NCBI GenBank assembly: GCA_963667495.1 | Contig: OY763426.1 | Location: forward strand, 2,667,460 to 2,731,459 | Direction of reading: 5' to 3' | Length of the DNA: 64,000 nt | Source: Candidatus Binatia bacterium | Lineage (GTDB): Bacteria; Desulfobacterota; Binatia; Bin18 | In this document: one piece after another, positions 1 through 64,000 of the stretch | Position numbering within the stretch: the stretch's first letter is position 1 | Layout of the letters: each line of letters opens with the position of its first letter | The notes under the pieces: generated by a model | Told to the model about the DNA's origin: nothing | Seen by the model: the letters and a program-made list of their open reading frames with translations, nothing else | The model's database searches: none | Position numbers and translations under genes: made by a program

Positions 1-172
1 ACTGAACCACAGCGAAACACTCCCCCTCAGTCTGACCGATGATAGAGAGCCTGGGCCGAGTTGTCCTCATCTCCATTTCCTGTTCTTATCCCTGCGGGAA
101 GACCCTCAGGTGAAATTTTCTGCAATCATTTCTTTGTTGTGTTTGTGAGGGTGATTGAGGCTTGGAGGTGGT

Positions 173-616
173 GTGTTCTACGGCGAACTCTTTGCCCTCA
201 CCGCGGCGTGCCTGTGGGGGATGTCGCCCATCTTTATCCGCAAGGGGCTGCCGTACGCGAGTGTCTCGGTCGGGCTGCTGTGCGGGCTGGGTGCCAGCCT
301 GCCGTTGATGGCTCTGGTCTTTGCACTTCATCCGCGTTCGGTGACGCAGGTTATTACGCCCCAGGCTGCGCTGTGGTTTATCGCCGCGGGCATCGTTGGT
401 CCATGTTTGGGCCGGATGTGTAATTACTTGGGGGTCGCTCATCTTGGGGCGGCCAAGAGCACGCCCTTGGTGAATACCGCGCCGCTTTTTACGACGGTTT
501 TTGCATTGCTTTTTTTGCAGGAGGATATCAGCCTCAAGATTCTGAGCGGCATCCTGAGCGTTGTGGCCGGGGTGGTGATTCTGACCGGACAAAACCGTTG
601 GGAAGGCCGGAGATGA
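173..616 (+). CDS. EamA/DMT-family transporter, single-domain half (N-half)
   Basis: About 5 hydrophobic segments; DMT-like ALTAACLWG and KSTPLVNTAPLF motifs; GGAGG RBS at 164-168 favours the GTG start at 173. Confidence 0.8.
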   Translation: MFYGELFALTAACLWGMSPIFIRKGLPYASVSVGLLCGLGASLPLMALVFALHPRSVTQVITPQAALWFIAAGIVGPCLGRMCNYLGVAHLGAAKSTPLVNTAPLFTTVFALLFLQEDISLKILSGILSVVAGVVILTGQNRWEGRR

Positions 617-1044
617 GGACGAGCACTCTCCTCTATCCGTTTCTTGCTGCCTTTTGTTACGGGATGAATCCCATTCTTGCCAAACTCGGTTTGCAGTCGA
701 GTAATGAGCCGGTGTTTGGTGCGTGCATCGGCATTCTTGCCGGCGTGGTGATGTATGCGGCCTATTTTTTTGCGAGTGGACAGGCAGGCCAGTTGCTTTC
801 CCTACCGCGTTGGGCGGGCGTGTATTTTGGTCTGGCCGGTCTGACCTCAACTCTGGCTATTTTTTCGCTGTTTTTTGCGCTGGAATATCTGCCCGCCGTT
901 GTTGTTGCTCCCTTTACCTCAGCCGTACCGCTCGTCACGCTCGTCCTGAGCCATTTGGTGCTGCACGATAGTGAACGCATCACCAAAGCCGACGTGGCTG
1001 GGACGATTTTCATCGTCGGGGGGATAGTGTTATTGGTCAGTTGA
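613..1044 (+). CDS. EamA/DMT-family transporter, single-domain half (C-half)
   Basis: AAFCYG...LAKLGL, VVAPF...PLV motifs; ATGA overlap with the upstream half. Confidence 0.8.
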   Translation: MRTSTLLYPFLAAFCYGMNPILAKLGLQSSNEPVFGACIGILAGVVMYAAYFFASGQAGQLLSLPRWAGVYFGLAGLTSTLAIFSLFFALEYLPAVVVAPFTSAVPLVTLVLSHLVLHDSERITKADVAGTIFIVGGIVLLVS

Positions 1045-1068
1045 GAGACCGATCAGCCGTCCCGACGG

Positions 1069-2421
1069 TTATGCGATCGATGGCGTCTCCGAGAAAGCCA
1101 ACACGTCCGCACACCACTCGCCAACCGCCAACAGCTTCTCTTCGGCAAAGGCAGCTCCCATGAGTTGCAGACCCAAGGGCAGGCCGGTTTGACTCAGCCC
1201 TGAGGGCAAGGCCAGGCTCGGCAGGCCGGAAAAGGTTGCCGGACCGTTAAAGGTCGGATCGCCGGTGGTGGTGAAGCCTTTGGGAGCGGGGGCTGGGGTT
1301 GCCGGAGTCAGCAGGGCGTCGACCGTTCGGCAGAGTGTGTCCATTTCATTCCGAAACGTGTGTTGGTGGCGTTGGGTTTCCATATACTCCACACCGGAGA
1401 TTTGGCGACCCTTCTCGATCAAGTCCTTCATCTGCGGGCTGTACTGCTCTTTGTACCGGTCGTAGACCTCACTATGTGAATAGGCCGACTCAACGAACAT
1501 CATCGTAAAGTGCGCTTCGGGCTCGCCCTTGAAACTCTCCGGGAGTGCTACCTCGGTGACATGAGCACCGGCCTGGGTCAGTTGCTCCACCACTGCTTCA
1601 ATATGCTGCTGGGTTTCCGCATCGGCTTTTTCAAGAAAGAATTCCCGGACCAGGCCGATACGGGGCGGCTGCGGGTCGGCCAGAGCGGCAGTATAGTTCG
1701 GGATCGGTTGCACCGCGCTCATCGGGTCGTTCGTGTCCTCGCCAGCCAGGACCTGAAGCAGCAAGGCGGTATCTGCCACAGTACGGGAAAAAATTCCCAC
1801 ATGGTCCAGACTGCCTGCCAGAGGATAGACGCCGTAGGCGCTGATTCGGCCAAAGGTCGGCTTGAGGCCGACGCAGCCGCAGTAGGAGGCCGGACGTATG
1901 GTCGAGCCATAGGTCTGAGAGCCCAAGGCACCAAAGCACATCTGCGCAGCCACCGCAGCCGCAGACCCGCTGCTGGAGCCGCCCGGCGTGTGTTCAATAT
2001 TCCAGGGGTTCCGGGTTGGTGATGGAGCCAGGGCAGCGAACTCCGTGGTCTGGACTTTGCCCAGAATGATCGCTCCGGCCTCCTTGAGGAGGCGCACGGA
2101 GGTGGCGTCATACTCTGGGACATAGTCGGCGTAAATGGGCGACCCCATCGTTGTCTTCATCCCGGCGGTAAAGAAAATATCTTTGAGTCCGAGTGGGATG
2201 CCGTGCAGCGGACCTCGGTATTGTCCGCTGTTGATTTCCGTTTCGTACTGCTGAGCGGTGGCTAAGGCACCCTCACTATCAACCGTCACCCAGGCGCGGA
2301 GCTGCGGTTCAAGCTGGTCCAGGCGGTCCAGACAGGACTGGACCAGGGTCACGGGAGAGAGCTGCTGGGTACGAATACGTTCAGCTGCTGTAGCGATAGT
2401 GAGCGCGTACGGTTGTGTCAT
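1069..2421 (-). CDS. Amidase-signature family amidase
   Basis: GPLHGIPLGLKD, GKVQTTEFA, PGGSSSGSAAAVA, RPASYCG, GLKPTFGR motifs; start placed at MTQPY (2421). Confidence 0.9.
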   Translation of the reverse strand: MTQPYALTIATAAERIRTQQLSPVTLVQSCLDRLDQLEPQLRAWVTVDSEGALATAQQYETEINSGQYRGPLHGIPLGLKDIFFTAGMKTTMGSPIYADYVPEYDATSVRLLKEAGAIILGKVQTTEFAALAPSPTRNPWNIEHTPGGSSSGSAAAVAAQMCFGALGSQTYGSTIRPASYCGCVGLKPTFGRISAYGVYPLAGSLDHVGIFSRTVADTALLLQVLAGEDTNDPMSAVQPIPNYTAALADPQPPRIGLVREFFLEKADAETQQHIEAVVEQLTQAGAHVTEVALPESFKGEPEAHFTMMFVESAYSHSEVYDRYKEQYSPQMKDLIEKGRQISGVEYMETQRHQHTFRNEMDTLCRTVDALLTPATPAPAPKGFTTTGDPTFNGPATFSGLPSLALPSGLSQTGLPLGLQLMGAAFAEEKLLAVGEWCADVLAFSETPSIA

Positions 2422-2443
2422 GTGGACCTCTGACGGCTGTCGA

Positions 2444-2902
2444 TTAGTCTTCCACCAACTCGTCAAGCTGAACCAGAATACCATCCGGGTCACGCAGGAA
2501 CGTACTGTTAAAGTTGCCGTCTTTTGTTTTGGTAACGGTTGGTGGCACGACAAAATCGGCGCCCTTGGCCTTCAATTCCTCGTAGACCTGGGGGAGATTT
2601 TCCACCCAAAAGGCGTAGTGATGGATGCCGATCTGGTCAAGTTTGATCGGCTCGCCGCTGACCGGCTTATCCGAGTGTTCGGATAAGACCAAAAATGCCT
2701 CGTGCGGGCCTTTTTTCCAATATAGTGTCGCCACCCGCCGCTGGTCGTGCGGCTCTTGATACAAGGCCGGCAGGACCGTTCCCTGGGTTGATTGCACTTC
2801 GTCCCGGACTACCTCAAAGCCGAGCAGATCGCGATAAAACCGCAGCGAGGCGTCCATGTCACGCACGCCCACTGCAATATGGGATACACCGTTTGTCACC
2901 AT
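2444..2902 (-). CDS. VOC / glyoxalase family protein
   Basis: SHIAVGVRDMDASLRFYRDLLGF, HHYAFWV, FLRDPDGILVQL. Confidence 0.9.
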   Translation of the reverse strand: MVTNGVSHIAVGVRDMDASLRFYRDLLGFEVVRDEVQSTQGTVLPALYQEPHDQRRVATLYWKKGPHEAFLVLSEHSDKPVSGEPIKLDQIGIHHYAFWVENLPQVYEELKAKGADFVVPPTVTKTKDGNFNSTFLRDPDGILVQLDELVED

Positions 2903-3017
2903 GAATTATCCCTCCTTGTGTCTGCCCTATTCTTGACAGGTCCGGGGCAGACATACAAGAAGACAAGTAAGGCGCCGACACGTTTCAAGGGCGTAAAACG
3001 AAAAAAAAGGATGAGAT

Positions 3018-4808
3018 ATGCAGCAATCCGAACTCAAAGCGGAAGGTGTACGCTGGGACCTGGAAGGGCTGTATACCAGCCCGGACGATCCTCGGCTTGA
3101 GGCTGACCTGGCGGAAGCGCGCCGTCGGGCGGAAGTCTTTGCGCAGACCTACCGTGACAGGGTTGAAAACGGGCAGGTCGATGGGACGGCACTCGCCCAG
3201 GCGTTGGTCGAGTATGAAGCGATTACTGAACTTCAGCACCGCCCCGCCTTTTACGCCTCGCTCCTGTTTGCGGCTGATACCCAGAACCAGCCGGCCCAGC
3301 AGCTTGTTCAGCACACGCGCGAAGCCGCCACCGGCATCGAGAACCTGTTGGTCTTCTTCTCTCTGGAGCTGATTGCGTTACCGGACGAGCAACTCGCCCA
3401 GCTCCTCACCGTCCCGGAGCTGCAAGCCTATCAACACTATCTGGAAGCGATCCGACGCTTTAAGCCGCATACCTTGAGTGAAAAAGAGGAACGGCTCCTG
3501 AACCATAAAAACCTGTCGGGCAAGCATGCCTTCCGGCAGCTGTATGACGAACTCAGCGGCTCGCTCCGGTTTCCACTTACCAGGGAAGGCAAAGAACAAC
3601 TACTCACCGATGGTGAGATCCTGGCGCTGCTGCGCCAGCCGGACAGCGAGCTGCGCGAGCGGGCCCTGACCATATTTCTGGAAACCTATGCCCAGCACAC
3701 GCTCGTCCTGACTTCGATTTTTAACAACCTGCTGCTCGATCATAAAATTGAGTGCGAGCAGCGTCAGTATGACGATGTCACGCTGCCCACCCACCTGTCG
3801 AACGAGATTGCCCCGCCAACGGTCGAGTCGATGATGCAGGCCGTGGAACGCCATTATCCCCTGGCGCAGGAATATTTTCGGCTGAAGGCGGAATTGCTCG
3901 GGGTTGAACGGCTCAAGAATACGGACCTGTACGCGCCGATTGAAACTGAGGCCGAGGAAATCCCCTTTGCAGACGCGCAGGATTTGATCCTGACGGCCTT
4001 TGGGAATTTTAATGAACAGTTTGCGGCCCTGGCCGAGGAGTTTTTCCAGAACCGGTGGATTGATGCCGAGGTCCGGGCGGGAAAACGCGGCGGTGCCTTT
4101 TGCGCGGCTCTGTCGCCCGCCCATCATCCGTATGTATTGTGCAGCTATACCGGCACCGGACGCGCGGTCTCAACCGTGGCTCACGAGCTGGGTCACGGCA
4201 TTCATTACATGTTGGCGCGACGTCAGAAATCCCTGCATTACGACGCTCCCCTGGTGCTCGCGGAGACGGCCTCGGTCTTTGCGGAAATCGTCCTGACCCA
4301 ACACCTGCTGGATAAGGCTGAGCAGCCGGATACGCGCCGTGCCCTGCTGTGCGAGGTCTTGGAGGAAATGTACGGCACCGTCTTTCGACAAACCGCCCTG
4401 ACCCGTTTTGAGATGGCGGCGCATGCCCAGCGCCGGGACGGGCAACTCAGCGCCGACGACCTGTGCGAGCTCTGGATGACCGAACAGGGCAAGCTCTTTG
4501 GCGAGAGTGTTGAACTGTTGCCCGTCTATCGCTGGGGCTGGTCGTATATTCCGCATTTTATTCACAGCCGGTTCTACTGTTATTCCTACCCGTTCGGCGA
4601 ACTGCTTACCCTGGCCCTGTATCAACGCTATCTCGACCAGGGGGAGGACTTTGTGCCTGGTTATTTCCGCCTATTGGAAAGCGGCGGCTCACAACGGCCG
4701 GAGTACGCCCTGGCGCAGATGTGTATAGACATCAATCAGCCCGAATTCTGGGACCGGGGCTTCCAGGTCATCCAAGGGTTTCTGACCGACCTCCGGGCAA
4801 CACTTTAA
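3018..4808 (+). CDS. pepF: M3 family oligoendopeptidase F
   Basis: WDLEGLY N-terminus, GKRGGAFC, HELGH zinc motif, LAETASVFAE, WSYIPHF. Confidence 0.9.
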   Translation: MQQSELKAEGVRWDLEGLYTSPDDPRLEADLAEARRRAEVFAQTYRDRVENGQVDGTALAQALVEYEAITELQHRPAFYASLLFAADTQNQPAQQLVQHTREAATGIENLLVFFSLELIALPDEQLAQLLTVPELQAYQHYLEAIRRFKPHTLSEKEERLLNHKNLSGKHAFRQLYDELSGSLRFPLTREGKEQLLTDGEILALLRQPDSELRERALTIFLETYAQHTLVLTSIFNNLLLDHKIECEQRQYDDVTLPTHLSNEIAPPTVESMMQAVERHYPLAQEYFRLKAELLGVERLKNTDLYAPIETEAEEIPFADAQDLILTAFGNFNEQFAALAEEFFQNRWIDAEVRAGKRGGAFCAALSPAHHPYVLCSYTGTGRAVSTVAHELGHGIHYMLARRQKSLHYDAPLVLAETASVFAEIVLTQHLLDKAEQPDTRRALLCEVLEEMYGTVFRQTALTRFEMAAHAQRRDGQLSADDLCELWMTEQGKLFGESVELLPVYRWGWSYIPHFIHSRFYCYSYPFGELLTLALYQRYLDQGEDFVPGYFRLLESGGSQRPEYALAQMCIDINQPEFWDRGFQVIQGFLTDLRATL

Positions 4809-4823
4809 AAGGAACACCATCCT

Positions 4824-5426
4824 ATGTACGCGCGTGTTATTCCCATCCAATGCCGCCCCGACCTCCTGACTGACTTCCTGTCCGTTTATCGGAGTGCGGT
4901 GCTGCCGCCGCTGGTCCGAGAGCCTGGGTTCCATGGAGCCTTGGTGCTGTCTGACCCGGAGGTGCATACGGGCTTCATCGTTACCTTGTGGAATTCCGAG
5001 GCTGCGCTGGCCCAATCCGAGATGAAGAGCCGCAAGGCCGTTGCCGCCATGCTGTTACCGTTCCTGACCGCACACCCGCAGCCTGAACAATACGAAGTCC
5101 TGGTCCGGGCCGGCCAGCATGTTGGCGGGCTGTTCGCCCGGATGATTACTTTGCCTGTTCCCGAGGCGCAGCTTGAGTCGGCCCGGACCGTGTATGAGCA
5201 AGAATATCTGCCCGTCCTCAGGCAGCAGCCTGGCTTTCAGGGCGTGCTGTGGCTGGCCAATCGCGCGCACGGCAGCGGACGCGGGCTGAGTTTTTGGACC
5301 AGCCGGGACCAGATACAGGCCGCCGACCGGGAGAATGAAATTTTTCCTCGGGTCTTGTCCCGGCTGGCGGAATATTTTTCCGCTCCGACCGAGCGGGGCT
5401 ATTACGCCGTTTCCGTGCAAATATAG
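4824..5426 (+). CDS. Tandem two-domain antibiotic-biosynthesis-monooxygenase (ABM)-like protein
   Basis: Two similar halves, each with a [EQ]PGF.G motif and a TLW/SFW segment. Confidence 0.65.
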   Translation: MYARVIPIQCRPDLLTDFLSVYRSAVLPPLVREPGFHGALVLSDPEVHTGFIVTLWNSEAALAQSEMKSRKAVAAMLLPFLTAHPQPEQYEVLVRAGQHVGGLFARMITLPVPEAQLESARTVYEQEYLPVLRQQPGFQGVLWLANRAHGSGRGLSFWTSRDQIQAADRENEIFPRVLSRLAEYFSAPTERGYYAVSVQI

Positions 5427-5439
5427 CTCATATCGAAAA

Positions 5440-6771
5440 TCAGCCGAGCCGTTGCTTGGCGGTGAGATCCTGCTCCAGAGTCTTGCCGGTCAGCCAGAAA
5501 AAGACGGCGGACAGCAGACTGGTGCTGACGCCGACGCCGAGCAGAGAGTAGCGAATCGCGTCCGGCGTCCCTATCAGATCGTTGAGAATACCGACCGTTT
5601 GGGGGCCGGCCCCCAGGCCGATCATCGTCAGGATAAAAATAAAGACTGCCGAAGCCGTTGCCCGCATGGCCGGCGGAGCCAGATCTTGTACGATAGAGCT
5701 GGCCGGTCCTATCCACATCGTGCCAAAGACGTTCGCCGGGAAGAAGCTTAATAGCGCCAGGGTGGTATTATCGAGTACCAGGGCTGCGACGATAAAGGGC
5801 GTCGAACAGAGTGCGCCAACCAGACTGATATAGGCGCGCGCCTTGGGCTGGTCCCTGACCCAGCGGTCCGCAAGCCAGCCGCCGGAAAAGGCGCCAATCG
5901 CGCCGCCTATGCCGGTAATCCAGGACAACCACAAGCCCAGCTCTCCGGGTGTCATGCCGTGCAGCCGAATGAAAAAGGCCGGAATCCAGGCTGCGAGTCC
6001 ATAACCCACAAAGGCCTGAAAGGCCGCCGCCAAACTGATGCGGCGGCCGCTGGGCAGGCGGGTCAGAAACCGCCAGGTTTCACCCAGGCCATAGGCACGA
6101 CTCGTCGCTGCTGTCCGTTCACTCATACCTCGCGGGGGCTCGCGGACCGTGAAACGGACCACGACGGCCATGGCGACACCGGGAAGGCCGATAACCATAA
6201 ACGCCACCCGCCAGCCAAAGGCATCATTTAGCCAGCCGCCCAACCAGAAGCCCAGACCCACGCCCATGTAAATGCCACACGCATACACGGCGAGCACGGT
6301 CGCACGTTTTTCCGGGGGGAAATAGTCGGACAGCAGGGAGTGCGCCGGCGGAGTGCAGCCCGCCTCACCTATGCCGACGCCCACCCGGGCCAATGCCAGA
6401 TCGGTAAAATTCCGTGACAGGCCTGAGGCCGCAGTCATCAGGCTCCAGGTCGCGAGACTCAGGGCAATGAGGCTCCGCCGGACCCAGCGGTCGGCGACAC
6501 GGGCGAGGGGTAGGCCGGCAATCGCGTAAAAAACGGCAAAGGCAAAACCGGTCAGAAACCCCATGGCCGTGTCCGAGACTTGCAGGTCCTCCTTAATCGG
6601 CTGGAGCAAGATGGCCAGGATTTGACGGTCAATGAAATTGAACACGTACACCACAAAGAGGACGGCCAGGACGTAATAGGCATACGGTCCGCCGACCTCA
6701 GGGGGTGCGTCGTGGGACTGAGAAACAGGGCTGTTCTGGTCGGGAGTCTCTTCTTGTGAGGAGGGTGGCAT
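5440..6771 (-). CDS. MFS transporter (spinster-like)
   Basis: YVFNFIDRQIL, ARVADRW motif A, ARVGVGIGEAG, about 12 hydrophobic segments. Confidence 0.9.
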   Translation of the reverse strand: MPPSSQEETPDQNSPVSQSHDAPPEVGGPYAYYVLAVLFVVYVFNFIDRQILAILLQPIKEDLQVSDTAMGFLTGFAFAVFYAIAGLPLARVADRWVRRSLIALSLATWSLMTAASGLSRNFTDLALARVGVGIGEAGCTPPAHSLLSDYFPPEKRATVLAVYACGIYMGVGLGFWLGGWLNDAFGWRVAFMVIGLPGVAMAVVVRFTVREPPRGMSERTAATSRAYGLGETWRFLTRLPSGRRISLAAAFQAFVGYGLAAWIPAFFIRLHGMTPGELGLWLSWITGIGGAIGAFSGGWLADRWVRDQPKARAYISLVGALCSTPFIVAALVLDNTTLALLSFFPANVFGTMWIGPASSIVQDLAPPAMRATASAVFIFILTMIGLGAGPQTVGILNDLIGTPDAIRYSLLGVGVSTSLLSAVFFWLTGKTLEQDLTAKQRLG

Positions 6772-6927
6772 GCGTTTCCTTTTTTGACAGGCTCCCCTTC
6801 TCGCCTGAAGCGCGCGCGGTTGTCAAGCACCGTCTCGGCAGAACAGACACGGCGAATAGCTGACGCTCAAAAGGGGACGTGCTACAGTCGCGCGACTGAA
6901 CTGAGCCCAAGAAAGGATAAGAGAAAA

Positions 6928-7923
6928 ATGGCCCATAAAATTTCCATTGGTATCGATTGGCAAGGCAAGCTCGACTACCAAGCGCTGTGTGAAAAGGTAC
7001 AAATCGCGGAGGCGGCCGGGGTGCATTCGGCCTGGGTGCCGGAAGCCTGGGGGCGGGATGCGTTCACCATTTTGACCCTGTTAGCCGACAAGACAAAGAC
7101 TATCAATCTCGGCACGGCGATTGTGAATACCTACTCACGCACCCCCGCAGCACTGGCCCAACACTTTGCCACCCTGGACGAGGTCTCTGAAGGGCGGATG
7201 CTGCTCGGTCTGGGGACGAGTGGCCCACAGGTGATCGAGCACTTTCACGGGGTTGCGTTCAATCCTCCACTCCAGCGGATGCGCGAGTATGTGGAGATCA
7301 TCAACACGATTATGAAGGGCGAGCCGCTCAAATACTCGGGCAGGCTGTTCGACCTGCAACGCGGCTTTACGTTGCGCTTCCAGCCCGTTCGCACCCATAT
7401 TCCGATTTATCTGGCCACGATGAATGCCAAGAGTGTGAAAATGACCGCCGAGCTAGCCGACGGCTGGTTGCCGATTCTGATTCCCATTGAGCACCTCAAG
7501 AGCGAGATTGACAATCTGCGCCAAGCCAGCCTGGCCGTCGGACGGCCGGCCGACGCGGTCGCTGTCCGTTCGCCAGGCACGATCACGGTGACTTCGCAGG
7601 TTGATAAAGCCCACGCCGCCTCAGCCGGTATGCTGGCCTTTTACATTGGCCGCATGGGCACGTTCTATGCCGCCCAACTCACCCGGCTGGGCTACGGGGA
7701 AGCGGTTGAAACCGTCAAAAAAGCCTGGGCCGGTGGCTCACGCGCCGCCGGTGAAGCCGTGCCCGCTCAGTTGGTCGATGCAACTGGCTGTGTAGGATCG
7801 GTGGAAGCAGGCATCGACCGCCTGCAAGCCCAGGCCGAGGGCGGGGTGGACCTGCATCACGTCAATGTGCAGGCAGAGAATAATAGAGAGTATGAGCGGA
7901 TTTTGGCGAAGTTGGTCGGGTGA
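6928..7923 (+). CDS. LLM-class flavin/F420-dependent oxidoreductase
   Basis: WVPEAWGRDA, LGTAIVNTYSRTP, GRMLLGLGTSG, ADGW; start at MAHKI. Confidence 0.85.
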   Translation: MAHKISIGIDWQGKLDYQALCEKVQIAEAAGVHSAWVPEAWGRDAFTILTLLADKTKTINLGTAIVNTYSRTPAALAQHFATLDEVSEGRMLLGLGTSGPQVIEHFHGVAFNPPLQRMREYVEIINTIMKGEPLKYSGRLFDLQRGFTLRFQPVRTHIPIYLATMNAKSVKMTAELADGWLPILIPIEHLKSEIDNLRQASLAVGRPADAVAVRSPGTITVTSQVDKAHAASAGMLAFYIGRMGTFYAAQLTRLGYGEAVETVKKAWAGGSRAAGEAVPAQLVDATGCVGSVEAGIDRLQAQAEGGVDLHHVNVQAENNREYERILAKLVG

Positions 7924-7964
7924 TGTGTTCGGGTAATCTTCGTAATCGTCCTCATCTCTTCTTG

Positions 7965-8007
7965 ATCCCCTCCTGCGGAGGGGTGGCCGTAGGCCGGGGT
8001 GGGTTTC
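7965..8007 (-). repeat. Dispersed two-hairpin (REP-like) element, copy 1
   Basis: Reverse complement GAAACCCACCCCGGCCTACGGCCACCCCTCCGCAGGAGGGGAT matches the copy at 25658-25702; lies between two convergent LLM genes. Confidence 0.7.
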
Positions 8008-8016
8008 TCCTGAGCT

Positions 8017-9000
8017 CTACTGCCCGAACGTCTCAACCAGTGCATACATGTCTTCCCCGGTGATTTGGCTCGTCGGTGGAGATGCGACTATGGGGTGCTC
8101 CACACCGGCGTCGATAAAATGACCGAGTTGAGTGCGGCAGTCTTCGGGCGGACCGAAGACGAACAGCTCTTCGACCATGGAATCCGGAATGGCTTCTTCC
8201 GCCCCCTTCCGGTCGCCAGCCTGCCAACGGGCATGCACTTCATCCAGAATATCGCCATAGCCAAAGCGGCGGAAACCCTGGATGTATGTGTTGGCCTGAC
8301 AGTAGCCCACCAACACGTGGCGCAGTTGCCGTAGGGCCTGTTCCCGATCCTGTTTGACCAGCGTATGCACATAGCAGCCGATATCGATATCGCTCAGACT
8401 GCGCCCGGCACGTTCCGCCCCTTTCGCAATCTCGGCCAGCGAATGGGGAATCTGTCGCGCCGGCAACCAGGCCAGCAGTACCCCGTCCGCGATCTCTCCG
8501 ACTAGCTGGAGCATGCGCGGGTTCACGGCCGCCAGATAGATAGGCATGGCCCCCGACAGGCGCAGGCTGAGACGAAAGCCCTGTGGCCGGTAAAACCCGT
8601 CGGTACGCGTGACCCGCTCGCCGGCCAATACGCGGCGGACAATATCCACATACTCGCGCGTGCGGGCTACGGGCCGGTCCCAGGCAATACCGTGAAAGGT
8701 GTTGATATTGCGCGTGCTCACCCCGATGCCCAACCGCGCCCGGCCTGGCGCAACCAAATCCATGCTAGCGGCCTGCATGGCGGTGAGCGTTGGCGGGCGG
8801 AGGTAGAGCGAGATGATGCCCGTACCAACATGAATGCGCTGCGTGGTGGCCAGAAAGGCGGTGACCAGCGTACTCGTCTCCGTGCCCCATGCCTCACCGA
8901 ACCACAGGCTCTCGAAGCCGCGTTCTTCGGCCTGGCGTGCGACCTGCTGATACACCTCGAAATGATGTCCGGTCGGCGGCAGGCCCAATCCTATGCGCAT
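8017..9000 (-). CDS. LLM-class flavin/F420-dependent oxidoreductase
   Basis: LWFGEAWG, VGTGIISLYLRPP, RLGIGVS, IYLAAVNPRMLQLVGEIADG; GGAGAG RBS before ATG at 9000. Confidence 0.85.
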   Translation of the reverse strand: MRIGLGLPPTGHHFEVYQQVARQAEERGFESLWFGEAWGTETSTLVTAFLATTQRIHVGTGIISLYLRPPTLTAMQAASMDLVAPGRARLGIGVSTRNINTFHGIAWDRPVARTREYVDIVRRVLAGERVTRTDGFYRPQGFRLSLRLSGAMPIYLAAVNPRMLQLVGEIADGVLLAWLPARQIPHSLAEIAKGAERAGRSLSDIDIGCYVHTLVKQDREQALRQLRHVLVGYCQANTYIQGFRRFGYGDILDEVHARWQAGDRKGAEEAIPDSMVEELFVFGPPEDCRTQLGHFIDAGVEHPIVASPPTSQITGEDMYALVETFGQ

Positions 9001-9014
9001 AGTGTCTCTCCCTT

Positions 9015-9044
9015 TTCCAGAATTACGTCTTCCAGAATTACGTC
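9015..9044. repeat. 15-bp perfect tandem direct repeat (TTCCAGAATTACGTC x2)
   Basis: Read directly from the sequence in the 50-bp gap between the ABC-F and LLM genes. Confidence 0.85.
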
Positions 9045-9050
9045 CCGGGT

Positions 9051-11057
9051 CTAATCGCTTTCGTGTTCTTCGGCTAATGCCGTCCATTCCACATACTGCT
9101 CGTCGAGTTGCTGTTTGACCTGCTCATACCGGCCGGTCACCTCGCGGGCTTTTTCTCGGTCTTGAAATGTCTTTTCGTCCGCAAGGCGGCGTTCGAGTTT
9201 TTCTTTGTGGTCCTCCAGCTTGGCGATATGCTGCTCCAGCGCGGCCAACCGTTTGGCCCGTTTTTGCCGTTCGGCCCGGGCGGCCTTTTGCTGTTGATAG
9301 GAGAGCTTGCCGTGCTTTGCCTCGCGGATGGCGGCCAGCGTCCCTTCAATACCCGCCGCGCTTGCCGTAGGCGAAGCAACGGCTACCCGCTGGACTACGC
9401 TCTGAAGGCGAACCTGTTCCTGGGGTGGAGACGAGTCTGTCTGTCGCTCTTTCCGCTCCAGAAACTCTTCAAACGTTCCGGGATAGGTGGTGCAGTACCC
9501 GTCTTGGAGTTCAAGCACTTTTGTCACCAGACCGCTGAGAAAATAGCGATCGTGCGACACCACGACAAAAGTTCCCTCATACTGCAACAGGGCTTCTTTC
9601 ACGATGTCTTTGGTGCGGATATCGAGATGGTTGGTGGGCTCATCCAGAATGAGCATATTCGAGGCCTGTAACAGCATTTTTGCTAACGCCAGTCGACTTT
9701 TTTCACCGCCGCTGAGCACGGCGACGCGCTTTTCAATCGCATCCCCGGAAAAGAGGAAGGCCCCCAACAGAGTCCGGAGCTGGGGGACGACGTCGGTGGC
9801 CGCTTCCCGGACGATCTCTTCATACACCGTGTTGTTGGTCTGTAAGCGTTCGGCCTGCTGCTGGGCATAGTAATCGAGGACGACCTGATGACCAAGCTGA
9901 CGGCTGCCTGAGGTGGGCTCTTCAACCCCGGACAGGATGCGGCTGAGGGTAGACTTGCCCGCCCCGTTGACGCCGACCACCGCCACCCGGTCTCCACTCT
10001 CAATCACCAAGTCTATATTCTCAAACACCTGCACGCTGTCGTAGCGTTTGCTAACCCCCTGTAATTCGATCACTCGCCGCCCGCTCCGAGGAGCCTGAGG
10101 AAAATGAAAGCGGACACCCTTGGGCGCGGTTTGGGGCGGGTCGAGCTTCTCCATCTTCTCAAGCTGTTTGACGCGACTCTGGACCTGCGGGGCTTTCCGG
10201 GCGTTATAGCGAAACGTATTGATAAAGCGGGTGAGGCGCTCAATCTCTTCCTGCTGCGTGTCATAGGCTTTTCGATACGACTCCAGGTGTTCTTCAAAAA
10301 CGCGCTCAAAAGTCGAGTAGTTGCCCGTATATTCGGTCAGGGCAGAGCGATGCAGGGCGACCACCCGATTAACCATCCGATCCAGAAAGGCCCGGTCGTG
10401 CGAAACGATGACAATGCTGCCGCGGTAATTGTGCAGATACGACTCAAGCCACAGTAGCGAGTCGAGATCGAGATGATTGGTCGGCTCATCGAGCAGCAAG
10501 ACATCGGGCTGCTGGAGCAGGAGCTTGGCCAGCGCAATCCGCATCTGCCAGCCCCCACTGAACGTCTCAGTACGCGCCGTAAACTGCGCCTCGTGAAAGC
10601 CCAGACCGGTCAGGACTTTAGCGACCTGGGCGTCGGCCTGAAACCCGTCGAGTTCTTCGATTCGGTGGTGGATGTCTCCGTAACGTACGATCAGTCCCTC
10701 TTGCGCCAGCGTCTCGGAGGCCGTTCCATCGGCGCTGTCGAGCGCGGCCTGAATCGTCTCCAGTTCCTGCTGTAGCGCGGTCAGCTCCGGTAAAGCAGAG
10801 CGCGTCTCAGCGAAGAGGTCACGTCCGGAAATGTCGATTCCCTCCTGGGGCAGATAGCCAATGCTGAGGTCCCGACCGCGCTGGACTCGGCCCGTATCGG
10901 GCTCAAGCTGTCCGGTCAAGAGGCGGAAAAGGGTTGTCTTGCCGGCACCGTTAGGGCCAACCAGACCCACCCGATCGCCTTTCCGAATATGCCAGTTGAG
11001 ATTGCGAAACAGTTCTTGTCCGCCAAAGGCGAGGGACAGATTGATAAGTTGGAGCAT
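9051..11057 (-). CDS. ABC-F family ATPase (Uup/YheS-like) with C-terminal coiled coil
   Basis: Two NBDs (GPNGAGKT / GVNGAGKS, FSGGW / LSGGE, LLDEPTNHLD twice), no TM segments. Confidence 0.92.
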   Translation of the reverse strand: MLQLINLSLAFGGQELFRNLNWHIRKGDRVGLVGPNGAGKTTLFRLLTGQLEPDTGRVQRGRDLSIGYLPQEGIDISGRDLFAETRSALPELTALQQELETIQAALDSADGTASETLAQEGLIVRYGDIHHRIEELDGFQADAQVAKVLTGLGFHEAQFTARTETFSGGWQMRIALAKLLLQQPDVLLLDEPTNHLDLDSLLWLESYLHNYRGSIVIVSHDRAFLDRMVNRVVALHRSALTEYTGNYSTFERVFEEHLESYRKAYDTQQEEIERLTRFINTFRYNARKAPQVQSRVKQLEKMEKLDPPQTAPKGVRFHFPQAPRSGRRVIELQGVSKRYDSVQVFENIDLVIESGDRVAVVGVNGAGKSTLSRILSGVEEPTSGSRQLGHQVVLDYYAQQQAERLQTNNTVYEEIVREAATDVVPQLRTLLGAFLFSGDAIEKRVAVLSGGEKSRLALAKMLLQASNMLILDEPTNHLDIRTKDIVKEALLQYEGTFVVVSHDRYFLSGLVTKVLELQDGYCTTYPGTFEEFLERKERQTDSSPPQEQVRLQSVVQRVAVASPTASAAGIEGTLAAIREAKHGKLSYQQQKAARAERQKRAKRLAALEQHIAKLEDHKEKLERRLADEKTFQDREKAREVTGRYEQVKQQLDEQYVEWTALAEEHESD

Positions 11058-11184
11058 GGAGACGGATAGACCTTGGGGGTGTCGTATAATTTGCGGGCGT
11101 TGCGGAACAGAACCCGACCCTCATATATCAGGGGCGATAGGGAACGATCCAGGCCGGGTCAGTTCGTGCGTTGGGTGGCTATGC

Positions 11185-12012
11185 CTATTCGTCTTCCTCT
11201 GGGGACAATAGCAGCGCCTCTCCCAGCGAGCGGACCAGCCAGCGGTGGACACCTGCGACCAGGCTCGCCGCCTGTGGACCAGCCAGGAGCCAGTGACCTT
11301 GGTCCGGATAGGACAGGCTGGTCGCGTGTAGAGTATCTGCGAGCCAACTTACGGCCGGGGCAGGCACCATGCGGTCTTCCTGCCCCCAGACAATCAAACT
11401 GGGACAGGGCAGGGGGATTGTCGGAAAATCGGTCTGGCCTCGGGTGAGGGTGCGGACGACTCTGCCGGAGTCCGGCTCAAGCTGGTCGTATAACTGGTCG
11501 GGCAGCCCTGCCGGAAGCGTGTGAAAAAGAAAATCGCGGGCCAGACGACGAGACGGAGGGGGATGGGCGCGATTCCACAGAAGCGCGGGCAGGGTGGCGA
11601 GTCGCACCAGAGGGAGAGCCGGGCGCAGGTCGGGTTGCCAGTGGCAGGGCAGCATGGGAGAGATGCAGATGAGGGCGCGCGGTTGTACGCGGGTGGCGAC
11701 GAGGAGTGAGAGGAGACTACCTAGATCAAAACCGATCACAATGGGCGGGCAGTCGAACGCAGCAGCGGCGGTGGTAATGGTCGTGAGATGATCGTCAAGA
11801 GAGATGTTGCCCCGCCGGCGGGCTGCGTACGGCTCGTACAGGTCAAGCGCCCAGCATGCCCAACCACGTTGAGAAAATCCCCACGCGACTTCCTGCCATA
11901 TCCAGCTTCCCGTCCATAAACCCGGCAGCAAGAGCAGCGGAGCGGTAAATTTCTCGCGTTCCGGGAAGAATACCTCAGCAGTGTACGCGGCAAGTCGCTG
12001 TTTCATGGGCAC
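11185..12012 (-). CDS. Alpha/beta-fold hydrolase
   Basis: LLLLPGLW, elbow GFDLG (Asp at the nucleophile position), [14 protein letters not shown]. Confidence 0.75.
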
Positions 12013-12014
12013 AA

Positions 12015-12044
12015 AAGAAAAGGCCCGCTTTGGGGCCTTTTCTT
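12015..12044 (-). terminator. Intrinsic terminator of the histone-like gene
   Basis: 12-bp perfect inverted repeat AAGAAAAGGCCC / GGGCCTTTTCTT with A/T tracts on both sides. Confidence 0.7.
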
Positions 12045-12086
12045 GGAAATCCTCCGCCTCGTGTCTCGCCGCTGCGCTGAGCGACG

Positions 12087-12323
12087 CTACGCTCTCTTCT
12101 TGGCTGCTCTCTTCCTGGCCGGGGCCTTCTTGGCCGCTCTCTTCTTAGCCGGAGCTTTCTTAGCCGGAGCCTTCTTAGCTGCTTTCTTGGCCGGGGCCTT
12201 CTTGGCCGCTCTCTTCTTAGCCGGAGCTTTCTTAGCCGGAGCCTTCTTAGCTGCTTTCTTGGCCGGGGCCTTCTTGGCCGCCTTCTTTACGGTTTTCTTG
12301 ACCGCTTTCTTCTTCGCAGGCAT
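12087..12323 (-). CDS. Histone H1-like Lys/Ala/Pro-rich DNA-binding protein (PAKK repeats)
   Basis: 78 aa of AKKAPAKK repeats; AAGGAGGT RBS upstream; terminator downstream. Confidence 0.8.
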
Positions 12324-12446
12324 AGTGACCTCCTTCGCTATGAGTGTGGGAACCCCTTAGTCCATAGAAAAAGGCGGAAGGGCATTTGTGTTTTCTTCTA
12401 TCAGATCGACGCCTTTGCTGCAACAAAAATACACAAGAACAGGGTG

Positions 12447-13805
<1,359 letters not shown>

Positions 13806-13813
13806 TCAGTAGA

Positions 13814-14140
13814 ATGTTCCGTATGGGATGGATGGTGGTGCGGCGGTGCGGCTGGATGTGGTTCCCCTTGGTTCTGGCGGTGTACGCCCTGTTCATGTAT
13901 TCAACCGTGTGGAGCGAGCGTGGGCTTCTGCACCTCTTCCAACTGACCGAAGAGCAACGCGCATTGGAAACACAAGTACGGACGCTGTTGCGCGAGAATA
14001 CCGATCTCAAGGAGCGCATTCGGCGTCTGCATACGGACGATGTCTTTTTGGAGCAACTCGCGCGCGACAGGCTCATCCTCGTACGCGAACACGACATTGT
14101 CTATCGATTCCATCCGGCAAAGCCTTCATTGTCCCAGTAG
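13814..14140 (+). CDS. ftsB: Cell division protein FtsB / septum formation initiator
   Basis: TM helix followed by RG, coiled coil, LEQLARDRLILVREHDIVY; exact start uncertain (13814-13829). Confidence 0.8.
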   Translation: MFRMGWMVVRRCGWMWFPLVLAVYALFMYSTVWSERGLLHLFQLTEEQRALETQVRTLLRENTDLKERIRRLHTDDVFLEQLARDRLILVREHDIVYRFHPAKPSLSQ

Positions 14141-14150
14141 ACGAATGACC

Positions 14151-14981
14151 TCAAGAGCCGTCTTGTGTCCGCTCCGTCGAACGGCGCGCTCTCAGCCCCC
14201 GGGCCATGTCCGCGACAATATCGCGTGCGGCCTGGCGCGGGTCGGCGGCATCTCGAATGGGTCTGCCAACAACCAGATAATTCGCCCCGGCCTGTATGGC
14301 CTGGTGCGGCGTCAGAACCCGTTTCTGATCGTCGGGCGTGCCGCCCTGCGGACGAACGCCTGGAATGACGAGGGTCAGTTTGTCTCCACAGGCGCGACGG
14401 ATCGCGGTAATTTCTTGAGGAGAGGCCACCAGACCGTCAATACCCGCCTGCTGGGCCAGCCGGGCGAGCCGAACGACCTGCGCAGCCGGACCTGCACTGA
14501 CCCCGATCTGCTTGAGGTCGTCTCGGCCCAGACTCGTCAGCACAGTGACTGCCAGGAGGGCAGGGCGGGCGAGCCGTTCTGCGCGACACACGCCGCGAAC
14601 CGCCCTGTGTGCCTGCCGCAACATCTCGGTGCCGCCGGAGGCGTGCAGGGTCAACATCTGTACTCCGAGACGGGCGGCTTCGACTGAAGCGGAAGCTACG
14701 GTCTGGGGAATGTCGTGGAATTTGAGGTCGAGAAAAACCGTCCCGCCCTTGGCTTGAATGCGACGGACAACCTCGGGACCGGCGTGCACGAACAGTTGCT
14801 TGCCGACCTTGAACAGGCCGACCTCGTCTGCCAGCAGGGCAACGTAGCGATCCACCTCTTTCAGCGAAGCAACATCGAGCGCAAAGATAAGTCGGCGGCG
14901 TGCGCGAGGCCGACTCACTGCTCTGGAACTCCGAAGTCGTGCCGGAGCGTTGCTTGCCTGATTAACGGAACGAGGAGCCAT
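14151..14981 (-). CDS. pyrF: Orotidine-5'-phosphate decarboxylase
   Basis: LIFALD, VFLDLKFHDIPQTV, AVTVLTS, PGVRP, DDQKR, VVGRPI. Confidence 0.95.
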   Translation of the reverse strand: MAPRSVNQASNAPARLRSSRAVSRPRARRRLIFALDVASLKEVDRYVALLADEVGLFKVGKQLFVHAGPEVVRRIQAKGGTVFLDLKFHDIPQTVASASVEAARLGVQMLTLHASGGTEMLRQAHRAVRGVCRAERLARPALLAVTVLTSLGRDDLKQIGVSAGPAAQVVRLARLAQQAGIDGLVASPQEITAIRRACGDKLTLVIPGVRPQGGTPDDQKRVLTPHQAIQAGANYLVVGRPIRDAADPRQAARDIVADMARGLRARRSTERTQDGS

Positions 14982-15002
14982 CGTGGTGCGTGCCTCCCAG
15001 AC

Positions 15003-16721
15003 TTAGGCGGCCTCCGGATTGCTGAGTGCATTTTGGATGGCCTCGACCGCCCGGTCTGCCGGTACTTCCGTCATGGCTCCATCCGCGCGGACCTTTAATT
15101 CAATCACCCCGCGGGCTAGAGACTTGCCACCAATAGTGGCCCGGAGCGGAACGCCCAAGAGGTCGGCATCCTTGAATTTCACCCCCGGACGCTCCTCCCG
15201 ATCGTCAAATAATACGTCTGTCCCCGTTTGCTGGAGTTTTGCATAGATGTCTTCCGCCGCCTTCCGGGTGGTGTCGTCATTCCAATTGACCGGCACGATA
15301 TGGAGGTCCGCGGGAGCGAGCGGCTTGGGCCAGACAATACCGGCAGCATCATGATGCTGTTCAATGGCGGCCGCAACGGTCCGGGTAATGCCGATGCCAT
15401 AGCAGCCCATTTCCATCGGATGCTGTGTGCCTGAGGCATCCAGATAGGTTGCATTCATCGCCCGGCTATACTTCGTGCCAAGATAAAACGTCTGACCGAC
15501 TTCAATACCGCGATGAGCGGTAAACGTCCCTTGCTCGCAACGCGGACAGGTGTCGCCCACGGTCGCCCGACGCAGGTCGGCAAACTGGAGGGCGGGCAGG
15601 TCGCGTGCGATATCAAGTCCGGTCATATGCATGTCCCGCTCGTTTGCGCCACACACCAAACCTGTTGCGCCCCGCAGGGTCTGGTCGCTGATAAGCTTGG
15701 CCTCGATCCGTACTGGGCCGGCAAAACCGGTTGGAGCGCCGGTCACCTTGTGGACGGTTTCTTCATCCGCGAGTACGACCCACTGGCAGCCGAGCAGGTT
15801 TTTCAGCTTGGGCTCGCTGAGCTCGTGGTCACCCCGCACCAGGGCGGCGACCACCGCGCCCGTATCGGTCTCGTAGAGCAGAGTTTTGACGAAGCGCTCC
15901 GGGGGCTCACCCAGGAAGGTCGAGACTTCCTCGATAGTCCGTTGGTCTGGGGTCTCGACTGGGGTAAGCGTCGCTTCGCGCGTGTCCGTCGGAAGCGACG
16001 GCGGGGCAAGTTCAGCTTTTTCCACATTGGCGGCATAATCGCACGAGTCACAGCTGACAATGGCATCTTCACCGGAATCCGCCAGCACTTGGAACTCATG
16101 CGACAGACTGCCTCCAATTGCCCCAGTATCCGCCTCAACCGGACGGTAGGTTAAGCCACACCGATCAAAGACACGCCGATAGGCGTCGTACATATTGCGA
16201 TACTCGCGCTGGCAGTCTTCCAGGTCGGTATGAAAAGAATAGGCGTCTTTCATGATAAACTCGCGGCCGCGCATCAAGCCAAAACGGGGCCGGACTTCAT
16301 CCCGGAACTTAGTCTGGATCTGGTACAGATTGAGCGGCAGGTCTCGGTACGACCGGACCTCCCGTCGGACGATATCGGTCACAACCTCCTCATGGGTCGG
16401 CCCAAAGCAAAAATCCCGGTCGTGCCGATCTTTAATGCGCAGCAGCTCTCTGCCGTATACATCCCAGCGACCACTCTCCTGCCAGAGTTCTGCCGGACAG
16501 ACCGCCGGCATGAGAATTTCCTGGGCCCCCGCGCGATTCATTTCCTCGCGTACAATGTTTTCGACTTTCCGTACGACACGTAGCCCGAGCGGCAGAAAGT
16601 CATACACGCCGCGCGCCACCTGGCGCATCATACCGGCGCGCAGTAAGAGTTTATGGCTGATGACTTCGGCCTCAGTCGGATCTTCACGTAATGTTGGGAT
16701 GAATGTTTGGCGATAGCGCAC
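15003..16721 (-). CDS. proS: Prolyl-tRNA synthetase (with INS editing domain)
   Basis: GPTHEEVVT, QTKFRDEVRPRFGLMRGREF, MGCYGIG, DADLLGVP. Confidence 0.97.
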   Translation of the reverse strand: MRYRQTFIPTLREDPTEAEVISHKLLLRAGMMRQVARGVYDFLPLGLRVVRKVENIVREEMNRAGAQEILMPAVCPAELWQESGRWDVYGRELLRIKDRHDRDFCFGPTHEEVVTDIVRREVRSYRDLPLNLYQIQTKFRDEVRPRFGLMRGREFIMKDAYSFHTDLEDCQREYRNMYDAYRRVFDRCGLTYRPVEADTGAIGGSLSHEFQVLADSGEDAIVSCDSCDYAANVEKAELAPPSLPTDTREATLTPVETPDQRTIEEVSTFLGEPPERFVKTLLYETDTGAVVAALVRGDHELSEPKLKNLLGCQWVVLADEETVHKVTGAPTGFAGPVRIEAKLISDQTLRGATGLVCGANERDMHMTGLDIARDLPALQFADLRRATVGDTCPRCEQGTFTAHRGIEVGQTFYLGTKYSRAMNATYLDASGTQHPMEMGCYGIGITRTVAAAIEQHHDAAGIVWPKPLAPADLHIVPVNWNDDTTRKAAEDIYAKLQQTGTDVLFDDREERPGVKFKDADLLGVPLRATIGGKSLARGVIELKVRADGAMTEVPADRAVEAIQNALSNPEAA

Positions 16722-16879
16722 CCGGACCCCCGATCAGCTAGAGAAAGATGTCGGGCTCAATTAGTCAGCGCGCGGGCCAAGTGTCAAGCCGGGCGCAGTC
16801 TTTCTCCCCGGCCCCTTTCCTTTCTCCCGGCCAAAAACTATAATTCGCGCGCGATACTTTCCCGCGACAGGAGTACAGC

Positions 16880-18064
16880 GTGGACTTTGACTATTCTCCA
16901 CAGGAAGAAACGTTTCGGCAGGAGCTGCGCTCGTGGCTCGAAGCCAATCCAGCGGACAACTACGATCCGGACACCTTCGAGATTATCGACCAGGAAGAGC
17001 GCTTTCAGATCAAGTTCGACTGGCAGAAGAAGCTGCACGGCGCGGGCTGGGTCGGCATTCATTGGCCCCAGGAGTACGGCGGCCGGGGCGCGACGATTAT
17101 GGAGCAGACCATCTACCAGCAGGAAATGGCCCGGGTGCACGCGCCCGGACTAGCCAATCCGCTGGGGATTTCGCTGGTCGGCCCCACCTTGATGCACTGG
17201 GGAACGGAGGAGCAGAAAGAGCGTTTTGTGCCCAAGATTCTCAGCGCCGACGAACTGTGGTGCCAGGGCTATTCCGAACCGGGTTCCGGCTCGGATCTGG
17301 CCTCCCTCCAGACGCGGGCGGTTGACGCTGGCGACGACTTTGTTGTGAACGGCCAGAAAGTCTGGACAAGCTTTGCCCACAAAGCCGACTACTGCATTCT
17401 TGTGGCGCGGACCGACCCCGACGCACCCAAGCACAAAGGACTGTCCTATCTCCTGGTGGATATGCACTCGCCTGGGGTCACGGTCCGGCCCCTGGTCCAA
17501 ATCTCGGGTGATGCGGAATTCAACGAGGTCTTCTTCGAGGATGTCCGGGTGCCCAAAGCCAATCTGGTTGGCGAACGGAATAACGGCTGGCAGGTGGCGA
17601 TTACGACGCTCATGTTCGAGCGAGCGAACTTCGGCATGGTCTACAACCTGGAGCCCATGCTGGACAGATTGAAGGCGTGCATCAAAGACCTGGAGGTCAA
17701 TGGCCAACCGGCAGCCGACGACCCGGATGTGCGACAGCAGATGGCCGCCTTTCATGTTGAAACCCAGGCGCTCAAGTTCAACGGCTATCGACAACTGACC
17801 CAACAGTTACGCGGTAACCCGCCGGGGCCGGAGGGCTCGATCAGCAAGCTGGCCGGGAGTGAACTCTATATCCGCATGACACATTTTGCGATGGAACTGC
17901 TGGGTCCGTACAGTCAGTGCGCCTTGGGTGAAGATCAAGGCATTGATAACGGTTTTTGGGCGCGGCGCGCCTTAGGCTCCCGCCTGTACACGATTGCAGG
18001 CGGGACGTCGGAGATCATGCGTAATATCGTTGGCGAGCGCGTCCTGCGGTTGCCAAAGGGTTAA
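16880..18064 (+). CDS. Acyl-CoA dehydrogenase (FadE-type, first of a pair)
   Basis: WCQGYSEPGSGSDLASL, NGQKVWTS, FNEVFFEDV, TIAGGTSEIMRNI. Confidence 0.92.
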   Translation: MDFDYSPQEETFRQELRSWLEANPADNYDPDTFEIIDQEERFQIKFDWQKKLHGAGWVGIHWPQEYGGRGATIMEQTIYQQEMARVHAPGLANPLGISLVGPTLMHWGTEEQKERFVPKILSADELWCQGYSEPGSGSDLASLQTRAVDAGDDFVVNGQKVWTSFAHKADYCILVARTDPDAPKHKGLSYLLVDMHSPGVTVRPLVQISGDAEFNEVFFEDVRVPKANLVGERNNGWQVAITTLMFERANFGMVYNLEPMLDRLKACIKDLEVNGQPAADDPDVRQQMAAFHVETQALKFNGYRQLTQQLRGNPPGPEGSISKLAGSELYIRMTHFAMELLGPYSQCALGEDQGIDNGFWARRALGSRLYTIAGGTSEIMRNIVGERVLRLPKG

Positions 18065-18074
18065 AGGGGGAAGC

Positions 18075-19213
18075 ATGGATTTCGGTTTTAGTGAAGATCA
18101 AGAACTGCTGCGTGACTCGGCTCGAAAATTCCTGGACGCGGAATGCCCGACCACGTTCGTACGCAAGATGATGGAAGATGACAGCGCCCATGCGACAGAG
18201 CTCTGGAAAAAAGCCGCGGAGTTGGGCTGGATGGGTATTCTGATTCCCGAGGGGCACGGTGGGATTGGCGGGAGTTTTCTCGATCTGGTTGTCGTGATGG
18301 AAGAGATGGGCAGGTCTCTGATGCCCGGACCGTTCCTGGCGACCGTGCTCCTGGGCAGTGCGGCCGTGCTGGTCGGCGGCTCGGACGAGCAAAAGGACGC
18401 CGTTCTTCCCAAGGTCGCGGCGGGTGAATGGGTCATGACCCTGGCCCAAGCCGAAAAGAGCGGCCGCTATGACGCCGGCGGCATCGGGATGCCGGCAACG
18501 GCTCGGGGCAGCGACTTTGTGCTGTCCGGGGAAAAACTTTTTGTGCCGGACGCGCACGTGGCCGATCAGATGGTGGTCGCCGCTCGCACCGGCTCACACG
18601 CTGCTCCGGAAGACGGCATTACGCTCTTTCTCGTCGATGCTAAGTCGCCGGGGGTCGAGATCACCCAACTGAAAACCGTTGACATGACCCGTCGCCAGTG
18701 TCACGTGGCTTTCCAGGATGTTGCGGTGGCCGGCTCGCAGGTTCTTGGCGAGGTGGGCCAGGGCTGGCCGATTCTCAAGCGCGTCCTCGATCAAGCCATC
18801 GCCGGACTGTGTACCGAGATGGTCGGGACCGGACAGCAGGCGCTTGATATGGCGGTTGAATACGCCAAGGAGCGAGTGCAGTTCGGGAAGCCGATTGGTA
18901 GCTTTCAAGCCGTCAAACACAAATGTGTGGATATGATGGTCCAGGTCGAAAACGCGCGCTCATTGACCTATTACGCGGCCTGGACGGTCGATGAGATGTG
19001 GACGAAGCATCCCAGGCCGTGCCTATGGCCAAGGCGTATTGCAGCGATATGTGCAAGACGGTGACCAGCGAGGCCATTCAGGTTCACGGTGGTATCGGGT
19101 TTACCTGGGAGCACGATATGCACCTCTTTTATCGGCGCGGCCTGGCGTCCGAAGCCGCCTTCGGCAGTGCCCCGACGCACCGTGAAGTGGTGGCGCAGAC
19201 GCTGGACCTGTAG
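18075..19213 (+). pseudogene. Acyl-CoA dehydrogenase (second of the pair) with an apparent 1-nt deletion near 18995
   Basis: MDFGFSEDQELLRDSAR...RVQFGKPIGSFQAVKH in one frame; AKAYC...IQVHGGIGFTWEHDMHL continues in another frame. Confidence 0.75.
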
Positions 19214-19245
19214 GTAGCCACCAGCGGCGCCCGTCCTTTTTCGTC

Positions 19246-20136
19246 ATGACTCCGGCTCTGATCCTCCACGGCGGCGCCGGAGCTGTGACGCCATCAGCAC
19301 TGCAAGCCGAGCGTCGATCAGGATTGACGGCCGCTTTTGAGGCAGGCTGGGGTATTCTTGTTCGGGGTGGAACCGCACTCGATGCGGTTGTGCAAGCCAC
19401 CGTGACCCTCGAAGATCATCCTCTCTTCAACGCCGGCTTTGGCTCGTGTCTGACAGAAGACGGGACCGTCGAAGTTGACGCCTCCCTCATGGATGGTTCG
19501 ACATTTCAGACTGGTGCCGTGGGAGCGGTCAGGAATATCAAGAACGCCATCCGCCTTGCTTGGGAGGTCATGGCAGACGGGCGACACGTGTTCCTCGTCG
19601 GCCAGGGTGCGGAACGATTCGCTCGCGAGCACGGACTGCCGCAAGCTGCGGCAGACGAACTGATTACCCCCCGTCAACACCAGCGCTGGCAGGCCCTTCG
19701 CCTAGGCTCAGGACAGGCGCAACGGACCAATGGCGAACCCGGTACGGTGGGGGCGGTTGCCTTAGATTCGTCGGGCAGGCTGGCGGCGGCAACCTCAACC
19801 GGCGGCGTGTTCGACAAGCGCTCCGGTCGCGTGGGTGACTCCGCTGTCATTGGGGCCGGGACGTATGCGGACAGCGCAATGGGTGCGTGCTCGGCAACGG
19901 GCGATGGTGAGCAGATTATTCGGGCGACCCTGGCCCGCACGGCGGTGGAATTGCTGCGCGGCGGCAAAGACCCCGCACAGGCCGCTCGTACTGCTCTCGC
20001 TCACCTCACCCGCCGGACACGAGGCGAAGCCGGTCTGATTCTGCTTGATCCCTTTGGCCGGAGGGGTGTGGCGTATACTACGGAGTCGATGAGTGTGGCA
20101 TTTCGGGCTGAGGGACGTCTTGTAGTGCGGGTGTAA
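19246..20136 (+). CDS. iaaA: Isoaspartyl peptidase / L-asparaginase (Ntn hydrolase)
   Basis: LILHGGAG, FNAGFGS, GTVGAVA (Thr nucleophile), ATSTGG, GRVGDS. Confidence 0.9.
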   Translation: MTPALILHGGAGAVTPSALQAERRSGLTAAFEAGWGILVRGGTALDAVVQATVTLEDHPLFNAGFGSCLTEDGTVEVDASLMDGSTFQTGAVGAVRNIKNAIRLAWEVMADGRHVFLVGQGAERFAREHGLPQAAADELITPRQHQRWQALRLGSGQAQRTNGEPGTVGAVALDSSGRLAAATSTGGVFDKRSGRVGDSAVIGAGTYADSAMGACSATGDGEQIIRATLARTAVELLRGGKDPAQAARTALAHLTRRTRGEAGLILLDPFGRRGVAYTTESMSVAFRAEGRLVVRV

Positions 20137-20243
20137 CGGAGGTCCTCCTGACCGCCTCTGGCATTTTTGGGCGCACTAAGGATAAGATGCTCCGTCACAC
20201 GGCATGAACCAAGAAGAATTCGGAAGAAAGGGGAGTAGAGTCT

Positions 20244-21878
20244 ATGGCAAAAGTTGATGGTAATTCATTAGTTGTCAAATCGCTCAAAGACGAGGGCGTG
20301 GATACTGTTTTCTACATCACTGGCGGACCGATGGTCGATGTGGCCTCCAAATGTATTGAGATTGGGTTTAACTCGGTCGATGTGCGTCACGAGCAGGGGG
20401 CTTCCATGGCGGCCCATGCCTATAGTCGGGTGCTGGGCAAGCCGGGGGTGTGCTTTGCCGCCTCCGGCCCTGGTGTTACGAATCTGATCACCGGTGTGGG
20501 CAATGCCTATCTGGATGCCGTTCCAGTCGTTGCTCTGGGCGGAGCGAGTGCCATTTCCCAGGACGGCATGGGCGCGTTCCAGGAGATGGATCAGGTCGGC
20601 ATGTTCAAGCCGATCACCAAAATGTCCGAGCGGGTCAAAGACGCGCGTCGCATTCCGGAAATCATCAATAAAGCCTTTCGCGTGGCCACCAGCGGCCAGC
20701 CGGGTCCGGTCTATGTCGATCTGCCGGGTGATGTGCTCTACCGCGTGATTGAAGAAGAGGAGGCCACGTTTCCCAAGCGGCCCCATCAGGTCCCGCGGGT
20801 GGGCGGCGATCCGGCCCAGGTCAAGGAGGCGGTGGCGTTGCTGAAGGCGGCTGAGCGGCCCTTGGTGATTACCGGCACCGGTATCATCTGGTCGAGCGCG
20901 ATGCAGGAACTCCAGGAGTTTGTTGAAACGACCGGCATTCCCTTTTACACCACCCCACAGGGGCGTGGCGTCATTCCTGAGGATCATGCCCTGAGCTTTC
21001 TGGGCGCGCGCAACCGGGCCTGGAAAGAGGCCGATGTGGTGCTGGTTGTCGGTACGCGCTTCAATTTCATTCTGGGTTTTGGCCAGGCGCCGCGTTTTGC
21101 GGAAGATGTCAAGATGATTCAGGTCGATATCGCGGACGAAGAGATCGGCCGCAACCGCGCAGTTGATGTCGGGATCGTGGGTGACGCCAAGGTGGTCTTA
21201 CGCCAACTGATCGACGAGGCCAGCGACTCTTTCCAGGGCCGGGACGAACTGGCCTGGATCGATACGCTGCGCGGCTATGACCAACGCTCTCAGGAAAAGA
21301 TGAGCGCTATCATGCAGGCGGACACCTCGCCCATGCACCCTCTCCGCTTGTGCAAAGAGGTCCGTGACTTTATGGACCGCGATGCCATTATTGTCGTTGA
21401 CGGCCATGAAATTCTCAATTTTGCGCGCCAATCGGTGCCGACCAATGCTCCCGGCCACCGGGTCAACGCCGGCCCGAACGGCTGCATGGGCGTGGCCGTG
21501 CCGTTTGGACTCGGGGCAAAAGTGGCCAAACCGGACACCCAGGTCATTGTCCTCAGCGGGGACGGTTCGTTTGGTATGAACGGGATGGAAATCGACACCA
21601 TGGTCCGCAAGAACATCCCGGCCATTATCGTGATCAGTAATAACGGCGGTTGGGCCGGTGCGGGGGTGATGACCGCCGGACGCGACCTGGGTTTCAGCCG
21701 CTATGATGAGATGGCCAAGGTATTCGGGGCGCACGGCGAGTTTGTCGAACGGCCGGAAGATATTCGGCCGGCACTCGAACGCGCGGTCGCCTCGGGCAAG
21801 CCGGCAGTGGTCAACGTGGTGACCGACCCCAGCGCGCGGTCGTCAACCCAGTCGTTTGCCGCCTACCGGGCAATTTAA
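20244..21878 (+). CDS. ThDP-dependent enzyme, oxalyl-CoA decarboxylase / 2-hydroxyacyl-CoA lyase-like
   Basis: RHEQ, SGPGVTN, GPVYVDLP, GDGSFG...NNGGW ThDP motif. Confidence 0.8.
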   Translation: MAKVDGNSLVVKSLKDEGVDTVFYITGGPMVDVASKCIEIGFNSVDVRHEQGASMAAHAYSRVLGKPGVCFAASGPGVTNLITGVGNAYLDAVPVVALGGASAISQDGMGAFQEMDQVGMFKPITKMSERVKDARRIPEIINKAFRVATSGQPGPVYVDLPGDVLYRVIEEEEATFPKRPHQVPRVGGDPAQVKEAVALLKAAERPLVITGTGIIWSSAMQELQEFVETTGIPFYTTPQGRGVIPEDHALSFLGARNRAWKEADVVLVVGTRFNFILGFGQAPRFAEDVKMIQVDIADEEIGRNRAVDVGIVGDAKVVLRQLIDEASDSFQGRDELAWIDTLRGYDQRSQEKMSAIMQADTSPMHPLRLCKEVRDFMDRDAIIVVDGHEILNFARQSVPTNAPGHRVNAGPNGCMGVAVPFGLGAKVAKPDTQVIVLSGDGSFGMNGMEIDTMVRKNIPAIIVISNNGGWAGAGVMTAGRDLGFSRYDEMAKVFGAHGEFVERPEDIRPALERAVASGKPAVVNVVTDPSARSSTQSFAAYRAI

Positions 21879-21959
21879 CTCTCGGGTTCACTCTCGAGGT
21901 CAGAGGGCGGGCCGCTCAGGCCCGCCCTGGTCTGCACTCCCTGCCGGGACGGTCCGCAT

Positions 21960-22538
21960 ATGCCCGACATCGAAGAAATCTTGACCTTCTGGTTTGACGA
22001 AGTCCGGGACGAGCCATCCTATTTTGAAGAATACGCCCCGCGCTGGTTTGTTCAGAATGCCGACTTCGACCGGGAGATCGTCCGGCGCTTCCTGGCCGAT
22101 TATGAGCTGGCCGCTCAAGGTCAACTCACCCACTGGACGGAGACGGCGCGGGGCGGTGTGGCACTTATCCTGGTCCTGGATCAGTTTCCCCGCAATATGT
22201 TCCGCAACGACCCGCGCGCCTTTGCGACCGACCCGCTGGCACGGCAGATAGCAGAGCAAATGATCGACGCGGGGTTTGACCAGCAGTTGCGTCTGATCGA
22301 ACGCTATTTCGTGTACGTCCCGTTTATGCATAGCGAGGATCGTACACATCAGCAGCGCTCGGTCATGCTCTTTCAGCAGCTCGCCGAAGAGCGCGCCTAT
22401 TTTGATACCTCCTATGCGGTCAGACATCAGGAGGTGATTGAGCGCTTCGGTCGGTTTCCCCACCGCAACACCGTCCTGGGTCGGGTTTCGACACCGGCGG
22501 AGTTAGAGTTTCTTAAGCAGTTCGGCTCCTCATTCTAG
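21960..22538 (+). CDS. DUF924 family protein
   Basis: ILTFWF, LDQFPRNMFR, PFMHSED, IERFGRFPHRN. Confidence 0.9.
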   Translation: MPDIEEILTFWFDEVRDEPSYFEEYAPRWFVQNADFDREIVRRFLADYELAAQGQLTHWTETARGGVALILVLDQFPRNMFRNDPRAFATDPLARQIAEQMIDAGFDQQLRLIERYFVYVPFMHSEDRTHQQRSVMLFQQLAEERAYFDTSYAVRHQEVIERFGRFPHRNTVLGRVSTPAELEFLKQFGSSF

Positions 22539-22650
22539 GCTGTTGCCTTCCTTGGCGTCTCTGCCGGATACGGGGTGTAGCCTTTTCTCCGCAGGCTGGA
22601 TATCCTGCCCCTCCGTATTCATAAATAGTCATCGTGAGGAGTTGAAACGC

Positions 22651-23646
22651 ATGGGGGAAGCCATACACGCGATTGTCATCAACAGGGTTGAGAAAAAAAT
22701 TTCGTCCGAACTGAAAGAAATTACGCTGGACGACCTGCCGGCGGGGGACGTAACCGTCAATGTCGCCTATTCCACGCTGAACTACAAAGACGGCTTGGCC
22801 GTCACCGGGACCGCGCCCATTGCGCGCACCTACCCCATGATTGGCGGGATCGACTTGGCCGGGACGGTCGAGGCGTCGAGTTCGCCCGCCTATCAGCCTG
22901 GAGATAGGGTCTTGATCACCGGCTGGGAACTCAGCATGAGCCACGGCGGTGGCTATGCCCAGAAACAGCGGGTCAAGTCTGAATGGCTGACGCGCGTGCC
23001 TGACGCCTTCAGCCTCAAACAAGCCATGGCCGTGGGCACGGCCGGCTATACTGCCATGCTCTGTATCCTGGACCTGGAGCGCATGGGCGTAACACCCGGA
23101 GAGAAAGAGGTGATTGTGACCGGGGCCGCGGGCGGCGTCGGTAGCGTAGCGGTCGCCGTGCTATCCCAGCTTGGTTACAAAGTGGCGGCATCAACCGGAC
23201 GACCGGAACTGAGCGACTATCTCACCGGTCTGGGCGCCTCGACTATTGTTGAACGGGCAGAACTCGCCGAGCCCTCAGGCCGCCCGCTGGACGCCGAACG
23301 CTGGGCGGGTGGTGTCGATTCCGTGGGTGGACAGACCTTGGCCTCGGTCCTGCGGGGAACCTGTTACGGCGGGTCGGTGGCGGCCTGTGGTCTGGCCGGG
23401 GGGGCTGATCTGCCGACCTCGGTTCTGCCATTCATTCTGCGGAACGTCAGTTTGATCGGGGTGGACTCCGTAATGTGTCCCAACCCCAAACGGCAAACGG
23501 CCTGGGACCGTCTCGCCCAGGACCTGCCGCTGGAAAGGCTGGACGCCATGACTGTGGTGGAGCCCATGTCAAAAGTGTTGGAGCTGGCTCCGCAGATTTT
23601 ACGCGGACAGGTCCGTGGCCGCGTGGTCATTGATGTGAATGCCTGA
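22651..23646 (+). CDS. acuI: MDR-family oxidoreductase, YhdH/AcuI (acryloyl-CoA reductase)-like
   Basis: YSTLNYKDGLA, GIDLAG, GTAGYTA, TGAAGGVGS, PFILRNV, GVDSV. Confidence 0.8.
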   Translation: MGEAIHAIVINRVEKKISSELKEITLDDLPAGDVTVNVAYSTLNYKDGLAVTGTAPIARTYPMIGGIDLAGTVEASSSPAYQPGDRVLITGWELSMSHGGGYAQKQRVKSEWLTRVPDAFSLKQAMAVGTAGYTAMLCILDLERMGVTPGEKEVIVTGAAGGVGSVAVAVLSQLGYKVAASTGRPELSDYLTGLGASTIVERAELAEPSGRPLDAERWAGGVDSVGGQTLASVLRGTCYGGSVAACGLAGGADLPTSVLPFILRNVSLIGVDSVMCPNPKRQTAWDRLAQDLPLERLDAMTVVEPMSKVLELAPQILRGQVRGRVVIDVNA

Positions 23647-23669
23647 GTTCGACGGGAAAAGGTAGTAAC

Positions 23670-24176
23670 TTGGCCGTGACTGGTACGAACAACGGCGGCG
23701 CCGAAGAACATCTCAGCCTGCCAGCCCGCGACCTCCACTTCCCCACCAACCGCTCCATGGGAGAGCTATTCATCCGGGATGGAGTGCATCGCGCGGACGA
23801 CTATGCCTTCTGGGAGCCGATTGGTCGGGCGCAGGGGAGTTTTTCCATTCCTGCCGGCAAAGAACTCCGGCTCAACGTCAACCCGCAGGCGTCTACCGAT
23901 CTTTCGCCATTTCGCGCCATTCCCGCGCACGCCATTCAATACCTGCAACTCTCGGCCTCGCGGATAAATAATGACAGCCTGGCCCATCTGGCCCACCTGA
24001 CCGGGCTGCGCGTGCTGTGGCTATACGATACACGCATCAGTGACGCCGGCCTGGTCCATCTGCAAAGCCTGAGCGGGCTGCGAGTGCTCAATCTGCGCAG
24101 CACGCTGGCCAGTCGCGGTGGCATCGACGCGCTTCAGGCAAAGCTGCCCAAGTGCGAGTTTCGCCGGCCGTGGTAA
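23670..24176 (+). CDS. Small leucine-rich-repeat protein
   Basis: 24-residue LRR units LxxLxLxxTxISDAGLxHL; ends in LPKCEF. Confidence 0.7.
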   Translation: MAVTGTNNGGAEEHLSLPARDLHFPTNRSMGELFIRDGVHRADDYAFWEPIGRAQGSFSIPAGKELRLNVNPQASTDLSPFRAIPAHAIQYLQLSASRINNDSLAHLAHLTGLRVLWLYDTRISDAGLVHLQSLSGLRVLNLRSTLASRGGIDALQAKLPKCEFRRPW

Positions 24177-24237
24177 AGGGGAGGCCCTTTGTCGGATTAC
24201 GCTACGCTAATCCGACCTGTGTTTTCGTCCAACCGAC

Positions 24238-24696
24238 CTAGGATTGTTCCATCTCAACCAACTCCAGCACGGTTCCGTCCGGGTCTTTGAAACACACAAA
24301 GCGCGCACTCGGCGCGTCAGGGGGATCGAGCAGGACGGGCTCGGAGATAAATTCGACTCCGTGCTCTTTCAGGGTTTGGACATCGGCATCAAGATTCGCG
24401 CTGAGCAGAGCAATCCGAGCGATACCGAGGTGGTAGAGATGCGGGTACGGCGGGTCGTTGTCTCGGGGCTCTTTCCATTCCAGGAGATCGATAAGCGGTG
24501 TGGTGGGTGAGCCCTCTAACTGGAGCAAGGCACCCCGTACCAGATACGGTGGCATGCCGACCGCAGCCGCCACTTCCGGGGTGTTCCGCTCCGGCACTTC
24601 CCACATGACCTTGAACCCGAGCAGTTCGTAAAACTGACGCGAACGCTCATAATCACGACAGTTGACATTGACGTGCATCATTCCCGAGATGTGCAT
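24238..24696 (-). CDS. VOC / glyoxalase family protein
   Basis: HVNVNCRDYERSRQFYELLGF, FKDPDGTVLELVE; start at MHISG. Confidence 0.88.
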   Translation of the reverse strand: MHISGMMHVNVNCRDYERSRQFYELLGFKVMWEVPERNTPEVAAAVGMPPYLVRGALLQLEGSPTTPLIDLLEWKEPRDNDPPYPHLYHLGIARIALLSANLDADVQTLKEHGVEFISEPVLLDPPDAPSARFVCFKDPDGTVLELVEMEQS

Positions 24697-24799
24697 AACA
24701 GTCTCCCCGCTCCATGGGGCGTCTTTCGAGGACAATGGTCTGTATGAAAAAGAGGATAGCTCTCGGAAACCAAGTCGGGCTTCCGAGAGTAGAGAGAAC

Positions 24800-25621
24800 T
24801 TACTTGCCGGTATAGCCGGGGTTGGTGGGGTTATCGAGCCAGTCGCGCCGTTTCTCGTACGGTAGATCAATATAGGTCTGCATGGCCAGCAGGCCGTCGT
24901 CGGACAGCATGGTCTCCAGAAAGGCCGAGCCTTCAATGTCGAGCCCGGCGGCGAGGTGGGTATCGTTGCCGGCGTAGACCGAGTGCTTGGCGCGGGCGAC
25001 GGCAATCGGCGGGAAATTCGCAATCTCGCGGGCGATTTCCGTGGCGCGGGCGCGCGCGTCGTCGGCCACTTCGTGGACCAGGCCGAAATGGAGCGCCTCG
25101 TCGGGCGGGACGACACGAGAGCGAATCACGAACTCAAGCGCACGCCCGATTCCGATCAGCCGCGATAGGCGCTGGGTGCCGCTGCCGCCGGGAAGAATGC
25201 CGAGTTTGACTTCCGGAAACCCATATCGATAGTCACCCTTCTGGCCGATCCGCAGGTCGCACGACAGGCTGAGTTCAAACCCCCCGCCCATGGTGTCTCC
25301 GTTCATGGCAACGATAATCGCCTTGGGCAGCTCGCTCAAATTCTTCAGCATGGCATGATAGGCCGCGGTGAGTGAGGTGCCGGCCTGACGCATGGCTTCC
25401 CGGTCCTTGGCCAAATCAACCAGTTCTTCCACGCTGTAATGGGTAATGAACTTGCCTTCCATCGCGCCGGTCAACACGACGGCCCGGATAGCAGGGTCGC
25501 GCCAGTCCTCAATCAGCTTCCACAATTCTTGGGTGCCTTCCGCGCAGAAATAATTCATCGGCGGGTTATGGTATTTTGCGATTACGACCCCGTCGCTCTG
25601 TTCAGTCTGCCAATAGCTCAT
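24800..25621 (-). CDS. Enoyl-CoA hydratase/isomerase family protein
   Basis: NPPMN, MGGGFELSLSCDLR, FPEVKLGILPGGSGTQRLSR. Confidence 0.88.
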   Translation of the reverse strand: MSYWQTEQSDGVVIAKYHNPPMNYFCAEGTQELWKLIEDWRDPAIRAVVLTGAMEGKFITHYSVEELVDLAKDREAMRQAGTSLTAAYHAMLKNLSELPKAIIVAMNGDTMGGGFELSLSCDLRIGQKGDYRYGFPEVKLGILPGGSGTQRLSRLIGIGRALEFVIRSRVVPPDEALHFGLVHEVADDARARATEIAREIANFPPIAVARAKHSVYAGNDTHLAAGLDIEGSAFLETMLSDDGLLAMQTYIDLPYEKRRDWLDNPTNPGYTGK

Positions 25622-25657
25622 ATGCGTGTCCTCTTCTCTGTCTAAACTAGCCACTTG

Positions 25658-25702
25658 GAAACCCACCCCGGCGCTTACGCGCCACCCCTCCGAGGAGGGG
25701 AT
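25658..25702 (+). repeat. Dispersed two-hairpin (REP-like) element, copy 2
   Basis: GAAACCCACCCCGGCGCTTACGCGCCACCCCTCCGAGGAGGGGAT; same stems as copy 1, different loops. Confidence 0.7.
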
Positions 25703-25712
25703 GGGGGAAGGG

Positions 25713-25744
25713 AAAAAAAGAGCCCACCGGGGTGCGATGGGCTC
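25713..25744 (-). terminator. Intrinsic terminator downstream of the small CGPC protein
   Basis: GAGCCCA/TGGGCTC stem followed by T7 on the minus strand. Confidence 0.65.
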
Positions 25745-25786
25745 GTATGCTGTATCAACGCGAGTATCGCTGGTCAGCGCCGGCGC

Positions 25787-25993
25787 TTAGCGGTCTGCCT
25801 TTCGGGACTTAATTGTGACGATCTTTTTCTCGGCGTCCTGAGCGGTTTCCCAGGCATCGTGCTTGGTAGCACAGCACATCAGCACCCTGGCCAGGGTGTC
25901 TTTATGCTCGACGCCAGTCTCGTCCTGACAGGGACCACAGGACCAGAGATCCTCTTTAATGTCGCTAATTTCTCCACCAATCACTTGTGGCAT
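25787..25993 (-). CDS. Hypothetical 68-aa Cys-rich protein (CGPC, CC)
   Basis: AGGAGG RBS about 5 nt before the ATG, upstream TATAAT, own terminator; no opposite-strand gene occupies the space. Confidence 0.65.
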   Translation of the reverse strand: MPQVIGGEISDIKEDLWSCGPCQDETGVEHKDTLARVLMCCATKHDAWETAQDAEKKIVTIKSRKADR

Positions 25994-26033
25994 AGTCACC
26001 TCCTGTTTTTTCTTTTCTTATAGCGCAAGAGCT

Positions 26034-26039
26034 ATTATA
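26034..26039 (-). promoter_or_regulatory. Putative -10 box (TATAAT) for the small Cys-rich gene
   Basis: Perfect TATAAT about 40 nt upstream of the ATG; no convincing -35 at 17-bp spacing. Confidence 0.35.
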
Positions 26040-26115
26040 AGGTCCAGGGGTTGATATCCAGGCAAGGCCGTGCAACTCAATACGCAGAGACATATCCACA
26101 AAGGAGGATGCCAGA

Positions 26116-26412
26116 ATGGGTACAACGGTCGTTCTGCTGGAAGTACAGGTCAAACCTGAATGCGTGCAAGAGGTGAAAGACTATCTGAAAGAGGCATTAC
26201 CGGATACGCGCGCCTACGACGGCTGCCAGAGTATTGATATCTACGGCAATCTCGACGAGTCGAACAACCTCGTGTTCTACGAACGCTGGGATTCCCGCGA
26301 GCACTATCAGAAATATCTGAATTGGCGGACCGAGAGAGGCGATTTTGAGAACCTCAGCTCAAAGTTGGCCAGTCCGGCGAGTATTCGGTATTACGACCGC
26401 ATTGATGTGTAG
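26116..26412 (+). CDS. ABM / putative quinol monooxygenase family protein
   Basis: TRAYDGC, FYERWDSREHYQKYLNWR; AAGGAGG RBS. Confidence 0.85.
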   Translation: MGTTVVLLEVQVKPECVQEVKDYLKEALPDTRAYDGCQSIDIYGNLDESNNLVFYERWDSREHYQKYLNWRTERGDFENLSSKLASPASIRYYDRIDV

Positions 26413-26443
26413 CGCGCTCCGCTCTGATCTGGGATTTTGAGAC

Positions 26444-26468
26444 AGGCCGGCTTTGCCGGCCTTTTTTT
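26444..26468 (+). terminator. Intrinsic terminator after the ABM gene (left of the accessory block)
   Basis: AGGCCGGC-TTT-GCCGGCCT hairpin followed by a T run. Confidence 0.75.
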
Positions 26469-26573
26469 GTTCGGCCAAACGAGGGGCTGGTCAGAACTCG
26501 CTCTGTCTTCAGCTTCAGTATATTAAAGTCAAAGTAGCGAGAACGCCCAGTAGATTGCGGGGTAGAGGAGAAG

Positions 26574-28664
26574 ATGAACGAACGTAAGATGGAGAAGGAT
26601 TTTACGGCTGCTCGTAGAGAGATTGAGCGTGTTATCAAAGAATTCCAACAACTCATGAACGGAGAGGTCAGTCTCGACCCGAGTCTGGAGGATATCTTCG
26701 GAGAATTGACCCACATCGAAGAGATGTGGAGGGAGAAGAGCTTTCAGGTCGCGGTTCTGGCTCTTGTAAAATCGGGTAAATCCACTTTGATTAACGCCCT
26801 GCTCGGGTCTGAATGTCTGCCTTCTTCAAACACCCCGGAAACCGCACGAATTGTTCGCATTCGTCATGAACCGGCGGTGGATGAGCCCGTCCTTGAAAAG
26901 GCCAGCGTTCAAATTGCTACCGGCGTTGCGGACATCCGAACTGAACTCCGATCACTGAACGCCTCTCAGCGGAAAGCAGACTCTACTCCTGCCGAGGGTG
27001 AACTGACCCTCTCTGCTCCCATCGTGTGTCTTGCCGGACGGTCTTTGGGAGAACAGAGATTCGAAGTTCTGGATACGCCGGGACCGAACGAGGCCGGCGC
27101 CGACATCTTGCGTGCACGGGTCGATAGCCTCCTAGGCAAAGCGGATGTGATCATCTATCTGCTCGACTACACGAAGCTGAAAACGGAAGAAGAAAAGTGG
27201 CTCTTCACCCGCCTCTCTTCGATGCGGCCCGAGTTGCTGAAGCAATGCTCGGAACGTTTGTTTTTCGTCGTCAACAAGATTGACCTGCAAAATAGGTCGG
27301 GGCTCTCCCAAGGGGAAACTCGTGACTACGTCGCATACCTCCTATCGGAGCAGGTCCCAGGTCTCACGATCTTACCGGAGCGCGTGCTTCTTGCGTCCGC
27401 CGAGCAAGGCTTGCTCGCTCGTATTGTGGAGAGTGGACAGGCTGATGACGGAGTGAGGCGTGACTTCGCCAAGCGCGTCTTCGGCCTTGATGGTAAAGAC
27501 AAGACGATTGAGCAATGTCAGTCTGCCGCACGAGAGTTGCTGAACGAGAGCAAACTCGGATCTCTGGAGGAGAATATCATTTCGTTCATCTATAAAAACC
27601 GTGAACGGGTGTTCCTCCAAAGCGTTGTCGAACGTTTGGATAATTTCCACGCGGAGTTCGACAACCGTCTTTGTGTGCTGTCAGAATCCCTCAATGAGCA
27701 CATCGACGTTCTCGCACAGAAATGTCGCGAGCTTGAGAAGAATCTAAAAGTTACGGACAGAGAATTCGCCGAGATTCGTTCTGATGCGGATAAAGTCACC
27801 GAGCGGGTAAAACAGTCAGTACAAGAACAGTTTTTGAATTTCAAAAATGTTGTCGTACAAGAGTTGGACAAGGCTAAGGAACAAAAGCCATCACGCTGGA
27901 AGCTTGTGAATGATCTCCTCGGCCGAGATAGCGGTCCGGTACAGGATGAAAAAACTGCGGAGGAACAATTAGAGGTAGCCCATAAGACAATTGAAGAAGC
28001 GCTACGTACAGAGTTTGAAATTTTCTATGCCAAGCTCAAACAAGAAGCGTGGGAAGAGCAAAAAAAGTTGTTTGAAGGGATCGAGTCTAGGTTACAACCC
28101 TTGGTCCGGCACACTGAGGAAGTAGTTGGCGACAGGCTTAATATTTTCTTGAACCCGGTACGAATAGAAATCCCGATACCGTCCATTGATGAATTTGGAA
28201 ACCAGATTCAGGAACGGATAGATATTATTCAGACCAAAACAGACCGAGAAACTCGTCAGGCTCGTAAGAGGGTTAAGGTGAAGGATGAGGGGTGGTGTAC
28301 CGATGCTCAGTACGAAGAGCGACGGTACGAAGAGACGCGCGAAGTGGATAAATACGTAGTGAACCGCGCCGCCTTACTCAAATTTTGGAATGCTCGTATC
28401 GAGAATATGACGAAAGCGTCAGTAAGGACGGCCGCTATAATCATTAAGCGAGAGATTGGGGACGCAACCAGATCGGCACGTTCAAAAATCGAGCGATATC
28501 GTGACCACTATGTACAAACAATGCACCGCTCACTCAAAATCGCTGAACGGGGCGAGGCGGCGCGAGAAAAAAGACTTGAAGAGGTGCAAACAGCTTCCGA
28601 AGAACTTCTCAAATTGAAATATGCAATTGAGAAATGCAGAGAGTTTCTGGAGGCTGAGGTATGA
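26574..28664 (+). CDS. Dynamin-like GTPase, CrfC/RdcA(YjdA)-like
   Basis: G1 ALVKSGKST, G2 LPSSNTPET, G3 DTPGPNEAG, LDYTKLK, G4 NKID, long helical C-terminal stalk; the DTPGPNEAG...LDYT signature recalls E. coli CrfC. Confidence 0.82.
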   Translation: MNERKMEKDFTAARREIERVIKEFQQLMNGEVSLDPSLEDIFGELTHIEEMWREKSFQVAVLALVKSGKSTLINALLGSECLPSSNTPETARIVRIRHEPAVDEPVLEKASVQIATGVADIRTELRSLNASQRKADSTPAEGELTLSAPIVCLAGRSLGEQRFEVLDTPGPNEAGADILRARVDSLLGKADVIIYLLDYTKLKTEEEKWLFTRLSSMRPELLKQCSERLFFVVNKIDLQNRSGLSQGETRDYVAYLLSEQVPGLTILPERVLLASAEQGLLARIVESGQADDGVRRDFAKRVFGLDGKDKTIEQCQSAARELLNESKLGSLEENIISFIYKNRERVFLQSVVERLDNFHAEFDNRLCVLSESLNEHIDVLAQKCRELEKNLKVTDREFAEIRSDADKVTERVKQSVQEQFLNFKNVVVQELDKAKEQKPSRWKLVNDLLGRDSGPVQDEKTAEEQLEVAHKTIEEALRTEFEIFYAKLKQEAWEEQKKLFEGIESRLQPLVRHTEEVVGDRLNIFLNPVRIEIPIPSIDEFGNQIQERIDIIQTKTDRETRQARKRVKVKDEGWCTDAQYEERRYEETREVDKYVVNRAALLKFWNARIENMTKASVRTAAIIIKREIGDATRSARSKIERYRDHYVQTMHRSLKIAERGEAAREKRLEEVQTASEELLKLKYAIEKCREFLEAEV

Positions 28665-29599
28665 CAGGCGACACTTCTTCTATAGCACACGACCTCCTTG
28701 GGACCGATGCTGACGCATATCCGTTACTTGCAGAGCGGATCGCGATTGACACGACCAATATTCTACGCAGTGCCGAAGCTGGACTGCGCGGTTTCCGGCG
28801 GCGCCCTTTGCTGCGTCGCCTCTGGAGTGGGCTACACAGCCACGGCCAAGAATTACAGGCCGCCATCGGTCAAGACCTTATCGCCGCCCAGCGTGCAACC
28901 TTGTCGCTTGTCCAGGAGGTGATGAAAGAAGAATCGCGGACTCAGTAGTGTGTTAACAAGGTCCTGGCAAATCTCCACGCCGTAAATCGTGATGTCGATG
29001 AATTATTGTGTCAACTGGAGGATATTCGGGCCGAGTTCTACTCAGCGATTAGTATGGAGACCGAGCGCCTCACTGCTGAAATCGACGCGGCCCGAAGACA
29101 TATTGACAGGGAGGCGAACGTGCGTCGGCTGACGGAGCGTTACCGCGTCGGCGATCTCAGCACTGGACCCGGCGAAATCCTTGGCGCTGCGCTCTACATG
29201 GCGTCCATTGCCTGGAACTATTGGGATGAGCCGGCCAGTCGATATGAAGAGGAGTGGAAGGCAGCGGATGCCGTAGTGCGTCAGAGACTTGGCTCCCGAC
29301 CACGTCGTATTGCGGAAGCTCTACTTGAAGCCGCAGAGACAGTCTCCGCGGACTTCATCGAGCCCGTGCTCTATCTGGCTGAATCTGCCACGGGCGTGCT
29401 CCGCGTCACCGGAATGCTGACGGAGCGACGCGCGGCGAATTTACTCGTTCAAGAGAAGAACGCGGAGGAGGCGGTATCAATCGTCACTGCTCTCTCTGAT
29501 CCGGACAAGCAACTTGAGTCTCTTCTTGTCCGGGATATCGAACTCGTGAAGTCCGTCGCTCGGGAGCTTTCGCCTGCTGCTCGCGAGCAAGTGGAGTAG
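28661..29599 (+). pseudogene. Helical dynamin partner (RdcB/YjcZ-like) interrupted by an in-frame TAG at 28946-28948
   Basis: ORFs 28661-28948 and 29006-29599 are in the same frame, separated by a single stop (SRTQ*CVNKV); ATGA overlap with the dynamin; family call from position and helical pattern only. Confidence 0.55.
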
Positions 29600-29603
29600 C
29601 GTT

Positions 29604-30536
29604 ATGCAACAAGGGCTCGCATTAGCTTCTGGTGGAGCACGGGGCGCATATCAGGCTGGGGCTTTACTACTTCTGGCCGAGCGTGGGGTCCGGTTCGATT
29701 CTCTCGCCGGAACGAGTATTGGCGCCCTCAACGGCGCGTTTTACGTCCAGGGTGATGGCTCGGCAGGACACCTCGAAAAATTGTGTCATCTGTGGCGTGC
29801 TGTGCCGAATGCCGGAATAATCCAGATCAGCGGCACCGCGATAGCGCGCTCCGAAGCAATGCTGGCTGCACGGGGAATCCCTTGGCCGGTTAGACTGGGG
29901 CTGAACCGATTGGTGGGTGGATCAATCTCGATTCTGAACCCGGAGCCGGTAGCTGCCATGCTGGACGAGTGGGTTGATTACGCTACGGTGTGTTCCTCGC
30001 CACGGGAGTTTATGATCGCCCTGCTTCGGGATGACATTTTCTCCGGAGGTATCGTGACGGCACCATGGCGAGAGGCTATGTATTTCAGTGCAGCCGAGCT
30101 TGGCCAGAAGGAATTGCGAGCAGCGTTATTGGCGGCCGCCGCCATTCCGTTGGCATTTCCTTCGCAGAAGGTGGGTGGAAAACGGTACGGCGATGCAGGA
30201 CTCTCAGACCCCCTCCCCGCATTGGAGTTGCATAGGCGGGGTGCCAAGCGGATTGTCTCTATCTTCCTCGCGGATAGTACGCCACAGAATAGGGCTGATT
30301 TCGCTGGCACGACCGTATTGCAGATCAGGCCGTCGGAAGTGATTGACACCGGACTACTTTCGACGTTTGACTTCAGTCACAAAACCATCGACCGGCTTAT
30401 TGACCTTGGGTATCGAGATGCCAAAGAAACATTTGGTGAAGCGCAGGAACTCTGGGAGCGTATGGTCGTGCTCAGAGCGCAAGGTGAGGCAAACATCGCC
30501 TTAGCCAATACTCTGCCAGATCGCACTCGACGATAG
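29604..30536 (+). CDS. Patatin-like phospholipase
   Basis: LALASGGARG oxyanion loop, GTSIG nucleophile elbow, AIPLAFP, YGDAG (DGG variant). Confidence 0.88.
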   Translation: MQQGLALASGGARGAYQAGALLLLAERGVRFDSLAGTSIGALNGAFYVQGDGSAGHLEKLCHLWRAVPNAGIIQISGTAIARSEAMLAARGIPWPVRLGLNRLVGGSISILNPEPVAAMLDEWVDYATVCSSPREFMIALLRDDIFSGGIVTAPWREAMYFSAAELGQKELRAALLAAAAIPLAFPSQKVGGKRYGDAGLSDPLPALELHRRGAKRIVSIFLADSTPQNRADFAGTTVLQIRPSEVIDTGLLSTFDFSHKTIDRLIDLGYRDAKETFGEAQELWERMVVLRAQGEANIALANTLPDRTRR

Positions 30537-30542
30537 GGTAGT

Positions 30543-30593
30543 ACTCTCAGTTACGCAGAGCGGCACGATTGCCGACGTATCCCCGAATATCAC
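30543..30593 (-). pseudogene. Truncated VapC/PIN toxin 5' remnant (MIFGDTSAIVPLCVTES)
   Basis: GTGA overlap with the antitoxin stop; N-terminus matches the PIN xxxxD[ST]SAIVPL pattern; the frame then runs into the antisense patatin end and stops at 30501. Confidence 0.6.
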
Positions 30594-30877
30594 CGGCCTT
30601 CTTCCCGCTCACGCACGACCGTCGAACGGACGGCTGCCTGGGGGTCGGAAGGGCGCAGGAGATCCCAAAAGTCTTCCGGTAAGGGTTTTTCCCCACGCCT
30701 CACAAGACCGGCTTTCTCCATGTCTTGCAGGTGCTCGGGGAGAGATACTTGACTGGGGGGAAGCAAACGTGCGACAGGGCGACCGTACTCGGTGATGATC
30801 ACTTCTTCGCCAGCTTTGACCTGACGCAAATACGCACTGAGCGACGTTTTGAGCTTGGATAGGGTTGTGGTCTGCAT
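30590..30877 (-). CDS. Phd/YefM-family type II antitoxin
   Basis: LKTSLSAYLRQVKAGEEVIITEYGRPVARLLP. Confidence 0.85.
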   Translation of the reverse strand: MQTTTLSKLKTSLSAYLRQVKAGEEVIITEYGRPVARLLPPSQVSLPEHLQDMEKAGLVRRGEKPLPEDFWDLLRPSDPQAAVRSTVVREREEGR

Positions 30878-31113
30878 TGTGATCTCTATTGGAAGTGTAT
30901 TTCGGTCAGAATAAACTGATTCTTTTATCGTGCCAAGGGTGAGGCGCGGCAGAGGTTGGAAGCCCAACTGAGTAGAGATTCCCAGCCTCCCTAGACAGTC
31001 GCCGTCTACGTCAGATACGTAACCGGACGGAACAAGAAACACGACACTTTGGCACGATCCTGTTGCTTTCCTGCAACGAGAACGGGCATCGAGCAGCACA
31101 CAAAGGAGGCTTT

Positions 31114-32022
31114 ATGACGCAGAAACCGGCCATCGCTTTAGTCGCCGTTGCCGGGCGAAGAAAACAAACCCTGGACGTGGCAACCCAAATTGAAAAGGAA
31201 GGCTTCAGCGGTATTTACTGTCAGAGTGTCGGCGACTGTATTGGCTTGTGCGAGGCCCTGGCCTTTGCCACCAACGAGATTCCGTTCGGGACCAGCATTG
31301 CCAATATGTATACCCGCCATCCGTATGATTTTGCCCAAACTGCGGCTCTTATTCACGAGGTCTCGGGCGGACGCTTCCGTTTTGGCGTGGGTGTGAGTCA
31401 TGGTCCGATGCTGAACCGCCTGAAGGTAAAGGCCGGCAAGCCACTGGCCGATATGCGTCAATTTGTTTCCGACCTGCATGCCAGCGTTGGCCGAAAGGAT
31501 GCGCTGCCGCCTGTCATCCTGGCCACCTTACGCAAGGCGATGGTTAAGTTGTCGGCTGAGATTTCTCAGGGTGCGGTCTGGGCCAATGCTGCCCGGTCGC
31601 ATATGGCCACGTCTCTGAGCTTCCTGCCCCAGGAAAAAATGCAGGATGACGGGTTTTTTGTCGGTAATATGATCCCGACCATTATTTCGGACGATAAAGA
31701 GGCGGCCGCGAAGGTCCATCGCCGGACCCTCAGCACCTATGTCCGCTTGCCCAACTATCAGCAGTATTGGATCGAAGCCGGCTATGAAGAGGAAATGCAG
31801 GCCATCCAGCAGGCCATCGTCAATAAGGAAGACGAGAAGATTCCGTCCCTCATGTCTGACCGCTGGCTGAGCCAGGTCACCCTGTACGGCAGTGTGTCCG
31901 AGGTCAGAGCCGGCGTCGAAGCCTGGTATGATACCGGTCTCAAGACGCCTATTCTGGTGCCCTCGTCGGCCAATGGCAACCAAATGGTCGCCTTGCAGGA
32001 GGTGATGGCGGCGTTTCGGTAG
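31114..32022 (+). CDS. LLM-class flavin/F420-dependent oxidoreductase
   Basis: FGTSIANMYTRHP, GRFRFGVGVSH; AAGGAGG RBS. Confidence 0.8.
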   Translation: MTQKPAIALVAVAGRRKQTLDVATQIEKEGFSGIYCQSVGDCIGLCEALAFATNEIPFGTSIANMYTRHPYDFAQTAALIHEVSGGRFRFGVGVSHGPMLNRLKVKAGKPLADMRQFVSDLHASVGRKDALPPVILATLRKAMVKLSAEISQGAVWANAARSHMATSLSFLPQEKMQDDGFFVGNMIPTIISDDKEAAAKVHRRTLSTYVRLPNYQQYWIEAGYEEEMQAIQQAIVNKEDEKIPSLMSDRWLSQVTLYGSVSEVRAGVEAWYDTGLKTPILVPSSANGNQMVALQEVMAAFR

Positions 32023-32126
32023 GGGGTGGAGTAAATACACTAAGCGGTAATAGAGAGGACTGAGATATCAGCCGGCTGCCGTTGTACTGAACAACCTATG
32101 CCCTCGTGGTGGGAGTTCGCTTTAGA

Positions 32127-34007
32127 TTAATCTCCCGGCTTCTTGAACTTGAAGCCCATTTCTTTCAAAAACCGGGAAGGCTCTTTCCGATAGCCATTAT
32201 AGCTGCGAGCGCAACTGATATTGAGTGTCTCCTCAGTTCGGGTAATTGCGACAAAACAGTTTCTCCGTTCTTCCTCTATCTCCCGGCTTTTTGGACCCTT
32301 CTTCACTGCTTGATAGGATGGAAATACCCCATCAGCCATCCCAATCAAGAAAACGTGTTTGAATTCCAGTCCCTTTGAACCGTGCACGGTCAGGCATCGG
32401 ACAGAACCAGGTGACTGTGCAGGTGCCTTTGACTTAAGGTCCATCTCTTGAAGGTAAAGATGAAGTGTTATGTTCGCTGGGGTGTACTCCCGAAGAATAT
32501 CAGTGTGCAATTCCTGCCAAGTTTGTATTTCTTCTTCCTCGGTCTCGTCGTCCACCCAACTCTTCGTCCAGAACCATTTGAGCAATTCGAGAAAGGCTAG
32601 GCGCTCTACAAGCGCCTCAGAAACGTGACTTAGTAGATCTGTGTGACTGTTCGAGAGCACTTCAGAATTTGCAGTCTCTACCCACGCCCGCAGAAAATCA
32701 CCGCCGTCAAGGACTGCTCTCGCTTCGATTTCTTCAGTCTCGATAAGTAACCCAGTAAGCGCCTTCCAGGCCACACATACGCTTCGAAGAAATCCCCGAT
32801 CGTGCCGTCCGTTTGCAAGTCGCAACATTGCATACATCCAGCGAACTGCTGCACTCCCGAATTCTGTCTTTCGCTTGGCAACATAGGGCTCAATTTGCTG
32901 GCTCGCCAAAGCCCGTGCAGCTCGTTCCAAAAGTTTTGTTGAGCGGGCAATTACAACGCATTCTTCGTGGTTCCAACCGCATTTCCTTATAACCTCAGGT
33001 ATATTTTTTGCCTCTTCGTCTTCATTACCAAACATCTTCGCCGTCAATGTAGGAGACTCCGATGCGGACTTTTGGGCCACTAGGAGCTCTTTTCCGCTGG
33101 AACGAGTTTGATTGTGGACGATTAGATTATTTGCCAGCTGAATGATGACCGGTGGACAACGGAAGTTCTCTGGAAGTTGGATTACCTCCATTCCAAAGCT
33201 GGAACGAAGAGTTTGTAACCGCTCGGGACTTGCGCCGTTCCATTGATAAATAATTTGGTCGTCGTCTGCGACAACAAAAAGGTTCGGCTTTGCACCTGCG
33301 GCTAGAAGTGCAAGAAGGTCATATTGAGCCCGATTGGTGTCTTGAAATTCATCAACACAGATATACTGCCATGCAAGCTTGGTGAGCCGTGCGACCCCAG
33401 CATTCGTGGACAGCAACATCCGAGCGAAGTGTAAAAGTCCACCAAAATCCAGCCGGTTACTCTCCTGTAATGCCTCACAGTACGCGTTAAAAAGGGAGGG
33501 AATCCAAGAATATGAGTTCTTTACTCCGGGTGCCCCTGGTTTGCCGTTGTATGATTCTGCGAACAAGCGATCCAAGAGGACCAAAAGATTTTTCCGATCT
33601 TCTGGAATGGTCGAGGTATCACACTTGAGCGACCCAACGGCCTGCTCAAGAACTGCGAGACGGTCTCCGTCATTGGTGAGTAGTGAAAAATCCGGTTGTA
33701 TCCCTACATGGTTACCATGCTGACGTAAGATATCTCCAGCGAATGAATGAAAAGTGCAGAGACGCGCCCTGTCTGCCCGCCCTCCTATAAGCGCGTCAAG
33801 ACGTTGACGCATCTCGTCCGCCGCTTTTGTTGTGAAGGTAAGCGCGAGCACGCTTGCGTCTGGGGCAGTATGGAGAATACGCTCAGTACGTAAAGTCAGA
33901 ACGAGCGTCTTACCTGAACCTGGCCCGGCCAGGACCAGGAGCGGGCCTTTGTCCCATCTAACGGCTCGCTCCTGGTTTTCATTCAGAGGGTATTGCAATG
34001 AATTCAT
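32127..34007 (-). CDS. UvrD-like SF1A helicase (GajB-like)
   Basis: AGPGSGKT, VDEFQD, ENFRC, TVHGSKGLEF, EERRNCFVAITR; ATGA overlap with the OLD nuclease. Confidence 0.85.
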   Translation of the reverse strand: MNSLQYPLNENQERAVRWDKGPLLVLAGPGSGKTLVLTLRTERILHTAPDASVLALTFTTKAADEMRQRLDALIGGRADRARLCTFHSFAGDILRQHGNHVGIQPDFSLLTNDGDRLAVLEQAVGSLKCDTSTIPEDRKNLLVLLDRLFAESYNGKPGAPGVKNSYSWIPSLFNAYCEALQESNRLDFGGLLHFARMLLSTNAGVARLTKLAWQYICVDEFQDTNRAQYDLLALLAAGAKPNLFVVADDDQIIYQWNGASPERLQTLRSSFGMEVIQLPENFRCPPVIIQLANNLIVHNQTRSSGKELLVAQKSASESPTLTAKMFGNEDEEAKNIPEVIRKCGWNHEECVVIARSTKLLERAARALASQQIEPYVAKRKTEFGSAAVRWMYAMLRLANGRHDRGFLRSVCVAWKALTGLLIETEEIEARAVLDGGDFLRAWVETANSEVLSNSHTDLLSHVSEALVERLAFLELLKWFWTKSWVDDETEEEEIQTWQELHTDILREYTPANITLHLYLQEMDLKSKAPAQSPGSVRCLTVHGSKGLEFKHVFLIGMADGVFPSYQAVKKGPKSREIEEERRNCFVAITRTEETLNISCARSYNGYRKEPSRFLKEMGFKFKKPGD

Positions 34008-35704
34008 GCGGTTTTCACCAGTTGTAGTGCGGCATCAATGACATCTCGAAAAAGCTGAGGGACAAGACTTGGTTCGCTTTGCATTTCTGTCAAGACATCC
34101 TGTGCCGCACGTGTCTTTTGCTTCCTAGGGAACTTCTGTGCAATTTGTAACGGATATTCTGGATCACTTGGCTGTACTGTGACCTGTCGAAGCAATTGTT
34201 CACTTAGGAGGTTTTTATACACATCTTGAAAGCCATTACAGCATAGGTATTCTTCGATATTGGCCTCATTCATCATGAAGAGCACCTCACTTTCAGTTCG
34301 CCCGTTCAATTGTCTACGTACGGTCCTGGCATTGCTTCCGCCTTGCTGATCATTATCGGTTAGAACCACCCAGTGGATACCCATTCCGTTAGCGACTTTA
34401 AGACCTGTTTCCAGCGATATACCCGACTGATATGTCACAACCCGAATCCCTGCCTGTTCGAGGTTCTTTCCTAATATTCGTGCTACTTCGGGAATCAATG
34501 TACCCTCTGTTTCACCTTCTCCCAGAATCCAACATCTGGAGAAAAGTAACTCACCCCGATCCCGTCGGATATGAGAGTTAAATTTTCGCATGTCATCTGG
34601 ACCAAGGGCAATATCTCCAAGCCGGGACGCCTTAATGTTTTGCTTTTCTTTATGAATCCGGACAATGGACTCCGACGGAACTTCGGAAAGCAAATCCCCG
34701 CTATGAGTTGAAATAATCTTTTGTCCAGGGATCTTCTCAATTAGCTGCCATAGCGCTCTCACCGCGCTGGGATGTAGATGTGCCTCGGGCTCTTCCAGCG
34801 CGACAATTGGATGACCTTCATTCCACGCTTGCAAATAAGCGTTGAAAAGGGTGAGAACGGCGAGGCTCTGCGTCCCTTCGCCGTGTCGCCCGACCGGGAT
34901 TTTTGCTCCCGTTGTCGCGTTCAGATTTACAGCCGCCTTTGAGAGCATGTCGAAAATCCGACCGGGAACCGCCTCTACCGAGACGATATCCTCTTCGCCA
35001 TTGGTCACTGAGACTATATTCTGAATGTCCTTTAGCTGAGAGATTACTTGCGAGAAGCTTGTATGCGACGAGACTATCAGATCGTTTACTTCAGAGAGTT
35101 TGGATTCGATCTCCTGACGTTTCTCAGGCGTCAGTTGAGATTCCTTCAAAAAGGGTCTCCAAAATGTTCCACGGGAGTCAAACTGTTTTGTCGCGTCCCG
35201 TAGAGCGGAAAGATAGTAATACGAAACTTCGTTGCGGAACATGCCAAGTACTGCCTCGGAGAGTCCTGTCAGTGTGGCACCCGCAGCGTTTTGGAATTCC
35301 CAATCTTGGACAAAATCTTGTGTGTCTTTGTCGAACCTTGCGCTAACCCTCAAGATCACAAGGTAACGCCCGTCCGCTCCAACTTGGAGAATTCCTATAC
35401 GATTTAAGCTGGCAACTTGTTGTTCGTCCCATTGCCCAGGTTCATCCTCTTGAAAAGTCAGCTTGATGCTAATCGGCGGAGCATCCGAAGGTTCGGTGCT
35501 CGCCGTGGGCAGGTGGAAGTCGTACTCTTCAAACGAGCATCCTCGTCTTGTTCTTACGTCACGGAGAGCGAACCGAAGTGCGTCTAACACTGCTGTTTTG
35601 CCTGTATTGTTCTCGCCTATGAGGACAGTGGTACCTTTCAGTTCCAAATCCAGGCTGGTGATACCTCGGAAGTTTTCGATCTCCAAACGTTTTAGTTTCA
35701 TCAT
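34004..35704 (-). CDS. OLD-family ATP-dependent endonuclease, ABC ATPase + TOPRIM (GajA-like)
   Basis: IENFRGI, GENNTGKT, LEEPEAHLHP, STHS, TOPRIM ILGEGETE and TDND. Confidence 0.88.
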   Translation of the reverse strand: MMKLKRLEIENFRGITSLDLELKGTTVLIGENNTGKTAVLDALRFALRDVRTRRGCSFEEYDFHLPTASTEPSDAPPISIKLTFQEDEPGQWDEQQVASLNRIGILQVGADGRYLVILRVSARFDKDTQDFVQDWEFQNAAGATLTGLSEAVLGMFRNEVSYYYLSALRDATKQFDSRGTFWRPFLKESQLTPEKRQEIESKLSEVNDLIVSSHTSFSQVISQLKDIQNIVSVTNGEEDIVSVEAVPGRIFDMLSKAAVNLNATTGAKIPVGRHGEGTQSLAVLTLFNAYLQAWNEGHPIVALEEPEAHLHPSAVRALWQLIEKIPGQKIISTHSGDLLSEVPSESIVRIHKEKQNIKASRLGDIALGPDDMRKFNSHIRRDRGELLFSRCWILGEGETEGTLIPEVARILGKNLEQAGIRVVTYQSGISLETGLKVANGMGIHWVVLTDNDQQGGSNARTVRRQLNGRTESEVLFMMNEANIEEYLCCNGFQDVYKNLLSEQLLRQVTVQPSDPEYPLQIAQKFPRKQKTRAAQDVLTEMQSEPSLVPQLFRDVIDAALQLVKTA

Positions 35705-35724
35705 ACTATGAGAGCTATCCTTTT

Positions 35725-36597
35725 CTACGGTGTGAGGAATGCAACAATCCGTGGGTTGACTTTCTCCGGCTTTTCCAGATGCAGGAAATGTCCAAGCCCC
35801 GGATAGATTTCTTTTTCCAGGCCCTTGGTGAACAAATGGTCCATGGCGTTGAACGCTGTAAGACGACCTGGCCGATCTCGTGTGCCATGCAGGGCAAGCG
35901 TCGGAACCGTGGTGGGGGCGGCCATCTTTTCCCGGAGGGGCTGTAAGGCCGGATCTCGATTATCGGGATGAAACGTATGCCGGTAGTAGTTGAGCGCGGC
36001 GGTCACCACCCCCGGCTGCCGAAAGGTTTCTTTCACACTGGCCATGATCTCCGCCGGAATGTCGTACTCGGGTGAGGCGTCCTGCCACCAGCGCTCGATA
36101 AAGGCAAAATCATGGGCTGAGACCGCCTGTTCGGCGAACGGCATCTGAAAAAAGTAGGCGTGCCAGCCGCCTTTGATCATGTCGTAGTCTGAGGCTAATG
36201 CGCCCAGCATGGCCCCCGGATGCGCGACCGCAAGGGCGACAATTTTCTGTATCTGCTCCGGCGCGAGGGCGGCCGCTCCGAAGGTCGCAAACGCGCCCCA
36301 GTCATGTCCAACGATACGCGCCTGCTCGGCTCCCAAAGCCGGAATCAACGCGACGGCATCCTGCGCGAGTAGGACAGATTCATAGCGTCCGTCCGCTGGG
36401 GCAGACGTTGGGGCATAGCCGCGCATGAATGGTGCGACCGCATGAAAACCCGCCTCAGCCAAGGTCGGTAAGAGGGTACGATAGGTATAGGCATTATCCG
36501 GAAAGCCGTGCAAACACAGGACGAGCGGCCCGTGGCCGGCTTCGAGGCAGTGAAAGTGTATGCCGTTTGCCGTGACTGTGCGTGTGTGAAACTCCAT
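35725..36597 (-). CDS. Alpha/beta hydrolase, epoxide hydrolase-like
   Basis: LHGFPD, MRGY, GHDWGA (Asp nucleophile), GHFLHLEKP. Confidence 0.85.
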   Translation of the reverse strand: MEFHTRTVTANGIHFHCLEAGHGPLVLCLHGFPDNAYTYRTLLPTLAEAGFHAVAPFMRGYAPTSAPADGRYESVLLAQDAVALIPALGAEQARIVGHDWGAFATFGAAALAPEQIQKIVALAVAHPGAMLGALASDYDMIKGGWHAYFFQMPFAEQAVSAHDFAFIERWWQDASPEYDIPAEIMASVKETFRQPGVVTAALNYYRHTFHPDNRDPALQPLREKMAAPTTVPTLALHGTRDRPGRLTAFNAMDHLFTKGLEKEIYPGLGHFLHLEKPEKVNPRIVAFLTP

Positions 36598-36654
36598 ATT
36601 TTTCTCTCCGTTCTACGATCCTGGACGCCTGCTTGAGGTCAAAGAGACGCACCA

Positions 36655-37824
36655 CTACGCGCCCTCTGCACTAAGCGGCTGCTGTGTCTGTGCGGTCTTT
36701 TTCCAGCGCTCTCGAACAATCCTGAATGCCGCCTCAAACGGCGTACAGCGCGAGCGTTTGCTCCGGGAGAGCACCAGCCTGGTATTCTTCCGAATCCGCT
36801 CGCTGACAAAGGCAAAGGATTCCTTGGTCCCGAGACCCTGGATATCGGCCAGTGCGGCCAGGACTCCGCCGCCGTTTGAGACAAAATCAGGCACGACGCC
36901 AATCCCGCGCCGGGACAGGCGATTCGCAATCGAAGGCCGAAATGGAATGTTTGCCGCGGGAACAACCAGTTTGGCCTGAATCCGGTCAACATTCTTAATA
37001 TGAATGACATCCGGGCGGGCGCCGGGAATGAGAATATCAACCGGCAGCGTGAAGAGCGCGCGGAGGGAGAGCAGTCTCCCTCCGCGATAGTGACGAACTG
37101 TCTCATCTCCATACTCTTGACGTAGCTCCAAAAGCCGCTCGACATCCAGACCTTTCGGGTCGTAACGAGTACCAGTCAAGGTTGAGACGGCCACGACACG
37201 AGCCCCCGTGCGGACAATGAAACGGGCCGCCCCGCCTCCAACCTTGCCGAAACCCTCGATGGCAACCGTCGCGTTGCGTATGGGTAGTTGAAAAGCCCTG
37301 GCCGCCACCAGGGCCGACTCAACCACGCCAAAGCCCGTTAATTGGTCTTCAAGCGGCAGTCCCTCAAAGTGTTTGGTCCGCAATCCACTATAGCGACGCT
37401 TGCCCGCTGCATTCCGCAACGGCAGAAAGTCATCGTCCGATGTCCCCATGTCCGCGCCGGGATAATAGCTGCGCCTTTCGTACAGGGGCTGAAGGACCTG
37501 CAGAAACGCGTCCATTACCGCCTGGCGGTCCTGGGTTGCCGGGTCGTACCAGATGCCGGCTTTTGCGCCGCCGGTCGGTACTTCGAGCATCAGATATTTA
37601 TACGTCATGGCCCGAGCCAGGCGGACCATCTCTTCGACTGACAGGTCGGGCAACATCCGCACGCCACCCGCACTCATGCCAAAGGCGGTCGTGTCAATGA
37701 CAATCGCCGCTCGCATCTGACTGGCCGGATCATAAAAGGAGAGAATCCGTTCCGGGCCCGTCGCGTCCTGATACTGGGAGAAGGGAAAAGATGGGTGTGC
37801 GTGCATAATGGCCCGGGGTTTCAT
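36655..37824 (-). CDS. Glu/Leu/Phe/Val dehydrogenase family protein (non-Glu-type motif)
   Basis: AGGVRM, MTYK, GGAKAG, GADMGT, TGFGV, GFGKVG, PDFVSNGGG. Confidence 0.8.
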   Translation of the reverse strand: MKPRAIMHAHPSFPFSQYQDATGPERILSFYDPASQMRAAIVIDTTAFGMSAGGVRMLPDLSVEEMVRLARAMTYKYLMLEVPTGGAKAGIWYDPATQDRQAVMDAFLQVLQPLYERRSYYPGADMGTSDDDFLPLRNAAGKRRYSGLRTKHFEGLPLEDQLTGFGVVESALVAARAFQLPIRNATVAIEGFGKVGGGAARFIVRTGARVVAVSTLTGTRYDPKGLDVERLLELRQEYGDETVRHYRGGRLLSLRALFTLPVDILIPGARPDVIHIKNVDRIQAKLVVPAANIPFRPSIANRLSRRGIGVVPDFVSNGGGVLAALADIQGLGTKESFAFVSERIRKNTRLVLSRSKRSRCTPFEAAFRIVRERWKKTAQTQQPLSAEGA

Positions 37825-37892
37825 GCCTCCCAGTAGAGATCAATGGGGCGAATAAAAGTGATGCTAGGGTGCCCGAAACCGCTTTCCTGTTC

Positions 37893-37901
37893 TGATATAA
37901 T
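37893..37901 (+). promoter_or_regulatory. Extended -10 promoter (TGaTATAAT) for gdhA
   Basis: Perfect TGnTATAAT about 38 nt upstream of the ATG at 37939. Confidence 0.5.
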
Positions 37902-37938
37902 ATAACGAGCTAACGCACAGATGGGAGAGGGGAGTCAC

Positions 37939-39360
37939 ATGCCAAAAACAAACGGGACATTCGGTTTTTTTGAGAACGTGAACCGGAGTTTCGACCGGGC
38001 GGCCCGATTCCTGACCTACCCGGAGGGCCTGCTCAAGCAGGTACGCACCTGTAATAGCGTGTATACCGTGCAGTTTCCCATAAAAACGCAGCACGGATAC
38101 GAAGTGATATCCGGCTGGCGGGTGCAGCACAGCCACCACAAAGCGCCGTGTAAGGGCGGCATTCGGTATGCGCCAGAGGTGAGCGAACACGAGGTCAAGG
38201 CGCTGGCTGCGTTGATGACGTATAAATGCGCCCTGGTTGACGTCCCGTTCGGGGGCGCAAAAGGTGGAGTCCAAATCGACCCGAACCGCTATACGCCTGA
38301 CGAACTGGAGCGGATCACGCGACGCTATACGGCCGAACTGATCAAAAAGAATTTCATTGGCCCCGGGATTGATGTCCCGGCTCCCGACTATGGCACCAGC
38401 GCCCGTGAGATGGCCTGGATATTTGATACCTATGCCTCGTTTTATCCCAGCCAGATTGATGCTGCGGCCTGTGTGACTGGAAAACCCATCACCCAGGGCG
38501 GGGTCCAGGGCCGGGTCGAGGCAACCGGACGCGGGGTGTATTTCGGGCTGCGCGAAGTATGCGAGCAGGCTGAAGACATGAAACGGGTCGGCTTGAAGCC
38601 CGGGCTAGCGGACAAGACGGTCATCGTGCAGGGACTCGGCAATGTGGGTTCCCATGCGGCGAAATTCTGCCAGGAGGGAGGCTGTCGTATTGTCGGCATC
38701 GCCGAATATGAGGGCGGGATTTATAACCCTCGGGGGCTCGATGTTGATGCGGTCCTCGCCCACCGGCGAGAGACGCACTCCATCCTTGATTTCCCTGGGG
38801 CGGAGAACATCCCCCACTCTTCCGACACATTGGAACAGGAGTGTGACATCCTGATCCCGGCCGCACTCGAAAACCAGATTACCGAGGCCAATGCTTCCCG
38901 TATTCAGGCCAGGATCGTTGCCGAGGCCGCTAACGGTCCGGTGACTGCCCAAGCTGAGGACATATTATCCGCCAGGGGCGTGTTAATCATTCCCGATGTG
39001 TATCTGAATGCCGGTGGGGTGACGGTCTCGTATTTTGAATGGCTGAAGAATCTATCTCATGTCCAACTGGGTCGGATGGGCAAGCGCTTTGAGCAGTCGG
39101 CCTTTGACAAGATTCTCCACACGGTTGAACGCCTGACGGACACCTGGCTGCCGGAGGCGGAGCGCCGGGCGATTGTGCATGGCGCAGATGAAATCGATCT
39201 GGTGAATTCAGGGCTGGAGGAAACCATGATTACCGCCTATCATCAGATCTACGAAGAGTGGAAAGGGGATCCGCGGGTGCCCGACTTACGCACGGCAGCC
39301 TTTATCAGTGCGGTGAAAAAAGTTGCCGTATCGTATATGGAACTCGGCATTTTTCCCTAA
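37939..39360 (+). CDS. gdhA: Glutamate dehydrogenase
   Basis: [67 protein letters not shown]. Confidence 0.9.
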
Positions 39361-39380
39361 CGGAGAGCCGGTCAACCACC

Positions 39381-39710
39381 ATGAGGCGTGTCTACACTGC
39401 TCACGACCCGACTGAAGCGCATCTGGTCAAAGGTCTACTCGAAGCCGAGGGCATCGAAGCCATCGTCCAGGGCGAGCACTTATTTCCTCTCCGTGGCAGC
39501 CTGCCGGTCACCGCTGATACCAATCCTTCCGTGTGGGTGGCAAACGATATGGACTTTGACCAGGGTCGGACGATTGCCCAAGCCTACGACCACGGTGCTC
39601 GGGCTGGCCAGGAAGGTGCTCCACCCTGGTCCTGTCCACGCTGCGGGGAAAATCTGGAAGGCCAGTTTACCGCCTGCTGGAAATGTGGAGCAACCCGGCC
39701 CCCGGTGTAG
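39381..39710 (+). CDS. DUF2007-like protein with C-terminal RanBP2-type zinc ribbon
   Basis: AHLVKGLLEAEGI; WSCPRCGE...FTACWKC. Confidence 0.75.
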   Translation: MRRVYTAHDPTEAHLVKGLLEAEGIEAIVQGEHLFPLRGSLPVTADTNPSVWVANDMDFDQGRTIAQAYDHGARAGQEGAPPWSCPRCGENLEGQFTACWKCGATRPPV

Positions 39711-39724
39711 AGCAGGGGCCAACG

Positions 39725-40204
39725 TTATTTTGCCAGTCCCACGGTCTCCATCCGGGTGGGCTTCATGACAACCAGCACTCGGGGCTCCGTTTTCATGCGT
39801 TCAAGATATTTCGCGCCGCCTTCCTCGCCCTGATATTTCACCAGGATTTTCCGGGTATCCTCCCAAATATTCTGCTCTCGAATTTCGACTTTACCCTCAG
39901 CCGTGACATAGCCGAATCCGGTGACATCATCGATACACAGGCTCATGCGAGTGTCGCGGACCAGATTTTTATATTTGGCGCGCTCGGTGGTAATGGAGAC
40001 GATAAATTGCTCGCCGTCCCACACAAACCAGACTGGAGTAAGCTGGGGCGTGCCATTGGCGCGAATCGTGGCCATGGTGGCATTCCGGCTTTCGGCCAGA
40101 AAGCTCTCAACGGTCCGCTTGTCCTCCTGAGCCCACACCGCGCCGGTCAGGCCGAGGGTAAGGATGGCCCCCCATACGATAGTCCTGTACGTAGTGTTCC
40201 GCAT
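39725..40204 (-). CDS. PPOX-class (split-barrel) F420/FMN-dependent protein with a predicted signal peptide
   Basis: ATIRANGTPQLTPVWF, AKYKNLVRD...SLCID; AAGGAG RBS before the ATG at 40204. Confidence 0.8.
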   Translation of the reverse strand: MRNTTYRTIVWGAILTLGLTGAVWAQEDKRTVESFLAESRNATMATIRANGTPQLTPVWFVWDGEQFIVSITTERAKYKNLVRDTRMSLCIDDVTGFGYVTAEGKVEIREQNIWEDTRKILVKYQGEEGGAKYLERMKTEPRVLVVMKPTRMETVGLAK

Positions 40205-40284
40205 CGTCGCGCTCCTTTCGTGTGCGACACATAGCAGAGAACAGGCGGCAGGAGTAGTTCCACGCCGTGCGGCAGAACAGACGC

Positions 40285-40938
40285 CTAGGCGACGGCCTTG
40301 CGCCACACGGTTGCCAGCCAGGGCTGTTGCTGGCGCGGTTTTCCGGGTGGACGGTAGTAATGCGTGACTTCTTGAAAATTTGCATCCGCGAGTAATCGTT
40401 GCCACGTCTCAAACGTGTAGAAGCTGCCGTAGCGATGGTCTTGCCAGAATTCTTGGTCATTGCCGCGCGGATTGGAGCTGAACAGGATACCGTTCGGTTT
40501 GAGCGTATCCCAAAGCTGACCGAGGATGCGGGGTAACTCCTGGCTCGGAATATGAAAGAGGGAGGCATTGGCGAAAATGCCGTCAAAGCGCTCAGACGGT
40601 AATCTCAGATCGAGAAAATCCTGGTGCCAGACCTCGCAGCCCGTCTGTTGTCTGGCCATTTCAACAAAGCGTTCCGCGCCGTCCAGTCCAACGGCCTCGT
40701 GGCCCAGGTCGCGAAAGGCGGCAAGGTCACGGCCTGGGCCGCAGCCAAAGTCGAGGATGGAATACGGACCGCCTCCCGCGACATGATCGAGCAGGGCGGC
40801 TCGGTTCTGGCTGACATCGTGGCCTTGCGTCCCGCGCCAGAACGCTTCCGCAAACCGTTCATAAAAATCCAGGGTCGTGCGAGCGGTCTGCCTGACTTCT
40901 TCCGGACTGAGCTGGGTCAAGGGTTTGGATTGTTTCAT
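40285..40938 (-). CDS. Class I SAM-dependent methyltransferase
   Basis: ILDFGCGPGRD, FDGIFANASLFH. Confidence 0.88.
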   Translation of the reverse strand: MKQSKPLTQLSPEEVRQTARTTLDFYERFAEAFWRGTQGHDVSQNRAALLDHVAGGGPYSILDFGCGPGRDLAAFRDLGHEAVGLDGAERFVEMARQQTGCEVWHQDFLDLRLPSERFDGIFANASLFHIPSQELPRILGQLWDTLKPNGILFSSNPRGNDQEFWQDHRYGSFYTFETWQRLLADANFQEVTHYYRPPGKPRQQQPWLATVWRKAVA

Positions 40939-41078
40939 AGTGGGTCAAGCATTCCCGATAGCACAGGTCTGTGCGTCTTGTCTTGGCAGTCTGGACCCCT
41001 GCTTGCACAGCGATGCCGTTCAGGGATTTCTTTCCTCCCGCCTTTTTGACACAATGCGCTCCGACTCAGGGACACGCT

Positions 41079-42986
41079 ATGCCACATATTATTGGCACTG
41101 CCGGGCATATTGACCACGGCAAGACGTCATTACTCAAGGCCCTGACCGGTCACGACACCGACCGGCTCAAAGAGGAAAAGGAACGGGGCATCTCCATCGA
41201 TCTCGGCTTTGCCTATCTGGATTTGCCCAACGGCGAGCGGGCCGGGATCGTTGATGTGCCCGGTCACGAGCGTTTTATCCGCAATATGCTGGCCGGTGCC
41301 CAAGGGATAGACCTGGTGTTGTTTACCGTTGCCGCGGACGATGGTGTGATGCCCCAAACCGAGGAGCATTTTGATTTTCTCCATCTGCTGGGTGTGCAGA
41401 AGGGCCTCTTCGTTATTACCAAAGCCGATATGGTCGGCCCCGAGCGGATTGAAGAGGTCCGGGAAGAAATAGAGATTCTGACGATTGATACCGTTTTTGA
41501 AGACGCGCCCATCCTGCCGGTCTCCTCTATTACCGGCCAAGGCTTGGATGGATTGCACCAAGAAATTGCGCAGCAGCTCGAAGCCTATACCCGGCCCTCT
41601 CGGCCCGGATACTTCCGGTTGCCGGTTGATCGGGTCTTTACGCTTAAAGGGCACGGGGTTGTTGTGACAGGGACCGCGCTGGCCGGAACCGTCCGTGCAG
41701 GTGAGACCGTCCGTGTACTCCCCACCCAGAAAGAAGCGCGGGTGCGTTCGCTCCAAGTCCACGGGGAGGCCAGGTCCGAAGCGCATTGGGGACAACGGGT
41801 CGCGCTGAATTTGGTCGGACTGGATAAGGCGGATATGGCTCGTGGCCATGTCGTGTGCCATCCCCAAGTCCGCATGACGACCACCCGTTTTGATGCCAGT
41901 GTCGAAATTCGGCCGAGTGCGGGACGTGAGGTTGTGAACCACGAGCGGGTGCGCATTCACCTGGGGACGGCAGAAGTCATTGGGAAAATCATCTTCCTTG
42001 GCGGACAAGAGGCCGTGTCGCCCAAATCGACGGCCCTGTGCCAGATTGTCACCCAGGAGCCCTTGGTTGCCCTGCGCGGGGACCACTTCGTGCTACGCAA
42101 TCAAACCGCGCAAGGAACCTTGGGCGGTGGGGTGGTGGTGCATCCTTTTGCACAACGCCACCGCAAAGCGGAAACCCTGGTTACGGAACGCCTACAGGCC
42201 CTGCAAACACCAGACCTCCGTGCGGCCTGCCACGCCTATCTGGAAGTCTGCCCGCAGTTTGCCGTCCGGCTGGACGAAATTTACCACGGGGTGAACGCAC
42301 AAGAAGAGGAAATTATTGCTCTGCTTGCAAACGATGAGGCGATCTTGCCTTTTCCCGATGCGCAGCATCCAGAAGCCTATTCCATTACAACAAAATGGCG
42401 GCGGCTGGTCGCTGCCGTCGAAAAGATGCTGGCCGTCTTTCACACTCGGACCCCGCTGGCTCAGGGGATGGAAATGGAGTCGGTGCGCAGCCAATTGCCG
42501 TTTAACCTGACCCCCAAGACTTTTCGGGTTGTGGCCGAGCGGCTTATTGCGGAAGGGGTTGTCGCGCGCCACGAGAGCCTGCTGCGTTTGCCGTCCCACG
42601 CGGTCTCGCTGAGCCAGGAAGAGCAGGCCATTGCCGCTCGACTCGAACGTGTCGTGCAAGACGGACAATTCACCCCGCCGGACACCAAGGGACTGGAGGA
42701 AGTACTGCAACTTCCTCGCAAGCGGCTGAGCGATTTCCTAGCGGTGCTCGAGTCGCGGGGAGCGATTATCAAAATTACACCGGATTTCTACATCAGCGAA
42801 AAAGTGCTGGGGCAGGCGCAGGCGACATTGACTGACTATGTGGCGTCCCACGGAGACATTACCGCGGCCATATTCCGCGACCTGCTCGGTATCAGTCGAA
42901 AAACCGCAATTCCCCTGCTGGAATACTTCGACCGCAGCGGGCTCACGGTCCGGGTCGGTGATGTGCGTCGGCTACGGAAAACCTAA
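41079..42986 (+). CDS. selB: Selenocysteine-specific elongation factor
   Basis: IGTAGHIDHGKT, EEKERGISIDLGFAY, DVPGHE, PVDRVF, RVALN, C-terminal winged helices ending SRK.AIPLLEYFD. Confidence 0.95.
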   Translation: MPHIIGTAGHIDHGKTSLLKALTGHDTDRLKEEKERGISIDLGFAYLDLPNGERAGIVDVPGHERFIRNMLAGAQGIDLVLFTVAADDGVMPQTEEHFDFLHLLGVQKGLFVITKADMVGPERIEEVREEIEILTIDTVFEDAPILPVSSITGQGLDGLHQEIAQQLEAYTRPSRPGYFRLPVDRVFTLKGHGVVVTGTALAGTVRAGETVRVLPTQKEARVRSLQVHGEARSEAHWGQRVALNLVGLDKADMARGHVVCHPQVRMTTTRFDASVEIRPSAGREVVNHERVRIHLGTAEVIGKIIFLGGQEAVSPKSTALCQIVTQEPLVALRGDHFVLRNQTAQGTLGGGVVVHPFAQRHRKAETLVTERLQALQTPDLRAACHAYLEVCPQFAVRLDEIYHGVNAQEEEIIALLANDEAILPFPDAQHPEAYSITTKWRRLVAAVEKMLAVFHTRTPLAQGMEMESVRSQLPFNLTPKTFRVVAERLIAEGVVARHESLLRLPSHAVSLSQEEQAIAARLERVVQDGQFTPPDTKGLEEVLQLPRKRLSDFLAVLESRGAIIKITPDFYISEKVLGQAQATLTDYVASHGDITAAIFRDLLGISRKTAIPLLEYFDRSGLTVRVGDVRRLRKT

Positions 42987-43052
42987 GGGGGAGATGATCT
43001 TTGTCCTATGGAGCGGAGATGTGCTCGAAGGAGAGTGCAAAGGGTGGGAGGG

Positions 43053-43094
43053 GGAATGCCATGACCGCAAATTCCTTTACCGTCATGGCATTCC
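43053..43094. other. 13-bp perfect inverted repeat downstream of selB
   Basis: GGAATGCCATGAC / GTCATGGCATTCC, 16-nt loop, no U-tract. Confidence 0.7.
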
Positions 43095-43141
43095 AGTAAG
43101 CAAGAAGGCTCACTCAAGAGCCCGTGCCCCAATCGGGGCCT

Positions 43142-43165
43142 ATCCACAACCACATCCACAACCAC
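43142..43165. repeat. 12-bp tandem repeat (ATCCACAACCAC x2) before an AT-rich tract
   Basis: Read directly from the sequence. Confidence 0.75.
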
Positions 43166-43336
43166 CACATGTTCACAGGGTAAACGAATTAGAAATATAT
43201 TTCAAGCTCTGGATTAAATTTTTATTCTAACCAGCTACAAAAAAAGAAAAATAGATATTGTTTCATGATAGTAAAGCCTACGGGGCTGGGTGTAAAAGGT
43301 CCGAGCAGTGTCTGCTTAACTCTATTCCGGTAATTT

Positions 43337-44602
43337 GTGCGATACGAACTTTTTCTGAGTCTGCGTTATCTGCGAGCCAGACGGCGTGAGGTATTTATCT
43401 CGTTAATCACCATGATTTCCATGGTTGGAGTCATGATTGGCGTGATGACGCTGAATATCGTCTTGGCGGTGATGACCGGCTTTGAAGAAGATTTACGTAA
43501 CCGCATTCTGGGCTTTAATCCGCACGTCGTGATTTCCAGTTTACAGGGCTTTGTGGATGGATATGCGGATGTCGTTGACACGGTGGGACAGATGCCTGAT
43601 GTGGTGGCCGTGGCTCCGTTTGTCTACGGTCAGGTGATGGTCAGTGCGGGTCAGGGCGTGTCTGGTTCGCTCGTGCGTGGAGTGGACCCCTCGTTAGCCA
43701 GTGCGGTGGTCGATATTGGTGCGCATCTGTCTTTTGGTGAAGTCGGCCAACTCGGCCAAAAACAGGAGCTGACGTTTCAGACCGAGGAAACCGTCCAGAC
43801 GGTGCAACTCTCCGGCGTGCTCGTCGGGCATGAACTGGCGCGTCAACTTGGCGTCTTTGTGGGTGACCCGATTAATATCATTTCTCCGCTGAGCACGACC
43901 CCCGGTCCCCTTGGCGTTGTTCCCCGGGTCAAGCGCTTTGTGATTGTCGGTGTGTTTGACTCGGGTATGTTTGAATACGATAGCGCCCTGATCTACATGT
44001 CGCTCGCCGATGCCCAACAGTTTTTTACCCTCGGTGAACAGGTGACTGGTGTTGAGGTGAAGATTCGCGATGTCTACCAAGCCCAAACGGTCGCCCGCGA
44101 GTTGGAAAGCATACTGGGATTCCCCTATACGACCCGGGACTGGACCGAGGTGAATAGTAACATTTTTGCTGCGCTGAAACTCGAAAAAGTGGTGTATTTT
44201 ATCGTGCTCCTGCTCATTGTCCTGGTTGCCGCGTTCAATATTATTGCCACGCTGATCATGGTGGTCATGGAAAAGCGTAAGGATATTGCTGTGTTGAAGT
44301 CCATGGGGGCAACGGGCAGCGCCATTAGTCGAATCTTTATTTATAAAGGACTCATTATCGGTGTTGTCGGGACGCTTATGGGCACGTTGCTGGGTTGGGT
44401 CGGCTGTTGGCTGCTAGACCGGTATGAGTTCATCGAACTCCCGAAAGACGTCTTCTATGTTTCGACCCTGCCGGTGAAAATATATGCGGAGAACTTTTTC
44501 ATTGTTGGGGTCGCATCTGTGATTATCTGTCTGCTCGCCACCATTTACCCTGCGCGTCAGGCGGCGCGATTGGCGCCGGTCGAGGTCATTCGCTACGAGT
44601 AA
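43337..44602 (+). CDS. lolE: Lipoprotein-releasing ABC transporter permease LolC/E
   Basis: YELFLSLRYL, VMTGFE, MEKRKDIAVLKSMGA, YPARQAARLAPVEVIRYE. Confidence 0.92.
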   Translation: MRYELFLSLRYLRARRREVFISLITMISMVGVMIGVMTLNIVLAVMTGFEEDLRNRILGFNPHVVISSLQGFVDGYADVVDTVGQMPDVVAVAPFVYGQVMVSAGQGVSGSLVRGVDPSLASAVVDIGAHLSFGEVGQLGQKQELTFQTEETVQTVQLSGVLVGHELARQLGVFVGDPINIISPLSTTPGPLGVVPRVKRFVIVGVFDSGMFEYDSALIYMSLADAQQFFTLGEQVTGVEVKIRDVYQAQTVARELESILGFPYTTRDWTEVNSNIFAALKLEKVVYFIVLLLIVLVAAFNIIATLIMVVMEKRKDIAVLKSMGATGSAISRIFIYKGLIIGVVGTLMGTLLGWVGCWLLDRYEFIELPKDVFYVSTLPVKIYAENFFIVGVASVIICLLATIYPARQAARLAPVEVIRYE

Positions 44603-44620
44603 GAAACGGACCGCTGAGAG

Positions 44621-45322
44621 ATGTCACATTTCCTCCTCCAGGCAAAGCAGCTCAGCAAACAGTACGGAGAGGGCGAGCACGCGGTTCGCGTGCTTGAAAA
44701 CCTGGACCTCGCCCTTCAGCCGGCTGAGCGGACGGCCATCATTGGAGAATCCGGGGTGGGGAAGAGTACGCTGCTGCATATTCTGGGCACGCTCGACCGC
44801 CCTACCTCAGGACACATCACGCTTGACGGCCAGGACCTGTTTGGCCTGCCCGAAGGAGAGCTGGCCGCCCTCCGCAACCGAGAGATTGGATTTATCTTTC
44901 AACTCCATCATCTCCTGCCGGATTTTAGCGCCCTGGAGAATGTGATGATGCCCGGACTGGTTGCTGGGCACAGTCAGGAGGAAGCCCGGACCCGTGCCGC
45001 TGAGATATTGGAGCGGGTTGGCCTGTCTGCCCGTCTGAGCCACCGGCCGGGAGAATTGTCCGGGGGAGAACAGCAACGGGTAGCGGTTGCGCGGGCCTTG
45101 GTCCTGGAGCCCCGTCTGGTGCTGGCAGATGAGCCGACCGGCAATCTTGACCCCGAGACCGGTGAGGGCGTGCTGCGCTTGCTGCTCGCGCTGAACCAGG
45201 CCATGGGTGTGGCTATGGTCGTTGTCACGCATAGCGAGAAACTTGCCGCGTCGATGGACCGGACCCTGCGGCTTAAACATGGCACACTCACCGAGGTGGG
45301 CCGAGGAGACGGGACATCCTGA
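44621..45322 (+). CDS. lolD: Lipoprotein-releasing ABC transporter ATPase
   Basis: GESGVGKS, FQLHHLLPDFSALENV, LSGGEQQRVA, ADEPTGNLD. Confidence 0.92.
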   Translation: MSHFLLQAKQLSKQYGEGEHAVRVLENLDLALQPAERTAIIGESGVGKSTLLHILGTLDRPTSGHITLDGQDLFGLPEGELAALRNREIGFIFQLHHLLPDFSALENVMMPGLVAGHSQEEARTRAAEILERVGLSARLSHRPGELSGGEQQRVAVARALVLEPRLVLADEPTGNLDPETGEGVLRLLLALNQAMGVAMVVVTHSEKLAASMDRTLRLKHGTLTEVGRGDGTS

Positions 45323-45517
45323 CCCGAGCTCTGGGAGGGAGGTGTGTGTGAGGGGGGAGGTGCAGGGGCTGTGGTCAGGGTGTTTCTTGTGCGAAAACTA
45401 TAGTGTTTGTCACTTTCACGACTTCTTTCAGGGGGGACACGAAAGGGATTGCTGCCTTTACAATGTGAGGTGATTTTGGTAGGGGGGAGAGCGGTTTCAA
45501 AGGCAGACGTAACACGC

Positions 45518-48154
45518 ATGGCTCGCACATTTCTCGTCATTACTGGCATATGTCTAATAGTTTGCTCTGGGCTCCTGGGGATTACGTCCCCTGCCCAGGC
45601 TGACGATGCAGAGCTCTCGGAAGAGCATATTCCCGACACTCTTCCTGACGATGTTTTTGACATGGATGAATCCGAAGCCGAGGCGTTGCTTCTTGAAGAA
45701 GAGGAAATCGAAGACGAATCTGACGCCGCAGTGGTCGAAGCGGATGAACCGGAAGGTGACACATTCGAATCGGCTCAGCCCGACGCGCCAGCCGACATGG
45801 TCGATACGCTTGTGATTGGCGGCAACGACCGGGTTGAGGAAGAGGCGATCCGCATTCGGACCTCCGCTTTGCCTGGCACTGAGTTGAATCGGGATACGGT
45901 CGATGCCGATATTCGGTCCATCTACGATATGGGCTTCTTCCATAATGTAGAGGCGCGGTTTGAGCGCGAAAACGGCCGTAACATTTTGACCTATTGGGTC
46001 AGTGAGCGGCCGCTCATTCGCGAAGTCCTCTTCGAAGGAAATAAGAAGCTCGATAAAGAAGCGCTTGAGGTCGCGCTCAAAATCCATCCTCGCACCATTC
46101 TCAACCCCGTCCGCATCAGGCGTGGTATAGAAGACGCCAAAAAAGCCTATGAAGAAAAAGGCTATTTAGATACCGATATCTCGTATCGTGCCGAGCAGTT
46201 CGGTCCGGGAGAAGCCACGGTGACCTTTACGATCGAGGAGCAGAAGCCGACCGGCATTGCCCAAGTAAATTTTGAGGGCAATGAGACGTTTGAGGATGCC
46301 CGGCTGCAATCCATTATGGCGACCCGCAAGAAGAATTTCTTGTCTCGCTTCATGAGCGTCGGGACGCTCAACCGAGAAGCGCTCAAGACGGACACCGAGC
46401 GGATTACCGCCTATTACTACGATAATGGCTATATCAACGTCAAAGTCGATGAGCCGAAAATCGAACGGCATGATGACGGCATGCATGTGACCATTCGGAT
46501 TGATGAGGGCGAGCAATATACCATTGGTGAGGTGCATATTGTCGGCGAATTCCCTGGGAGTGAAGACCAGGCCCTGCGGGCGGTCGCCTTGGCGGAAGGC
46601 GAGGTGTTTAAGGCCAGCCACCTGCGAGAAGATGTCTTTCGTTTGACCGGCTATTTCAGCAACCACGGCTTTGCCTTTGTGAACGTCGAGCCGGAAACCC
46701 AAGTCGAGCAGGACGACAGCGTCGTCAATATCTCCTACCGGGTTGACCAGGGACCGGAAGTCTATGTCGACCGGATTGATATTGCGGGTAATACCAAGAC
46801 GCGCGACAAGGTGATCCGGCGAGAATTGCGCATTGCCGAGCAGAGCAAGTTCAACGCCACCAGCATAGAGCATAGCCGCGCGCGGGTGCAGCGACTCGGG
46901 TTTTTCCAGGATGTGAACATCGCCACGCGCCGGGGGGCGCGGAGCGATCTGCTCAATGTGTTGGTTGATGTCAAAGAGGCCCAAACCGGAGCCTTCAGTG
47001 TTGGGGCCGGATTTAACACGGCGACCAGCCTGATCGGTTCTGCCCGTATTCAGGAAACGAATCTCTTTGGCTATGGCCACCAGTTTGTGATCAGCGGCAA
47101 TATGGGCAGTCGGTATCGGAACTCTACCGTCAGTTGGACGGACCCCTATTTCCTGGACACCCATCTGACCCTGGGGGGGGAGGTCTTCGACTGGCGCTTT
47201 GCGTTTGAGGATTTTGACCGGGCCGGGACGGGCGGCGGGGCCCGGCTCTTCTACCCCCTTGACGAGCTGGGGCTCAAAACCCTGTGGGGATTTCCCCTGG
47301 AAGATGTCTCTATTGGTATGCAATACCAGTGGGAAAAATCCAAGATCAGCAATTTTGAACCGATTGCTCCCGATGCAGTCCGGGCCGAAAAGGGCACCCA
47401 AACTACGAGCAAAATTACTCCAACCATTCGGCGCAATACCCTCAATAACCCCATGGATCCGACCGCCGGTTCCTATCAACAAATCCTTTTTGGTCAGGCC
47501 GGCCTTGGGGGGGACTCAACGTATAGCAAGGCGGAAATTCAGGCTCAGTTTTTTTTCCCGGTCTATCGCAACCCGCGTTTCGGGCAGTTGACCTGGATGT
47601 CGAACAATTTCTTTGGGTATGGGGTGGGTGATATTGATTTTACGGACGAACCCGTTATCGGCGGAGAGGCGAAAAAAATCCTGGAGGACGACCTCCCGCT
47701 GTTCGACCGCTACTTCCCCGGTGGACTGCACTCTATCCGGGGGTTTGGCGAACGGAGTTTGGGGCCGCGCCAACCCGTTACGGTTTTGATTAATGATAGA
47801 GATGCGCCTAACGGGATACGCGCGGAAACGTATCATCGACCGATTGGCGGCAGCCAACAGTTGACGTTCCAGAATGAGTTGCGTTTTCCGATCGTCAAAC
47901 AACTGAATCTGAGGGGCGCGGTCTTTAGCGATATCGGCAATGCCTTTACGGCTGAACAAGGCGTTGACCTTGGGGATCTGCGCTACTCGGTTGGGGCCGG
48001 GATCCGATGGAAGTCGCCGTTCGGACCCATCCGGATTGATCTTGCCAAAGCGCTCAATGCGAAAAAAAATGAGCGCACCAGCAATATCCACTTTTCATTC
48101 GGAGGTGCGACTGGTGGTATTGGTGGCGGACGAGGCCGGTATGGCGGGTTCTAG
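45518..48154 (+). CDS. bamA: Outer-membrane assembly factor BamA
   Basis: Signal peptide, 5 POTRA units, GNTKTRDKVIRRE, IRGF loop-6 motif, GAGIRWKSPFGPIRID. Confidence 0.95.
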   Translation: MARTFLVITGICLIVCSGLLGITSPAQADDAELSEEHIPDTLPDDVFDMDESEAEALLLEEEEIEDESDAAVVEADEPEGDTFESAQPDAPADMVDTLVIGGNDRVEEEAIRIRTSALPGTELNRDTVDADIRSIYDMGFFHNVEARFERENGRNILTYWVSERPLIREVLFEGNKKLDKEALEVALKIHPRTILNPVRIRRGIEDAKKAYEEKGYLDTDISYRAEQFGPGEATVTFTIEEQKPTGIAQVNFEGNETFEDARLQSIMATRKKNFLSRFMSVGTLNREALKTDTERITAYYYDNGYINVKVDEPKIERHDDGMHVTIRIDEGEQYTIGEVHIVGEFPGSEDQALRAVALAEGEVFKASHLREDVFRLTGYFSNHGFAFVNVEPETQVEQDDSVVNISYRVDQGPEVYVDRIDIAGNTKTRDKVIRRELRIAEQSKFNATSIEHSRARVQRLGFFQDVNIATRRGARSDLLNVLVDVKEAQTGAFSVGAGFNTATSLIGSARIQETNLFGYGHQFVISGNMGSRYRNSTVSWTDPYFLDTHLTLGGEVFDWRFAFEDFDRAGTGGGARLFYPLDELGLKTLWGFPLEDVSIGMQYQWEKSKISNFEPIAPDAVRAEKGTQTTSKITPTIRRNTLNNPMDPTAGSYQQILFGQAGLGGDSTYSKAEIQAQFFFPVYRNPRFGQLTWMSNNFFGYGVGDIDFTDEPVIGGEAKKILEDDLPLFDRYFPGGLHSIRGFGERSLGPRQPVTVLINDRDAPNGIRAETYHRPIGGSQQLTFQNELRFPIVKQLNLRGAVFSDIGNAFTAEQGVDLGDLRYSVGAGIRWKSPFGPIRIDLAKALNAKKNERTSNIHFSFGGATGGIGGGRGRYGGF

Positions 48155-48239
48155 TCTGGATGAATGAATCGCAGGTCCGTCTGTCCGCCTCCAGACCCAG
48201 GGAGACGTTCAGACAAGCCCGCTAACAATGGAGAGCAAT

Positions 48240-48785
48240 ATGTATTGGAAAAGCATGGTTTGTGTCGCTGTGAGTCTTGGCTTTCTCCTCTTCCCCCATA
48301 GTGGTGAAGGGGCTGACGACATCAGGGTCGGCTATGTGGACCTCCAGGTCGCGCTGAATACGTCGAGCGCCGGACAAAAGGCCAAAGACAGTTTTAAGGC
48401 TGAAGTAGGCCGGATGGAACGAAAGCTCGAAAAGCGCCGGGAAAAAGTCGAAAAGCTCAAGGAAGAGCTCGAGAAAAAGGCCCTCTTGCTGCGGGACGAC
48501 GAACGGATTGCGTTGCAGCGAGACTACCGCCAGGAACTGCGTGACTTTGAACGTCTATACAAAGACTCCCAAGAGGAACTCAAGATCAGAGACCGCGAAC
48601 TGACCGCGCGCATCCTGGTCGAACTCCGCCAAGTCGTCAACGATCTTGGCGAACAGGGCAGCTATTCGGTTATTCTCGAAGGCAATAATACGGTTGTGCT
48701 GTACGGCTCAAAAAGTATTGATCTGACCGAGTCGGTCATTGAAGCCTATAATAAAAAAGGCACCAAGATCTCTTTTAAAAACTAA
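48240..48785 (+). CDS. skp: OmpH/Skp periplasmic chaperone
   Basis: Signal peptide, RVGYVDL, coiled coils, IDLTESVI; start may be 48228. Confidence 0.88.
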
Positions 48786-48810
48786 GAGACCGTTGTGCGC
48801 TCACCGCCAC

Positions 48811-49296
48811 ATGGACCATCCCACTGTCGCCTCTGTTCTCCCCCATCGCTACCCGTTCCTCCTCGTTGACCGGGTGGTGGAACTCTCCGCCGGTCAACGT
48901 ATCGTCGCGCTCAAAAACGTGACGATCAACGAGCCTTTCTTTGTCGGCCACTTCCCCGCTCGCCCGCTTATGCCCGGTGTGCTCATCTGCGAAGCCGTCG
49001 TGCAGGCCGGCGGCATTCTGGCGCGTTCGTCCGTCGATTCGTCCGCAGAGACCGCTGTTCCTCCCCGTCTGTCCGTCTCGTCGCCACCCCGGCTCGCGAT
49101 GTTGACCGGGCTCGACCGTGTCCGCTTTCGGCGCCAGGTCGTCCCTGGCGATCAGTTGTTGATGGAAGTGGAAATCCTGCGCCGCCGCGGGACGTTCTGG
49201 AAAATGCAGGGCACCGCTCGGGTTGACGGGCAGGTCGCGGCGGAACTCGAATTCACGGTTGTTGATGTGGACCCGGAAAGCGAGACGCCAGCGTGA
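48811..49296 (+). CDS. fabZ: 3-hydroxyacyl-ACP dehydratase
   Basis: [32 protein letters not shown]. Confidence 0.95.
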
Positions 49297-50120
49297 GTAC
49301 CGAGACCGCGATCCATCCGTCGGCGGTGATCGCCCCTGGCGCGGAGCTGGATCATGGGGTGCGGGTCGGACCCTATGCCGTGATTGGCCAGCAGGTCCAT
49401 ATTGGCCGGGATTCCAGCATCGGGCCGCATAGCGTGGTTGAGGGGCACACGACGATTGGCTGCGAGAATCAGATTTTTCAATTCGCGAGCGTTGGTGCGA
49501 TTCCGCAGGATAAGAAATATCAGGGGGAGGACAGTCGTCTCACCATTGGTGATCGCAATACCATCCGTGAATTCGCCACATTAAATACCGGGACCACCGG
49601 TGGCGGGCTGGTCACGCGGATTGGGAATGATAATCTCTTCATGGTGTACTCCCATGTGGGCCACGACTGTCAGATCGGAAACAATGTGATTCTGGCGAAC
49701 TGCGCGACCCTGGCCGGCCACGTGCTACTCGAAGATTATGTTGGCGTGGGTGGGCTGGCCGCCATCCATCAGTTTACGCGGGTTGGGGAGTCGGCCTACC
49801 TCGGTGGGGGGGCGATGGTCTCTCTCGATGTGCCGCCGTACTGCGTTGCCCAGGGAGATCGAGCCCGTTTGTTTGGGCTGAATCTCATCGGACTCAAACG
49901 GCGTGGGTTCGGCGAGGAACAACTGAACGCGCTCAAAAAAGCCTATCGGACGCTTTTCGCCGAGGGATTGACGCTGAAAGAGGCGGCCGACCGCACACGT
50001 CAGGAACAGGCGTCATCCCCCGAGGTCGTCCATTTGACTGATTTCATTGCCAGCTCACAACGAGGTATTTGTCGTCCGCGACGGAATGCCGGCCAAGAGA
50101 GCGAAGATGATCTTGGCTAA
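49293..50120 (+). CDS. lpxA: UDP-GlcNAc O-acyltransferase
   Basis: IHPSAVI hexapeptide repeats, [31 protein letters not shown]. Confidence 0.96.
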
Positions 50121-50154
50121 CCGCGTTGTGCCCCTCTAGCGAGCGTCCGAGCCC

Positions 50155-50985
50155 ATGGCGCGTCTTGGTCTCATTGCAGGCAATGGACAATTCCCGCTTC
50201 TCTTCTGCGCGGCGGCCCGTGCAGAGGGGGTTGAGGTCATTGCCGTCGCTCACCAGGGGGAAACGCCTCAGGCTATTCACGAGCACACGTCCCACGTCAC
50301 CTGGGTGCGGGTCGGGGAACTCGGAAAAATTATTACCACCTTCCACGAGGCAGAGGTGACCCAGGCCGTTATGGCTGGGGGCATCTATAAAACGGGTGCC
50401 ATGACCCAGATACAGCCCGATGCACGCGGGCTGGCTTTCATTAGCAAACTGCCCAATCTGAAGGATGACGTGATCCTGCGTGGAGTGGCACAGGAACTTG
50501 AAGACGAGGGGATTACGATTGTCGAATCCACCCGCTTCCTCTCATCTCTTGTGCCCCAGGAAGGGGTATTGACCCGCGCTGAGCCGGATGCGCAGCAGTG
50601 GCAGGATATCCAGCTCGGGGTCGCGGTGGCAAAAGAGATTGGTCGCTGGGATATCGGACAGAGCGTCGTCGTCAAGCGCGGCACGATCCTGGCGGTTGAA
50701 GGCGTTGAGGGCACAAACGCCGCCATTCGGCGCGGTGGCGCATTGGGCGGGGAAGGCAGTATTGTGGTGAAAGTCAGTAAGCCGCAACAGGATTTACGCT
50801 TTGACGTTCCAGCCGTTGGACCCGATACCATCGCGGTCATGCACGAGGTCAAGGCTGCCGTTTTAGCCATCGAGGCTGGCAAGACGCTCATGCTGGAGCG
50901 CTTGACACTGCTGGAGCGTGCCCAGGAAATGGGAATCCGGGTGGCTGCGGTGGAAGCGCAAACTGTGGAAGAGGCGACTGAATAA
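50155..50985 (+). CDS. lpxI: UDP-2,3-diacylglucosamine pyrophosphatase LpxI
   Basis: LGLIAGNGQFP, DIGQSVVV, AVEGVEGT, KPQQDLRFDVPAVG. Confidence 0.92.
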   Translation: MARLGLIAGNGQFPLLFCAAARAEGVEVIAVAHQGETPQAIHEHTSHVTWVRVGELGKIITTFHEAEVTQAVMAGGIYKTGAMTQIQPDARGLAFISKLPNLKDDVILRGVAQELEDEGITIVESTRFLSSLVPQEGVLTRAEPDAQQWQDIQLGVAVAKEIGRWDIGQSVVVKRGTILAVEGVEGTNAAIRRGGALGGEGSIVVKVSKPQQDLRFDVPAVGPDTIAVMHEVKAAVLAIEAGKTLMLERLTLLERAQEMGIRVAAVEAQTVEEATE

Positions 50986-50988
50986 ATC

Positions 50989-53526
50989 ATGAATAAACGA
51001 TGTGTCATGCTGTCCGTTATTGTTTCCCTTCTCCTGACCGTAGGGGCAACACGTACGGCTTGGGCTGGGATTCAGGCCGTATTAGAGAATCCGGGCGAGG
51101 ACCAGTTTGTGAGTGGGGTTCGGCTCATTTCCGGCTGGGCGTTTGCGGTCTCCGACGATCCCGACAATCCGGTTGCGCTGCCCGTTACCATTCAGCTTTC
51201 CATTGATGACCAGGACTCCGGTGAGATTCCCTGCTGTGTCGATCGGAGAGATGTCCAGGAAGAGTATGGCGAGCACGCGCTCAAGAGCGGCTTTGGGCAG
51301 GTGTTTAACTTCGGGGAACTCAGTGGCATCGGAGAAGGCTCGGAGGAGAGGGGAGCGGACCAGGCGAAGGGACAATATACGGTTCGCATTACGATATCCG
51401 CCGAGGGCGTTGAGAGTGAAATTATCGAACACTCCGTGACCGTCGTCCGCCCGGCCGGCTATACATTCCTTGAGCTTCCGAGTTTGATCGGCTCCACCAG
51501 TCACGAGATCAACCCTGAAACGCAGGAGCTTATGATCCAGAACGTCACTTTTCGTGATAAGCACAGCAATGAGCGAGCGTCGGGCGAACTCTGGTTAGCC
51601 TGGCAGCCCAATATCCAGCAACTGGCCGTGGTCGGCTCACGGATAGTGGCGACTGGGGAAGATGTGACCCCGGTCGAAGAGGATGAGACAGCAGACGGGG
51701 AGGAGGAGACGGCAGGCAGTGAAGATGAGGTCGCAGACGGCGAGGATGACACCGCAGACGAAAATGCTAGTCAGATCACCGCGGTCTTTGAAAATCCACC
51801 GCCACTGGAAGCGACGGTTGTGACCCAGGTCACGGCAGGGGGGATCGGGCTGGTGTCCGGCTGGGCGTTTACCAGAAACACCGATGCCGAGATTGATCGT
51901 GTTTCGCTGCGGATAGACGGCGATACCCCGATCGAGGTTGGGGAGGAAATTCCGTGTTGCTCGGACCGGCCTGATGTCAAGGCCGCTTTCCCCGCAGTGG
52001 CGCCCCCGAATACCGGTTTTGGCGGCCTCATCAATTTTAATCTGATTCCCAGCGGCGTGCGGACTATTGGCGTCGAAATCCGGGACACTGCGGACCCGGC
52101 TGAGACCCGGATTTTCGATCACGAAGTCTCCGTGGTCCGCCTGGGCGATGCCGAGTTGCTCGACGATTTTAAGCTGACCGAAGAGAGCAGTATAACAGTG
52201 ACCGGCTCATTATTGACCCTTCAGGATGTGGATATCAAGGCCAGGGGCGAGGATGAAACAATAACGGTGGACGCCGGGTTTCTCTGGAACGAGAGCTGCC
52301 AGTGTTTTTTGCCCTGGCCTCTGTGTGGCAACGGTGGACGAGATGTTGGAGAGGAATGTGATAGAGAGGCGCTTGGCGAACTGAGCTGTCAGACGCTTGG
52401 GTTTGGTGAGGGCGACCTGAGTTGTTTCAGGGACGAGGAGACCGACCACGACTTCTGCCTGCTCGATACGAGTGCCTGCGGAGAGGAGACAGGAGCCAAG
52501 GCCTATGTAACTCTGGTGAATGACGACGCCGTGGCTGTCGTCAGGACGGACACGAACGAGGTGACTCAGACGATCCCGGTTGGTGACCGCCCACGCGGCA
52601 TCGCGGTCAGCCCGGACGGGAATGAGGCGTATGTCGCGAATGCTGGAGACGCTACGGTTTCCGTTATCAACATCAATGCTGACCCAAAGACCGTGGTTGC
52701 GATAATCGAGGTTGGCGATGAGCCGCAGGGGGTTGCCTTTGCCCCGGACGGGGCTACCGCCTATGTAACGAATATTGAGGACAATAATGTTTCCGTTATT
52801 GATACCGCCACACGGACACAGACCACAACCATCGCAGTGGGCAAGAGTCCGCAGTCCATTGCCGTCACCCCGGATGGGACAACCGCATATGTGCCGAACT
52901 TTGACGATAACACCGTCACCGTGATTGACCTGACGACGCATACTCCCCTGCCTGACCCGCTTGTGGTGGGAGAGAGGCCGCTCGGGGTCGCGGTCAGTGT
53001 AGATGGGACGCGCGTCTATGTGACGAATTTCGGAGATCCCGATGAGAGCGATGAGATCGATTACACGGGAGACACGGTTTCCTTTATCGATACCGCAACG
53101 AACACCGTCGTTGATACCAACCCTGACGAGGACGGGGTGCAGCATCTGCAAGTCGGGGTGCAGCCTGCCGGGGTAGCCGTGATACCTGAAACGGCACTGG
53201 AATTGGTGAAACGGGAGCTGAGGACGGATGCTTTTGTCGCAAACTTCCTTGACGCAACCGTATCGGTGATAACGGAGGAAGACATTGATCCGGAACTCAG
53301 CACCCCGTCTTTTAATGTGGCTTTTAATCCACGCTTCAATGCGGTTAATAACGAACCGTACACCATTGCGATTACGCCAAATGGCCTGCGAGGCTATACG
53401 ACGATGTTCGGCTCCAGGACAGACGAGGGTGAGGTCGTCCAGGTCTTCAGTACGCTTGCTCAACAAGTCGTCGACACAGTTGAAGTCGGGAAGAAGCCGT
53501 TTGCCATTGCCATTGGTCCGCAATAG
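50989..53526 (+). CDS. Secreted mosaic protein: two Ig-like repeats, Cys-rich repeat, YVTN beta-propeller
   Basis: Signal peptide; duplicated SGWAF...IPCC.DR.DV...GFG domain; CGNG...EECD; repeated G..P.GIAVSPDG..AYV.N. Confidence 0.75.
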   Translation: MNKRCVMLSVIVSLLLTVGATRTAWAGIQAVLENPGEDQFVSGVRLISGWAFAVSDDPDNPVALPVTIQLSIDDQDSGEIPCCVDRRDVQEEYGEHALKSGFGQVFNFGELSGIGEGSEERGADQAKGQYTVRITISAEGVESEIIEHSVTVVRPAGYTFLELPSLIGSTSHEINPETQELMIQNVTFRDKHSNERASGELWLAWQPNIQQLAVVGSRIVATGEDVTPVEEDETADGEEETAGSEDEVADGEDDTADENASQITAVFENPPPLEATVVTQVTAGGIGLVSGWAFTRNTDAEIDRVSLRIDGDTPIEVGEEIPCCSDRPDVKAAFPAVAPPNTGFGGLINFNLIPSGVRTIGVEIRDTADPAETRIFDHEVSVVRLGDAELLDDFKLTEESSITVTGSLLTLQDVDIKARGEDETITVDAGFLWNESCQCFLPWPLCGNGGRDVGEECDREALGELSCQTLGFGEGDLSCFRDEETDHDFCLLDTSACGEETGAKAYVTLVNDDAVAVVRTDTNEVTQTIPVGDRPRGIAVSPDGNEAYVANAGDATVSVININADPKTVVAIIEVGDEPQGVAFAPDGATAYVTNIEDNNVSVIDTATRTQTTTIAVGKSPQSIAVTPDGTTAYVPNFDDNTVTVIDLTTHTPLPDPLVVGERPLGVAVSVDGTRVYVTNFGDPDESDEIDYTGDTVSFIDTATNTVVDTNPDEDGVQHLQVGVQPAGVAVIPETALELVKRELRTDAFVANFLDATVSVITEEDIDPELSTPSFNVAFNPRFNAVNNEPYTIAITPNGLRGYTTMFGSRTDEGEVVQVFSTLAQQVVDTVEVGKKPFAIAIGPQ

Positions 53527-53540
53527 GGCCTGTCTGTGAG

Positions 53541-53569
53541 TTGACGCCTGCCGGAGAACATGGCAATAT
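53541..53569 (+). promoter_or_regulatory. Putative sigma70 promoter of tRNA-Ala
   Basis: TTGACG-N17-CAATAT with a TG extension. Confidence 0.35.
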
Positions 53570-53614
53570 TTCTGCACTAATGCACTGACCCAACCTCCAT
53601 TCGTTTGCCACTGT

Positions 53615-53687
<73 letters not shown>

Positions 53688-53852
53688 CTTTTCCCCTTTC
53701 CTCTCGCAGCACACCAAGCCGGTTCTCGGCTGATACCCTCCTGTAAGAATCGGACGGCGGATGTATATGTTGCCGTTACCCTCCTTCACCTATGATATGT
53801 TCTCGTGCAATGAATAGGAGACAAAAGGAGTCGGAGAGGGGGATGACTGATA

Positions 53853-56800
53853 GTGCATACTCGTGTCTTGATCGCTAACCGTGGCGAAATCGCCATTCGC
53901 ATTGCTAAATCGGCAACGGCCTTGGGCCTGGAATCGGTCGGGGTGTATCCGGCTATTGATGCGCTTTCGCTACATACCCGCTGTATGACGGAAAGTCATG
54001 AGATCGGTACGGCGGCGGACGCTGTTGCGGCATATTTGAACGCGGACATGCTCGTCCAGACCGCCAAATCACGCGGGTGTGACTGTCTGCACCCCGGCTA
54101 TGGTTTCTTGTCCGAAAACGCCCCTTTTGCTGCGTTGTGCGCCGCCGAGGGAGTCGCGTTTATCGGTCCGTCGCCGGAAACGCTGGCCTTATTCGGCGAT
54201 AAAGTCAGAGCGCGGACGCTTGCCGAGTCGCTGGACATTCCCGTTGTGCCCGGTAGCGCCAAACCCATCGAGTCAGCGCGGGAAGCAGAAAAGCTGGCCC
54301 ACGATCTTGGATATCCGGTGATGCTCAAGGCCGCAGCCGGGGGTGGGGGGCGCGGTATGCGGGTCGTCGAGAGAGCCGAGCAGATGGCTGAGGCATTTGA
54401 GCGCTGTTGCAGCGAGGCCCAGGCCGCATTCGGTGACGGAGCCGTCTTTCTCGAAAGGCTGATCGCCCGGCCCAGGCACATCGAAGTCCAAATTCTGGCG
54501 GATTCATCCGGCAATGTGGTCCATCTGCACGAACGCGACTGCTCGGTCCAATTGCGTCACCAGAAGGTCGTTGAGGTGGCCCCCGCTCCGGGGCTGGACC
54601 CCGCCCTGCGAGAGCAGATGCTTACCGCTGCGATCACCCTGGTGAAGGCCGCCTCGTATGCGAATGCCGGTACAGTCGAGTTCCTGGTCTCGCCCGAGAC
54701 CGGCGAGTATTTTTTTATCGAATGTAATCCGCGGATTCAGGTTGAGCATACGGTCACCGAACAGGTCACCGGTATTGACCTTGTCGAGGCCCAGTTTCGT
54801 ATCGCCGCGGGTGAAACGCTCGCCTCGCTCGGTTTGAGTGACCAGCAGACAGTCGGCCGGCCGCGCAGTTTTGCCGTGCAGGCCCGTGTCGTTGCCGCGA
54901 GTACGGGGAGTATTACGGCCTATAAGGAACCCTCGGGCGCGGGCATCCGGGTGGATGGGTGTGGCTATCTGGGCTATGCCCCACCGCCGCAGTTCGACCC
55001 CTTGCTGGCGAAACTCATCTGCACGGCCGGTTCTTACGCCGCCGCAATGACACGCACGCGGCAGACGCTGGATGAGTTCCATCTTGGTGGTCTGCGCACC
55101 AATTTGCACCAACTGCGCGCCATCCTCGCCCATCCGTCCGTTCGGGCCGGCGATGCCAGAACATCATTATTGGCAGAGACCCCGGAGTTGAGCTCCGCGT
55201 CTTTCTCTGCGGCGGAAGGCAGCGCGCTTGCCTTGCTGGAGCAGCAGGCTGCCAGGCTGGGCATGACGGCTCCGGGACCGGTTGCCGTGCCGACTGCACG
55301 CCTGCCGGCCCTGGAGGTGGCCGAGGGCCAGGAATCCGTGCACTGCCCACTGGAGAGTTCTGTGGTGGAGGTCCGTGTGGGTGTGGGCGACACCGTGTCG
55401 CCCGGTGACACGCTGCTGGTCGTGAGTGCCATGAAGATGGAAACCCTGGTCACGGCAGGATGTGCCGGTGTCATAGCGGCACTGCAACCGCTCCAGGCCG
55501 GGGACACCGTCGCCGCAGGACAGGTGGTGGCGGTCGTGTCTCCGTCGCACGCCGTTACCCCTCAAGCGAAAGAGAGTACACAGCCCTGGAAGGCCGTACT
55601 GGAAGAGGTCGCGCTCCTCCGGAAATTTGCCAAACAGCGCTTGGAGCCCGGCTCCGACGACCCCGGCGTGGTGCGCCAACGCTCTCGCGGCAAGTTGACC
55701 TGCCGGGAGCGGGTTGAGCTGTTGCTGGACGAGGGCTCCTTTCGGGAGGTCGGCAGTGTCGCGGGTTTTGCGTCCTATGATGAAGATGGGGCCGTCGTGG
55801 GGTTTACCCCGGCAAACAGTGTTGGTGGCTGGGGGAAAATAGACCGGCGGGGTGTCGTGGTATGCGCCGATGATTTCACGTCTCGGGGAGGCCATGCCGA
55901 TGGAGCGATCGCTGCAAAGAGCGGCTATCTGGACCGTCTGGCAACGGAAATGCGTCTGCCCTCGATACGGCTGCTGGACGGCTCGTCCGGTGGGGGCAGT
56001 GTCGCAGCTATGGTGCCAGCCCAGAAAAAAGAGGGGGAGAGCAGCGCCAAGGAAAGCGCGGGCGCCATCAAAGCTGGTAGGCCGCGGGTGGCAGGTGGGG
56101 GCGGATCGTATCTACCCGGACACCTGGGCAGCAGCATGTACGCCGAGCAACTCGCGACCATACCAGTGGTCAATCTGTTGCTCGGCAGCGTGGTCGGCAT
56201 TGGCGCGGCCAAGGCCGTCCTGGGCCACTTCTCGGTCATGGTGCGTGATATCGCCCAACTCTTTGTCGCCGGACCGCCGGTTGTCTCGCATGCCATGGGC
56301 TACGATATCACCAAGGAGGAACTCGGCGGCTGGCATATTCACTGTACGAATGGTGCGGTAGACAATCTGGCAGAATCCGAAGAAGAAGCCACGGAGATGA
56401 CCCGGACGTTTCTGTCCTATCTGCCCTCCAGCGTATACGAGGTTCCACCCGTACACGCGGCCAGCGCGAATGATCCGATTGACCGGCGTGAAGAGGGACT
56501 GGCGACCCTCATCGCCAGAAAACGGACCACGACCTTTGACATTCGGCAGGCCATCAGGTTAATGGCCGACCGGGATTCTTTTTTTGAGATCGGTCCCTTG
56601 TGGGGGACCGATCAGGTGACCGGGTTCGTGCGGTTCAACGGTTATCCTCTGGGTGTGATTGCTTCTGACAGCCAGCATGCCAACGGTGGCGCGCTCACCG
56701 CCGACGGCTGCGACAAGCTGACGCGCCACCTGGATTTGTGCGATCTGTTTCATCTGCCACTCTTGAACCTGGTCGATAACCCCGGCTTCGCGGTCGGCCT

Positions 56801-57245
56801 GGAGCACGAGAAAACGGGCACGATTCGCAAAGGGGCAGAATGGATGATTGCCTTCGCCCAGGTCCGTGTCCCCATCTTTACCGTTCTGATGCGCCGCAGC
56901 TTTGGCGTTGCCGGGAATAATTATGCCACCCCGCGCTCGGAACCCTCGATGCGTGTCACCTGGCCGGCTGCGGATGTCGGCGGGATTCCACCCGAAGGCG
57001 GCATCGAAGCGGCCTATAAACGGCAGTTGGCAGAAGCGGACGATCCAGTCGCCTTCCGTGCGGAACTCAATGCCCGGATCGAGAGCGTCCGGGGACCGCT
57101 CGGCCCGTTGAACAAATTCCAGATCGAAGAAATGATCGACCCCAGGGATACCCGTCGCTATATCTGTGAATGGGTGGAAACCGCCTATCAGGTGGTGGCT
57201 CAGCCGACGCGACTCGTGCCCAGGGCCTTGCAGTTTCGGCCATAG
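53853..57245 (+). CDS. Single-chain biotin-dependent acyl-CoA carboxylase (BC-BCCP-CT)
   Basis: LIANRGEIA, HPGYGFLSE, GGGGRGM, ECNPRIQVEH; AMKM biotinylation site; GKLTCRERV and DNPGF CT motifs. Confidence 0.9.
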   Translation: MHTRVLIANRGEIAIRIAKSATALGLESVGVYPAIDALSLHTRCMTESHEIGTAADAVAAYLNADMLVQTAKSRGCDCLHPGYGFLSENAPFAALCAAEGVAFIGPSPETLALFGDKVRARTLAESLDIPVVPGSAKPIESAREAEKLAHDLGYPVMLKAAAGGGGRGMRVVERAEQMAEAFERCCSEAQAAFGDGAVFLERLIARPRHIEVQILADSSGNVVHLHERDCSVQLRHQKVVEVAPAPGLDPALREQMLTAAITLVKAASYANAGTVEFLVSPETGEYFFIECNPRIQVEHTVTEQVTGIDLVEAQFRIAAGETLASLGLSDQQTVGRPRSFAVQARVVAASTGSITAYKEPSGAGIRVDGCGYLGYAPPPQFDPLLAKLICTAGSYAAAMTRTRQTLDEFHLGGLRTNLHQLRAILAHPSVRAGDARTSLLAETPELSSASFSAAEGSALALLEQQAARLGMTAPGPVAVPTARLPALEVAEGQESVHCPLESSVVEVRVGVGDTVSPGDTLLVVSAMKMETLVTAGCAGVIAALQPLQAGDTVAAGQVVAVVSPSHAVTPQAKESTQPWKAVLEEVALLRKFAKQRLEPGSDDPGVVRQRSRGKLTCRERVELLLDEGSFREVGSVAGFASYDEDGAVVGFTPANSVGGWGKIDRRGVVVCADDFTSRGGHADGAIAAKSGYLDRLATEMRLPSIRLLDGSSGGGSVAAMVPAQKKEGESSAKESAGAIKAGRPRVAGGGGSYLPGHLGSSMYAEQLATIPVVNLLLGSVVGIGAAKAVLGHFSVMVRDIAQLFVAGPPVVSHAMGYDITKEELGGWHIHCTNGAVDNLAESEEEATEMTRTFLSYLPSSVYEVPPVHAASANDPIDRREEGLATLIARKRTTTFDIRQAIRLMADRDSFFEIGPLWGTDQVTGFVRFNGYPLGVIASDSQHANGGALTADGCDKLTRHLDLCDLFHLPLLNLVDNPGFAVGLEHEKTGTIRKGAEWMIAFAQVRVPIFTVLMRRSFGVAGNNYATPRSEPSMRVTWPAADVGGIPPEGGIEAAYKRQLAEADDPVAFRAELNARIESVRGPLGPLNKFQIEEMIDPRDTRRYICEWVETAYQVVAQPTRLVPRALQFRP

Positions 57246-57338
57246 GTGGCTGGGCAGCCACCCCGCTCGAACTTGCCGAAGCCCGGTCCGCCCTATAGAC
57301 AGAAGCAGACCGCAGCAGGTGAGCGTGGAGGACAGACG

Positions 57339-58913
57339 ATGAGTCAACAGACACCGGCCACCGACCCGAGGTCGCACACCGACGGCGAGCCCGGACAACG
57401 ACCTCTGACCGGCCAGGAATTCCTTGACAGCCTGCGGGACGACCGAGAGGTCTGGATCTATGGCGAGCGCGTCAAAGACGTCACTCAGCACCCGGCCTTT
57501 CGGAATTCCGCCCGCATGCTGGCGCGCATGTATGACGCGCTGCACGACCCGCAGAAAGCACCGACGCTCAGCACGCCGACAGATACCGGGAATGGCGGGT
57601 TCACGCATAAGTTTTACAAGGTACCGAAGAGCACGGAGGATCTGGTCGGCAGCCGGGACGCCATTGCCGAGTGGGCTCGCATCTCCTACGGCTGGATGGG
57701 ACGCTCGCCGGACTACAAGGCCAGCCTGACCGGCACCCTGGGCGCCAACGCCGAGTTCTATGCGCCCTATCAGGACAATGCCTTACGCTGGTATCGTGAC
57801 ACTCAGGAGCGCTGCCTGTTTCTCAACCACGCCCTGGTGAACCCGCCGGTTGATAAGACCAAATCTCCGGACGACGTCAACGATGTCTATGTGCGGGTGG
57901 AAAAAGAAACCGACGCGGGGGTCATAGTCAGCGGCGCCAAGGTGGTCGCGACCGGCTCCGCCCTGACGCATCATAATTTCATCGGCTTTTACGGGCCGAC
58001 GCCTCTGGGCAAACCCGAGATGGCGCTGTTTGCCATGATTCCCATGCAGAGTGCTGGCGTGAAGCTGATCTGTCGTCCGTCGTATGAATTGCACGCTGCC
58101 ACCCTGGGCAGTCCGTTCGACTATCCGCTGTCTTCCCGCCTGGATGAGAACGATGCCATTCTGGTGTTGGACAAAGTCCTCATCCCCTGGGAGAATCTGT
58201 TTGTCTACCGCGACCTGGATAAGGCCAACACCTTTTTCCCCGGCTCAGGTTTTATCCCGCGCTTTACCCTGCATGGCTGCACCCGTTTCGCGGTCAAGCT
58301 GGACTTTCTGGCCGGGGTCTTGCTGAAAGCCATAGAGGCGGTTGGCATACAGGACCAGCGCAGCGCCCAGGTGCAGGTCGGTGAGGTGCTGGCCTGGCGG
58401 CATATGTTTTGGGGTCTGACCGAGGCCATGACCAAGACCCCCGACCAATGGGTCAACGGTGCCCTCCAGCCCAACACGGAATACGGCCTGGCCTACCGCG
58501 TCCTGGCCCCGGTTGCCTACCCCCGTATCAAAGAGATTATCGAGCAAACCATTTCAAGCGGCCTGATCTATCTCAACTCACATGTGAAAGATTTCAAAAC
58601 GCCGGAGCTGCGGCCCTACCTTGAGAAATATTTACGCGGCTCCAACGATTACGATGCGCTGGAGCGCGTCAAGCTGCTCAAGATTCTGTGGGATGCCGTC
58701 GGGACCGAGTTTGGTGGGCGGCACGAACTGTACGAGCGCAACTATGCTGGCAACTATGAAAACATCAAACTCGAAAACCTGCCGGCGGCCGTGGCCATGG
58801 GCCGCGCGGATCAGCTCAAGGCATTTGTCGAGCAGTGTATGGAGGAATACGATATCGACGGCTGGACCGTCCCGGACCTGATCAACCCGGACGATGTGAA
58901 CCGGCTGAAGTAA
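57339..58913 (+). CDS. 4-hydroxyphenylacetate 3-monooxygenase / phenol hydroxylase large component (HpaB family)
   Basis: [55 protein letters not shown]. Confidence 0.9.
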
Positions 58914-59074
58914 CAGATACTTCAGCGGCCCTGAAAAGCGTCTCGCGTTGATAGCCGAGCATGGGTTCCGCTAGCACACCAGTCAGAATAATACGCGTGA
59001 CCGTCCGAATATGCCGCTTGACCGCTTCCCCGGAGAAGGGGTCAGGACCGCCGATCTTCTCGGCAAAGGCAGTC

Positions 59075-60202
59075 TCAAATCAGTTTATAAAACTGGATGG
59101 CGCTTTCGGCCAGAACCTGCCGCCTGATTTTCTCAGGTAGTCTCTCCGCAATCATGGCAGGAGCACCGGGGAAGAACCCATCAGGATGCGGATAATCAGT
59201 GGCCCAGAGTATCTTGTTTGGCCCCAGATATTCAGCAAGATACGGAAGGCTTCTCTCAACTGGCTCAAAAGAAATCCAGCACTGTCGCTGGAAATACTCG
59301 CTCGGTTTCATCCGCAGCCCGGAGTCGTCGAACACGTCACCGTCTTGAAAGTGGCGATCCATGCGGTCCAACCACCCGGCAATCCAGCCTCCACCCGACT
59401 CGAGAAAGGCAATCCGTACTTTCGGGAAGCGCTCGCAGACACCACCCCAGATCACGCTCAAGCAGCCGATCATCATCTCCATGGTGTGCGACACAATATG
59501 TTTCGCGCCATGACTCTTTACGCGATCAACGCCCATCGCTGGCATCGCCCCAGGCCCTTCATGGACACCGGTGCCTTCGTGCAGACCAATAGCAAAGTCG
59601 AGTTCTTGCGCCTCGGCCCAGAACGGTTCGTAGTCCGGATGGTCAAGCGAACGGCCAAGATAGGGATCGGGGCGGACAAAGCCACTCCGCATGCCGAGTT
59701 CCTTGCGGGCATAGCGCATCTCGGCGATTGCTAGCTCTGCCGACTGCAACGGCACCATCGCCGCGCCAAACAGGCGATCCGGATACGGCTTGCAGTAATC
59801 CGCTAGCCAGCGGTTGTAGGCGCGACACAGCGCGGCAGACAATAGCGGGTCACTCGCCGCTCCACAGAACAGACCAATGGTGGGATAGAGAACTGCCGCA
59901 TCAATGCTGTCGATTTCCATGTCCGGGATACGCGCGTGGGGATCAAAGCCCCCCTTCCTTCCCTCGATGTAGCGGATGTCGGTCGGAGCCGCTCCCTGTC
60001 GAGCACCGATGGCACCAGCAAATCCTAACCCCTTGGGACCACCCAGCACCTTGCCTTCTATGCGCAACCGCTCTTGTCCGTCGGTATCGACGAAGAGTTG
60101 CGGTGCGCGGTCACGGTAGGCTGGGTCAATGTAGTCTTGCCAAAAGTCGGGTGGTTCTAACACGTGACCATCCGCGTCAATAATATTGTATGTACGACTC
60201 AT
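59075..60202 (-). CDS. Amidohydrolase_2 family metallo-hydrolase/decarboxylase
   Basis: IIDADGHVLEP, YNRWLADYC, LHEG, FLESGGGW, WATDYPHPD. Confidence 0.88.
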   Translation of the reverse strand: MSRTYNIIDADGHVLEPPDFWQDYIDPAYRDRAPQLFVDTDGQERLRIEGKVLGGPKGLGFAGAIGARQGAAPTDIRYIEGRKGGFDPHARIPDMEIDSIDAAVLYPTIGLFCGAASDPLLSAALCRAYNRWLADYCKPYPDRLFGAAMVPLQSAELAIAEMRYARKELGMRSGFVRPDPYLGRSLDHPDYEPFWAEAQELDFAIGLHEGTGVHEGPGAMPAMGVDRVKSHGAKHIVSHTMEMMIGCLSVIWGGVCERFPKVRIAFLESGGGWIAGWLDRMDRHFQDGDVFDDSGLRMKPSEYFQRQCWISFEPVERSLPYLAEYLGPNKILWATDYPHPDGFFPGAPAMIAERLPEKIRRQVLAESAIQFYKLI

Positions 60203-60233
60203 GGCAGTCCTCCTTTTTGCTGCGATAGCGAAG

Positions 60234-61451
60234 CTACGCGTTAAAGAACTGTTCTGTCACCTTGTGATGGTGACGGATGAGCAGCTCTTCATCTCCCAAG
60301 ATGACGTGTTTCTTTGCTCCTGAAGCCAGCATGGACTGCGTTTTCTCAAACGTCCCTCCATCCTCGACCAGTACTCCGTCGACGAACGTGGCCCAGCTGT
60401 ACTCCTGGCTGAACTTGTGCGCCAGCGTTTTCGCTTTCGGGAAATAGGTCCGGGCTTCCCAGTGGGTACGGTTTTCCGACAAGGGCCACATGGTGTGCAT
60501 GATAATCCCGCCGTCCGCAACAAAGAGACACATATTGGGGAAATAGATCAATCCCGAGAACGACCAGTCCGGGGAACCGGTTGGATTCACCCCAGCAGGC
60601 ATGCCCTGTGAGGAGCTGCCCTGTTTTTGCAGGGCCAGCATGCCATATCGCCTTGCCAAGGCTTCAACTGGGGTGGGTGTCCAGTCGAGATTCGCCGGGA
60701 CCGATATGCGTGCGTGCGGGCCAAACAGCGCCAGTTCATGTACATTCAAATACGGATTGGACGTGCTGGCAAACGCCGCTCCCGTACTTTTGTGATGCAG
60801 ACTGAAGATATGGTAGACCTCTTGGAAGGCATCTTTACACACCTTCCAATTGGCATTCACGTCGATCTCCCAGGTCGAGCAGCCGGTTGCCATCTCCGCA
60901 AACGGATAGCCCTCAAAACTTTCCCCCACTGCTCCGAGATATTCGCGTAGCGTCTCTTTTGGGCGTGGATCGACATTAATAAAAATAAATCCCTCCCAGG
61001 TATCAACGGCAACCGGCGTCAGTCCATAGGCGTCCTTCTTGATGCCATAGAAATTCTTTTCGTCCGGGATATGTCGCAAAGCACCATCCAGCCCATACGT
61101 CCAACTGTGGTAGCGGCAGGTGAACATCTTGCACGCGCCCTTTGCATTCCACACGACCGGATTGCCGCGGTGCGAGCACATATTGTGAAAGGCGTGCACC
61201 CGGCCATCGTGACCACGGACAATGATGATCGAGGTCCGACACACGGCCAAGTCTTTCACAAAATAGTCGCCGGGCTCGGGAATCTGTTCCACGCGGCCTA
61301 CATTGAGCCAGACTTTCCGAAAAATATACTCGCGCTCTTTCTCGAAATACTCGGGTGAGATGTAGGGTTCGATAGGGACCGGTCCAGTTCCCAACTCAGG
61401 ATACCGCGCGTGCCATTTCCCGTCAGTGGCTCCGTTGGTCTGTGTGGTCAT
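60234..61451 (-). CDS. Rieske non-heme iron oxygenase alpha subunit (copy 2)
   Basis: CSHRG...CRYHSW Rieske motif; NWK...EVYHIFSLH iron motif; EDG distal Asp. Confidence 0.92.
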   Translation of the reverse strand: MTTQTNGATDGKWHARYPELGTGPVPIEPYISPEYFEKEREYIFRKVWLNVGRVEQIPEPGDYFVKDLAVCRTSIIIVRGHDGRVHAFHNMCSHRGNPVVWNAKGACKMFTCRYHSWTYGLDGALRHIPDEKNFYGIKKDAYGLTPVAVDTWEGFIFINVDPRPKETLREYLGAVGESFEGYPFAEMATGCSTWEIDVNANWKVCKDAFQEVYHIFSLHHKSTGAAFASTSNPYLNVHELALFGPHARISVPANLDWTPTPVEALARRYGMLALQKQGSSSQGMPAGVNPTGSPDWSFSGLIYFPNMCLFVADGGIIMHTMWPLSENRTHWEARTYFPKAKTLAHKFSQEYSWATFVDGVLVEDGGTFEKTQSMLASGAKKHVILGDEELLIRHHHKVTEQFFNA

Positions 61452-61480
61452 ACCCTTGCCCTCCTTTTCTTCGCCCGTGC

Positions 61481-61819
61481 TCAGCTTCGGGTCGGATAGA
61501 TATCAATGTTCTCAAGTCGTAACGCATCCAGCCCCTCAGGCACAGATTCGCCATACATTTCGACTGCCGGGGCAATCTTGGCTAACGACAGGGTGAGATA
61601 GAACAGGCTTTGCGCATCGGCCGGGACCTGCTCCAACGGATACTGCTCTAAATGGGCCAGGATTTCATCCATACGCGGCACAATAGCGTGATAAAAGGCA
61701 GTGATCTTGGTCATCGGACTCGTCTGGCGTTTGATACTGCGCTCACGGTCCGTGGCCAAAGACCATTCAAGATATGGCTCAAGATCCTGAAACCCCTCCG
61801 GCAGTTGACGCTCAGACAT
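61481..61819 (-). CDS. Small helical Rieske-associated hypothetical protein (copy 2)
   Basis: Paralog of 63068-63439 (LP..F.DL.P.LEW.LAT..ERS.KRQ.SPM..I.AFY.AI..RM; LTLSLA..APAVE.YG); overlaps the Rieske 1 stop. Confidence 0.75.
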   Translation of the reverse strand: MSERQLPEGFQDLEPYLEWSLATDRERSIKRQTSPMTKITAFYHAIVPRMDEILAHLEQYPLEQVPADAQSLFYLTLSLAKIAPAVEMYGESVPEGLDALRLENIDIYPTRS

Positions 61820-63038
61820 TCGGCTGGCTCCCTTCCGATGCGTTCATAAAACTTTCCGTCACTTTATGATGCTGGCGTATGAGGAGCTCTTCGTCTTGCA
61901 GAACGATTTCCTTCTTCGCGCCCGACCTCAGCATTGTTTGGGTGCGCTCCAGCGTACTGGCATCTTCTAACAAGGTGTCACGGAAGGAAACCTTCCCGTA
62001 TTCCTGGCTGAATCGGCCCGAGAGCGTTTCCGCTTGGGGTGAATAGGTCCGAATTTCCCAACGTGTCAGATTTTCCGTTATAGGCCAAAAAATATGGGTC
62101 AGATACGTTCCCTTTGACACATAGATAAGGCAGTTCGGAAACAGCGCCAAGCCATCGAAGGACCAGTGCGGATACCCCGTAGGGTTCACACCTGCGGGTA
62201 GCTTCTCCGAAGCGCTGTTATTCTGTTGCAGCACCGTCGAGCCAAACCCCTGTACTATGGACTCAACACCGGTGAGTTTCCGGTTCGGGTTTGCGGACAG
62301 CGACACCCGGCCATGCGGAGGATAAAGGGTAAAGTCGAGCGCATTCGCATACGGATTGACCTTGCTCGCATACACATCCCCAATGATGCGGCGGTGCAGG
62401 GTGGAGATGTGATACACCTCCTGGAAGGCATCTTTGGCAACCTTCCAGTTGGCCTGCACGTCCGTGTGCCAGGAAAAACAGTTGGTCGAGAGGTCCTCAA
62501 AGGGATAGCCTCTAATGCTTGTGCGCAGTCCTTCCCCCAAGTACTCCGGCAAGGTCTGTTGAGGGTCAGGGTCCATATTGATAAAGATGAAACCCTCCCA
62601 GGTACCAACCGCAACCGGTGTCATGCCGAGCGTTTCTCTCTTGAGCCCGAAGAAATTATGTTCATCCGTGATGTGGCGGAGCGAGCCATCCAGGGCGTAT
62701 GTCCAGCCGTGGAACTTGCATGAAAAAGTCTGACACCTGCCCTTGGTGTCCCACACCAGTTGATTGCCGCGGTGTGAGCACATGTTATGGAACGCGTGGA
62801 CCTCACTATCCTTGCCACGAACAACCAGAATCGAGGTGTTACAGATGGCAAGGTCTTTGACAAAATAATCCCCAGGCTGAGGAATCTGCTCGACCCGGCC
62901 GATATTGAGCCACGTTTTGCGAAAGACCCGGGCGCGTTCTTGCTCGAAATATTCTGGTGAGACATACGGCTCGACCGGGATGGGGCCAGTCCCGAGCTCC
63001 GGATAACGGTCGTGCCATTTGTTTTTCCCCAGCGCCAT
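61812..63038 (-). CDS. Rieske non-heme iron oxygenase alpha subunit (copy 1)
   Basis: CSHRG...CKFHGW; EVYHISTLH; EDAST. Confidence 0.92.
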   Translation of the reverse strand: MALGKNKWHDRYPELGTGPIPVEPYVSPEYFEQERARVFRKTWLNIGRVEQIPQPGDYFVKDLAICNTSILVVRGKDSEVHAFHNMCSHRGNQLVWDTKGRCQTFSCKFHGWTYALDGSLRHITDEHNFFGLKRETLGMTPVAVGTWEGFIFINMDPDPQQTLPEYLGEGLRTSIRGYPFEDLSTNCFSWHTDVQANWKVAKDAFQEVYHISTLHRRIIGDVYASKVNPYANALDFTLYPPHGRVSLSANPNRKLTGVESIVQGFGSTVLQQNNSASEKLPAGVNPTGYPHWSFDGLALFPNCLIYVSKGTYLTHIFWPITENLTRWEIRTYSPQAETLSGRFSQEYGKVSFRDTLLEDASTLERTQTMLRSGAKKEIVLQDEELLIRQHHKVTESFMNASEGSQPNV

Positions 63039-63067
63039 GTGTTTCCCTCCTCTGGCGATGCCCTTCC

Positions 63068-63439
63068 TTATTTTAATTGTTCGTGATTTTCGACAAAGCG
63101 GGTGACATCATACCCATCAACAACACTTGGCTGCCCGTAATTTTCAACCGCCGGGGCGACTTCGGCCAAGGAGAGGGTGAGATGGAATAAGCGCCGCACA
63201 TCATCCGGAGCATTCTCAGCTGTAAACTGGTCCAAAAACGGCAGAATGTCTTTCATCCGCGAGAATATGGCTTGATAAAACGCATTGATTTCTTCCATCG
63301 GGCTGGCCTGACGCTTCGCACTCCGCTCAGGCTCCGTTGCCAAGGCCCATTCAAGGAATGGGGCAAGGTCCCGGAATTGCTGGGGGAGGAGTCGCGCTGC
63401 TGCTAGGCCTGACAGTTTTTCTTCGCTCTTGCTTTCCAT
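63068..63439 (-). CDS. Small helical Rieske-associated hypothetical protein (copy 1)
   Basis: Paralog of 61481-61819; RBS upstream; first gene of the minus-strand operon. Confidence 0.75.
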   Translation of the reverse strand: MESKSEEKLSGLAAARLLPQQFRDLAPFLEWALATEPERSAKRQASPMEEINAFYQAIFSRMKDILPFLDQFTAENAPDDVRRLFHLTLSLAEVAPAVENYGQPSVVDGYDVTRFVENHEQLK

Positions 63440-63720
63440 TATGGCCCCCTCTCCGTTTTCTCACTTGGGGAAACCGCTTCTTCCCGCGGTCAGCTCTCAC
63501 TCCCTGGTAATCGTACTCACCCACGGCGTCAGATTGCGAATCATACTTGGTATAAATCCTTTATTGGCCAGCCCGCACAGACTCGTGTGGGCGGGTGGAC
63601 CGCTGATGAGCATCCACGGGACTGTTGACTGACCCTGGTTCTCTACAATGTTCGTTAGAGACCTGGAACGATATACACAGCTCCATAAAGAGGCCGTATA
63701 GTATGCGCTAGGGGGACAAA

Positions 63721-64000
63721 ATGCCAAGGCATTTTTTACTCGAAAAAGAAGACCGTATTGCAACACTCACCTTTAATCGACCAGAGAAACGCAACCCATT
63801 AAACGAAGACATCCTGCTGGAGCTGGACGCCCTCTTATGCCGGCTCCGGGACGATACCGGGGTTCGGGTGCTTATTTTCACTGGGGCGGGAAACTCCTTC
63901 TGCGCAGGCGCGGATTTGTCGCTTATCAAAGGAGTAGATGATCCACACGAGCGCGAAGCGATTTTTCAGGAATTCGCTCCCCGCCGGACACGTTTGACGG
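63721..64000 (+). CDS. Enoyl-CoA hydratase/isomerase, 5' part (runs off the window)
   Basis: My translation: MPRHFLLEKEDRIATLTFNRPEKRNPL...FTGAGNSFCAGADL. Confidence 0.85.
   Translation, partial: MPRHFLLEKEDRIATLTFNRPEKRNPLNEDILLELDALLCRLRDDTGVRVLIFTGAGNSFCAGADLSLIKGVDDPHEREAIFQEFAPRRTRLT

Follow-up and report, generated by a model that had tools for sequence, protein, structure and literature searches.

A strain-variable dynamin, RdcB-like protein and patatin cassette in a Binatia bacterium, a possible conflict module on the RdcA-RdcB principle

We analysed a window of 64,000 nucleotides from a Candidatus Binatia bacterium (contig OY763426.1) and found an accessory cassette that encodes a dynamin-like GTPase, a putative RdcB/YjcZ-family helical partner and a predicted patatin-like phospholipase. 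Judged from sequence and gene context, we lean towards reading this cassette as a three-gene conflict (abortive-infection) module built on the RdcA-RdcB principle. The three genes run in the same direction (26574-30536), with no other genes in the cassette. The TGA of gene 1 is overlapped by the ATG of gene 2 (ATGA junction) and a 4-nt gap separates the gene 2 stop from the gene 3 start; the ORF coordinates, including an in-frame TAG in gene 2, are all as claimed in the initial annotation. The intrinsic terminator that it placed upstream was also present, as an 8-pair hairpin (26444-26462) followed by a T-run. Codon usage had been described as unlike that of the flanks, and GC3 was indeed lower in the dynamin gene (0.54) and in genes 2 and 3 (0.57-0.59) than in flanking core genes (0.65-0.76). 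The features are as follows.

26444..26470, forward strand: intrinsic terminator (hairpin and T-run) of the ABM-domain gene upstream, the left edge of the cassette
26477..30551: accessory cassette of 4.07 kb carrying three genes, absent from near-identical strains
26574..28664, forward strand: gene 1, dynamin-like GTPase, 696 aa, intact
28661..29599, forward strand: gene 2, putative RdcB/YjcZ-type helical partner, a pseudogene in the source strain
28946..28948, forward strand: in-frame TAG nonsense codon in gene 2
29604..30536, forward strand: gene 3, predicted patatin, 310 aa
30552..30593, reverse strand: 5' remnant of a vapC/PIN toxin gene, about 14 codons, truncated by the cassette (from comparison with strain L096)
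30590..30877, reverse strand: orphan Phd/YefM antitoxin gene (phd), intact (Pfam PhdYeFM 1e-10; TIGR01552)
32035..35733, reverse strand: separate strain-specific Gabija cassette in an adjacent hotspot, absent in L096, L097, L001 and L003
32127..34007, reverse strand: GajB, full-length (PADLOC 3.6e-219)
34004..35704, reverse strand: GajA, full-length (PADLOC 2.9e-196)

Strains with 94-99% identical flanks and an identical ABM protein were found to lack 26477..30551. Homology to these trio-less strains ended at 26476 (L096) and 26467 (L097). At the cassette site, L096 carries an intact PIN/VapC gene (143 aa, overlapping the phd stop) and strains L097-L103 carry a 185-aa ORF. Because near-identical flanks enclose vapC or the 185-aa ORF instead of the cassette, the insertion that had been proposed is shown directly. 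The cassette took the place of the vapC toxin in a phd-vapC pair, leaving phd and the short vapC remnant as the "broken TA locus" of the initial annotation. The Gabija-like pair reported about 1.6 kb away consists of full-length GajA and GajB, with 1,591 nt between the patatin stop and the GajB stop, and is a second strain-specific insertion.

The product of gene 1 is a soluble dynamin-like GTPase of the RdcA/CrfC class that has intact G motifs and a BDLP fold, in agreement with the class first assigned to it. Pfam Dynamin_N matched at 4.7e-16 (59.7 bits), and BLASTP gave 25% identity to E. coli RdcA (E 4e-27). At this level of homology the protein is not an RdcA (CrfC) equivalog, scoring 83 bits against NCBIfam CrfC (NF007368), far under the cut-off of 1146 bits. 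In Foldseek searches the AF2 model, a GTPase domain with a helical neck and trunk, matched BDLP (2j68/2j69) at E about 1e-13 as well as IniA and mitofusin (2j68/2j69 and 6j72 at E 1e-12 to 1e-13), with LeoA (4aur) among the fold matches. Residues K66, G68, K69, S70, T90, D167-G170, N234, K235 and D237 of G1-G4 were invariant. No 19-residue window exceeded a Kyte-Doolittle value of 1.6 and no hydrophobic paddle or TM segment was found; the same scan detected no hydrophobic segment in any of the three trio proteins. The stalk tip of gene 1 (residues 523-597) is strongly charged. Compared with protein P0005, the GTPase domain was 88-97% identical, whereas stalk regions ~400-480 and 560-600 were merely 33-40% identical.

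Strong profile-level evidence points to gene 2 as a remote member of the RdcB/YjcZ family of helical proteins, the identity originally suggested for it. The gene 2 profile (A2) found P0347 at E 1.4e-6, a protein that matches Pfam YjcZ at 7e-37. Comparison of A2 with a YjcZ/RdcB alignment by hhalign gave a probability of 98.1% (E 1e-13, 231 columns), the YjcZ-like set having been picked partly from matches of the same A2 profile. Gene 2 gave a negative result against the single E. coli RdcB sequence, and no family member directly reached Pfam YjcZ. The AF2 model was all-helical and had no fold match in the PDB; domain and profile searches found neither a GTPase domain nor a GAP1 domain.

All 37 gene 2 homologues were intact (about 303-329 aa), and their alignment places the TAG at a near-invariant Tyr of a TQYCVN motif. 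The TAG is real and not an assembly error: contigs from two studies (runs X1, X4 and X5) carry it. A 99.5%-identical strain (run X6) has TAT at this site. Most likely, a very recent Tyr-to-TAG change in the adaptor switched the module off in the source strain, where it may therefore do nothing. Inactivation of such operons is repeated and independent: besides the TAG, strain X6 has a 124-bp deletion in the patatin gene, E. coli CFT073 has a frameshifted dynamin, and other E. coli have IS21 insertions.

Gene 3 matched Pfam Patatin at 3.3e-22 (80 bits, cut-off 27.7) and is predicted to be a patatin-like phospholipase with an intact Ser38-Asp197 dyad. G36, S38 and G40 of the GTSIG motif and D197 were invariant, and the oxyanion motif GGxRG is kept (GGARG in the window protein). 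The nearest solved structure is PlpD, and among the next closest by sequence are ExoU and VipD, both secreted toxins. That resemblance would fit an offensive or addiction role, with the patatin acting on other cells or hosts or stabilising the island; the E. coli version described below lies on a pathogenicity island and on CP4-like integrative elements, alongside TA and antirestriction genes, and the window cassette itself replaced a TA toxin. We regard this role as very improbable: the cassette has neither a secretion-system gene nor such a signal, most hosts are bacteria from environmental metagenomes, and the role would not explain why the patatin is tightly coupled to a GTPase switch in the cytoplasm.

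The trio was compared with known systems that share parts of it. In RdcA-RdcB-DgcE of E. coli (YjdA/CrfC-YjcZ), too, the GTPase gene overlaps a following gene that encodes a helical partner of ~300 aa, and the two proteins control a separate enzyme. As a GTP-sensitive switch, RdcA binds an enzyme and activates it, and the complex needs RdcB for its assembly (PMC13463826). DgcE is a membrane diguanylate cyclase (MASE1-GGDEF-EAL) encoded elsewhere, whereas the window operon itself encodes the patatin; rdcAB belongs to the E. coli core genome, unlike the accessory cassette. No GGDEF gene was found in the cassette or its flanks, and the downstream position is occupied by the patatin gene.

Among defence systems, Eleos (LeoA + LeoBC) also places a dynamin-superfamily GTPase in defence islands, but it comprises two or three dynamin-like GTPases, encoded side by side and each with a required P-loop, and has no enzyme effector, unlike the trio with its one GTPase, non-GTPase helical partner and phospholipase. 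Gene 1 matched the PADLOC LeoBC HMM weakly (38 bits, 2.3e-10) and PADLOC gave no LeoA match in the trio. With a single GTPase and an all-helical gene 2, the trio is not a catalogued Eleos subtype. PADLOC v2 has no model for the trio or for the E. coli operon described below, in line with the expectation that no full match would appear. CBASS with CapV also uses a patatin as presumed membrane-destroying effector, but that effector is activated by cyclic nucleotides, whereas the trio patatin would be activated by protein partners. No CD-NTase or other nucleotide-signal gene was found in the cassette and PADLOC gave no CBASS match, consistent with what had been noted; gene 3 scored 15 bits against NCBIfam CBASS_lipase (NF041079, cut-off 200) and had no CapV-type or phospholipase-effector match in PADLOC, so a CapV-type CBASS assignment was rejected.

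The NTPase-centred modular conflict systems of Kaur et al. 2020 (PMC7159879; STAND/NLR-like, DO-GTPase-GAP1) combine a constant NTPase switch and partner with interchangeable effectors (TIR, caspase-like/CHAT, PNP, EAD adaptors). Their NTPases are STAND or DO-GTPase, whereas that of the trio is dynamin-like, and neither dynamins nor a patatin are mentioned in that paper. Assignment to DO-GTPase-GAP1 was rejected on the dynamin class of the GTPase and the lack of GAP1 domains in gene 2. B. subtilis DynA is a bacterial dynamin-like protein tied to phage resistance, as proposed for the trio; it is, however, a two-headed, membrane-binding housekeeping protein without a partner enzyme, and gene 1 scored only 48 bits against NCBIfam DynA (cut-off 1600).

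The patatin gene was strictly co-conserved with the dynamin pair, as the proposal of the initial annotation required, the trio being collinear and translationally coupled in nine of the nine independent loci examined (the window, L001/2, L003-5, L087, L089, L090, L091, L092 and the P0036 contig). Operons of this type are widespread, and Cognaticolwellia, Dactylosporangium and E. coli carry distant versions. Two fusion proteins were seen: P0355 joins a YjcZ-like N-domain to a patatin, and in P0360 a dynamin GTPase is preceded by a gene-2-like N-domain. Homologues of gene 1 carry C-terminal TIR_2, CHAT or PNP_UDP_1 domains, or N-terminal EAD1, EAD11 or TIR domains. Neighbours of members include a type IIG R-M system with DruE (Druantia-like) and an SNF2 helicase, NACHT/TIR/TPR-patatin islands, and a putative RADAR-like pair. 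Together with the strain variability of the cassette and the Gabija genes beside it, these neighbours uphold the proposed defence association. Several host loci (L087, L105) are not obvious defence islands, and searches of phages, plasmids and IMG/VR contigs did not turn up the trio. The dN/dS values of dynamin, partner and patatin were 0.35, 0.27 and 0.16, whereas core neighbours with comparable dS gave 0.03-0.06; since all values are below 1, they do not demonstrate positive selection. Among the three proteins, conservation is highest in the patatin and variability greatest in the dynamin, as would be expected if the patatin were the effector and the dynamin the sensor.

These data also bear on a physiological reading, in which an RdcAB-like GTP/(p)ppGpp sensor would turn on the lipase for membrane-lipid remodelling or recycling in starvation or growth-phase transition, as RdcAB does with DgcE. 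We consider it unlikely. The sole experimentally studied relative, RdcA-RdcB-DgcE, is a metabolic-state sensor, all three trio proteins are soluble, the divergence between the window and L001 trios tracks the genome (dS like the flanks), and some trio loci lie amid ordinary metabolic genes; yet such a regulator would not be expected to be missing from strains with identical flanks or to suffer recurrent inactivating lesions. Nor does it account for sister dynamins bearing TIR, CHAT, PNP and EAD domains, typical of cell-suicide systems, or for members adjoining R-M, Druantia-like, Gabija, NACHT and TIR genes.

The claim that the dynamin, RdcB-like and patatin design is new was overstated. Annotations place an operon of dynamin, RdcB-family and patatin genes in 2,613 of 5,426 complete genomes of E. 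coli (given as about 45%), at sites including PAI-CFT073-aspV, MP1 island 8 and CP4-44-like elements, and it has already been called a putative dynamin phage defence system (PMC12922286, 2026). It shares with the window gene order, the three protein classes and accessory status. By sequence comparison, all three window proteins are remotely homologous to their E. coli island counterparts: the dynamins are 23% identical over 591 aa (E 7e-22), the patatins 27% identical (E 2e-17), and the adaptors are related by profile comparison only (hhalign 94.9%, E 4e-8). The E. coli proteins are longer overall (798, 301 and 356 aa), and the junctions are 4-nt overlaps, compared with the ATGA overlap and 4-nt gap of the window. 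The E. coli operon lies in islands adjoining EcoKI or Druantia and is often pseudogenised; it was homologues of the window dynamin that showed the fusions to TIR, CHAT, PNP and EAD domains.

In the abortive-infection reading that we favour, the dynamin would serve as both switch and sensor, its GTPase domain setting whether the module is on or off and the rapidly diverging distal part of its stalk receiving the cue. Candidate cues are an invader component or, as for RdcA, a collapse of the GTP pool. The RdcB-like adaptor would assemble the dynamin with the patatin and hold or release the latter. Once activated, the patatin could hydrolyse the cell's own membrane lipids, leading to growth arrest or death. 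Sister lineages may have replaced adaptor and patatin with a TIR, CHAT or nucleoside-phosphorylase domain on the dynamin C-terminus.

The initial annotation had the dynamin pair sense or remodel phage-perturbed membrane. This part was not borne out, given the absence of a hydrophobic segment from the trio, the charged stalk tip, and the behaviour of RdcA, the relative studied experimentally, which switches on a partner enzyme in a GTP-sensitive manner. The charged tip and the lack of a hydrophobic paddle or TM segment also weigh against the interpretation proposed for the E. coli operon by the authors of PMC12922286, that the dynamin itself is the effector, sealing or stabilising the membrane and delaying lysis, with the RdcB-like protein and phospholipase only regulating it. 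Gene 1 does have a BDLP/mitofusin-like fold, and DynA (which seals the membrane and delays lysis) and Eleos (for which the same is presumed) are dynamin defences needing GTPase activity. We nevertheless find this interpretation improbable, as fused TIR, CHAT and PNP domains that replace adaptor and patatin put an enzyme in the effector position, and the conservation pattern of the trio runs the other way.

If the abortive-infection reading is right, a dynamin-like GTPase would be the switch and sensor of a cell-suicide module rather than a membrane-remodelling machine, the RdcA "trigger enzyme" principle would extend from c-di-GMP signalling to immunity, and the modular immune receptors would gain a new NTPase class. 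More tentatively, RdcA-class dynamins with a hypervariable stalk might form an unrecognised family of bacterial immune sensors, a dynamin counterpart of STAND/NLR with interchangeable death effectors. Such sensors could act through an RdcB-like adaptor on a patatin, through TIR, CHAT or nucleoside phosphorylase domains fused to them directly, or through EAD-recruited effectors, and one branch of the family would be the operon that nearly half of the complete E. coli genomes carry. The biology of the window copy itself is modest: it is recently broken and sits in a small defence hotspot that has taken up Gabija as well. Full-length homologues of RdcA-class dynamins with a hypervariable stalk were also seen in green algae and other eukaryotes.

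We found that the dynamin-like GTPase (gene 1), the RdcB/YjcZ-like protein (gene 2) and the patatin (gene 3) form a discrete accessory cassette in a hotspot. The anatomy described in the initial annotation was confirmed, including the ORFs, the ATGA overlap, the 4-nt gap, the in-frame TAG, the terminator, the broken TA locus and the Gabija pair. The features are as follows.

26444-26470, upstream of gene 1: terminator hairpin with T-run
26574..28664, plus strand: gene 1, dynamin-like GTPase, 696-aa ORF
28661..29599, plus strand: gene 2 reading frame, its ATG overlapping the gene 1 TGA (ATGA), with one in-frame TAG at 28946-28948
29604..30536, plus strand: gene 3, patatin, 310-aa ORF, starting 4 nt after the gene 2 stop
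30590..30877, opposite strand, downstream of the patatin: Phd/YefM antitoxin gene without toxin
32035..35733, minus strand: Gabija cassette (GajB 32127..34007, GajA 34004..35704), between luciferase-like and abhydrolase genes

Closely related strains were found via contigs encoding exactly the same upstream ABM-domain protein (n=8 loci), and the trio was absent from all eight. In one of them (L096) the ABM gene is followed by an intact vapC-phd pair and a luciferase-like gene, while the other loci (L097-L103) carry a 185-aa ORF where vapC would be. BLASTN against the trio-less strains gave cassette break points at 26476/26467 and 30552/30576, with 94-99% identity outside. Approximately 14 codons of the PIN/VapC gene are left in the window (30552..30593), so what had been noted as a broken TA locus is one whose toxin gene was literally replaced by the cassette. 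In two more distant relatives (L001 and L003) the trio occupies this site as well, with both phd and Gabija missing.

The Gabija pair is complete (PADLOC; GajB 3.6e-219, GajA 2.9e-196) and lies 1,591 nt past the patatin stop. It is a second, independent, strain-specific insertion, missing from all related loci examined (L096, L097, L001 and L003), which makes two adjacent integration hotspots in this region. The 185-aa ORF of L097-L103 (~10457-11014, minus strand, at the cassette-equivalent site) has a low GC content and gave no match in Pfam or PADLOC. It contains a D..E.K-like motif (DLDFIFEKDGVAYGIEVKN) resembling that of PD-(D/E)xK nucleases, and may represent further defence cargo carried at this hotspot.

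The dynamin has a GC3 of 0.54 and genes 2 and 3 have 0.57-0.59, against 0.65-0.76 for neighbouring core genes and 0.48 for Gabija. With a simple sigma-70 scan, the region ahead of gene 1 showed no promoter. In relatives, metatranscriptome contigs cover all three genes, which is consistent with transcription of the trio there. Contigs from one metatranscriptome run (X20), 90-99% identical to the window, match portions of each of the three genes (26006-26705 plus three other stretches). One of them extends from the ABM gene past the terminator and into the beginning of the dynamin gene, and could reflect read-through transcription or DNA carry-over. The sole Rfam match in the window is a tRNA gene at 53615-53687.

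Gene 1 matched Pfam Dynamin_N (4.7e-16), with the G1-G4 residues invariant in an alignment of 26 sequences. Its AlphaFold model (pLDDT 76) matched BDLP, IniA and mitofusins (E 1e-10 to 1e-13). It is 25% identical to E. coli RdcA over ~500 aa (E 4e-27), and by these comparisons we class it as RdcA/CrfC-like among dynamins. An RdcA equivalog assignment was ruled out (83 bits vs a cut-off of 1146). A scan of genome contigs with the dynamin alignment, based on a generic P-loop pattern, gave only distant dynamins among the matches listed (including L025 and L034). Near-full-length homologues of gene 1 (28-33% identity) were also detected in green algae (Micractinium, Chlorella, Coccomyxa, Cymbomonas, Myrmecia and others) and in other eukaryotic transcriptomes (P0070, P0074, P0076, P0101, P0104, P0109, P0112-P0114, P0117 and P0119), which hints at a bacteria-eukaryote link in this dynamin subfamily.

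Gene 2 gave no direct family match; a Pfam scan of 31 homologues produced only coiled-coil noise. Its model is all-helical, with a confidently modelled C-terminal bundle, and a Foldseek search of the PDB returned nothing below E 0.8; a PDB sequence search likewise returned nothing. When a profile of the 31 homologues was run against 1.84 billion representatives, just 74 proteins were found, indicating a small family. The distant matches included P0351 and P0347, the latter a clear Pfam YjcZ protein (7e-37). Against a YjcZ-like alignment including E. coli RdcB, the gene 2 profile scored 98.1% probability (E 1e-13, 231 columns); this YjcZ set was partly picked from the profile's own matches, the YjcZ identity of which is independent Pfam evidence. 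Profile comparison with the 'RdcB family' protein of an E. coli island operon gave 94.9%. Searches against the single E. coli RdcB sequence or the Cognaticolwellia partner protein (hhalign or BLASTP) were negative. Gene 2 thus appears, from profile similarity, to be a remote RdcB/YjcZ homologue, and it is probably an adaptor. Residues ~39-55 (window 28775-28825) form an almost invariant Arg-rich motif, GLRGFRRRPLLRRLW, that lines up with the R..RL motif conserved in YjcZ/RdcB proteins.

Gene 3 matched Pfam Patatin (3.3e-22) and retains the GTSIG serine, Asp197 and the Gly-rich oxyanion motif. The closest solved structure is PlpD, and the protein is not CapV-like. The closest patatin outside the dynamin-linked clade (P0223, L093 7576-10525, 40% identity) stands alone. 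It comes after an 82-aa Cmr2_N fragment, with HigB-like, Zeta-toxin and M78-peptidase genes nearby, and represents the same effector family in a different mobile or defence context.

The patatin is co-conserved with the dynamin pair: dynamin, gene 2 and patatin follow one another in this order at every examined locus that has gene 2. Trio loci comprised the window, L001/2, L003-5, L087, L089, L090, L091, L092 and the contig of P0036, with dynamin identity down to 26%. On contigs of at least 5 kb, at least 24 of 41 patatin clusters were linked to a dynamin or to gene 2 (hand count, pairing contigs by their length across the three homologue tables), and this linkage stops at ~40% patatin identity. 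Two fusions link the components of the module: in P0355 a YjcZ-like N-domain is fused to a patatin, and in P0360 a gene-2-like N-domain is followed by a zinc ribbon and a dynamin GTPase. A metagenome-contig scan with gene 2 returned only 2 loci, and no trio was found in IMG/VR; phage records gave no dynamin match and plasmid records no patatin match. Much more distant versions (dynamin, unknown partner, patatin) occur in Cognaticolwellia mytili and Dactylosporangium; the Cognaticolwellia dynamin is 30% identical to RdcA and adjoins ArdC-like and helicase genes.

The trio is a distant member of a dynamin/RdcB-family/patatin operon class. The proposal that it constitutes a novel system was not upheld, as such operons are already widely annotated and were flagged once, in E. 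coli islands, as putative dynamin phage defence systems (PMC12922286). Lysogens show induction of the E. coli operons, which adjoin EcoKI and Druantia, and the authors found no literature tie between bacterial dynamins and phospholipases (PMC12922286). A megablast search located the E. coli operon in 2,613 of 5,426 complete E. coli genomes, and some copies are interrupted by IS21 elements. The operon is related only remotely to the window trio. An intact copy lies within a CP4-44-like element, and CFT073 carries one with a frameshifted dynamin (L106 21265-23662). The class is absent from catalogues (the E. coli operon is without an entry in PADLOC v2) and its function is putative. Membership of known systems was ruled out: the trio has one GTPase only, where Eleos needs at least two; CBASS is excluded by the lack of a cyclase and the non-CapV-like patatin; and identity with DynA was also rejected.

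Several signs point to a conflict system. Among full-length gene 1 homologues (~29-39% identical), some end in a TIR_2, CHAT or nucleoside-phosphorylase domain, at the very point where gene 2 and the patatin would come next, and others have N-terminal EAD1, EAD11 or TIR. Two TIR-fused dynamins were inspected; they lie among NACHT, nSTAND1-TIR, ThsB-TIR and TPR-patatin genes, and neither has a gene-2 or patatin neighbour, the downstream genes not being gene-2-like (including at L104). In L092 (1-18046) the trio sits inside a dense island with a DrmD-like SNF2 helicase, a type IIG R-M gene split by a DDE transposase (IS) and a DruE-like giant helicase of ~2,100 aa (PADLOC 2e-105). On the P0036 contig the trio adjoins a possible RADAR-like pair, judged by size and a weak deaminase match. 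Relative to L001, dN/dS was 0.35 for the dynamin, 0.27 for gene 2 and 0.16 for the patatin, against 0.03-0.06 for core neighbours at similar dS. No dN/dS window exceeded 1, so positive selection is not claimed. Comparison with P0005 showed a GTPase domain 88-97% identical and stalk segments (~400-480 and 560-600) just 33-40% identical. It is thus the sensor-like part that diversifies, and the patatin enzyme remains conserved (92-93% identical). The effector-domain fusions, defence-gene neighbours, dN/dS and stalk divergence all argue against a housekeeping lipase under GTP/ppGpp control, which we consider unlikely.

Of the relatives, only RdcA has been studied experimentally: it is a GTP-sensitive switch, it binds and activates an enzyme through its C-terminal part, and its complexes need RdcB for assembly (PMC13463826). 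Given this precedent, the fusions and the effector swapping, we favour a switch/adaptor/effector scheme. The dynamin would act as switch and sensor, the RdcB-like protein as adaptor and the patatin as a lethal effector turned on its own cell; an offensive or addiction toxin seems very improbable. The identity and homologies of the parts, their co-conservation and the accessory status of the cassette are demonstrated, and we infer complex formation, lipid hydrolysis, an abortive outcome and the trigger, which may be a ligand binding the variable stalk or a drop in GTP. Compared with characterised systems, the trio is proposed to couple an RdcAB-type switch to a different effector, a lethal one. 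The general idea of the initial annotation stands, while its suggestion that the dynamin pair senses or remodels phage-perturbed membrane found no support: gene 1 lacks a hydrophobic paddle and any TM segment, and its stalk tip is a strongly charged β-hairpin (557-591). The lack of a membrane-binding element and the swaps at the effector position also make it improbable that the dynamin is an effector protecting the membrane and regulated by the other two proteins.

The premature stop in gene 2 is genuine and of recent origin. It is a TAG in place of a near-invariant Tyr (TQYCVN motif), and assemblies from three runs, belonging to two studies, contain it. A sister strain (run X6) with 5 differences in 1,101 nt (99.5% identical) reads TAT, and gene 2 is intact in 37 of 37 homologues. 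Recoding was ruled out by the TAT of the sister strain, the Tyr of the homologues and gene 2's own terminal stop, which is itself TAG. With the adaptor split into fragments of 95 aa and 197 aa (the second from a TTG at 29006), the module is probably off in the window strain. The distantly homologous E. coli operon is often damaged too, with IS21-family insertions in strains STE15 and PSUO2. In the X6 strain, where gene 2 is intact, a single Logan contig apparently lacks 124 bp of the patatin 3' part (window 30358-30481). The length is not a multiple of three, giving a frameshift and loss of the conserved D256-D272; if real, this deletion is a second, independent inactivation of the same cassette.
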